From: an uncultured Acidobacteriota bacterium
GTDB taxonomy: Bacteria; Acidobacteriota; Vicinamibacteria; Marinacidobacterales; Marinacidobacteraceae
Length of the DNA stretch: 39,365 nt
Assembly: GCA_964448205.1 (NCBI GenBank)
Contig: CAYUVU010000332.1
Coordinates: 1 to 39,365 of the forward strand
Direction of reading: 5' to 3'
In this document: positions 1 through 39,365 of the stretch, piece after piece
How the letters are laid out: every line of letters begins with the position of its first letter
Position numbering within the stretch: the first letter of the stretch is position 1
Position numbers and translations under genes: made by a program
The notes under the pieces: model-generated
What the model saw: only the letters and a program-made list of their open reading frames with translations
Databases searched by the model: none
Told to the model about the DNA's origin: nothing

Positions 1-57
1 GCACACCCCTGACAAAGTGGGTGTCGTTTAAGACCGATCCTTACCTGTCGTTTGACA
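1..57. mobile_element. Probable terminus of an IS21-like insertion sequence (rest lies outside the window)
   Basis: Reverse complement reads TGTCAAACGACAGGTAAGGATCGGTCTTAAACGACACCCACTTTG: 5'-TGT end, AAACGACA repeated 24 nt apart, lower GC than flanks, and joined to a half REP. No transposase visible. Confidence 0.5.
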
Positions 58-85
58 GCCGGCACAGCCCGCCGGAGGCGGGCGG
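58..85 (+). repeat. Truncated REP-like element (right half)
   Basis: gccggcacagcccgccggaggcgggcgg matches 19137-19164 with one mismatch; the left half (ggaacgccggcttca) is absent. Confidence 0.75.
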
Positions 86-91
86 AAGCAG

Positions 92-361
92 CTACCGCAG
101 CAGCGTCACCAATCCGACGATGACGGCCGTCTGCGCCAGCAGCGCCCCGAACACCCACTTGACGAGCCGCGTCTCGAGCTCCGCGAGCTCACGCCGCAGG
201 TCCGCCTTGGTGGCGTAGTTGGCCAGGGTCGCCTCCAGGTCCTCCCTGGTGACGAAGCCGGCCAGATCCTCCTTGGTGGCGAAACCTGCCATGGTCTCGC
301 GGATCTGCCGGAGTTCAGCCAGCACCGGCTTGAGGCCGTCGGCAGCGATCTCCGAAGTCAT
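92..361 (-). CDS. DUF1640/CCDC90-like coiled-coil protein with C-terminal TM helix
   Basis: From ATG at 361: repeated (A/V)T(K/R)xDL motifs, LETRLVKW, hydrophobic C-terminus. Confidence 0.75.
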   Translation of the reverse strand: MTSEIAADGLKPVLAELRQIRETMAGFATKEDLAGFVTREDLEATLANYATKADLRRELAELETRLVKWVFGALLAQTAVIVGLVTLLR

Positions 362-454
362 GGCGCGTATCCGCTGATCCGCGGTATACGCAAGCGCTGC
401 ATCCCATCCGCTCTCCACGAGCAGGTGAAAGAGCGTGCCTTCCGGAGGCGATTT

Positions 455-494
455 GGGGGCTGCCGAGCCGGGGTGACGCGCCGGCGTTCCAAGC
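455..494 (-). repeat. Degenerate REP-like element
   Basis: Minus strand gcttggaacgccggcg shares the repeat core and abuts the gpmA stop codon. Confidence 0.55.
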
Positions 495-1240
495 TAAGGA
501 CGCTGGATCGCCTTCGCGATCCCGTCGGCGAGCTCCTCTTCCCCCGCCAGGTAGCGCTGCCCGAGCACGCCGAGCCCTTCGTCCAGCCGGTACACCAGCG
601 GTATCCCGGTCGGGATGTTCCGCTGCTGGATCTCCGCCGGCCCGATGCCCTCGAGATGCATGACGAGCGAGCGCAGGCTGTTGCCGTGCGCGACCACCAG
701 CACCGGACCCGCCGCGAGGTCGGGAACGATTCGCCGGTCCCAGTACGGGATCACCCGCTCGGCGGTGTCCCGCAGCGATTCGCCGCGCGGCAGGACTTCC
801 ACCGGAACCTGGGCATAGCGCTCATCGAACCGCGGGTGCCGCCGGTCGTCGAGGTCCACCGGCGGCGGCGGATCGGCGTAACTGCGGCGCCAGGCGAGCG
901 TCCGGTCCGGCCCGAACTCGCGCTCCGTTTCGGCCTTGTTCTTCCCCTGGAGCCGCCCGTAGTGGCGTTCGTTCAGCTCCCAGGCATACCGGATCGGGAG
1001 GTCCGGCAGATCGAGCCGGCCCAGGACTTCCTCGAGCGTGTGGATGGCGCGCTGCAGGAGCGAGGTGTGCGCCACCGCCGGAACGATCCCGGCCTCCCGC
1101 AACTGGTCCCCGGAGCGGCGCGCCTGCTCGTGTCCCGTGTTGGTCAGCGGCACGTCCGCCCAGCCGGTGAACCGGTTCTCCCGGTTCCAGACGCTCTCCC
1201 CGTGGCGGAGGAGGACCAGCGTGCGTTCGGGGCCGCTCAT
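494..1240 (-). CDS. gpmA: 2,3-bisphosphoglycerate-dependent phosphoglycerate mutase
   Basis: LVLLRHGES, RFTGWADVPL, LNERHYG, AHGNSLR motifs; ATG overlaps the pckA stop (ATGA). Confidence 0.95.
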   Translation of the reverse strand: MSGPERTLVLLRHGESVWNRENRFTGWADVPLTNTGHEQARRSGDQLREAGIVPAVAHTSLLQRAIHTLEEVLGRLDLPDLPIRYAWELNERHYGRLQGKNKAETEREFGPDRTLAWRRSYADPPPPVDLDDRRHPRFDERYAQVPVEVLPRGESLRDTAERVIPYWDRRIVPDLAAGPVLVVAHGNSLRSLVMHLEGIGPAEIQQRNIPTGIPLVYRLDEGLGVLGQRYLAGEEELADGIAKAIQRP

Positions 1241-2907
1241 CCCGACGGGACGAGCGGGGCCTCGCTGGCCGCGGACGGGGCCGGGATCCCCAGCTCCTTC
1301 GCGTTCTCCTCGAACATCTCGCTCAGCATCCGCGCCTGGCGGTCGTAGGCGGCGGGGTCGTCCCAGGCGCCGCGAGGCTCGAGCACGCGCGCCGGTACGC
1401 CCGGACACGCGCGCGGGATGCCGAGCCCGAAGACCGGCTCCCGGTCGAATCCGGCCCGGTCGATCTCGCCGCTCAGGGCCGCGCGGACCAGTTGCCGGGT
1501 GAGCGCCAGCGGCATCCGGTCCGCGACCCCGCAGGGGCCGCCCGCCCAGCCGGTGTTCACGAGATAGCAGCGGACGTCCTGCTCCTCGATGCGGCGTCCC
1601 AGGAGCCCGGCGTACACCTCGGGCCGCCGGGTCATGAAGGGCGCCCCGAAGCAGGCGCTGAAGGTCGCCTGCGGTTCGCTGATCCCCCGTTCGGTGCCGG
1701 CGACCTTGGCGGTGTAGCCGGACATGAAGTGGTGCATCGCCTGCTCCGACGACAGACGGGAGATCGGGGGCAGGACACCGAAGGCGTCGGCGGTCAGCAT
1801 CAGCACCACTTCCGGCTGCCCGCCGGCGCCGCTCTTCGAAGCGCTCGGGATGTGGGTGACCGGGTAGGAAGCGCGGGTGTTCTCGGTGAACTCGGCGCTG
1901 TCGAGATCGAGCCGCCGCGTGTCCTCGTGCACCACGACGTTCTCGAGGATGGTGCCGAACTTCCGGGTGGTGGCGTGGATCTCGGGCTCGCCGGTCCGCG
2001 AGAGCCGGATCACCTTGGCGTAGCAGCCGCCTTCGAAGTTGAAGACGCCGTCCGTCCCCCAGCCGTGCTCGTCGTCGCCGATCAGGACCCTTCCGGGGTC
2101 CGCCGAGAGCGTCGTCTTGCCGGTGCCCGAGAGGCCGAAGAAGATGGCGAGGTTCCCGCCGTGCGCGTCGGTGTTCGCGGCGCAGTGCATCGGCAGCACG
2201 TCGTGCTCCGGCATCAGCCAGTTCATCACCGAGAACACCGACTTCTTGATCTCCCCGGCGTAGGCGGTGCCGCCGATCAGGATCTCCTTCCGCTCGAAGT
2301 TGACGATGACGAACACCTCGGAACGGGTGCCGTCCTGGTCGGGCGCGGCGCGGAACCGGGGGGCGGCGATGACGGTGTACTGCGGCAGATGCTCGCTCAG
2401 CACGTCGCGGTTCCGCGACCTCACGAACATGTTGCGCGCGAACAGGCTCTGCCAGGCTTCGGTCGTGATGACCCGGAGCGGCATGCGGAAACGCGGATGG
2501 GCGCCGACGAAGCAGTCCTGGACGAACAGCTCGCGGTTCTGCAGGTACGCCGTGAGCCGCCAGCGCAGCCGGTCGTAGCGCGCCTTGGGGAACGGCTGGT
2601 TGTGCGGACCCCACCAGACGTCGGGATTCGGGCCCGGCCCGCCCACCACGTACTTGTCCGAGGGGGACCGGCCGGTGAACTCCCCGGTGCGGACCACGAT
2701 CGGGCCTCCGTGGGCCAGGATCGCCTCGCCCCGGAACACGGCTTCCTGCGTCAGCGCCGCGCTCGAGAGGTTCCAGAAGACCCGGCGCGGATACCGGATG
2801 CCGGCGAGCTTGAGGCCGTGACGGCTCTGGGCGAAGCCGCGATGCTCGGTCTGGAGGTGGGTCAAGGACGGGGGTGATTCTAGTGGCCCGGCGGTCCTCC
2901 GGGACAC
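1237..2907 (-). CDS. pckA: Phosphoenolpyruvate carboxykinase (ATP)
   Basis: TGRSPSDK, YAGEIKKSVF, GLSGTGKTTLS, LIGDDEHGW, FNFEGGCYAK, ENTRASYP. Confidence 0.97.
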   Translation of the reverse strand: MSRRTAGPLESPPSLTHLQTEHRGFAQSRHGLKLAGIRYPRRVFWNLSSAALTQEAVFRGEAILAHGGPIVVRTGEFTGRSPSDKYVVGGPGPNPDVWWGPHNQPFPKARYDRLRWRLTAYLQNRELFVQDCFVGAHPRFRMPLRVITTEAWQSLFARNMFVRSRNRDVLSEHLPQYTVIAAPRFRAAPDQDGTRSEVFVIVNFERKEILIGGTAYAGEIKKSVFSVMNWLMPEHDVLPMHCAANTDAHGGNLAIFFGLSGTGKTTLSADPGRVLIGDDEHGWGTDGVFNFEGGCYAKVIRLSRTGEPEIHATTRKFGTILENVVVHEDTRRLDLDSAEFTENTRASYPVTHIPSASKSGAGGQPEVVLMLTADAFGVLPPISRLSSEQAMHHFMSGYTAKVAGTERGISEPQATFSACFGAPFMTRRPEVYAGLLGRRIEEQDVRCYLVNTGWAGGPCGVADRMPLALTRQLVRAALSGEIDRAGFDREPVFGLGIPRACPGVPARVLEPRGAWDDPAAYDRQARMLSEMFEENAKELGIPAPSAASEAPLVPSG

Positions 2908-2929
2908 CCCGGGCGGCGCTCCTCCGGAG

Positions 2930-3730
2930 TCAGGCGCGGCCGGCGGGACCCGTCCCGTCCAGGCCGCTCTGGATGGCGCCGCGCACCCGTTCCATCAGCG
3001 CTCCGATCGCTTCCCGGTCCTGGGGATCGATGTCCGTGGTCTCGATGGGTTCGTGATAGCGGACCTGAATGGTCCCGGGATAGATCAGCTTGCCCCCCTT
3101 GGGGAGCACGTCCCGCGCTCCGGTGACGGTGATCGGCACCACCGGCACCCCCGCCCGGGCCGCGAGCCGGAAGCCGCCCGATTTGAAGGGGCCGAGCTTC
3201 CCGGTGCGGCTCCGCGTCCCTTCGGGGGCGATCACGAAGGACCGGCCGTTCTTCATGGCCGTGACCGCCGCTTCGAGGCTCGCCCGCGCCGCCTTCGGGT
3301 TGGAGCGGTCCACGGGCGTGAAGCCGGCCGCGCGAAACGCCCCGCCGAGCACCGGGACGCGGAACGCCTCTTTCTTGATCAGCGTCCCGTTCGCCTTCGG
3401 GAGCAGATAGAGCACCTGCGGCATGTCGGCCAGCGACTGGTGGTTGGGCATGTAGACGCGCGTCCGGAACGGCTCGACGCGGCGCCGGTCCACCTCGTGC
3501 ATGCGGATGCCGCCGACGAACCACAACACCCAGACGATCCGGCGTCCGATCTCGTAGCCGAGACGGTGGCGGCCGCTGAGCACGTCCCCGAGCGGCATCA
3601 GCATCAGCCCGGCCAGCAACAGGAACGGCAGGACCAGCGCGATGCCTACGGTACCCACCACGGCGCGGGCGGTGCGGAGCCGTCCGCTCCAGCGGGGCGG
3701 CCGCACGATGGTCTCCGGGTGAGGGCTCAC
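2930..3730 (-). CDS. plsC: 1-acyl-sn-glycerol-3-phosphate acyltransferase
   Basis: NHQSLAD (HX4D) and PEGTRS motifs, N-terminal TM segment. Confidence 0.9.
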   Translation of the reverse strand: MSPHPETIVRPPRWSGRLRTARAVVGTVGIALVLPFLLLAGLMLMPLGDVLSGRHRLGYEIGRRIVWVLWFVGGIRMHEVDRRRVEPFRTRVYMPNHQSLADMPQVLYLLPKANGTLIKKEAFRVPVLGGAFRAAGFTPVDRSNPKAARASLEAAVTAMKNGRSFVIAPEGTRSRTGKLGPFKSGGFRLAARAGVPVVPITVTGARDVLPKGGKLIYPGTIQVRYHEPIETTDIDPQDREAIGALMERVRGAIQSGLDGTGPAGRA

Positions 3731-3765
3731 CAGCTCAGTTTCGCCGACCCGTGTCCGGCGGAGGG

Positions 3766-4404
3766 TCAGTAGCGGTTGATCGAGATCGAAACCGGCCGCC
3801 GTCCACTGCCGGACTTGGCCACCCGGCGGCGCTTGGGCGGACGGAGGGGCACCACGCTGGTGGCCGCCCCGGTTCCTCCGTCGCTCTCCCCCTCGCCGGC
3901 CTCGACGCCGTTGTCTCCGTTCCGGCTGCGGCGGAGCGCCTCCACGACCTTGCGCTCGACCGCCTCGAGGGTCTCGGCGGCGACTTCCGCGACCTCGGTC
4001 ACGGTGAGTTGATGCGCCCGGTCGAGCATCCGCTTCTCGCGGAAGGAGAGGGTCTTTCGCTCGCTGAGATAGAAGAGCCCCTTGAGGACTCCGGCAACCT
4101 CGACGGGCGAACCGCTCTTCATGCGGTCCGAGTTGTCCTTGTAACGGGTCTTCCAGTTGATCTGCTCATCGACCGCGCCGTTCTCGAGCACGTCGAGAAC
4201 TTCCTCGACGTCGCTCTCGGTCATGATCGGCCGTAGCCCGACCTCGTCGACCTTGTCGATGGGAACCATGACCAGCGTCGATTTCGCCAACAGCCGCAGG
4301 CGATAGAAACTCGGTCCCGCATCTCCGTTGGTGGATTCAATACTCTCGACAACGCTGATCCCCTGATTCGGGTAGATCACCTTGTCCCCAACTTCAAACC
4401 GCAT
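3766..4404 (-). CDS. carD: CarD/CdnL family RNA polymerase-binding regulator
   Basis: FEVGDKVIYPNQG, VMVP..VGLR, NWKTRYK, LSFREKRML; basic low-complexity C-terminal tail. Confidence 0.92.
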   Translation of the reverse strand: MRFEVGDKVIYPNQGISVVESIESTNGDAGPSFYRLRLLAKSTLVMVPIDKVDEVGLRPIMTESDVEEVLDVLENGAVDEQINWKTRYKDNSDRMKSGSPVEVAGVLKGLFYLSERKTLSFREKRMLDRAHQLTVTEVAEVAAETLEAVERKVVEALRRSRNGDNGVEAGEGESDGGTGAATSVVPLRPPKRRRVAKSGSGRRPVSISINRY

Positions 4405-4453
4405 CAATACTCAGCGACGCCTCCCGGTAGCGTTTCGAATACGCGAACCGTTA

Positions 4454-4482
4454 ATCATACCACACCCCCGAACCGCCGGGAA
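4454..4482 (-). promoter_or_regulatory. Putative sigma-70 promoter of carD (extended -10)
   Basis: Minus strand TTCCCG-17 nt-TATGAT with TG at the extended -10 position (TGgTATGAT). Confidence 0.45.
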
Positions 4483-4614
4483 ACGCTGGCATTCTTGGGA
4501 TTTGGCGCGCCTTCCGGCCGTGGCGAACGGGGCCTTCGCCGCCGCCGGGACACCGAAGAACCGTGACCTCTCGTTGGTAGACTGTGACTCCGGGCGCCGG
4601 GCGCTTCGGGGTTT

Positions 4615-4702
4615 GCCGGAGTGGCGGAATTGGTAGACGCACGGGACTCAAAATCCCGCGGTCCTCGTGATCATGAGGGTTCGAGTCCCTCCTCCGGCAC
4701 CA
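4615..4702 (+). tRNA. tRNA-Leu(CAA)
   Basis: GCCGGAG/CTCCGGC acceptor stem, anticodon arm CGGGA-CTCAAAA-TCCCG, long variable arm, GGTTCGAGTCC, encoded CCA. Confidence 0.97.
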
Positions 4703-4866
4703 GGTCGAGCGGTCCCCGCTCGGGGCCATTGGACAGGACGGTTCGATTCACTGGGCGGCGGGAGGTGAGGCCCCGAGCGGGAACCGCCCGGCGCTGCGCG
4801 CCGGCATCGAAACTCCCTTGCGCGCCTCCGGCGCGCGGCGGCGAGTTCCGATGTACGTTTCCGTTT

Positions 4867-4955
4867 TGTGAAAGGGGGGGCTCGCCCCCCCTTTCACACT
4901 TTCCCCCCCGAACCGCGGGGGTCGGGGCGAGGGGCCGCTCGGTAGCGTCCCCCCG
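4867..4955. repeat. Strong hairpin / G-C-run palindromic element
   Basis: tgtgaaaggggggg-ctcg-ccccccctttcaca perfect 14-bp stem followed by further GC hairpins. Confidence 0.55.
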
Positions 4956-4968
4956 TTAACCTGAGCCG

Positions 4969-5301
4969 ATGGTCCATCCTGAACTTCTCGAGATTCTCTG
5001 TTGCCCGGAGACCCGGCAGCCGGTGCGCGAGGCGCACGAGGCGCTCGTGGAATCCGTGAACCGGGCCATCCGCGACGGCAGCCTCAGCGTGCCCGCCGGC
5101 GGGGAGACGGGCGCCCTGGACGGCGGCCTGGTCCGGGAGGACGGGAAGTTCCTCTATCCGGTGCGCAACGGGATTCCGATCATGCTGATCGAGGAACGCA
5201 TCGCGATTCCGGCCCCGGAGGGCGACGCGGGTTCAGCCGAGAATGTTGAAGAGGACGGCGACGCCGGACATCATCCAGTGGAGACTGGCGCCGGGGCCTG
5301 A
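4969..5301 (+). CDS. Trm112 family protein
   Basis: LLEILCCP ... YPVRNGIPIML signature. Confidence 0.85.
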   Translation: MVHPELLEILCCPETRQPVREAHEALVESVNRAIRDGSLSVPAGGETGALDGGLVREDGKFLYPVRNGIPIMLIEERIAIPAPEGDAGSAENVEEDGDAGHHPVETGAGA

Positions 5302-5688
5302 GAGGATCGCCCGCCGGAGCGCGCCGGCCGGCTCCGTCATCTCGGCGGCCGCCGCCATCTCGGTGCCCATCAGCGGCGGTTCCGCGGATCCCTCGAAGAC
5401 GCCGTCGTAGAGCCGCTGCAACCGCTCGTCGGTCCGGGTGAGCGAGGCGTCCATCCACCAGAGCCAGAGGGCGGCCGGGATCGCGGCCAGCCGCAGGAGC
5501 AGCCATCCCTGCAGGACGCCGAAGCCGATGGCGCCCGCCACCACGGCCACGCTGCCGCGCTTCAGCCAGAGCGACTTCCTGGCCACGGCGGCGCGGGAGT
5601 CCTGGATCCGGTCCAGGCCGACGTCCCGCTCCGTACGCGGCGCCTTCGGCCGCTCGGCGCGCAGGGGGGAGTGGGCGGTGCGGGGCAC
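5233..5688 (-). CDS. Hypothetical membrane protein
   Basis: GTG overlaps the upstream TAG; two to three hydrophobic segments. Confidence 0.6.
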   Translation of the reverse strand: MPRTAHSPLRAERPKAPRTERDVGLDRIQDSRAAVARKSLWLKRGSVAVVAGAIGFGVLQGWLLLRLAAIPAALWLWWMDASLTRTDERLQRLYDGVFEGSAEPPLMGTEMAAAAEMTEPAGALRRAILSGPGASLHWMMSGVAVLFNILG

Positions 5689-6017
5689 TAGTGAACGGTG
5701 GAGGAATCGGTTCCCTGGGGGCGGGGGACGCCCTCGCCCTCGGTCTGCTCCACGGCGCTCAACTGGGTCTCGAGCATCTTGATGAGGGCGGGGACGATCC
5801 GGAAGGGAAGCGTGATCCGGGTCTTGGGATCCGCGTGCACGACCGGTTCGCCGGATGCGTCGGTGTGCGAGAGATCCTCCGGCTGGATGCCGGTGAGGCT
5901 GCAGAAGGTGATCGTCAGATCGAAGGGTGAGTGCGTCGCTTCGCAGAAGTTCGCGTACACCTCCGGACAGGACACATCCCGCCGAGCCTTGATCTTGAAC
6001 GTTTTCTTCATGTCCAT
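5688..6017 (-). CDS. DUF3467-like protein
   Basis: VYANFCEATHSPFDLTITF and RITLP..LIKMLETQL pattern; GGGAG RBS. Confidence 0.75.
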   Translation of the reverse strand: MDMKKTFKIKARRDVSCPEVYANFCEATHSPFDLTITFCSLTGIQPEDLSHTDASGEPVVHADPKTRITLPFRIVPALIKMLETQLSAVEQTEGEGVPRPQGTDSSTVH

Positions 6018-6063
6018 GGCAACTCCCGAAGCCGGACCTCCGGAAGACGGAGGTTGCCGACGG

Positions 6064-6138
6064 TAGCGGGGGGCGGACTTGAACCGCCGACCTAAGGGTT
6101 ATGAGTCCTTCGCTCTGACCGGACTGAGCTACCCCGCC
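6064..6138 (-). tRNA. tRNA-Met(CAT), probably elongator; CCA not encoded
   Basis: GGCGGGGTAGCTCAG...AAGGA-CTCATAA-CCCTT...GGTTCAAGTCC...CCCCGCTA, followed by CCG. Ile2 not fully excluded. Confidence 0.92.
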
Positions 6139-6182
6139 AACCGAATTTCGTCGGAACCGACCGATTTTACCACCGGGAACAC

Positions 6183-6199
6183 TTGGCACATCCGTTGCG
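6183..6199 (+). promoter_or_regulatory. Sigma-54 (-24/-12) promoter
   Basis: TTGGCACATCCGTTGCG: GG-N10-GC, matches TGGCAC-N5-TTGC; about 48 nt upstream of ATG 6247. Confidence 0.75.
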
Positions 6200-6246
6200 T
6201 TCTCGTCCGATACACCGCGCGCCGGAGCGCGGAAAGGAGTCCTCCC

Positions 6247-6876
6247 ATGAAGCAGAGCAAGAGTCCCGCGCCGGTCCGATCCGGCCTCTTCCGTACGCTC
6301 CTGATCGCGGCGCCGTTCGCCCTGTTCTTTGCCGGGCAGGCCGCCGCGGAACCGCCCCCGGAGGCGGATGCCCGGGTCCTCGCCACGTCCTCGGCGGAGC
6401 CCACGCTCGAGACGGCCTCGCAGCCGGGCCGCGAGCGGATGGCGCGCCGGTTCGACCGGCGTTCCTTCAGCCAGGAACGCCGCGCCCGCCGGGGTGCGCG
6501 CCGTGAAGGCCGCTCCGGTCCGGCGGCGGCCTGGTTCGGACGTCGCGCGGCCGCGGCGCTCGACCTCACCGAGGAGCAGCGCGACCAGATGCGGGAGGCG
6601 ATGCGGGAAATCAGCGACAGCCGCCGGACCAGCCGGCGGGAAGTTGCCGACGCCCGGCGTTCCTTCCAGCGGGCGGCCCGGGACCTCGAACGCAGCGCCG
6701 AGGAAGTTCAGGCGCTGGGCGAGGCGCTTGGCAGGGCCCAGGCCGACCAGGCGCTCCAGCGGAGGTCCGAACGCGAGCGGATCGCCGGCATCCTGACCGA
6801 GGAGCAGCGAGAGCGGCTCGACCAGATGCGCGAGCGGCGCGGACCGCGCGCGCGGAACGTCCGCCGCCGCGGCTGA
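6247..6876 (+). CDS. Spy/CpxP/ZraP-family periplasmic protein
   Basis: Signal peptide, two LTEEQ (LTxxQ) motifs, helical charged sequence, AAGGAG RBS. Confidence 0.85.
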   Translation: MKQSKSPAPVRSGLFRTLLIAAPFALFFAGQAAAEPPPEADARVLATSSAEPTLETASQPGRERMARRFDRRSFSQERRARRGARREGRSGPAAAWFGRRAAAALDLTEEQRDQMREAMREISDSRRTSRREVADARRSFQRAARDLERSAEEVQALGEALGRAQADQALQRRSERERIAGILTEEQRERLDQMRERRGPRARNVRRRG

Positions 6877-6912
6877 GGGCTCGCCGCCCCGCCACCAATC
6901 GGGTAGCGCGTA

Positions 6913-7078
6913 CGGCCTGGAACGCCGGCTTCAGCCGGCACAGCGGCCCGCAGGGCCGCGGGCGGTTCGTCGCTACCCTGGATGAATTGGCGCGCGCAGC
7001 GAAGCCACCCGGCACACGAGGTCCGTCCCGCCGCCGCCTGCGGCGGGCTGTGCCGGCTGAAGCCGGCGCTCCAAGCCG
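6913..7078. repeat. 166-bp REPIN/MITE-like element (copy 1)
   Basis: Inverted arms cggcctggaacgccggcttcagccggcacagc ... gctgtgccggctgaagccggcgctccaagccg, between convergent genes. Confidence 0.85.
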
Positions 7079-7085
7079 CAGACTC

Positions 7086-7349
7086 CTAAGCCCGCGCTTC
7101 TTCCTCTTCTTCCTCGGCCTCGAGCAGGGTCCGCTCGTCCTCGGTCAACACGTCGGCCATCTTCCAGACCGGCTCCTGGGGACCCGGGACGATCCCCTCG
7201 ATGTCCCGGTCGCCCTCCCCGGGCACGGCCATCGACCGCTCCTTCTCGATGGCGCGTTCGCGGCGCCGCAACTCCTTGGCCCGCTGGCGGGCCACACGCT
7301 CCTTCTCCTTGCGGCGCTTGAGGAACGTCTGTCGGGAACGGTTGGCCAT
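7086..7349 (-). CDS. Small hypothetical protein (basic N-terminus, acidic C-terminus)
   Basis: MANRSRQTFLKRRKEKER...DIEGIVPGPQ...EEEEEE; coding-like codon usage; upstream TGcTAGCAT. Confidence 0.7.
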   Translation of the reverse strand: MANRSRQTFLKRRKEKERVARQRAKELRRRERAIEKERSMAVPGEGDRDIEGIVPGPQEPVWKMADVLTEDERTLLEAEEEEEEARA

Positions 7350-7473
7350 GGGCTGCGGGAATGCTAGCAAGCGCCCTCCCGAGGAGATAGCCGCGGACGG
7401 ATTCGGGGCCGCGTGGCCATATGCTCCCGGGTTCTCCCGCCTCGGGAATTTGCCCTCACAGGAGGTCGGTCGA

Positions 7474-10400
7474 ATGGCTCTTCGGCAACTGAGATTCACC
7501 CGCGCGGCGCTCGCCGGCCTGGCGGCGCTCGCCCTCGCCGCGCCCGGTTTCGCCCAGGATCTGCGGCTCGACGCATCCCACCTCCGGACCATGGAGTGGC
7601 GCAACATCGGGCCGCTGCGCGGCGGCCGCTCGCTCTCCTGCACCGGCAGTCCCGGCCGGCGCCACGAGTACTACTTCGGGGCCACCGGCGGCGGCCTCTG
7701 GAAGACCCTCGACTCGGGGACCACATGGTTCCCGGTGACCGACGGCCAGATCTCGAGTTCCTCGATCGGCGCCGTCGCGGTGGCGGAGACCAATCCCGAC
7801 GTCATCTTCATCGGCGGGGGCGAGACCCAGCTCCGGGGCAGCATCACCCAGGGCGACGGCGTCTACAAGAGTTCCGACGGCGGGGAGACCTGGCGCCACG
7901 TGGGCCTCCGGGATACCCAGGCGGTCGCCCGCATCCGGATCCACCCGGTGAACCCCGACATCGTCTATGTGGCGGCGCTCGGCCATCCCTACGGCGACAA
8001 CGAGGAACGCGGCGTCTTCCGGTCCCGCGACGGCGGCAGCACCTGGGAACGGATCCTCTTCGTCAGCCCGGGGGCGGGAGCGGCCGACCTCATCATCGAC
8101 CGGACGAATCCGGACGTTCTCTACGCGAGCATCTGGCAGGTGTACCGCAAGGCCTGGAAGATGTGGGGCGGGGGTCCCGACTCCGGTCTCTACCGCTCGG
8201 ACGACGGCGGCGACACCTGGACCGAACTCACGGAGAACCCGGGCATGCCGGCCGGCCCCATCGGCAAGATCGGCGTCACCGTTTCCCCGGCGGATCCCGA
8301 CCGGGTCTGGGCGATCGTGGAGGCCCCGGAGGGCGGGGTCTTCCGGTCCGAGGACGGCGGCGCGACCTGGCGGCTCACCAACAACGAGCGCAAGCTGCGC
8401 CAGCGCGCCTTCTACTACTCCCGGGTCTACGCGGATCCGGTGGACGTGGACACGGTGTACGCGCTGAACACGGGCTTTTACAAGTCGACGGACGGGGGGG
8501 AGACCTTCGACCACGTGATCCGGCCGCCCCACGGGGACCAGCACGACCTCTGGATCGATCCCAACAACCCCATGCGGATGTGCAACTCCAACGACGGCGG
8601 GGGCAACGTGAGCGTGAACGGCGGGGAGACCTGGACCGGTCAGGCCTACTCGACCACCCAGCTCTACCACGTGAACGTGACGAACGACTTCCCGTACCAC
8701 GTCTGCGGCGCCCAGCAGGACAACACCACGCTCTGCACCCCCAGCGAGGGCTGGGACCACATGCAGGCGCGCGGTCCGGGCAGCCGCTGGTACTACGACG
8801 CCGGGGGCGGCGAGAGCGGCTACATCACCCAGCATCCGTCGAACCTGGACGTCTTCTACGCCGGCAGCCAGGGAGCGCTGCTGACCCGCTACAACCGCGC
8901 GAACGGCCAGATCCGCGACATCCAGGTGTACCCGCGGTTCTTCTCCGGGGAACCGGCGAGCGCGCTGCCCGACCGCTGGCAGTGGACCTTCCCGATCGTC
9001 TTCTCGCCGCTCGACGAGAACCGGCTCTACACGAGCTCGCAGTTCCTCTACCTCACGACCGACGACGGCCAGTCCTGGACGAAGATCAGCCCGGATCTGA
9101 CCTACGCCGATCCGGAGACGCTCGGCGAGACCGGCGGCGTCATCACGATGGACATGAACGGCCCCGAGATCTACGCGACGATCTTCGCGGTCGTCCCTTC
9201 GCAGCACGACATCGACACGATCTGGGCCGGCTCGGATGACGGACAGATCCACGTCACCCGGGATCACGGGGCGAACTGGACGGAGATCACCCCGGCCGAC
9301 CTTCCGAAGTTCAGCCGGGTCAGCATCATCGAGGAGTCGTCGCACCGGCCGGGCACCATCTTCGTGGCGGCCAACCGCTATCAGGTGGACGACCGCGAGC
9401 CCTACGTCTTCCGGACGACCGACTACGGCGCCACCTGGACGAAGATCGTGAACGGCATCGCCCCCGGGCACTTCGCGCGGGCGGTCCGGGAGGACCCGGT
9501 GCGGCAGGGGCTGCTCTTCCTCGGGACCGAGCACGGGGTGTACGCCTCCTGGGACGACGGGGACCAGTGGGTGTCCCTCCAGCAGAACCTTCCGGACACG
9601 CCCATCCGCGACCTGGTGGTCAAGGACGCGGACGTGGTGCTCGGCACCCACGGCCGCGGGTTCTGGATCCTCGACGACATCCAGCCGCTCCGGCAGTACA
9701 CCCCCGAGTCGCTGAACGCCACGCTGACGGTCTTCGATCCCGACCCGGCGGTGCGCGGCGTCCAGGACGGGATCGTCCAGTACCACCTCGCGGAGGAGGT
9801 GGACTCGGTGGTGGTGGAGATCCACGACGCGGGCGGGACGCTGGTGGACCGCTTCGAGGGCACCGAGCCGGACTTCGAGGCGGAGCCGGATTTCTCGTGG
9901 TTCCGGGTGCGTCAATCTTCCGTCCCCACCACCGGCCAGGGGCTCAACCGCTTCGTCTGGAGCGGCCGCTACCGGGGCGCCGTCGAGTTCGACGGGATGA
10001 TCCTCTGGAGCGCGCGGGCCACCAGCGGTCCGAAGGCGCCTCCGGGCGAGTACCGGGTGAGCGTCACCGCGGCCGGCGTCACGGAGACCACGAACCTGAC
10101 GCTGACCGCGGATCCCCGCCTCAAGGGCGTGACCACCGCCGACCTCGTGGAGCAGTTCGAACTCGCCAGCCGGATCCGGGACCGGACGTCCGAGGCGAAC
10201 GAGGCCGTGATCCAGATCCGGGACGTCCGCGTTCAGCTCGAGGAGCGGCTGGAAGGGTCGAGCGACCAGGGTCTGATCGCCGACGGCGGCCGGCTGCTCG
10301 AGGAGATGACCGAGGTCGAGGAAGCGATCTACCAGACGAAGAACCGCAGCAACCAGGATCCGCTGAACTTCCCGATCCGGCTGAACAACCGGCTCGCGTC

Positions 10401-10599
10401 GCTTCGCCGCAGCGTGGAGACCGGCGACGCGAAGCCCACGGACGGCGCCTACGCGGTCTTCGAGGAGTTGTCAGGCGAGCTGGATGAGCACCTGGGACGG
10501 CTCGGCGGGCTGCTCGGCGAACGCCTCGACGGCATCAACGGGAGGATCACCGCCGGCGGCGCCGATCCGGTGGACGCCGGGCGCTGGAAGGAGCAGTAG
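7474..10599 (+). CDS. Secreted BNR/Asp-box (VPS10/sortilin-like) glycosyl hydrolase-type protein
   Basis: Signal peptide, WRNIGP..GGR, many SxDGGxTW Asp-boxes, C-terminal helical region; AGGAGG RBS. Confidence 0.9.
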   Translation: MALRQLRFTRAALAGLAALALAAPGFAQDLRLDASHLRTMEWRNIGPLRGGRSLSCTGSPGRRHEYYFGATGGGLWKTLDSGTTWFPVTDGQISSSSIGAVAVAETNPDVIFIGGGETQLRGSITQGDGVYKSSDGGETWRHVGLRDTQAVARIRIHPVNPDIVYVAALGHPYGDNEERGVFRSRDGGSTWERILFVSPGAGAADLIIDRTNPDVLYASIWQVYRKAWKMWGGGPDSGLYRSDDGGDTWTELTENPGMPAGPIGKIGVTVSPADPDRVWAIVEAPEGGVFRSEDGGATWRLTNNERKLRQRAFYYSRVYADPVDVDTVYALNTGFYKSTDGGETFDHVIRPPHGDQHDLWIDPNNPMRMCNSNDGGGNVSVNGGETWTGQAYSTTQLYHVNVTNDFPYHVCGAQQDNTTLCTPSEGWDHMQARGPGSRWYYDAGGGESGYITQHPSNLDVFYAGSQGALLTRYNRANGQIRDIQVYPRFFSGEPASALPDRWQWTFPIVFSPLDENRLYTSSQFLYLTTDDGQSWTKISPDLTYADPETLGETGGVITMDMNGPEIYATIFAVVPSQHDIDTIWAGSDDGQIHVTRDHGANWTEITPADLPKFSRVSIIEESSHRPGTIFVAANRYQVDDREPYVFRTTDYGATWTKIVNGIAPGHFARAVREDPVRQGLLFLGTEHGVYASWDDGDQWVSLQQNLPDTPIRDLVVKDADVVLGTHGRGFWILDDIQPLRQYTPESLNATLTVFDPDPAVRGVQDGIVQYHLAEEVDSVVVEIHDAGGTLVDRFEGTEPDFEAEPDFSWFRVRQSSVPTTGQGLNRFVWSGRYRGAVEFDGMILWSARATSGPKAPPGEYRVSVTAAGVTETTNLTLTADPRLKGVTTADLVEQFELASRIRDRTSEANEAVIQIRDVRVQLEERLEGSSDQGLIADGGRLLEEMTEVEEAIYQTKNRSNQDPLNFPIRLNNRLASLRRSVETGDAKPTDGAYAVFEELSGELDEHLGRLGGLLGERLDGINGRITAGGADPVDAGRWKEQ

Positions 10600-10617
10600 C
10601 GGCTTCCCCCGGCGCGC

Positions 10618-11208
10618 TCAGGGCCGGCCGCCCGCGAACACCGCGGCTTCGCGGGCGGCCGGTGGTTCCCCGGGGGCGAACGCCGGGGCCGCGAGCAGGT
10701 CCACCTCGTTCGTGAGCATCCGCTCGCCGTCGAAGACGAACCGGCCCGAGAACGGTTGCCGGCGCAGGAGGAGCGGGAGCCAGACGGCGTCGTCTTCCCA
10801 CATGCGCTCGTAGGGGATGGACTCGAGGTCCGCCCAGAGCGGCGTCGCTTCGGCGGTCGCTTCGGGCTCGCCGGTAAACCCGTCGGCGCGGAACACGTAG
10901 ACGTGGATCGAATAGCCGTCCACGAACTGGAAGCGCAGTTCCCCGGCGGGACGAATCCCGGTGGGGCGGATCCGGACCTCCTCCTCCGCCTCGCGGACCG
11001 CCGCCGCGCGTGGCGTCTCGCCGGGTTCCAGCCGTCCGCCGGGTCCGTTGACCTTCCCCTGTCCCAGTCCCCGGTGTTTCTCGATCAGCAGGATGCGGCC
11101 GCCCGCGACGACAAAGAGCAGGGTGGCGCGTTCCTCGGGCGTCCAGCCGTCCCAGGAGAACGTCCGGAAGAACGCCCGCGCCTCGGCGGAGATGCCGTTT
11201 TCCGTCAA
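10618..11208 (-). CDS. Nudix hydrolase, MTH1-like 8-oxo-dGTP diphosphatase
   Basis: [24 protein letters not shown] Nudix box, [13 protein letters not shown]; TTG start overlaps the upstream TGA. Confidence 0.85.
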
Positions 11209-12206
11209 CTGCCGTCCCAGCCGACTCCCGAGAGGCGGCCGAGCAGCGACCCCTCGCCCTTGCCGCCGCCGCCGGTTTGCGGCGCGGCCTGGTGGATCCG
11301 GCCCGCCAGGCGGCTGAACGGCAGCGACTGCAGCCAGACCCATCCGGGGCCGGTAAGGCTCGCGAAGAAGAAGCCTTCGCCGCCGAAGATGGCGGACTTG
11401 ATGCCGCCCACGAACTGGATGTCGTAGTTGACCGAGGGGGCCAGCGCGACGAGACACCCGGTGTCCACGCGCAGGTTCTCGCCGGCGGCCAGCTCGCGCT
11501 TCACGACCGTGCCGCCGGCGTGGAGGAAGGCCAGCCCGTCGCCCTCGAGCGACTGCATGATGAAGCCCTCGCCGCCGAACAGCGCCGTCCCGATCTTGCG
11601 CTGGAACGCGATGCCGATCGAGACGCCCTTGGCGCCGCAGAGGAACGCGTCCTTCTGGGCGATGAGCCGCCCGCCCAGTTCGTCCAGTTGCACCGGCAGG
11701 ATCTTGCCCGGATAGGGCGAGGCGAACGCCACGTGCTGTTTCCCGCCGCCCTGGTTCACGAACTCGGTCATGAACAGGCTCTCGCCGGTGAGCAGCCGCT
11801 TGCCGGCGCCCAGCATCTTGTCCATGAAGCCGGTCTGGTTCCCGTCGCCGAAGATCGTCTGCATCTCGATACCGGCGCTCATGAACATCATGGCTCCCGC
11901 TTCGGCCACGGCCCCTTCGCCGGGGTCGAGCTCGACCTCCACGAACTGCATCTCCTCGCCGAAGATCCGGTAGTCCACCTCGTGCATCCGGCGCGGCGCC
12001 GGGGGACGCGGCGGGACCGAGCCGTTACCGATGCCGGTCCGCAGCTCCGGGACATCGGAGGCCGGCGTCCAGGAGCTTTCTCCGAGCGGGCACACCAGCG
12101 TGCCCGCGGTCCAGCGGCCGCTCTGGAGGGACTGCCGGACGTCGGCCGTCGAGAACGGGCCGAGCGTCCGGCCTCCTTCGGCTACGTACCATTGACTGGT
12201 TGACAT
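11205..12206 (-). CDS. AIM24/TIGR00266 family protein with N-terminal GYF_2 domain
   Basis: WYVA..GPFS N-terminus; [22 protein letters not shown] repeats, [11 protein letters not shown]; AAGGAG RBS. Confidence 0.9.
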
Positions 12207-12246
12207 GTTTTCTCCTTTCGCGACCGCCGCCGTGCCCGCCGCGTCC

Positions 12247-12375
12247 TCAGCCCCCTCCGCAGTGAAACAGGAGGAGTCCGCCGAGGGCGAGCGCCGCCAG
12301 GACGATGGGCGCAAGAGCCACTACGAAGTGCCAGCGCTTCGGGTTCGGTCCGTTCGTGCCCGCCGGCCGGTTCAT
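12247..12375 (-). CDS. 42-aa single-pass membrane micro-protein (absent from ORF track)
   Basis: [42 protein letters not shown]; TAGAGT box 6 nt before the ATG. Confidence 0.55.
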
Positions 12376-12428
12376 CGCGCCACTCTAACGGCCCCGGCGG
12401 GGTTCCCGGCCCGCTGACCGCGAGACGA

Positions 12429-13811
12429 ATGAAGGCTCCGCCCGCTCCGCCGCCGCCTTCCGATCGGCTGCGCGCTGACCTCCTGGAGATTCACCGGGCG
12501 GCGCTCCGCGCCGCCGATCCGGAGCGGATCCTCGAACGGGACCTCCGGGGAGATACGGCGTCCGGCTGGACCTTCCGGGGCCGTCCCCTGCTGCCTCCCC
12601 CGCGGACGAAGGGGGAACCGATCTTCCTGTTCGGGGCCGGCAAGGCGGCCGCCGCGCTCGCCAGGGGCGTCCGGCGCGGGCTCGGCGGGGAGGCCGTCGG
12701 CGGGAGGATCATCGTGAAGCACGGTCACCGGCTCGAGGTGCCCGGGGTGGCGGTCGAGGAGGCGGGACATCCGGTCCCGGACGCCCACTCGGTCGCGGCG
12801 ACGGAGCGATTGCTCGCGGACCTTCGGGAGAGCGGCGAGCGCGGCCGGGTCCTGGTGCTGCTGACCGGGGGGGCGTCGGCGCTGCTGGTGGCGCCGGCGG
12901 CGGGCATCACCCTGGAAGACAAGTCGCGGGTCAGTTCCCTGCTGCTCGCCTGCGGCGCCGACATCCACGAGATCAACACCGTCCGCAAACACCTCTCCGC
13001 GGTCAAGGGCGGCGGGCTCATCCCCCTGCTGCCGCCGGGGCGAGCCGGGGCGCTCGTGATCTCCGACGTGATCGGCGACCAGTTGACCTCCATCGGTTCC
13101 GGGCCGGCCACGGGCGATCCCACGACGTTCGGCGATGCGCTGGGAGTGCTCGAGAAGTTCGGCCTGGCGGAGCGGGTCCCGCCAGCGGTGATCCACCGCC
13201 TTTGCGCCGGCGTCGCCGGGGCGGTTCCGGAGACACCCGATGCGCCCGGCGAAGCGGTTCCCCACCACATCGTGGCCAGCAACTTCCATTCGCTCCGCGC
13301 CGCCGGGGAGGAAGCGGCCCGGCTCGGCTACCGCACCGAGGTCTTCGGCCGGGACCTCGCGGGCGAGGTCCACCACACCGCCCGCCGGTTCGCGCACCGC
13401 CTGGCCGCCCTTGGTTCGGAACCGGCGCCGGCGGCGCTGCTCGCGGGGGGAGAGCTGACCCTCAAGGTGACGGGAGACGGCCGCGGGGGACGGAGCCAGG
13501 AGTTCGCGCTGGTGGCGGCGCGGCAGCTGGAGGGCGTTTCCGGAGCCGCGCTGCTCGCCGCGGGGACCGACGGCACCGACGGCCCCACGGACGCGGCCGG
13601 GGCCTTCGCGGACGGAACGTCGTGGAGCCGGGCCCGGCAGCGAGGCCTCGATCCGGCGACCGCGCTCCGGAACAACGATTCCTGGTCCCTCTTCCGGGCA
13701 ACGGGCGACCTGCTGGTCACCGGCCCCACGGGGACGAATGTCATGGACCTGATGGTGGGACTGACGGCCGGTGATCCAGACCCCGCGAGCGGGCGGAGTC
13801 CGGCGGACTAG
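12429..13811 (+). CDS. Glycerate 2-kinase / TtuD-type MOFRL protein
   Basis: GAGKAA, EAGHPVPD, LTGGASAL, INTVRKHLSAVKGG, SDVIGD, GTDGTDG, TGPTGTNVMDL. Confidence 0.93.
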   Translation: MKAPPAPPPPSDRLRADLLEIHRAALRAADPERILERDLRGDTASGWTFRGRPLLPPPRTKGEPIFLFGAGKAAAALARGVRRGLGGEAVGGRIIVKHGHRLEVPGVAVEEAGHPVPDAHSVAATERLLADLRESGERGRVLVLLTGGASALLVAPAAGITLEDKSRVSSLLLACGADIHEINTVRKHLSAVKGGGLIPLLPPGRAGALVISDVIGDQLTSIGSGPATGDPTTFGDALGVLEKFGLAERVPPAVIHRLCAGVAGAVPETPDAPGEAVPHHIVASNFHSLRAAGEEAARLGYRTEVFGRDLAGEVHHTARRFAHRLAALGSEPAPAALLAGGELTLKVTGDGRGGRSQEFALVAARQLEGVSGAALLAAGTDGTDGPTDAAGAFADGTSWSRARQRGLDPATALRNNDSWSLFRATGDLLVTGPTGTNVMDLMVGLTAGDPDPASGRSPAD

Positions 13812-14509
13812 CCGGGGCCTGTTCTCTCCGCTCGCACCCGGCGCGACGCCGCGGGCCGCCTTTCCGTTCGGTGGCGGCGCCCGGCGAGCGAGGTGCGGAG
13901 CGCCCGTTTGATCAGCGTGATCCGGCGGCCCACCGAGGAAGCGCTGAGCGGCACCGCCCGCAGGCGCGCGATCTGCGGGATGCTGCAGCGGTCCCGGAAG
14001 TAGAGCTGGAACAGCAGCCGGTTCAGGGCCTGCTGGCGTTCGTCCAGGGAGATCCGCCGCAGGATCGTCTCGACGCACTCGTTCATCTCCCGCATCCGGA
14101 CGGCGGCCTCCGGATCGTCACCCGTATCTTCGATCGGGCTTTCCGCCAGCGCCGCTTCGAGCCGCCACGCCTCATCGGCCGGAAAGGACTGCTCGACGTG
14201 TCGCCGGTAGCCGTCGCGCCGGAACTGGTCCCGAACGATGTTCTCGGCAATCCGGCGGATGAAGACCTCGAACGTCTCCTCGCGCCTCCCGGCGAAGCTG
14301 CGGATCACCCGGCGCCCGTCGGAGACGAGCCGCTCCATGACGTCCTGCGACAGGTCGTCCACGGCGCCGCGATCCATGCGCCGGCGGCCCGCAAAGCGCG
14401 CGTGCACGACCACCCCGATGAGGGCTCGGCAGCGCCGGAACAGAACTCCCCACAGGGGATCGTCCGGACGCGCCGCCACCAGGCGGCGAAACAGCTCCCA
14501 GGAGTCCAT
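13808..14509 (-). CDS. ECF-type sigma-70 factor (divergent)
   Basis: Region 2 DDLSQDV...FIRRIAENIVRDQFRR; region 4 HTH LYFRDRCSIPQIA...SVGRRI. Confidence 0.75.
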   Translation of the reverse strand: MDSWELFRRLVAARPDDPLWGVLFRRCRALIGVVVHARFAGRRRMDRGAVDDLSQDVMERLVSDGRRVIRSFAGRREETFEVFIRRIAENIVRDQFRRDGYRRHVEQSFPADEAWRLEAALAESPIEDTGDDPEAAVRMREMNECVETILRRISLDERQQALNRLLFQLYFRDRCSIPQIARLRAVPLSASSVGRRITLIKRALRTSLAGRRHRTERRPAASRRVRAERTGPG

Positions 14510-14594
14510 GCGCAGCGAAAGCAGGGGAGTCTATTGCCTCGAAACCATCTCGGGACACCCTGTTCGTCCCCTGTTTTGAATACGTTACGCCAAA

Positions 14595-15002
14595 TTACAG
14601 CGGAGCGGCCACCCCCTTGCCGCCGCGGTCTCTCCCGGATGAGCCGACCAGCGCGACCGCCGTTACGGCGGCCAGCAGACCGTCCGAAGCGGCGAACGCC
14701 AGGAACAGGGCCGGGGAGTCCCTGAGCAGGAAGTCCAGCACGAAGAGCAGGGCCCCGCCCCCCTTGAGCACGGGTCCCATGAGCCAGATGTACCAGCGGT
14801 TCGCTTCCAGGTTCCTCAGGATCGCGAAGTACCCGAGGCCGACCGCGAGGGCGAAGAGTCCGTTCAGGTTCGCGTGGATCGGGAAGCGGGGCGGCTCGGT
14901 GCCGAACAACTGCCGGACCTCGTCGAGGGCGAAGAGCAGCGCGCCGCCCAGGAGCACGTCGTAGATGCCGCTGACGACGACGACGCCAAGGAGCAACCTC
15001 AT
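14595..15002 (-). CDS. Hypothetical 4-TM membrane protein
   Basis: Four hydrophobic segments; TACCCT box 6 nt before the ATG. Confidence 0.75.
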   Translation of the reverse strand: MRLLLGVVVVSGIYDVLLGGALLFALDEVRQLFGTEPPRFPIHANLNGLFALAVGLGYFAILRNLEANRWYIWLMGPVLKGGGALLFVLDFLLRDSPALFLAFAASDGLLAAVTAVALVGSSGRDRGGKGVAAPL

Positions 15003-15200
15003 CGGCCAAGGGTAACGGCGCGCGGTGACCCCCCGCGAAGGGCCGCCGGCGGCCTGTCATCCGCCCATTACAGGCAATTGGGCCCCGGCTATACTGCCTG
15101 ACTGCCCCGTGTGGAAGACCGCATGCGGCGCCCGGGTATCGGCGGGGTGCGCGCGCGGCATTGCGATGGTCCAGGTCCGCGGGGGCTCCGCAGCAGTTCC

Positions 15201-15737
15201 GTGCCCTCCCCGTTCCACTCAACGACCGTTCTGGCTGTCCGCCGCGGCGGGAGTACGACGCTCGCCGCCGACGGGCAGGTCACCCTGGGGGACATCGTGG
15301 TGAAACACGGGGCGCGCAAGCTGCGCCGCATGAGCGACGGAGCGATCCTCGCCGGTTTCGCCGGCGCCACCGCGGATGCCCAGGCGCTGTTCGCGAAGTT
15401 CGAGACCAAGCTCGAAGCCCACCGGGGGAACCTGGAACGCGCGTGCGTGGAGCTCGCCCAGGACTGGCGCACCGACCGGGTGCTCCGCCATCTGGATGCC
15501 CTGCTCCTCGTTGCCGACAAGGACCACGTCTTCCTGCTTTCGGGCGACGGCGACCTCATGCAGCCCGACGACGGCATCATGGCGATCGGCGCGGGCGCGC
15601 CCTTCGCGATGGCGGCGGCGCGCGCCCTCGCGTCCCGCACCGAACTCACCGCCCGGGAGATCGCCGAGGAGGCGATGCGCGTCACCGACGGCATCTGCAT
15701 CTACACGAACGGTCAGGTGATCTACGAAGAGGTGTGA
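15201..15737 (+). CDS. hslV: ATP-dependent protease subunit HslV
   Basis: HSTTVLAV, AADGQVT, AGFAGATADA, WRTDRVLR, ICIYTN; start approximate (GTG 15201). Confidence 0.95.
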   Translation: MPSPFHSTTVLAVRRGGSTTLAADGQVTLGDIVVKHGARKLRRMSDGAILAGFAGATADAQALFAKFETKLEAHRGNLERACVELAQDWRTDRVLRHLDALLLVADKDHVFLLSGDGDLMQPDDGIMAIGAGAPFAMAAARALASRTELTAREIAEEAMRVTDGICIYTNGQVIYEEV

Positions 15738-15761
15738 CTTCTGGTCGAGTATCTCCCCCCC

Positions 15762-17180
15762 GTGGGCAAGGGACCTGCCGCTGACATCGGCGATCCCACG
15801 CCGCGCGAGATCGTCGAGGACCTGGACCGCTTCGTCATCGGTCAGGCGGCGGCGAAGCGGGCGGTGGCCGTGGCGCTCCGCAACCGGGCCCGCCGTCTTC
15901 ACATCGAGCCCGAGCTGGCCGAGGAGATTGCGCCCAAGAACATCATCATGATCGGGCCCACGGGAGTGGGGAAGACGGAGATCGCGCGGCGGCTGGCCCG
16001 GCTCTCCCGGTCCCCGTTCGTGAAGGTGGAGGCGTCCAAGTTCACGGAAGTGGGCTACGTGGGGCGCGACGTGGAGTCCATGGTTCGGGACCTCGTGGAG
16101 GTCTCCGTCGAGATCCTCCGCGAGGAGCTGCTCGAGGAGGTCCGGGACCAGGTGGAACGGAACGCCGAGGAGCGGCTCCTCGACGTGTTGCTGCCGCCCG
16201 CGCCCGCGGAGCGGTTCACCGGCGAGGAAACTTCGCTCGAGGACCTCGACGTGGCGCTCGGCGACGGGCTCGACGACCCGGAGGCGGAAGACGTGCAGCG
16301 CGCCCGCCGCAGCCGGGAGAAGCTGCGCGAGCGGTTGCGGCGCGGGGAACTCGCGGACCGGTCGGTCGAGGTGGAGGTGCGGGAACCGCCGGCCCCGTTC
16401 CTGGAGGCCCTCTCCGGTCCCGGCGAGGACCTCGACGTCAATACCTCCGAGATGCTGCGGGGGGTCTTCGGGCCGCGGTATCGCAAGACGGAGATGGTCG
16501 TGCCGCAGGCGCTCGACTATTTCGCCCAGGAGGAGGAGGAACGCCTCGTGGACCGCCGCCAGCTGTCACGGCTGGCGCTCGAGCGGGCCGAGGAGCACGG
16601 GATCATCTTCATCGACGAGCTGGACAAGGTCGCGAGTCCCCACGACTCTCCCGGACCCGACGTCTCCCGGGAAGGCGTGCAGCGGGACCTGTTGCCCCTC
16701 CTCGACGGCTCGACGGTCTCGACGCGCTACGGATCGCTCCGGACGGACCACATCCTCTATATTGGCGCCGGAGCGTTTCAGGAGAACCGGCCATCGGACC
16801 TCATCCCGGAACTCCAGGGCCGATTCCCGATTCGGGTGGAACTGGACCCGCTGACCGTCGAGGACTTTCGGAGGATTCTGACCGAGCCGGAATCGGCGCT
16901 CCTCAAACAGTACGAGGCGCTGCTCGCCACCGAGGGCGTCACGATCTCGTTCCAGGAGGACGGAATCGCGGAGATCGCCGATGTTGCGGCCCAGGTCAAC
17001 GAGCGCGCCGAGGACATCGGAGCGAGAAGGCTCCATACGATTCTGGAAAAGGTCCTTGAGGAACTCCTCTTCGATGCCCCCGATCTCGACGACAAGAACT
17101 GGACGATCGATCGGGACTACGTCAAGCGGACGCTCGAGGGAATCGTGGAGGACGAGGACCTGTCGCGGTTCATCCTCTGA
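15762..17180 (+). CDS. hslU: ATP-dependent protease ATPase subunit HslU
   Basis: GPTGVGKT, KFTEVGYVG, FIDELDK, REGVQRDLL, GARRL, C-terminal DLSRFIL. Confidence 0.97.
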   Translation: MGKGPAADIGDPTPREIVEDLDRFVIGQAAAKRAVAVALRNRARRLHIEPELAEEIAPKNIIMIGPTGVGKTEIARRLARLSRSPFVKVEASKFTEVGYVGRDVESMVRDLVEVSVEILREELLEEVRDQVERNAEERLLDVLLPPAPAERFTGEETSLEDLDVALGDGLDDPEAEDVQRARRSREKLRERLRRGELADRSVEVEVREPPAPFLEALSGPGEDLDVNTSEMLRGVFGPRYRKTEMVVPQALDYFAQEEEERLVDRRQLSRLALERAEEHGIIFIDELDKVASPHDSPGPDVSREGVQRDLLPLLDGSTVSTRYGSLRTDHILYIGAGAFQENRPSDLIPELQGRFPIRVELDPLTVEDFRRILTEPESALLKQYEALLATEGVTISFQEDGIAEIADVAAQVNERAEDIGARRLHTILEKVLEELLFDAPDLDDKNWTIDRDYVKRTLEGIVEDEDLSRFIL

Positions 17181-17214
17181 CGGCGCGCCGGCTGCCGCCG
17201 ACCGCCGGGGCTCG

Positions 17215-19065
17215 ATGAAGACGCTCGCCGCGCTCGCGTTCGTCCTGATCGCCGCCGCCGGCGGCTGCGGCCGCCGGGGTCCGCCGCTCGCGCCGCTTCA
17301 GGTGGACCCGGAGACGCCTCGGGTCCTGCCGCTCCGGCAGGAGGACGGGGCGGTCGTGGTGCGGTGGTTCGCGCCCCGTCTGGACTCCGGGGGCGACCCC
17401 GCGGACCTGCGGCTCCGCCGGGCGATCGTGTCCTACCGGATCGTGGACCTCCACGCCCTCGCCGCGGAGGAGCGCGCCGCGCAGCGCCGGCCGGAGGAAG
17501 AGGACGAAGAGGAACCCGAGGCCACCCCCTCCGGAGACGAGGACGCTGCCGGGACTCCCGAACCGGAGGGCGCCGGGACGGATGAGGGATCCGCGACGGA
17601 AGCGGCGGAGCTCGAGACCGTAGCGGCCGGCCCCGGGGAAGAAACGCCCGCGCCGGATGCCGCGCCTCCGGAGACGGGGGACTCGCCGCCCGAGGAGGCA
17701 CCCCCGGGCGCGGCGCCCGAACCCGATGAGCCGCCGGTACCGCCGGAAGAACAGCCCCCCGCCGGCGGGGCTCCCCCCGCGGAGGCGGCAACGGACCCGG
17801 AGCCGGATCCGACCCCGGAGGGGGAGCCCGAGCCGCAGGGGGAGCCCGAACCGGAGCCCGACGCCACCCAGGAAGCGCCCGGCTCCGGAGAGCCGGCCCG
17901 GGAGGAGGCCGGTGGCGAGACTCCGGAGCAGGCCCCGGAGCCGGAACCCGAGGCGGACGCCGAGGCGGAACCCGAACCGGAACCCGAGGCGGAGGCGGAG
18001 CCCGAACCCGAGGGAACCCTCCTCGACTACGAGGAGCTCGGGTTCGAAGTGCTTTCCGAGATCGAGTCGGAGGTGCCCGGGGAGGAACAGGTTCTCGAGC
18101 TGCCGGTGGAACCTGACTGGATCGGCCGCCGCCTGGAGATCACCGTTCGCTACGAGGCGCGCGGCGGGGCGAGCGAGGAGAGCGAGCTCCAGTCGCTCGA
18201 CGTCACCGGCCCGCTGCCGGCGGTAGAGGGCGTTCTCGTCGAGGTCGGGCCGCGGGAGTTGACCATCCGCTGGCAGGACCCTCGCGGCGCCCTGGGCGAG
18301 GCGCCCGTGGCGGACCCCGTCTTCGAGGTCTTCCGGAGGCGCGGCGAGGAGTCCGAACGGCTGGGACGGTCCTTCGGCCCGAGCCAGACGGATGCCGACG
18401 TGGTCTGGGGGGAAGATGTCTGCTATAGCGCCCGGCTGGTCGTGGCGGGGGCCGCGGAGGAGCGGGTGCTCCCCGACCCCGGACCCGTCGCGCCGGCCGC
18501 TCCCGAGGGGGGCGAGAGCGCGGCGGAGGCCCCGACTCCGGACCGGGACGCCGCCGAAACGGGAGTTCCGGGCGGGACCGACGAGGCAGGCGCCCTTGAG
18601 CCATCCGAAGCGGAGCCCGGGGATCCCGCGGGGGACGCGGCGCCCATGCCCGAGGAACCCGAAGCCGGGGAGGCGCCGTGGACCCCGATCCCGATCCGGG
18701 TCCCCGGCGCCGGAGCGGGGGCGCTGAGCGTGGGACCGATGTCCGCCGAGGAGTGCGTTACCCCGCTCGACGTCTTCCCGCCGGTCCCGCCGTCGGACCT
18801 CCGCCTCTTCTGGCGAAGCGAGGCGACCGAACTCAGCTGGAGGGACTCGGCGTCCACCGACGTCGCCGGGTACCACGTCTACCGCTCCGGCCCGGACGGC
18901 ACCGGCTTCCAGCGGCTGACCGAGTCGCTGGTCGAGCAGACGAGCTACACGGACGCGGCGCGCGATCCGCGGGGCGCCTACCGCTACGCCGTCACGGCGG
19001 TGGACGGCGCCGACCCCCCGAACGAGAGCCTCCCCTCCGACAGCCAGAGAGTGAACCCGAGGTGA
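17215..19065 (+). CDS. Lipoprotein with Fn3-like domains and long Glu/Pro-rich insertions
   Basis: Lipobox-like AAGGC then GRRGPPLAP; C-terminal LSW...GYHVYR..YTD..YRYAVTAVD..NES Fn3 motif. Confidence 0.8.
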   Translation: MKTLAALAFVLIAAAGGCGRRGPPLAPLQVDPETPRVLPLRQEDGAVVVRWFAPRLDSGGDPADLRLRRAIVSYRIVDLHALAAEERAAQRRPEEEDEEEPEATPSGDEDAAGTPEPEGAGTDEGSATEAAELETVAAGPGEETPAPDAAPPETGDSPPEEAPPGAAPEPDEPPVPPEEQPPAGGAPPAEAATDPEPDPTPEGEPEPQGEPEPEPDATQEAPGSGEPAREEAGGETPEQAPEPEPEADAEAEPEPEPEAEAEPEPEGTLLDYEELGFEVLSEIESEVPGEEQVLELPVEPDWIGRRLEITVRYEARGGASEESELQSLDVTGPLPAVEGVLVEVGPRELTIRWQDPRGALGEAPVADPVFEVFRRRGEESERLGRSFGPSQTDADVVWGEDVCYSARLVVAGAAEERVLPDPGPVAPAAPEGGESAAEAPTPDRDAAETGVPGGTDEAGALEPSEAEPGDPAGDAAPMPEEPEAGEAPWTPIPIRVPGAGAGALSVGPMSAEECVTPLDVFPPVPPSDLRLFWRSEATELSWRDSASTDVAGYHVYRSGPDGTGFQRLTESLVEQTSYTDAARDPRGAYRYAVTAVDGADPPNESLPSDSQRVNPR

Positions 19066-19115
19066 GCAGCCCCGACGCACTCCGGAGGACCGCCCAGCCG
19101 CCGTGATGGCGCTGC

Positions 19116-19281
19116 CGGCCTGGAACGCCGGCTTCAGCCGGCACAGCCCGCCGCAGGCGGGCGGCGGGACGGATCTCATTCGCCGGGATGGCGCGGGTGC
19201 GCGTCCGTCCATTCGGGTGAGCGGCGAACCGCCCGCGGCCCCGCGGGCCGCTGTGCCGGCGGAAGCCGGCGTTCCAGGCCG
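19116..19281. repeat. 166-bp REPIN/MITE-like element (copy 2, inverted relative to copy 1)
   Basis: Same arms as 6913-7078 in swapped order; spacer is a diverged reverse complement. Confidence 0.85.
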
Positions 19282-19405
19282 TTTCCGCCATTCTCGTGAC
19301 GGGCGGAAACGCCCCGTCACTCGTGCCGCCAACCGGTAGAATTGCGTCGGGTTTGGGGACTTGGACTCCGGGCCGAATTCCGGATTGACGAGGTGCCGGG
19401 CGCGC

Positions 19406-20053
19406 ATGCAGATCTTTCTTGACACCGCGAACGTTGACGAGATTTCCCGGGCCGCCGCGATGGGGCTCGTGGACGGCGTCACGACGAATCCGTCGCTCAT
19501 GGCGAAGGAGACGGGAGATCCCCGGGAGATCCTGACCCGCATCGCGGCGCTGGTTCCCGGCGACGTCTCGGCGGAGGTCCTCTCGACCGACACCGCCGGG
19601 ATGGTGGCCGAAGGCCGCGAGCTCGCGACCATCGCCCCGAACGTCATCATCAAGTGCCCGCTGACGCCCGACGGCCTGCGCGCGGTCCGCGAGCTGAAGG
19701 AGGAAGGGATCCGCGTCAACGTGACCCTCTGCTTCAGCGTTCCGCAGGCGCTCTTCGCGGCCAAGGCGGGCGCCTACATCGTGAGCCCCTTCGTCGGCCG
19801 GCTCGACGACATCTCCGCTCCCGGCATGCAGTTGATCGCCGACATCCGGGAGGTCTACGACAACTACGGCTTCGCCACCCAGATCCTGGTCGCCAGCATC
19901 CGGAACCCCCTTCACGTCGTGGAGGCTGCGCGGCTCGGAGCCGACATCGCCACCATGCCCGCCAAGGTGCTCGACCTGCTCATCAGGCACCCGCTGACGG
20001 ACATCGGCCTCGAGCGTTTCCTGAAGGACTGGGAGGCAGCGAGGGTCACCTGA
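19406..20053 (+). CDS. tal: Transaldolase (short FSA/Tal type)
   Basis: [47 protein letters not shown]. Confidence 0.93.
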
Positions 20054-20066
20054 TCCTCCGGATCGG

Positions 20067-21632
<1,566 letters not shown>

Positions 21633-21653
21633 CGGCGGGACGCCGACAGCCTG

Positions 21654-23168
21654 ATGTTCCGCCGCGTCCTCGTCGCCAACCGAGGTGAGATCGCGGTCCG
21701 CATCATCCGGGCCTGCCGCGACCTCGGCGTTTCCCCGGTCACGGTGCACTCCGAGGCCGACCGGGACAGCCTGCACGTGCGGCTGGCCGACGAGTCCTTC
21801 GAGGTGGGGGGAGCGGCCTCGGGCGACAGCTACCTGAACGGCGAGCGGGTCATCGAGGCGGCGCGGGTCATGGAGGCCGAGGCCCTCCATCCGGGCTACG
21901 GGTTCCTGGCGGAGAACGGCGGTTTCGCCGCGCGCTGCGCCGAGCGCGGCCTCGTCTTCGTGGGACCGCCTCCCGAGGCCATGCGCCGGATGGGGGACAA
22001 GGCCGCGGCCCGGGCGGCGGCGGTCGAGGCCGGGGTCCCGGTCGTCCCGGGCTCGGACATCGTCTCGGGAAAGGACGCGGAGCGCGCCGCCCCGGGGATC
22101 GGGTTCCCGCTGCTCATCAAGGCCGCCGCCGGGGGTGGGGGCATGGGAATGCGGCTGGTGCGGGATCCGTCGGACTTCTCCGACTCCCTGCGGGAAGCGC
22201 AGTCCGAAGCGGAGGCGGCCTTCGGAGACGCCCGGGTGTTCCTCGAGCGCTTCGTGGAGAACCCGCGTCACGTGGAGATCCAGGTGTTCGGCGACGACTT
22301 CGGCTCCGTCGTTCACCTGGGCGAGCGTGACTGCTCCATCCAGCGCCGGAACCAGAAACTGCTCGAAGAGAGCCCCTCGCCCGCGATCTCTCCGGAACTG
22401 CGGGCCGGGATGGGGGAAGCGGCCGTGCGTCTGGCGCGCGGCGCCGGCTACCGGAACGCCGGGACCGTCGAGTTCCTGCTCGATCCGGAAGGGCGCTTCC
22501 ATTTCCTCGAAATGAACGCGCGGCTCCAGGTCGAGCATCCGGTGACCGAACTGGTCTCGGGACTGGACCTCGTCGCGCTGCAGTTGCGGGTCGCCGCCGG
22601 CGAACCGCTCGGCTTCGCGCAGTCCGGGGTCTCGCTCCGCGGCGCGGCGATCGAGCTCCGGATCACCGCGGAGGATCCGTTTGCCGGCTTCGTCCCGGCC
22701 ACCGGCCGCATCCGGGAGTTCCGCCCCCCCGCGGGTCCGGGAGTCCGCTGCGACGCCGGGATCGTTTCGGGCAGCGTGGTGTCCCCGCACTACGACCCCC
22801 TGCTCGCCAAGATCATCGTTTCGGGGCCCGACCGCGAGACGGCCCGGAAACGGGCGCTCCGGGCGGTCCGGGAAACCCGGCTCGTCGGCGTCGCCTCGAC
22901 CCTTCCCTTCTTCGAGCGGGTGCTGGCCAGCGCCCCCTTCCGCAGCGGGGAGTTCGACACCTCGTTCGTCGCCGGGCACTGGCGCGCCCTCAGCCGGAAC
23001 GGAGTGGACGGCGAGTCCGCGGCGCGGGCCGAACTCGCGCCCCTGGCGCTCGCGGCGGCGGCCGCCGAGCTGTGGTGGCGCGAGGGCGCGAACTCGAACG
23101 CATCCGGCGCGCCCCCGTCCCGGTGGCGGCTCGCCGGCGTCGCCGATGCGCACCGGGAACGGCTGTAG
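21654..23168 (+). CDS. accC: Biotin carboxylase subunit
   Basis: VLVANRGEIA, HPGYGFLAEN, KAAAGGGGMGM, RDCSIQRRNQK, FLEMNARLQVEHPVTE. Confidence 0.93.
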   Translation: MFRRVLVANRGEIAVRIIRACRDLGVSPVTVHSEADRDSLHVRLADESFEVGGAASGDSYLNGERVIEAARVMEAEALHPGYGFLAENGGFAARCAERGLVFVGPPPEAMRRMGDKAAARAAAVEAGVPVVPGSDIVSGKDAERAAPGIGFPLLIKAAAGGGGMGMRLVRDPSDFSDSLREAQSEAEAAFGDARVFLERFVENPRHVEIQVFGDDFGSVVHLGERDCSIQRRNQKLLEESPSPAISPELRAGMGEAAVRLARGAGYRNAGTVEFLLDPEGRFHFLEMNARLQVEHPVTELVSGLDLVALQLRVAAGEPLGFAQSGVSLRGAAIELRITAEDPFAGFVPATGRIREFRPPAGPGVRCDAGIVSGSVVSPHYDPLLAKIIVSGPDRETARKRALRAVRETRLVGVASTLPFFERVLASAPFRSGEFDTSFVAGHWRALSRNGVDGESAARAELAPLALAAAAAELWWREGANSNASGAPPSRWRLAGVADAHRERL

Positions 23169-23689
23169 TGCGGCGCACCCTTTCCCTCGACGGCAAGGAC
23201 CGCCGGGTCGAGGTGCGGGCGGCGGGCGGCGCCCTGAGGGTCGGGATCGAAGGGAATGGCGGAGAGCTGGTCGCTCGCGAGACGCCCGGCGGCTGGACGA
23301 TCACGAACGGCCGCCGCACGGTCGAGGCCGGCGTCAGCGGCGAGCGGACCGGAGAACTGGTGGTCCAGATCGCCGGACACACCTATCGGCTCGCGACGGA
23401 CCGGGGTGCGGCGGGCGGTTCCCGGCGGAGCGGCTCGGCGGCCGGCGGGACGGCGGGCGGACGCTCCGAGGTGCGCACCCCGATGCCGGGCAAGGTGGTA
23501 CGCCTCCTGCGGGAGGAGGGAGAGCAGGTCGCCGCCGGCGACGGCGTGCTGGTGTTCGAAGCGATGAAGATGCAGAACGAGATCCGGGCCCCCGCGAGCG
23601 GGGTCATCGCTAACATGAGGGCTGCCCGGGGGACTCCCATGGAGGGCGGCGAACTCCTGTTCGTCGTGGAGCCCGCGGAATCTGCGTGA
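23168..23689 (+). CDS. Biotin carboxyl carrier protein
   Basis: PMPGKV ... EAMKMQNEI biotinylation motif; GTG overlaps the upstream TAG. Confidence 0.9.
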   Translation: MRRTLSLDGKDRRVEVRAAGGALRVGIEGNGGELVARETPGGWTITNGRRTVEAGVSGERTGELVVQIAGHTYRLATDRGAAGGSRRSGSAAGGTAGGRSEVRTPMPGKVVRLLREEGEQVAAGDGVLVFEAMKMQNEIRAPASGVIANMRAARGTPMEGGELLFVVEPAESA

Positions 23690-26600
23690 CCGCTCCCGCT
23701 CCGAACCGCCGAAACCGCCGGTTCTGGCTGGTACTGGCGGGCGCCGGCGCCGCCTCGGCGGTGTCCCTCGGGGTGATCCTCTGGGTGGTGTCGAGCCTGG
23801 ATCCACAGCGTCTCGGCGCCTATGTCACCGGCCGGCTCAGCGCTGTCCTCGGCCGCCCGGTCGCGGCGAGCGGCTTCGAGTTCTCGGTTCGGGAGGGCGC
23901 GTTCGTCCTGCGCGGACTCCAGATCGGGAGGGAGCCCACCGACATCGGTCCGCCGCCTCCGGCCTTTTCGATCGACCGGATCCGCGGCGGCCTGAGCTGG
24001 CGTTCGTTCTTTCCGGCGCGCCTCCACCTCGAGAGCCTCGACGTCGAGGGGGTGGGCCTCTGGGGTCTCGACGACGGAGGCAAACCGCGGCCGGAGTCCG
24101 CTCCCCTGGGACCGGCCATCGAGGCGGTGGCCGCCCGGCTGTCGTTCTCCTCGAACCGGATCTCGGTGTCCGGCACCACGATCGGCTACCGGAACCGGCC
24201 GACGCCGTGGGAGGTCCGCGCCGACGATGTCGCCTTCAGCCTCCGGACCGCCGACGAGGGAGGCGTGGACGGCGAAATCCGGTCCGGTTGGGGCGTGATC
24301 CGCCTCTGGGAGCGGCCGGACCTTCCGATGGCGCTGTCGTCGGACTTCCGGATCCGGGGGAACGACCTCCATTTCGACTTCCTCGAGCTCCGCTCCGACC
24401 TGCTCGAGGTGCGCTTCGACGGAACCATGGACATGGCCAACGACCTCGACGGCCGCCTGCGCATGGTCGGCGGCGGGGACGCCGGCCGTCTGGGCCGTTT
24501 CCTGTTCGAGTTCGAGGGAATGGACACCGCGGGGGACCCCTGGCTCGAGTTCGAGGGAACGGCGGGGTTTCAGGAGAACGGGCTGGCGATCGACGGCGAC
24601 TTCGCCCTGCCGCGGAGCCGGTTCTTCGGCGTTCCCCTCCGGGACTGGACCGGAGTCGTGCACTGGGATCCCGAGCGCGTCGAAATCCTCTCCTCGCAGG
24701 GACTCGCGTCCGAGGGACCGGCCACGTTGCGGCTGCTCCAGGTGCAGCCGCGGGAGGAGAACCCGGCGGAGATCCTCCTCAGCGTCGAGGGCGGAGCGCT
24801 GGCGCCCGCCCTCGAGGGCATCTTCGGAACGCCGACCACGATTCGTTCGCAGGTGACGCTCGACGCGGACCTGCGGATGCCGTTCGCCGACCCGGGACTG
24901 ATGACCGGGACGATTCAGGCCACCGGACTCCTGCCGGACGAGACGGCGCCGGGGGAGTTGCCGCTCGGCTTCGAGACCGACCTGCGCATGGATGACACGG
25001 TGACCGACATCCACCGCGTCGTCCTGGAGGGCGAGGCCTTCCGCGGCTCCCTGGAGGGCCGCTATCCACGAACCGGGAACGCGAGCATCGAGGCGACGGC
25101 ACTGGCGGGAGAGTCGGCGGAGGCCGATGCCATGCAGCAGGAGCTGCGCCGGGTGCTCTTCGGGGAAGATCCCGAGACGACCTGGTGGGACGTTTCCGGC
25201 GCCGGCGGGTTCGAAGGCATCGTCCGCGGCCGCTGGCCCGATCTCGTGCTGGAGGGAGAAGTCGAGGGACAGTCGCTGCGGTTCTCCGCGATCCATACGG
25301 AAACGCTGATTGCGACCGGGAGGATCGAGCGCGACGCGATCTTCCTCGACAGCCTGAACGCGCGGTTCGGCGAGGGCAGGATCTCGGCCTCGGGAGTCTT
25401 CGACCGCGCCGCCGTCGAGTTTCCGGACATGGAGTTCGACGCCGACTGGGAGGGATGGGACGCCCGGGAGATCATCGATTTCCTCGAGTGGGACCTCGAG
25501 GCGGACGGCGTCACCACCGGCCGCAGCCACACCGTGCGGCGGGACGAGCGCTATACGGGAGGGGGATCCGTGGTCGGTTCCGACGGGCACGTCCTGGAGC
25601 AACCCTTCGACGAGGTGGCCATCACCTGGGACATGGATGGCGACACCGCCCGGCTGGCTCCCATGAGCGGCGTCTTCCGGGAAGGCGCCGCCGCAGGGGC
25701 CCTCGACATCGGCCTCGTGGACTGGGAGATGGAGGGCCAGGTCACGGGAAGCGACTACCCCCTGACGCCCGGTCTGGCGCCGGAGTGGATCTCCATCCGC
25801 TCCGACTTCCGCCTTGAAGTCGGCGGCGATCTGCTGGTTCCGGAACTCCTGCTCGAGGCCCGGGTGCCGAACGCCGCGGTCCTCGGCCTGTCTCTCGGCC
25901 CGGGCGACATCCGGGGGTCCGTCCACGGCGAGGACTTCGAGGGCACCGGGGCCCTCGATTCGGGCGCCGCGTCGTTCCGGATGCAGGGACGGGTCCCGCT
26001 CGGCACCGACGGCGCCGGCACCGTCACGATCCGGGGGGTCGACGTCGCCCCGATCCTGTTCGACGCGCCGGCCGAGCGGGGGTTCTCGATTGTGGTCGGC
26101 GGGTCCGGAGACTTCCACATCGAGGACCCGCTCGACGAATGGATGACCGGCGCGGCGACTCTCGAGACGCTGAGGATCACGGCGCCGGACTTCGTCGCCG
26201 AAACGGGTGGTCCGACGACCGTTCGCCTGGAGGACGCGCGGGTGCACCTCGAGGGTCTCCGCCTCCTGCACGGCGACAGCCAGTTGGCCCTCGCGGGGTC
26301 CATCGGGCTGGACGACGAGCTGCTCGACCTCTCGCTCCTCGGGCAGACGTCGCTGCTCGCGACCGCGCCCTTCGTGCCCTGGCTCGCCGCGGACGGCGAG
26401 TTCGGTCTCGAAGCCGCGGTGGTCGGTCCCTGGACCGAGCCGGAGGTCCTCGGCACCGGGACGATCCGGGGCGGCTCCTTCCGGGTCGAAGGGTTTCCGC
26501 ACGCCCTGAGCGACGTGGAGGGCACCGTTGACTTCGACCAGCGGACGCTGCGGATCGCGGAAGTCATCGGCCGCATGGGCGGCGGCGACGCCGTCGTCTC

Positions 26601-27600
26601 CGGCTCGATCTCGGTCGAGGACGCGGAGTTCGCCGCCACCGACCTGCGCGTCCAGCTCACCGGCTCCAGCTTCCGCTATCCGAGTGACCTGAGCGCGACC
26701 GTGGATGCCGACCTGCGGCTCCTGGGCGACCAGAGCGGCCGGCTGCTGACCGGCGAGGTGACCCTCGATCAGGCGGTCTGGAGCCGCGAGTACGAGTTCT
26801 TCGCCAGCATCCTCGCCGACGTCAACAGCGTCGCGCGCTCCGAGGAAACCGAGTCGAGCGGGTTTCTGGACGAGCTGCGGATGGACGTCCAGGTGGAGAC
26901 GGACTCTCCCTTCGCGGTCCGGAACTCCATCTTCCAGCTCGATGCCGCGGCGGACTTCGGCCTGCGCGGGACGGCCGGATCACCCGCGGTGCTGGGCCGC
27001 GCCGACCTCGTCGGGGGAGAGGTCTACTTCGGCGCGCATCGCTTCCAGATCGTCGACGGCCGGGCGGATTTCATCGATCCCGAGGGGATCCAGCCGGTGT
27101 TCGAGATCGAGGCGGAGACCAGCGTCCGCAGCTACCGGGTGCGGCTCGCGGCGACGGGAACCGCGGAGCAGATCGACGCGAACCTGAGTTCCGAGCCGCC
27201 GCTGCGGGAGGCCGACATCCTCAGACTCCTCGCCGGCGCCCCGGAGCAGGATCTCCTGACGGCGGCGAGCGACGACGAACTCGCGGCCGCCTCGGCGGCG
27301 AGCCTGTTGAGCCAGCAGCTCAGCAACATGATCGGACGGCGCGCCGGCCGGGTGTTCGGGATCGACCGGGTGAGCATCGATCCCTTCATGATCGGCCGCT
27401 TCAGCAACCCGACCGCGCGGGTCACGCTCGGCAAGCAGGTGACCCGGGACCTCAACGTCCGCTACTCCTCGAGCCTGTCGGACGCCGAGGAATCCATCAT
27501 CGTGGTCGAGTACACCCCGAGCGGCCCCGTCTCCTGGATCTTCTCCCGGGATCAGGACGGCTCGCTGGGCGTCGACGTCCGCTTCCACCGGAGTTTCTAG
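23686..27600 (+). CDS. tamB: Translocation/assembly module TamB-like protein
   Basis: N-terminal TM anchor, long beta-rich body, C-terminal LSSEPPL..DILRLL, VTLGKQVT (DUF490-like). Confidence 0.85.
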   Translation: MTAPAPNRRNRRFWLVLAGAGAASAVSLGVILWVVSSLDPQRLGAYVTGRLSAVLGRPVAASGFEFSVREGAFVLRGLQIGREPTDIGPPPPAFSIDRIRGGLSWRSFFPARLHLESLDVEGVGLWGLDDGGKPRPESAPLGPAIEAVAARLSFSSNRISVSGTTIGYRNRPTPWEVRADDVAFSLRTADEGGVDGEIRSGWGVIRLWERPDLPMALSSDFRIRGNDLHFDFLELRSDLLEVRFDGTMDMANDLDGRLRMVGGGDAGRLGRFLFEFEGMDTAGDPWLEFEGTAGFQENGLAIDGDFALPRSRFFGVPLRDWTGVVHWDPERVEILSSQGLASEGPATLRLLQVQPREENPAEILLSVEGGALAPALEGIFGTPTTIRSQVTLDADLRMPFADPGLMTGTIQATGLLPDETAPGELPLGFETDLRMDDTVTDIHRVVLEGEAFRGSLEGRYPRTGNASIEATALAGESAEADAMQQELRRVLFGEDPETTWWDVSGAGGFEGIVRGRWPDLVLEGEVEGQSLRFSAIHTETLIATGRIERDAIFLDSLNARFGEGRISASGVFDRAAVEFPDMEFDADWEGWDAREIIDFLEWDLEADGVTTGRSHTVRRDERYTGGGSVVGSDGHVLEQPFDEVAITWDMDGDTARLAPMSGVFREGAAAGALDIGLVDWEMEGQVTGSDYPLTPGLAPEWISIRSDFRLEVGGDLLVPELLLEARVPNAAVLGLSLGPGDIRGSVHGEDFEGTGALDSGAASFRMQGRVPLGTDGAGTVTIRGVDVAPILFDAPAERGFSIVVGGSGDFHIEDPLDEWMTGAATLETLRITAPDFVAETGGPTTVRLEDARVHLEGLRLLHGDSQLALAGSIGLDDELLDLSLLGQTSLLATAPFVPWLAADGEFGLEAAVVGPWTEPEVLGTGTIRGGSFRVEGFPHALSDVEGTVDFDQRTLRIAEVIGRMGGGDAVVSGSISVEDAEFAATDLRVQLTGSSFRYPSDLSATVDADLRLLGDQSGRLLTGEVTLDQAVWSREYEFFASILADVNSVARSEETESSGFLDELRMDVQVETDSPFAVRNSIFQLDAAADFGLRGTAGSPAVLGRADLVGGEVYFGAHRFQIVDGRADFIDPEGIQPVFEIEAETSVRSYRVRLAATGTAEQIDANLSSEPPLREADILRLLAGAPEQDLLTAASDDELAAASAASLLSQQLSNMIGRRAGRVFGIDRVSIDPFMIGRFSNPTARVTLGKQVTRDLNVRYSSSLSDAEESIIVVEYTPSGPVSWIFSRDQDGSLGVDVRFHRSF

Positions 27601-27602
27601 TC

Positions 27603-27817
27603 AGCCCGTGGTGAAAGCGCCCCGCACGAGTCCTTGGGCGGCTCTGACGCGGAGTCATGAGGCTCGTGCGCGTGCGGGGCGCTTCCACCACGGGCTGGCG
27701 AGTCCAATCGCCGAGCGATTGGACTCGCCTTTTTTCGCGGGGGGGGGGAACCCCTCCCCGCACCCCCCCCCCGCGGCGGGGCTCCGCGAAAGCCCCCTCG
27801 GGGAGTCCCGCCGCGGG
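27603..27817. repeat. Array of strong hairpins between tamB and the Omp85 gene
   Basis: agcccgtggtgaaagcgccccgcacg/cgtgcggggcgcttccaccacgggct; ggcgagtccaatcgc/gcgattggactcgcc + TTTTTT; G-run/C-run stem; cccgcggcggggctcc/ggagtcccgccgcggg. Confidence 0.65.
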
Positions 27818-27830
27818 TGCGTCGCCGCCC

Positions 27831-30605
27831 GTGTTGAAAGCACTCCACGCGGGCGTTGGCCCGCTGGTGGTTCTCCTTGCCGGCATCCTGTCGGGGGTGC
27901 CCGCGAGCGGCGCTGCCGGGGGGCAGGGCGTGACGGGTCAGCCCGACGATCCGCTGTCGCGGCGGGTGGACTCGGTCGTCGTCCGCTGGGCCGACGGGAG
28001 CACCGAACCGGTGCCCGACGAGGTCTCCCGGCTGATTTCGGTCCGTCCCGGAACGCGCTTCCGGCCGCTCGTCGTGCGTCAGTCGGTGAAACAGGTGTTC
28101 GCGCTCGGCCGCTTCCGCGACGTCCGGGTGCGGTCGGAGGAAGCGCCGGGCGGGGACCTGCGGCTTGTCTTCGAACTCGACCCCATCCCCGGCATCGCCC
28201 GTCTGAGCGTCGAGGGCGCTCCCCCCGGCGAGGACCTGAACCTGATCGCGACGCTCGGTCTCGAGGTGGGGGAGTCCGTTCCGGACGATCTGCCGGTCCG
28301 GGCCGAGCGCGGCGAAGACTGGCTTCGCTCGCGCGGCTACGTGAGCGCGGAAGTGAGTATCCGGAGCGTTCCGGACGGGCGGGACGCGCTGCTCGAGGTG
28401 GTGGTCGCCGCCGCCGAGCGGGCGCGGGTCGCCTCGATCGAGGTCCTCGGGGTGGAGGATGAACTGGGCCGCGACCTCGTCTCCGCGCTGGGGGTTTCGC
28501 GGGACGATCCGTGGATCGAAACGGACGTCACGGCGCGGCTGCCGGAGGTGGAGGAAAGGCTCCGCGATCGTGGGTTCCTGTTCGCCACGGCTAGCCTCGA
28601 CTGGAGGCCGACCGGCGCGGGGGATGTGGAGGTCCAGCTGTCGGTGGACCGCGGCCCCGAAGTCACCCTGGAGGTGGAGGGGTTCGGTGCTTCCCAGGGA
28701 GACCCCCAGGGAGTCGTGGACGGGCTTTCCGGACAGACCCTGACGCTCGATGCGATCGAGGCGGCCCGGCAGGAGCTCCTCGACGAACTCCGGCGCGAGG
28801 GACGGCGGGACGGCGCCGTCACCGTGGAGAGCGTCGAGAGCGCCGGCGGGGGACACCGGACCTTCCGCTTCTCCGCTGACCCGGGCCCTCGCTACGTCGT
28901 CGGCGCCGTCTCCTCGGAGGGCGCGCCTCCCGCGGAGGCGGACACCGTCGCCGAGGTCCTGTTGCCGCTGCGGCCCGGGCGCCCCTACCGCGAAGAGGAG
29001 TGGCGGGCGCTGACCGACAGTCTGCGCCGGACGCTCCGTGGCCTGGGGTACTTCCAGGCCGAGGTGGCGCCGCTCCCGCCCCGGCCCGGGGAGCCCGCGG
29101 ACGATGGCGTTGCGATCGATCTCCGGGTGCGGATCGAGCCGGGTCCGCTCGCTTCCGTCGCGGCGGTGCGTTTCGAGGGGAGTGCGGCGTTCACCGACGC
29201 GGAACTGGCGGAAGTGGCCGCCCTGGCGCCCGGTTCGCCGTACGTGGCTGAAGGGATCGTGAATGCCCGCGAGGACCTGGAGACGTTTCATCGGAACCGG
29301 GGGTACCTGGAGGCGCTGGTGGAGGTCGAGGCCCCGGTGGATCCGGTCACTCACGAGGCGGAGGTCGTCTTCCGGATCCGCCCCGGGAGCTACTTCACGG
29401 TCGGGGGCATCATCGTCGCGGGCCTCGACACCACGCGGGATTCGGTGATCCGCTCCCGTCTCCCCTTCGCGGAGGGGGAGGCGCTCGGGAGCGGCGATCT
29501 GCTGGAAGTGCGCCGGCGTCTCGTGTCCATGGGGATTTTCCGCAGCGTGGACGTCAACCTGCTGGAACCCGAGGAACCGATCAGCGAACGGAACGTGCTG
29601 ATCCGGGTGGTGGAGGGCCCCCGCACCAGCATCGGCTACGGCGCCGGCTACAGCGAGCGCGAGCAGGTCCGGGGCGAGGGCGAATGGACCCGGAACAACC
29701 TCTTCGGGATGGGTCACACACTGAGCCTGTTCGGCCGTTTCTCGCTCAAGGGCACGCGCATGGTGGCCACCTACCGGGGGGCGGAGAGCGTCGAGGGCGA
29801 GATTCCCATCTTCGTGAGCGCGTTCCGGGAGTCGCAGGACCGGGAGAGTCTCGACTTCATCCGCTCCGGCATCGGCGTCCAGGTGACCCGCCGGATCCTG
29901 GGGCGAAACGTGTTCCTGCGCTACGACCTGACCACCAGCGAGCTGTTCAACCTGAAGATCAACCCCATCCAGATCGATCGGAACTTCGCCGACAACCTCT
30001 GGCTGTCGGCAGTCTCGGCCTCGGTGGTCACGGACACCCGCGACGATCCGGTGGATCCCCGCCGGGGCCGTTTCGGAATCGTGGACGTGGAGTGGTCATC
30101 GGCGCTCCTCCGATCCCGGGCGCCGTTCGTGAAGGGCCTGGGGCAGCAGTACCTGTTCTTCCCGGTCGGCGAAGCGGTCGTCCTTGCCGTCAGCGGGCGG
30201 CTCGGCCTCGCGTGGACGCTGGGAGCGGACGAGCCGGCCCTGGTGCCGATCACCGAGCGGTTCTTCGCCGGGGGCGCTACCAGCCTTCGCGGCTACAAGC
30301 TGGACCGCGCGGGACCGCTCGATCCGAGCGGATACCCGGTCGGCGGGAACATGCTCATCGTAGGGAACGTCGAGGTCCGGTTCCCCATTGTGGGAAGCCT
30401 CCGGGGCGCCGTGTTCTCCGATCACGGCGGGGTCTACAGCGAGGTGAGTTCGTTCCGCCTGCCGGACCTGGGGCACAACGTCGGCGCCGGGCTCCGCTGG
30501 AACACCCCGCTGGGACCGCTCCGGTTCGACTACGGAGTCCGTCTGGGCGACATCGGCGACGCCCCGCGGGGGCAGTGGCACTTCACCATCGGCCACGCGT
30601 TCTAG
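27831..30605 (+). CDS. Omp85 family (TamA/BamA-like) outer-membrane protein with POTRA domains
   Basis: POTRA-like repeats (LRxRGY), RFFAGGATSLRGY, GLRWNTPLGPLRFDYG, C-terminal Phe; start uncertain. Confidence 0.9.
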   Translation: MLKALHAGVGPLVVLLAGILSGVPASGAAGGQGVTGQPDDPLSRRVDSVVVRWADGSTEPVPDEVSRLISVRPGTRFRPLVVRQSVKQVFALGRFRDVRVRSEEAPGGDLRLVFELDPIPGIARLSVEGAPPGEDLNLIATLGLEVGESVPDDLPVRAERGEDWLRSRGYVSAEVSIRSVPDGRDALLEVVVAAAERARVASIEVLGVEDELGRDLVSALGVSRDDPWIETDVTARLPEVEERLRDRGFLFATASLDWRPTGAGDVEVQLSVDRGPEVTLEVEGFGASQGDPQGVVDGLSGQTLTLDAIEAARQELLDELRREGRRDGAVTVESVESAGGGHRTFRFSADPGPRYVVGAVSSEGAPPAEADTVAEVLLPLRPGRPYREEEWRALTDSLRRTLRGLGYFQAEVAPLPPRPGEPADDGVAIDLRVRIEPGPLASVAAVRFEGSAAFTDAELAEVAALAPGSPYVAEGIVNAREDLETFHRNRGYLEALVEVEAPVDPVTHEAEVVFRIRPGSYFTVGGIIVAGLDTTRDSVIRSRLPFAEGEALGSGDLLEVRRRLVSMGIFRSVDVNLLEPEEPISERNVLIRVVEGPRTSIGYGAGYSEREQVRGEGEWTRNNLFGMGHTLSLFGRFSLKGTRMVATYRGAESVEGEIPIFVSAFRESQDRESLDFIRSGIGVQVTRRILGRNVFLRYDLTTSELFNLKINPIQIDRNFADNLWLSAVSASVVTDTRDDPVDPRRGRFGIVDVEWSSALLRSRAPFVKGLGQQYLFFPVGEAVVLAVSGRLGLAWTLGADEPALVPITERFFAGGATSLRGYKLDRAGPLDPSGYPVGGNMLIVGNVEVRFPIVGSLRGAVFSDHGGVYSEVSSFRLPDLGHNVGAGLRWNTPLGPLRFDYGVRLGDIGDAPRGQWHFTIGHAF

Positions 30606-30628
30606 CTTGGAACGCCGGGTTCCCGAGC
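30605..30628 (+). repeat. Partial REP-like element
   Basis: gcttggaacgccgg core directly at the TAG stop. Confidence 0.5.
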
Positions 30629-30802
30629 TACGAGGAATGGGGCCGGCTGTCGCCGACCTCCATCCCTCGTGCTCAAGGGGTCTGCGCAGAGCTATCGCTC
30701 TGCTCCGAAACAGCCGGCACGGCGCAACCCCACGCGGCAAGAGTGGCCCCGGTCCCTCGCCCGGAATCCGGCAACCGGCCCCGGCTGTGCCAGACTGCCC
30801 CC

Positions 30803-31561
30803 GTGCGCAGACACGCCCGAATCGCGGGGAGGAACCTGAACTCCCACCAGCGCCGCTTCCGCTGGCCCGTCCGCCTCGCGCTCGGCGTCGTACTGGTGCT
30901 CGGTCCCGTCCCGCTGGTCTTCGGAGGCAGTGACTCGGACGCGCGCGGACAGGTTCAACCGGGAGCGGGCGCCGCGCGGGTCGACCGGGTGCTCGCGGTC
31001 GTGAACGGCGAACCGATCACCTACTCGGAAGTCCTGGAGGCCATCGCCCTGATGCCGGGGGTGACGCCCCCTCCGACCCTCGAGGAAGCGCTGGAGCGCC
31101 TCATCGACGCGAGGCTCATGGAGCACGAGGCCCGCCGGTACCTCCAGGAGCCGCCGTCGGAAGAAGAGAGCGAGGCGACGTTGCGGGCGCTCATGGACCG
31201 GTTCGCGACCCCGGCGGACTATCGCGCCACGCTGCGGCGCCTCGGGGTCGCCGAGGACTACCTGCGGAAGCGCATCGAGCGGGAACTGATCGTGGACCGC
31301 TACGTGGACCGTCGTTTCCGGCCGCTGGTGCAGGTGGCCCAGCGGGACGTCGAGGACTACTACCGGACCGTGCTGCTCCCGGACCTGGACGCCGGCTCGC
31401 CCGCAAGTTTGGTTGAAGTGGAGAGCCTGATTCGGAATATACTTGAAGAGCGCGATCTGAACCGGCGGATTTCCGCTTGGGTGGACGAGTTGAAGTCCAG
31501 CGCCAGCATCGTGCGATTGTCGCTCTCCGAGCCGCCCCAGTCGGACTGCCAGTCCGACTGA
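30803..31561 (+). CDS. SurA N-terminal-domain protein (no PPIase domain)
   Basis: VDRVLAVVNGEPITYSEV, LERLID, EDYY, WVDELKSSA; start approximate. Confidence 0.8.
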   Translation: MRRHARIAGRNLNSHQRRFRWPVRLALGVVLVLGPVPLVFGGSDSDARGQVQPGAGAARVDRVLAVVNGEPITYSEVLEAIALMPGVTPPPTLEEALERLIDARLMEHEARRYLQEPPSEEESEATLRALMDRFATPADYRATLRRLGVAEDYLRKRIERELIVDRYVDRRFRPLVQVAQRDVEDYYRTVLLPDLDAGSPASLVEVESLIRNILEERDLNRRISAWVDELKSSASIVRLSLSEPPQSDCQSD

Positions 31562-31677
31562 AACGTCGGGCCGAATCGTTCGGTCCCGCCGGGGCGATTC
31601 GAGGTCCCATCCGCGGGGAAGGGAACCCTTGGTTCGGGTGCGGCGTTATTCCTTTACCCATGGGTGAGGAGGAGTGA

Positions 31678-31698
31678 GTCACCTCGTCACGAGGTGAC
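31678..31698. promoter_or_regulatory. Perfect palindrome, candidate activator/operator site
   Basis: GTCACCTCGT-C-ACGAGGTGAC, about 45 nt upstream of the sigma-54 motif. Confidence 0.4.
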
Positions 31699-31740
31699 CA
31701 GAAGTTCCGCTCGGAGACGGAGCGGTCGGAGCAGTGAGGA

Positions 31741-31757
31741 TGGCACGCTGCGTGCTT
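31741..31757 (+). promoter_or_regulatory. Sigma-54 (-24/-12) promoter
   Basis: TGGCACGCTGCGTGCTT: GG-N10-GC, about 52 nt before ATG 31809. Confidence 0.7.
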
Positions 31758-31808
31758 ATCACCCTATAGACACGAAGTAGGCCAACAAGGAGTTATCTGG
31801 AGGGCGTT

Positions 31809-32843
31809 ATGGACCCTACGAGTACGGAATACGAAACCATCGAGTTTGTCGACGAGACGTTCGAGCTCGAGGAGGAAGAGGAAGAGTCCGCCGAGGACGA
31901 GGTAGACGCGGCGACCGAACTCGGTCTCGCTCCCGACACGCACCAGACCGGTGATCTGGATTCGATGGGGCTCTATCTGCGCGACACGCACCGGCACCGT
32001 CTGCTCACCAAGAACGACGAGCAGCGCTACAGCCGGGCCATGCAGAAGGCGTGGCAGGACATCGAGAGCTCCAACGATCCTTCGAATCAGGACCTCGCGG
32101 CCTTCTACAAGAACCGCGAGAAGATGATCGAGGGGAACCTGCGCCTCGTCATCTCCATCGCCAAGCAGTCCCGGGGAAAGGGACTCCCGCTGGGCGATCT
32201 CATTCAGGAAGGCAACATCGGACTCATGCAGGCGGTCCGCAAGTTCGAGCCCGAGCGGAACCTCAAGTTCTCCACCTACGCGACCTGGTGGATCCGCCAG
32301 GCGATCTGGCGCGCGCTCTCGCAGAAGTCCCGGACCATCAAGGTCCCGATCAACAAGCTGGACCTCCATCGCAAGGCGTCCAAGGTGAGGGCGGAGCTCG
32401 AGCAGCGGTACCGGAACGATCCGGCGCGCCGCGGCAAGCGTCAGTTCCCCTCCACCGATGACGTCGCCCGCGAGATCGGCGTGCCGCCGGAGAGGCTTCG
32501 CGACGCGCTCCGTTCGGTGCCGCAGATCGACTCGCTCGACGCGCCGCTGGTTCCCGACGGGACTCCGCGGATCCAGCTGACTCCCGATCCGGACCAGCTG
32601 AACCCGATCGAGGGCGTCACCGACGCCGAGCAGCGCCGGCACGTGCGGGATGCCATTTCGGACCTCCCCGACCGGCTGCAGCACGTGCTCAAGCGCCGCT
32701 TCGGCATTCTGGGCGGGCCGGAAGCCAACCTGGAGGAGATCGGGCGCGAGCTTCACCTCACCCGGGAGCGGGTGCGGCAGCTCGAGGCGGAAGCGCTCAC
32801 CCGGCTCCGCCAGGACCCGCGCCTCCGCATCTCCGCGAACTGA
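31809..32843 (+). CDS. RpoD/RpoS-like sigma-70 factor (group-2-like, no region 1.1)
   Basis: DSMGLYLRD (1.2), [45 protein letters not shown]. Confidence 0.92.
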
Positions 32844-32851
32844 CCGCGCGC

Positions 32852-32950
32852 CGGCTTGGAACGCCGGTCTCCAGGCCGGCACGCGGGCCGAAGGCCCGCA
32901 GAGCGCGTCGGGCTGATCTGCCTGGAGGCGCGTACGGCTTGGAACGCCAG
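32852..32950 (+). repeat. Tandem REP-like elements
   Basis: cggcttggaacgccggtctccaggccggcac and gcgcgtacggcttggaacgcc; the latter matches 6906-6926. Confidence 0.7.
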
Positions 32951-33090
32951 CGGCGCCATTGCGGCTGTCGGCCAGCCCGCAGGTTTGCGTTTCCCCAGCA
33001 ACTGGCGCGCCGCGCGGCGCGACGGTTACCCCCCGAGTAGTTCCCTTCCCGGTCATCCACCCGAACGGGTCCGCCGGATACGATGGCCCC

Positions 33091-34701
33091 ATGCGCCGTC
33101 CACTGCCGTTCCCGACCCCCTTCCTGGCCGGGGCGCTCGCCGCCCTGGCCTTCCTGTCCGCCGCCCGCAGCGATGCCGGGCAGTCGCGCGAGATCGACCT
33201 CACTACCGCCACGATCGCCGAGATCAACGAGGCGGTGGATGCCGGCGTCCTGACCGCCGAGCGGCTCGTCGAGCTGTGCCTGGCGCGGATCGCGGCCTAC
33301 GACGACCAGGGGCCGCGGATCAACGCCGTCATCTCGGTGAATCCGAACGCCCGGCAGCGGGCCCGGGAAATGGACGCCGAGCGGGAGCGGTCGGGGCGCC
33401 GCTCGCCGCTGCACGGCATCCCGGTCCTCCTCAAGGACAACTTCGACACCGCGGACATCCCCACCACCGCGGGGTCCTTCCTGCTCCAGGATTCGCGGCC
33501 CCCCGACGATGCCTTCGTGGTGCGGAAACTGCGGGAGGCCGGCGCGATCGTGCTGGCCAAGGTGAACCTGAGCGAGTTCGCCTCCGGGGGCGCCATGAGT
33601 TCGCTCGGCGGCATCACCCGGAACCCGCACGATCCCACCCGCACCCCGGCCGGGTCTTCCGGTGGCACCGGCGCGGCGGTCGCGGCCGCGTACGGCTTTG
33701 TCGGGTTGGGTTCGGACACCGGGGGCTCGATCCGCGGCCCCTCCACGGCGAACGGGCTGGCGGGCCTCAAACCGACGCTCGGGCTCCTGAGCCGCGACGG
33801 CATCGTGCCCCTGGCGCTCTCCTTCGACACCGGCGGACCGATGGCGCGCAGCGTGTATGACGTGGCGGTCTCGCTCGGAACGATGGTGGGCGTGGACGAG
33901 GCGGATGCGGCGACGGCGAGCAGCGCCGGGCAGTTCCACGGCGACTACACGCAGTTCCTGGACGCGGAGGCGCTGTCGGGGGCGCGCCTGGGCGTGGCCC
34001 GGGACTTCATGGGCACCGACCGCGAGGTCGACTGGGCGATCGAGGCGGCGCTCGATGCGATGCGCGACGCCGGGGCCGAGGTCGTGGACGTGCGCTTCCC
34101 GGAGTGGCTGCTGGAGGTCGAGAGCGACTTCTACCTGACGGTGCGCTGGCCGGAGTTCCGCAAGCAGATCGCGGAATACCTGCAAGGACTGGGTGACGGC
34201 TATCCGCAGACGCTCGACGACCTCGTCGAGCGCTCCATGCGACTCCCCTCCCACGGCGACGGCCTGCGTCCCAACCCGGGACGCTGGAGCCTGTTTCTGC
34301 GCGAGAACGCCAGCGGGGAGGTCACGGACTACGCCCACATCGCGGTGCGGGAGCACGCGCTCCCGCTGGTCCGCTCCCTGGTGGAAGGCCTGATGGACCA
34401 GGAGAACCTCGACGCCATCGTCTATCCGACCTCTCCGACGCGTCCGGCGCTCATCGATCGTCCGCCGGACCTCTACGGACCCTCGCCCGTGCGCCTCGCC
34501 AACATGAGCGGGTTTCCGGACCTGATCGTGCCCGCGGGGTTCACCGGCGGAGGGCTCCCGGTGGGGATCTCGTTCCTGGGCCGGGCGTTCAGCGAGCCCC
34601 GGCTCCTGGCCCTCGGCTATGCCTTCGAGCAGCGGGTGAGGGCCCACCGGGTCCCCGCGCACACGCCGCCGCTGCCGGGCGAGCGGATCACCATTCCGTG
34701 A
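33091..34701 (+). CDS. Secreted amidase-signature family enzyme
   Basis: LHGIPVLLKDN (Lys), GSSGG, GSDTGGSIRGPS (Ser-cisSer-Lys triad); signal peptide. Confidence 0.93.
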   Translation: MRRPLPFPTPFLAGALAALAFLSAARSDAGQSREIDLTTATIAEINEAVDAGVLTAERLVELCLARIAAYDDQGPRINAVISVNPNARQRAREMDAERERSGRRSPLHGIPVLLKDNFDTADIPTTAGSFLLQDSRPPDDAFVVRKLREAGAIVLAKVNLSEFASGGAMSSLGGITRNPHDPTRTPAGSSGGTGAAVAAAYGFVGLGSDTGGSIRGPSTANGLAGLKPTLGLLSRDGIVPLALSFDTGGPMARSVYDVAVSLGTMVGVDEADAATASSAGQFHGDYTQFLDAEALSGARLGVARDFMGTDREVDWAIEAALDAMRDAGAEVVDVRFPEWLLEVESDFYLTVRWPEFRKQIAEYLQGLGDGYPQTLDDLVERSMRLPSHGDGLRPNPGRWSLFLRENASGEVTDYAHIAVREHALPLVRSLVEGLMDQENLDAIVYPTSPTRPALIDRPPDLYGPSPVRLANMSGFPDLIVPAGFTGGGLPVGISFLGRAFSEPRLLALGYAFEQRVRAHRVPAHTPPLPGERITIP

Positions 34702-34714
34702 CCCCGCCGCGCCG

Positions 34715-35665
34715 CTAGTCCGGAATCCGCAGCACCCCTTCGGCGACTTCCACGGCCTGCCCGCCGACGCGGACCAGCGAGGGTTGCCCGCCCTCCCGTT
34801 CGACCTCCACGTGGATCGAACTGGGACGACCCATCTCGTAGCCCTGCTCGATGACGAGGCGGACCGGATCCCGGTCAGCGTCCTTCACCAGTCCGTGCCG
34901 GACCAGCCAGGCGCCGAGCGCGCCCGCGGCGCTGCCGGTCGCCGGGTCTTCGTGCACGCCGAGTCCCGGAGCGAACATCCGGGCGTGCGCGGCGCTCTCT
35001 TCGCGGGCGCACTGGGTGGAGAACACCATCATGCAGTCGGAGCCGATCTCGTCGCGGTTGAGCAGCGCCTGGGCCGCCGCCGGATCCAGTTCGAGCTTCT
35101 CGATGCCGCGCAGCGACCGCACCGGCACCATCAACTGGGGAAGCGCCGTCGAGACGACCTGCGCCGGCCGCCCGTCGGGAAGGAGTTCGTCGGCGCCGAT
35201 ACCGAGGCAGGCAGCGAGGGAGCTCCGATCGGTGAGTTCGGCGAAGAAGCGCGGGGGCGCCTGCGTCATGACGACCTGCTCCACTTCGCCTCCACGGACC
35301 CGGATGTCCACCGGCAACACCCCGGCGCCACACTCCTGGTGGATGCGGTGGACGCCGGTGCCGAGGTTCCGGAGCGCCTCGCCGAGGCCCAGCTCTCCGC
35401 GCCTGGCGAGCACGAAGAAGGTCCCCACGACCGGATGGCCCGCCAGCGGAAGCTCCGTATTGGGGGTGAAGATGCGGAGGCGGCAGAGCGCCTGCACATC
35501 GGTCGGCGGCAGCACGAACGCGGTCTCCGAGAGGTTCATCTCGGCGGCGATCCGCTGCATCTCCTCGCCCGACAGCCCTTCGGCGCCGGTGACGATGGCC
35601 AGCGGATTCCCGGCGAACGCGCGGTCGGTGAAGACGTCCGCCTGAAGGAACCGGTACTCGCGCAC
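34715..35665 (-). CDS. PhzF family isomerase/epimerase
   Basis: DVFT..FAGNPL, MNLSETAF, RIFTP..ELPLAGHP, EDPATGSAAG, IEQGYEMGRPS. Confidence 0.92.
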   Translation of the reverse strand: MREYRFLQADVFTDRAFAGNPLAIVTGAEGLSGEEMQRIAAEMNLSETAFVLPPTDVQALCRLRIFTPNTELPLAGHPVVGTFFVLARRGELGLGEALRNLGTGVHRIHQECGAGVLPVDIRVRGGEVEQVVMTQAPPRFFAELTDRSSLAACLGIGADELLPDGRPAQVVSTALPQLMVPVRSLRGIEKLELDPAAAQALLNRDEIGSDCMMVFSTQCAREESAAHARMFAPGLGVHEDPATGSAAGALGAWLVRHGLVKDADRDPVRLVIEQGYEMGRPSSIHVEVEREGGQPSLVRVGGQAVEVAEGVLRIPD

Positions 35666-35678
35666 GAACGCCCCGAGT

Positions 35679-36164
35679 CTATCCGTTGGGGAACAGGAGC
35701 CGGCCGCTCCGGTTGGGCCCGGGCGCCTGCCGCCCCTGCCTGGCGGCCGCTTCCGAGGCGAGGGTATGGGCCCTTTCGTTTCCCGGGTGGCCGGCGTGAC
35801 CCGGGACCCACTCGAACCGAACCCCGGGCCGCCCGGCGCGCGCCGCGGCCAGCCGCCGCCACAGGTCGGCGTTCTTGACCGGGCGGCGGTTCGCCGTCTG
35901 CCAGCCGCGCCGGACCCAGGACGGAAGCCACTGGGTGATGCCCTTGACCACGTATTGACTGTCGCACAACACCGTGGCCGCGGCTCCTTCCGGCACCGCT
36001 TCCACCGCCCGGATGGCGGCGGTGAGCTCCATACGGTTGTTCGTGGTCTGCGGTTCACCCCCCGACAGGACCCGTTCCTCTCCGGCATCGGTCAGGATCA
36101 CCGCCGCCCACCCTCCCGGTCCGGGGTTGCCGAGGCAGGAACCGTCGCACGCGATCTGCAGCAT
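35679..36164 (-). CDS. rnhA: Ribonuclease HI
   Basis: DGSCLGNPGPGGW, TTNNRMEL, DSQYV, VKNADLW, WVPGHAGHPGNE. Confidence 0.95.
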   Translation of the reverse strand: MLQIACDGSCLGNPGPGGWAAVILTDAGEERVLSGGEPQTTNNRMELTAAIRAVEAVPEGAAATVLCDSQYVVKGITQWLPSWVRRGWQTANRRPVKNADLWRRLAAARAGRPGVRFEWVPGHAGHPGNERAHTLASEAAARQGRQAPGPNRSGRLLFPNG

Positions 36165-36204
36165 CCGCTCGGTATCCTACGTGGAGGTTCTGCCTCCCGT
36201 TCGA

Positions 36205-36762
36205 ATGTCCTGGATTCACATGGTTCCGCCCACCGCTCCCGAGGGGCAGGCGGGGCGGCTCGGGAAGCTCTATCGGCGCCATCGCCGGCCCGACGGACTG
36301 GTGGACAACATCCTGAGGGTGTCCAGCCTGAATCCCGAAGCGCTGGAGCACCACCTGTCCCTGTATGAACACCTCATGCGGGGCGAGTCGGGCCTGAGCC
36401 TCGCCGAACGGGAGCTGATCGCGGTCGCCGTTTCGGTGGTCAACGACTGCCACTATTGAATCGAGCATCACCGGAGGGGTCTTCTCCGGCTGACCCGGGA
36501 TCCCGAACTGGTGGATGCCCTGCGCCGTGACCCGGAGGGCTGTTCGCTCTCGCCCCGCCATCGCGCGCTCGCCGACTACGCCACCAAACTGGCGCGGACC
36601 CCGGGGAGCCTGGCGGAGGAAGATCTCGAGCCGCTCCGCCGGGTTGGACTCTCCGACCGCGACATCCACGACGCGTGCGCGGTGGCCTCCTACTACTGCT
36701 TCGTGAACCGCATGGCGAACGGCCTGGGGGTGGAGTTGGAGGAGGCGGCAACCGGCCGGTAG
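36205..36762 (+). CDS. AhpD/CMD-family peroxidase-related enzyme, probable selenoprotein (Sec at codon 85, TGA 36457-36459)
   Basis: LSLAERELIAVAVSVVNDCHY-TGA-IEHH continues in frame through RALADYATKL, DLEPLRRVGLSD, SYYCFVNRMANGLG. Confidence 0.85.
36468..36493 (+). promoter_or_regulatory. Candidate bacterial SECIS hairpin
   Basis: tca-ccggagg-GGTCT-tctccgg-c-tga; loop starts with G, 18 nt after the UGA. Confidence 0.7.
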
Positions 36763-36781
36763 CCCGGCCCTCCCGGGAGGT

Positions 36782-38716
36782 TCAGGGGCTGCCGGCGCCC
36801 TGCTGCACCGCGGCGTCGAGGCGTTCGAGTTCCTCGTAGAGGGCCGGCAGCCGGCCCTTCAGGTCCTCGTAGGTGGCCGTGACCTCGCGGGACCCCTCGC
36901 GGTCGCCGAAGAAGCCGGGCGCCGCCATCCGCGCTTCCAGGCTTTCGACGGCGGCCTCCGTGTCCGCGATCGCCTCGAACACCTCGCGCCATTCGCGCCG
37001 CAACTGGCGCAGCCGGTTCTTCCCGGGCGGCCGGCGCGCGCCGGCCTTGCCCGCCTGTTTCGCGCTTCGCTTCGGCCGTTTCGCCGCCGCCGGTGGGGAC
37101 GCGGGCGCCGCCGCCGCGTCGGGCTCCGGGGGGCTGACCCTTGCCAGGTAGTCCGAGTAGTTGCCCCAGTAGAGGGCCGCTCCGCCCCCGCCGATCGCGG
37201 CGACCCGGGTGGCCAGGGCATCCATGAAATAGCGGTCGTGGGCGACGAACACGATCGTGCCCTGGTAGTTCGAAAGGGCGTTCAGCAACGCCCGCTTCGC
37301 GTCGAGGTCGAGATGGTTGGTCGGCTCGTCGAGGAGGAGGAGGTTCGCGGGACGGAGGAACAGCCGGGCCAGCGCCAGCCGGCTCCGTTCGCCGCCGGAG
37401 AGGACCGCGGTCTTCTTCTCCACGGTGTCTCCCGAGAACAGGAACGCGCCCAGGATGTTGCGGATCTCCGGCAGCATGGCGAGCGGCGCCGCGTCGGCCA
37501 TGGTCTCGCGGACCGTCCGGCCGGGGTCGAGATCGTGCCGGTCCGGCCCGTAGTAGGCGATCCGGACGTTGTGGCCAAGCTCCCGCTGCCCGGAGTCCAG
37601 GCCTGCTTCCCCGGCGATCAGCCGGATGAGGGTGGATTTCCCGGCGCCGTTCCGCCCGACGAGCGCCAGGCGCTGGCCTCGCTCCACGACGAGGTCCACG
37701 CCGCGGAAGACCTCGTTCGTTCCGAAGGCCTTGGAGACCGCGGAGAGCGTCACCAGAACCCGCCCGGAACGCGGCGGATGCGGGAGGCGGAGGGCCACCC
37801 GCCGGGGCTCCGGCGGCACTTCGATCCGCTCGATCTTCTCGAGCATGCGGACCCGGCTCTGGACCTGCCGCGCCCGGCTGGCCTGGTAGCGGAACCGGTT
37901 GATGAAGCGTTCGGTCCGCTCGATCTCGGCGGCCTGCTCGGCGGCGCGCTTGCGCAGATCGGCGATTTCAGCGGCTCGCTGGGTCTCGTAGCGGCTGTAG
38001 GTGCCCGGGTAGTTGCCGAGCCGGCCCAGGCCGATCTCGGTGATCCGGGTCACCACGGAGTCGAGGAAGTACCGGTCGTGGGCGACCAGCACCAGGCCGC
38101 CGCGGTGACGGGCCAGGAAACCCAGCAACCAGGTGCGGGCTTCGATGTCCAGGTAGTTCGTGGGCTCGTCGAGCAGGACGAGGTCGTTCGCCTCGACCAG
38201 CAGCCTGGCGAGGGCGATGCGCATCTGCCAGCCCTGGCTGAAGGTCTCCACCGGGCGTTCCTGGTCCCCGGCCGCGAATCCCAGGCCGGAAAGGACCTCG
38301 CTGATGCGGGTGTCCATCTCGTACCCGCCGCGGCGCTGCCACTCCTCCTCCAGTTCGCCGTAGCGGGCGACGAGTTCGGGCTGGTCCGGGGCGCCCGCGA
38401 GCCGTTCCGCCACGTCCTCCTGTTCGCGCCGCAGCCGGAGCAGGTCGGCGAAAGCCGTGCGGACCTCCCCGGAAACGGTGCGGTCCTTGAGGCTCAGCCC
38501 CTCCTGGGGCAGGTAGCCGACGCGTTTCCGCTTGGCCAGCACGACCTTTCCGGCGTCGGGGCGCACCAGTCCCGCGAGGATCTTCAGGAGGGTGGTCTTG
38601 CCGGATCCGTTGGGTCCGACCAGTCCGACGCGGTCGCCGTCGCCAACCCGCCAGGAAACATCACGGAGCAGGACCTGTTCTCCGTAGGCCTTCGAGGCCT
38701 CGACGAGCTGGATCAT
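36782..38716 (-). CDS. ABC-F family ATP-binding protein
   Basis: Two ABC cassettes (GPNGSGKT, FSQGWQMR, LLDEPTN; GRNGAGKS, LSGGERSR, LLDEPTNHLD), inter-cassette linker, C-terminal coiled coil, no TM segments. Confidence 0.93.
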   Translation of the reverse strand: MIQLVEASKAYGEQVLLRDVSWRVGDGDRVGLVGPNGSGKTTLLKILAGLVRPDAGKVVLAKRKRVGYLPQEGLSLKDRTVSGEVRTAFADLLRLRREQEDVAERLAGAPDQPELVARYGELEEEWQRRGGYEMDTRISEVLSGLGFAAGDQERPVETFSQGWQMRIALARLLVEANDLVLLDEPTNYLDIEARTWLLGFLARHRGGLVLVAHDRYFLDSVVTRITEIGLGRLGNYPGTYSRYETQRAAEIADLRKRAAEQAAEIERTERFINRFRYQASRARQVQSRVRMLEKIERIEVPPEPRRVALRLPHPPRSGRVLVTLSAVSKAFGTNEVFRGVDLVVERGQRLALVGRNGAGKSTLIRLIAGEAGLDSGQRELGHNVRIAYYGPDRHDLDPGRTVRETMADAAPLAMLPEIRNILGAFLFSGDTVEKKTAVLSGGERSRLALARLFLRPANLLLLDEPTNHLDLDAKRALLNALSNYQGTIVFVAHDRYFMDALATRVAAIGGGGAALYWGNYSDYLARVSPPEPDAAAAPASPPAAAKRPKRSAKQAGKAGARRPPGKNRLRQLRREWREVFEAIADTEAAVESLEARMAAPGFFGDREGSREVTATYEDLKGRLPALYEELERLDAAVQQGAGSP

Positions 38717-38836
38717 GGTGGGGTTGGTGGCCGGGAACCGTATCGCGGGGACAGCCCACGGACGGTCGTTCGGGTTCCGGGCGGATACCGCCTCCAGCGA
38801 CTGAAGTCGGCGCGGGTTGGTCATAATGGGGAGTCC

Positions 38837-39365
38837 ATGTTCCGGAGCCTGAAGCCCCTTCTCTCGTGGCGGCTGCCGCTCGTTGCCGCGGTCGTGGTGT
38901 CTTCCGCCGGCGCCCGGACGCCGCAACAGGAGGCGGACGCCGGGATGAGCCGCGGGGTGGCGCTGCTCGAGCAGTTCCGGTTCTCGGACGCCGCCGCCGA
39001 GTTCGCGCGGGTGGTGGAGCTCCGGCCCGAGTCGGCGGCCGCCCACGTGAACCTGGGCATCGCCTGGTTCAACGAGCGCGATTTCCTCGCCGCCCGCGCT
39101 TCCTTCGCCCGGGCTCTCGATCTCGATCCCGGCGGACTCCACGCCCGCTACAACCTGGGTCTTGTCGAGAAGCTCGAGGGCAACACCGAGGCGGCGCTCG
39201 CCGCCTTCCGGCAGGTCGCCGCGGCCGACCCGGATGACGCGATGACGCAGTACTACCTGGGCGCCGCCTACGCCGCGGTCGGCCGTCTCGAGGAGGCGGA
39301 GGCCGCCCTGCGCACCGCCATCCAGCTCCAGCCGGAGCACGAGTCCGCGCACTTCAGCCTGGGGA
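38837..39365 (+). CDS. Secreted TPR-repeat protein (partial, runs off the window)
   Basis: Signal-like N-terminus then TPRs AHVNLGIAW, ARYNLGLV, TQYYLGAAY, AHFSLG; open to the window end. Confidence 0.85.
   Translation, partial: MFRSLKPLLSWRLPLVAAVVVSSAGARTPQQEADAGMSRGVALLEQFRFSDAAAEFARVVELRPESAAAHVNLGIAWFNERDFLAARASFARALDLDPGGLHARYNLGLVEKLEGNTEAALAAFRQVAAADPDDAMTQYYLGAAYAAVGRLEEAEAALRTAIQLQPEHESAHFSLG

Follow-up and report, generated by a model that had tools for sequence, protein, structure and literature searches.

The window analysed here is the whole 39,365-nucleotide stretch of contig CAYUVU010000332.1, which belongs to an uncultured bacterium of the class Vicinamibacteria (Acidobacteriota). 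Between an RNase H gene and an ABC-F ATPase gene, both encoded on the minus strand, the plus strand carries two open reading frames that are called separately under the standard code (translation table 11) and lie in the same frame. When the TGA that ends the first of them is read as selenocysteine (Sec, U), a single product of 185 residues is obtained from an ATG codon, with U85 as the sole non-standard step of the translation, in agreement with the first-pass annotation of this DNA, which had described two ORFs in one frame interrupted by one TGA. The region is thus one intact gene and the two apparent ORFs are its halves (Table 1). The start codon is followed by the N-terminal sequence M-S-W-I, and an N-terminus of the form M/V-[SAP]-W-I is common to 29 of the 30 orthologous loci that are described below; at the remaining locus (L043) the match begins at residue 2 and the start codon lies outside the printed match. 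A scan of positions 35900-37000 for promoters and terminators revealed no promoter-like or terminator-like site, and no ahpC or AhpC-type gene is found beside the gene, its neighbours being those for RNase H and the ABC-F protein.

Table 1. Features of the predicted selenoprotein locus (positions in the 39,365-nt window)
Feature	Position	Strand	Details
RNase H gene	35679..36164	-	
First ORF under translation table 11	35974..36459	+	161 aa; C-terminal end V-V-N-D-C-H-Y
Predicted AhpD-like (TIGR01926, CMD fold) selenoprotein gene	36205..36762	+	185 codons plus TAG stop; single in-frame TGA
Putative active-site stretch	36412..36471	+	Glu70-x11-Cys82-x-Tyr84-Sec85-x3-His89; from the translation; relay spacing
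In-frame UGA, codon 85, predicted Sec	36457..36459	+	N80-D81-C82-H83-Y84-U85-I86-E87-H88-H89
SECIS-like hairpin within the coding sequence	36471..36489	+	Codons H89-R-R-G-L-L-R95; 6-bp stem CCGGAG/CUCCGG
Hairpin, 5' arm	36471..36476	+	CCGGAG
Hairpin, loop	36477..36483	+	GGGUCUU
Hairpin, 3' arm	36484..36489	+	CUCCGG
Second ORF under translation table 11	36511..36762	+	83 aa; GTG start at 36511; frame shared with 35974-36459
Terminator TAG of the selenoprotein gene	36760..36762	+	From the TGA=U translation
ABC-F ATPase gene	36782..39352	-	

The family of the encoded protein was established by profile and structure searches, in which Cys was substituted for Sec in the read-through protein. The protein matches the NCBIfam model TIGR01926 ("peroxidase-related enzyme") with 145.7 bits (cut-off 81.8) over model positions 18-174 of 178, the Pfam family CMD (PF02627) with 65.2 bits (cut-off 23; E 5.6e-18) and the AhpD core domain model ahpD_dom (TIGR00778) with 47.9 bits (cut-off 27.8). 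The scores with the model of AhpD proper (TIGR00777, 20.1 bits) and with the AhpD_rel_CFYUT (seleno)protein model (NF041238, 46.7 bits) are below the respective cut-offs of 191.95 and 175. Among solved structures, the nearest by sequence is Mlr4105 (3c1l, 5.1e-30), followed by 2pfx, 2oyo, 6k40 and 2prr. AlphaFold2 modelling from alignment A1 gave an all-helical single domain with a mean pLDDT of 94.2, and the comparison of this model with 3c1l and 6k40 by Foldseek gave TM scores of 0.86-0.90. The first-pass annotation had placed the TGA at the CxxC..H site of AhpD-like enzymes, and this placement is borne out by the homologues, including both structures whose alignments were printed (3c1l and 2pfx), where the column of U85 is occupied by the second Cys of C-x-x-C.

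Residues E70 and C82 are almost invariant in alignment A1. The proton relay residues are Glu118, Cys130, His132, Cys133 and His137 in the Mycobacterium tuberculosis AhpD, and Glu36, Cys48, Tyr50, Cys51 and His55 in PA0269, as given in PMC3141380. Compared by residue positions, the spacing of Glu70, Cys82, Tyr84, Sec85 and His89 would fit such a relay.

Evidence on the nature of the TGA comes from relatives of the host. The protein was searched against 41 genomes of one order, i.e., the host's own genome and 40 relatives, and a match at E <= 1e-10 was present in 37 of them (36 of 40 if the unpublished genome G033, which enters only the tallies of matches, selA and tRNA-Sec and contributed no locus, is set aside). 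In four genomes that are 86-96% complete (G017, G021, G024 and G035), there was no match at this threshold. The best 30 of the matching loci, one per genome, were translated with TGA read as U. The TGA occupies the identical codon in all 30 of these orthologous loci, which range from 99 to 44% identity, and in 16 of 16 within the genus, with the qualification that the orthologues are kin and the counts made on them are not independent. The motif around it is C-H-Y-U-[I/L/M]-[E/K/V]-H-H. The protein sequence is preserved on both sides of the TGA, and the 14-residue stretch that follows it, I-E-H-H-R-R-G-L-L-R-L-T-R-D, is among the most conserved. C-x-x-U motifs, e.g., C-H-Y-U-T-E-A-H and C-P-F-U-I-G-S-H, are likewise seen in paralogues of the order that are more distant.

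A search of the protein database returned 34 matches, of which 19 were aligned, 16 of these being full-length. All 16 full-length aligned homologues have Cys in the column of U85, so that the alternation between Cys and TGA that was to be expected of a Sec codon is seen when they are set beside the 30 orthologues. Full-length Sec forms cannot occur in this database because its proteins were called under the standard code. What does occur there are halves: two entries (P0015 and P0017) end in C-H-Y or C-R-Y, and a third (P0031) begins right after the TGA position, so the first-pass annotation was right to suspect that such genes are mis-annotated as two in public protein calls. What stands above chance at this locus is where the TGA is placed, namely at the identical codon in all 30 loci and in alignment with the second Cys of CxxC in homologues.

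The halves may be looked at in another way. It could be supposed that the UGA mostly terminates translation, giving an 84-residue fragment and a separate C-terminal protein, or that the full-length protein is made only when selenium is plentiful. To our knowledge, Sec decoding is never fully efficient, which counts in favour of this possibility, as do the halves called in other assemblies and the GTG codon at 36511, which opens an ORF of 83 residues. We nevertheless consider it very unlikely that termination prevails. The break would fall inside the active-site helix with the CxxC/CxxU motif of a compact domain that is modelled as one unit with the high confidence given above, the stretch of 17 codons that separates the TGA from the GTG at 36511 is among the best conserved of the gene, unlike an untranslated spacer, and halves in databases are the necessary outcome of gene calling with the standard code.

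Sec insertion in bacteria calls attention to the RNA that follows the UGA, and the first-pass annotation had pointed to a hairpin with a loop starting with G 18 nt downstream. The geometry was described correctly: the stem begins 11 nt past the TGA, the first G of the loop is located 18 nt past the A of the TGA, and pairing of the G at 36477 with the U at 36483 would leave a loop of 5 nt. The significance of this hairpin when taken alone did not stand, however. With at least 6 pairs, a loop of 3-9 nt that starts 14-26 nt downstream and a G in the first two letters of the loop as the definition, such a hairpin follows 15.5% of all positions of the window and 113 of its 671 TGA triplets, i.e., the chance rate is about 16%. 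The local fold of 71 nt has a z-score of -1.52, with 14 of 200 shuffled sequences being equally stable, and an Rfam scan of positions 36380-36580 judged by E-values detected no SECIS family and gave only three matches at chance level (E 5.9-8.6).

More can be learned from a comparison of the orthologues. Segments of 72 nt from the 30 orthologues, comprising 29 distinct sequences, were aligned by codon and contain a helix of 7 pairs (alignment columns 24-30 and 36-42) in which 87.2% of the cells are paired, a figure that drops to 29-69% if the 3' arm is displaced by 1-3 columns. At the inner end of the helix, columns 30 and 36 are synonymous third positions of Arg (AGR) and Leu (CTN) codons, and their pair is GC in 16 cases, AU in 7, GU in 4 and other in 2. 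The covariation that the first-pass annotation proposed to look for is therefore present at this synonymous pair, but overall it is modest, since changes on both sides are seen in only 2 of the 7 pairs, a count matched by 138 of 500 shuffles. When 7 paralogues are added to the 30 orthologues, 32 of the resulting 37 Sec forms, which are likewise kin and not independent, have a hairpin of at least 6 bp with a G in the first two loop letters and a loop 17-25 nt past the TGA; the remaining five (L042, L046, L047, L048 and L089) have a core of 4-5 bp only. These hairpins are of at least six different sequences. The arms are ccggag/cuccgg in the family of the window, and acggrg/cuccgu (with the loop CGGGN or AGGAU), gaccuc/gagguc, cgccgc/gcggcg and ggaggg/uccucc in other Sec forms, and in some paralogues the stem reaches about 15 pairs. 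As a control, Cys forms were inspected, and neither of the two Cys loci that passed the motif filter has such a hairpin; the filter left out L070 and L072, and six further loci (L073, L074, L076, L078, L079 and L080) have no CxxC/U..H pattern. The local fold of the Cys form L075 is a different hairpin. Given the kinship of the sequences and the insufficient size of the Cys control, we regard the hairpin as consistent with a SECIS element and as an addition to the case for Sec that falls short of proof.

The decoding of UGA as Sec depends on dedicated machinery, and the expectation that it would be found elsewhere in the genome proved correct. The host genome encodes selA (493 bits, contig C266), selB (300 bits alone and 322 when neighbouring matches are included, contig C362), selD (333 bits, contig C200) and tRNA-Sec, for which there are two Rfam matches above the threshold, both called by ARAGORN as tRNA-SeC with the anticodon TCA; all four components are above their cut-offs. 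The selD frame carries a TGA of its own, in the context S-H-G-A-G-U-A-C-K-L, and its G-A-G-U-A-C-K motif is the canonical Sec/Cys site of SelD. In the window itself, ARAGORN lists a "tRNA-???" at 6896-6985 (anticodon "tc"), which was considered as a candidate tRNA-Sec and rejected, there being no Rfam tRNA at this place and the real tRNA-Sec genes being located on other contigs. Of the 41 genomes in the sample, the host's included, 40 have selA (40 of 40 without G033, the 83% complete genome in which it was not found) and all 41 have tRNA-Sec (40 of 40 without G033). Therefore, no sampled genome with the TGA lacks the Sec system, and the situation that would have spoken for another kind of recoding or a split gene, a TGA conserved in genomes without sel genes, does not arise.

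Elsewhere in this lineage, TGA is an ordinary stop codon. The long open frames of the window end in TGA 36 times, in TAG 17 times and in TAA once, a tally that is unusable as a test of the code because spurious long frames abound in GC-rich DNA. For this reason, the end of the ABC-F gene, which is supported by Pfam, was used instead: its domains reach residue 653 of 664 and the gene ends in TGA. In addition, four orthologues of the selenoprotein gene (L040, L047, L048 and L049) are themselves terminated by a TGA right after the LE[TD] with which the match ends.

These observations bear on the possibility that the UGA is read through by a route that does not involve Sec, either by a near-cognate Trp or Cys tRNA or through a reassignment of TGA in the whole lineage. 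Such a route has one attraction, as Cys at position 85 would yield a functional CxxC enzyme like those of the homologues. It is, however, difficult to reconcile with the use of TGA as the stop of the ABC-F gene and of four orthologues, with the complete Sec system that is conserved in relatives, with the recurrence of the hairpin in differing sequences and with the fact that TGA has been kept in 30 of 30 loci while a TGY codon is one base away. We therefore consider non-Sec read-through highly improbable.

The locus or its close relatives are present in sequencing runs from 12 studies, many of which are labelled as sponge metagenome. Contigs were compared from four runs of four studies, two of them RNA-library runs, whose contigs are no proof of transcription. 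Two contigs span the whole compared stretch, one of 3980 nt from an RNA library and one of 4474 nt from a DNA run; X19 covers just 11 of 30 bins. At positions 36457-36459 no difference is listed in the contigs of these runs, the list being one that leaves 21 further differences unprinted. That the TGA is a nonsense change of one genome, or an artefact of assembly or sequencing, in a gene that no longer functions has a negligible probability: the host genome is a fragmented bin (412 contigs, completeness 89.5%, contamination 3.35%) and standard gene calling does split the frame, but the TGA recurs at the same codon in every one of the 30 loci, several of which come from assemblies of one to four contigs, independent runs agree at this codon to the extent just described, and the conservation of the protein on both flanks together with the shared position excludes a mutation unique to this strain as well as an error of sequencing.

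Taken together, these data lead us to infer that the gene is, in all probability, decoded with Sec and specifies an AhpD-like enzyme that incorporates selenium. Its product is very probably an AhpD-like thiol/selenol oxidoreductase (TIGR01926, CMD fold) in which the second redox residue is predicted to be Sec. The proposal of a 185-residue AhpD-like selenoenzyme made by the first-pass annotation is thus supported by the family score, the conserved TGA, the Cys homologues and the Sec genes, with the presence of selenium being what these lines of evidence predict.

The following mechanism may be proposed. A ribosome that arrives at UGA85 would be served by SelB carrying Sec-tRNA(Sec) and bound to the stem-loop that begins 11 nt downstream, and Sec would be inserted instead of termination. 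The tRNA-Sec would be charged via SelA, with selenophosphate supplied by SelD; as described above, all of these decoding components are encoded in the host genome. By homology, Sec85 would replace the second Cys of the AhpD CxxC motif and, together with Cys82, would alternate between the selenol/thiol and selenenyl-sulfide states, assisted by Glu70, Tyr84 and His89, whose spacing is that of the proton relay in AhpD. The enzyme may reduce peroxide directly or, alternatively, re-reduce an oxidised partner of the peroxiredoxin type; both the substrate and the reductant are suggested here by homology.

A different function can also be imagined, in which the enzyme of these Vicinamibacteria is a selenol-dependent reductive dehalogenase of the type of Bmp8, a debrominase with the CMD fold, or another small-molecule reductase, that acts on halogenated metabolites of the host in which these bacteria live. 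Bmp8 works by a thiol mechanism, and the Sec-dependent deiodinases provide an analogy for a selenol-dependent dehalogenase; if this function were true, the deiodinases would have an equivalent in bacteria. The idea draws on the match in fold and on the sponge-metagenome labels of close relatives. In Foldseek comparisons, the model aligns with Bmp8 (6ohj and 6ohi) with TM scores of 0.78-0.79 at 19% identity, clearly below the values for the peroxidase-related group, and Bmp8 is not among the sequence matches in the structure database at E <= 0.001. Two observations speak against the idea. The proteins most closely related to this one are of the "peroxidase-related" kind, and the fixation of the Sec orthologue in the whole sampled order, even in genomes of 6-9 Mb, suggests a general housekeeping role. 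We rate such a function as a long shot. In a review, Bmp8 is described as a homologue of CMD and as a dehalogenating enzyme.

An oxidoreductase of the peroxidase-related group is our preferred reading, and the immediate value of recognising it lies in annotation. Standard gene calling halves or drops this gene in the host and in at least 29 related genomes, and the correct reading adds a redox selenoenzyme to the lineage. Further TGA-bearing candidate matches belong to the Rdx and peroxiredoxin families, and peroxiredoxins of the host genome are represented by AhpC-TSA matches. The AhpD-like enzyme, the Sec-containing SelD and the TGA-bearing candidates suggest a dependence of these Acidobacteriota on selenium. 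With regard to recoding, the gene raises no new question because the family, the motif and the arrangement of the SECIS are all established; the gene is an ordinary one, of a family described since 2005.

Comparison with known systems supports this assessment. In the SECIS of the E. coli fdhF type, as it is usually described, a hairpin is located in the coding sequence shortly after the UGA, and its small apical loop carries G and U. Here, the loop contains GGUC, and the stem, with its 6-7 bp, is short. The M. tuberculosis AhpD, an adaptor that reduces AhpC and belongs to TIGR00777, has in common with the protein described here the CMD fold and the spacing Glu-x11-Cys-x-x-Cys-x3-His, but its third relay residue is His, whereas Tyr84 occupies this position here, as Tyr does in PA0269 according to PMC3141380. 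Since the score with TIGR00777 is far below its cut-off, Tyr84 takes the place of His and no ahpC adjoins the gene, the gene is not an AhpD proper.

The resemblance to the Cys-containing "peroxidase-related" proteins of known structure (Mlr4105, 3c1l; 2pfx; 2oyo; 2prr; and the Deinococcus radiodurans AhpD, 6k40) is closer, with 32-35% identity over nearly the full length, E-values from 5e-30 to 8e-21 and TM scores of 0.84-0.90. In the printed alignments of 3c1l and 2pfx, the CxxC motif lies in the same helix as CxxU does here. The difference is that these proteins have Cys where the gene described here has a UGA codon, and they consequently do without a recoding signal.

The closest known counterpart is the AhpD-like CxxU family, and the remark of the first-pass annotation that AhpD-like selenoproteins have been reported before is confirmed by the literature. 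In the analysis of the Sargasso Sea selenoproteome published in 2005, AhpD-like proteins with CxxU were presented as a new selenoprotein family of 27 sequences within COG2128, with the UGA followed by stem-loops whose small apical loop contains a G (PMC1088965). In the GOS analysis, "AhpD-like 1", represented by 299 sequences and 902 Cys homologues, was ranked as one of the most abundant selenoprotein families of prokaryotes (PMC2398784), and a table in a 2026 review has the entry "AhpD-like protein, TIGR01926, CxxU" (PMC13188914). Acidobacteriota are nowhere named in the searched text of two papers of 2026, one of them PMC13188914; the supplements or BSepDB may already list the lineage. As far as the descriptions in these sources go, the same combination is found here, namely membership in TIGR01926, a CxxU motif whose U position is Cys in homologues, and a stem-loop just behind the UGA that has an apical G. 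Nothing essential differs; what is particular to the present case is the lineage, Vicinamibacteria of the Acidobacteriota, and the fixation of the Sec form across the sampled order. The gene has every testable defining feature of the AhpD-like CxxU family, and it is this family, and not a new kind of selenoprotein, that gains a member.

Four orthologues of the AhpD-like gene (L040, L047, L048 and L049) use TGA twice within a single gene, once as the Sec codon and once as the terminator, the latter directly after ...L-E-[T/D], which makes them an elegant built-in control for decoding that depends on context. In the frame of a further locus, L039, a TGA lies one codon beyond the end of the match. 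The SECIS-like hairpin that follows the Sec codon varies at the letters that could close its loop: in matching contigs from two other sequencing runs, X18 and X7, both are changed (window 36477 G>A and 36483 T>G). The resulting AGA/CTG combination, which leaves the pair 36477/36483 unpaired, is also found at loci L025 and L028.

The two tRNA-Sec genes in the genome bin of the window (G000) differ from each other, with 76 of 98 aligned columns invariant. Because all 15 of the 15 genus relatives carry tRNA-Sec as a single copy of about 69.7 bits resembling that of C295, the gene on C346 may be either a second selC or sequence from a co-binned organism; the contamination of the bin is 3.35%. In the window itself, ARAGORN called a 90-nt "tRNA-???" with the two-base anticodon "tc" at 6896-6985 (+), which is likely a false positive in GC-rich sequence, since Rfam places no tRNA at this site. 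The SelD frame with an in-frame TGA extends past the end of its contig, and the second SelD-like match, possibly a fusion, sits within a 1331-aa open frame. The three further candidate selenoprotein genes listed in the table comprise one match to the Rdx family and two to the AhpC-TSA (peroxiredoxin) family.

Selenium-related features of the window's genome (G000) and of G028, a relative of the same order
Feature	Location	Strand	Score (bits)
tRNA-Sec(TCA)	G000:C346:15184-15276 (L016:1497-1593)	-	74.8
tRNA-Sec(TCA)	G000:C295:20912-21005 (L017:1501-1598)	+	69.7
SelD gene, in-frame TGA at G-A-G-U-A-C-K	G000:C200:1-756 (L001)	-	
Second SelD-like match, no stop	G000:C226:6-728	-	187.7
Candidate selenoprotein gene, one in-frame TGA	G000:C297:2925-3131	-	
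Candidate selenoprotein gene, one in-frame TGA	G000:C45:8108-8497	+	
Candidate selenoprotein gene, one in-frame TGA	G000:C114:4594-5043	-	
AhpD-like paralogue with TGA	G028:C4:1305304-1305810 (L088)	+	
AhpD-like paralogue with TGA	G028:C4:1307018-1307497 (L085)	+	

Several Sec-containing AhpD-like paralogues are present in relatives of the same order (e.g., G028 and loci L082-L084). Three of the five AhpD-like matches in G028 contain a TGA, and the two tabulated ones lie about 1.2 kb apart. The hairpin sequence after the TGA is specific to each paralogue group, and in L082-L084 the stem is lengthened to about 15 bp.

A Foldseek search with the AF2 model of the 36205-36762 product (m57796af7f6a0) also matched Bmp8, a CMD-fold debrominase (6ohj and 6ohi; TM 0.78-0.79, 19% identity). 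The likeness of the same model to human Sestrin2 (TM of about 0.7) parallels a weak match of the product to Pfam PA26/sestrin (30.6 bits; cut-off 29.4).
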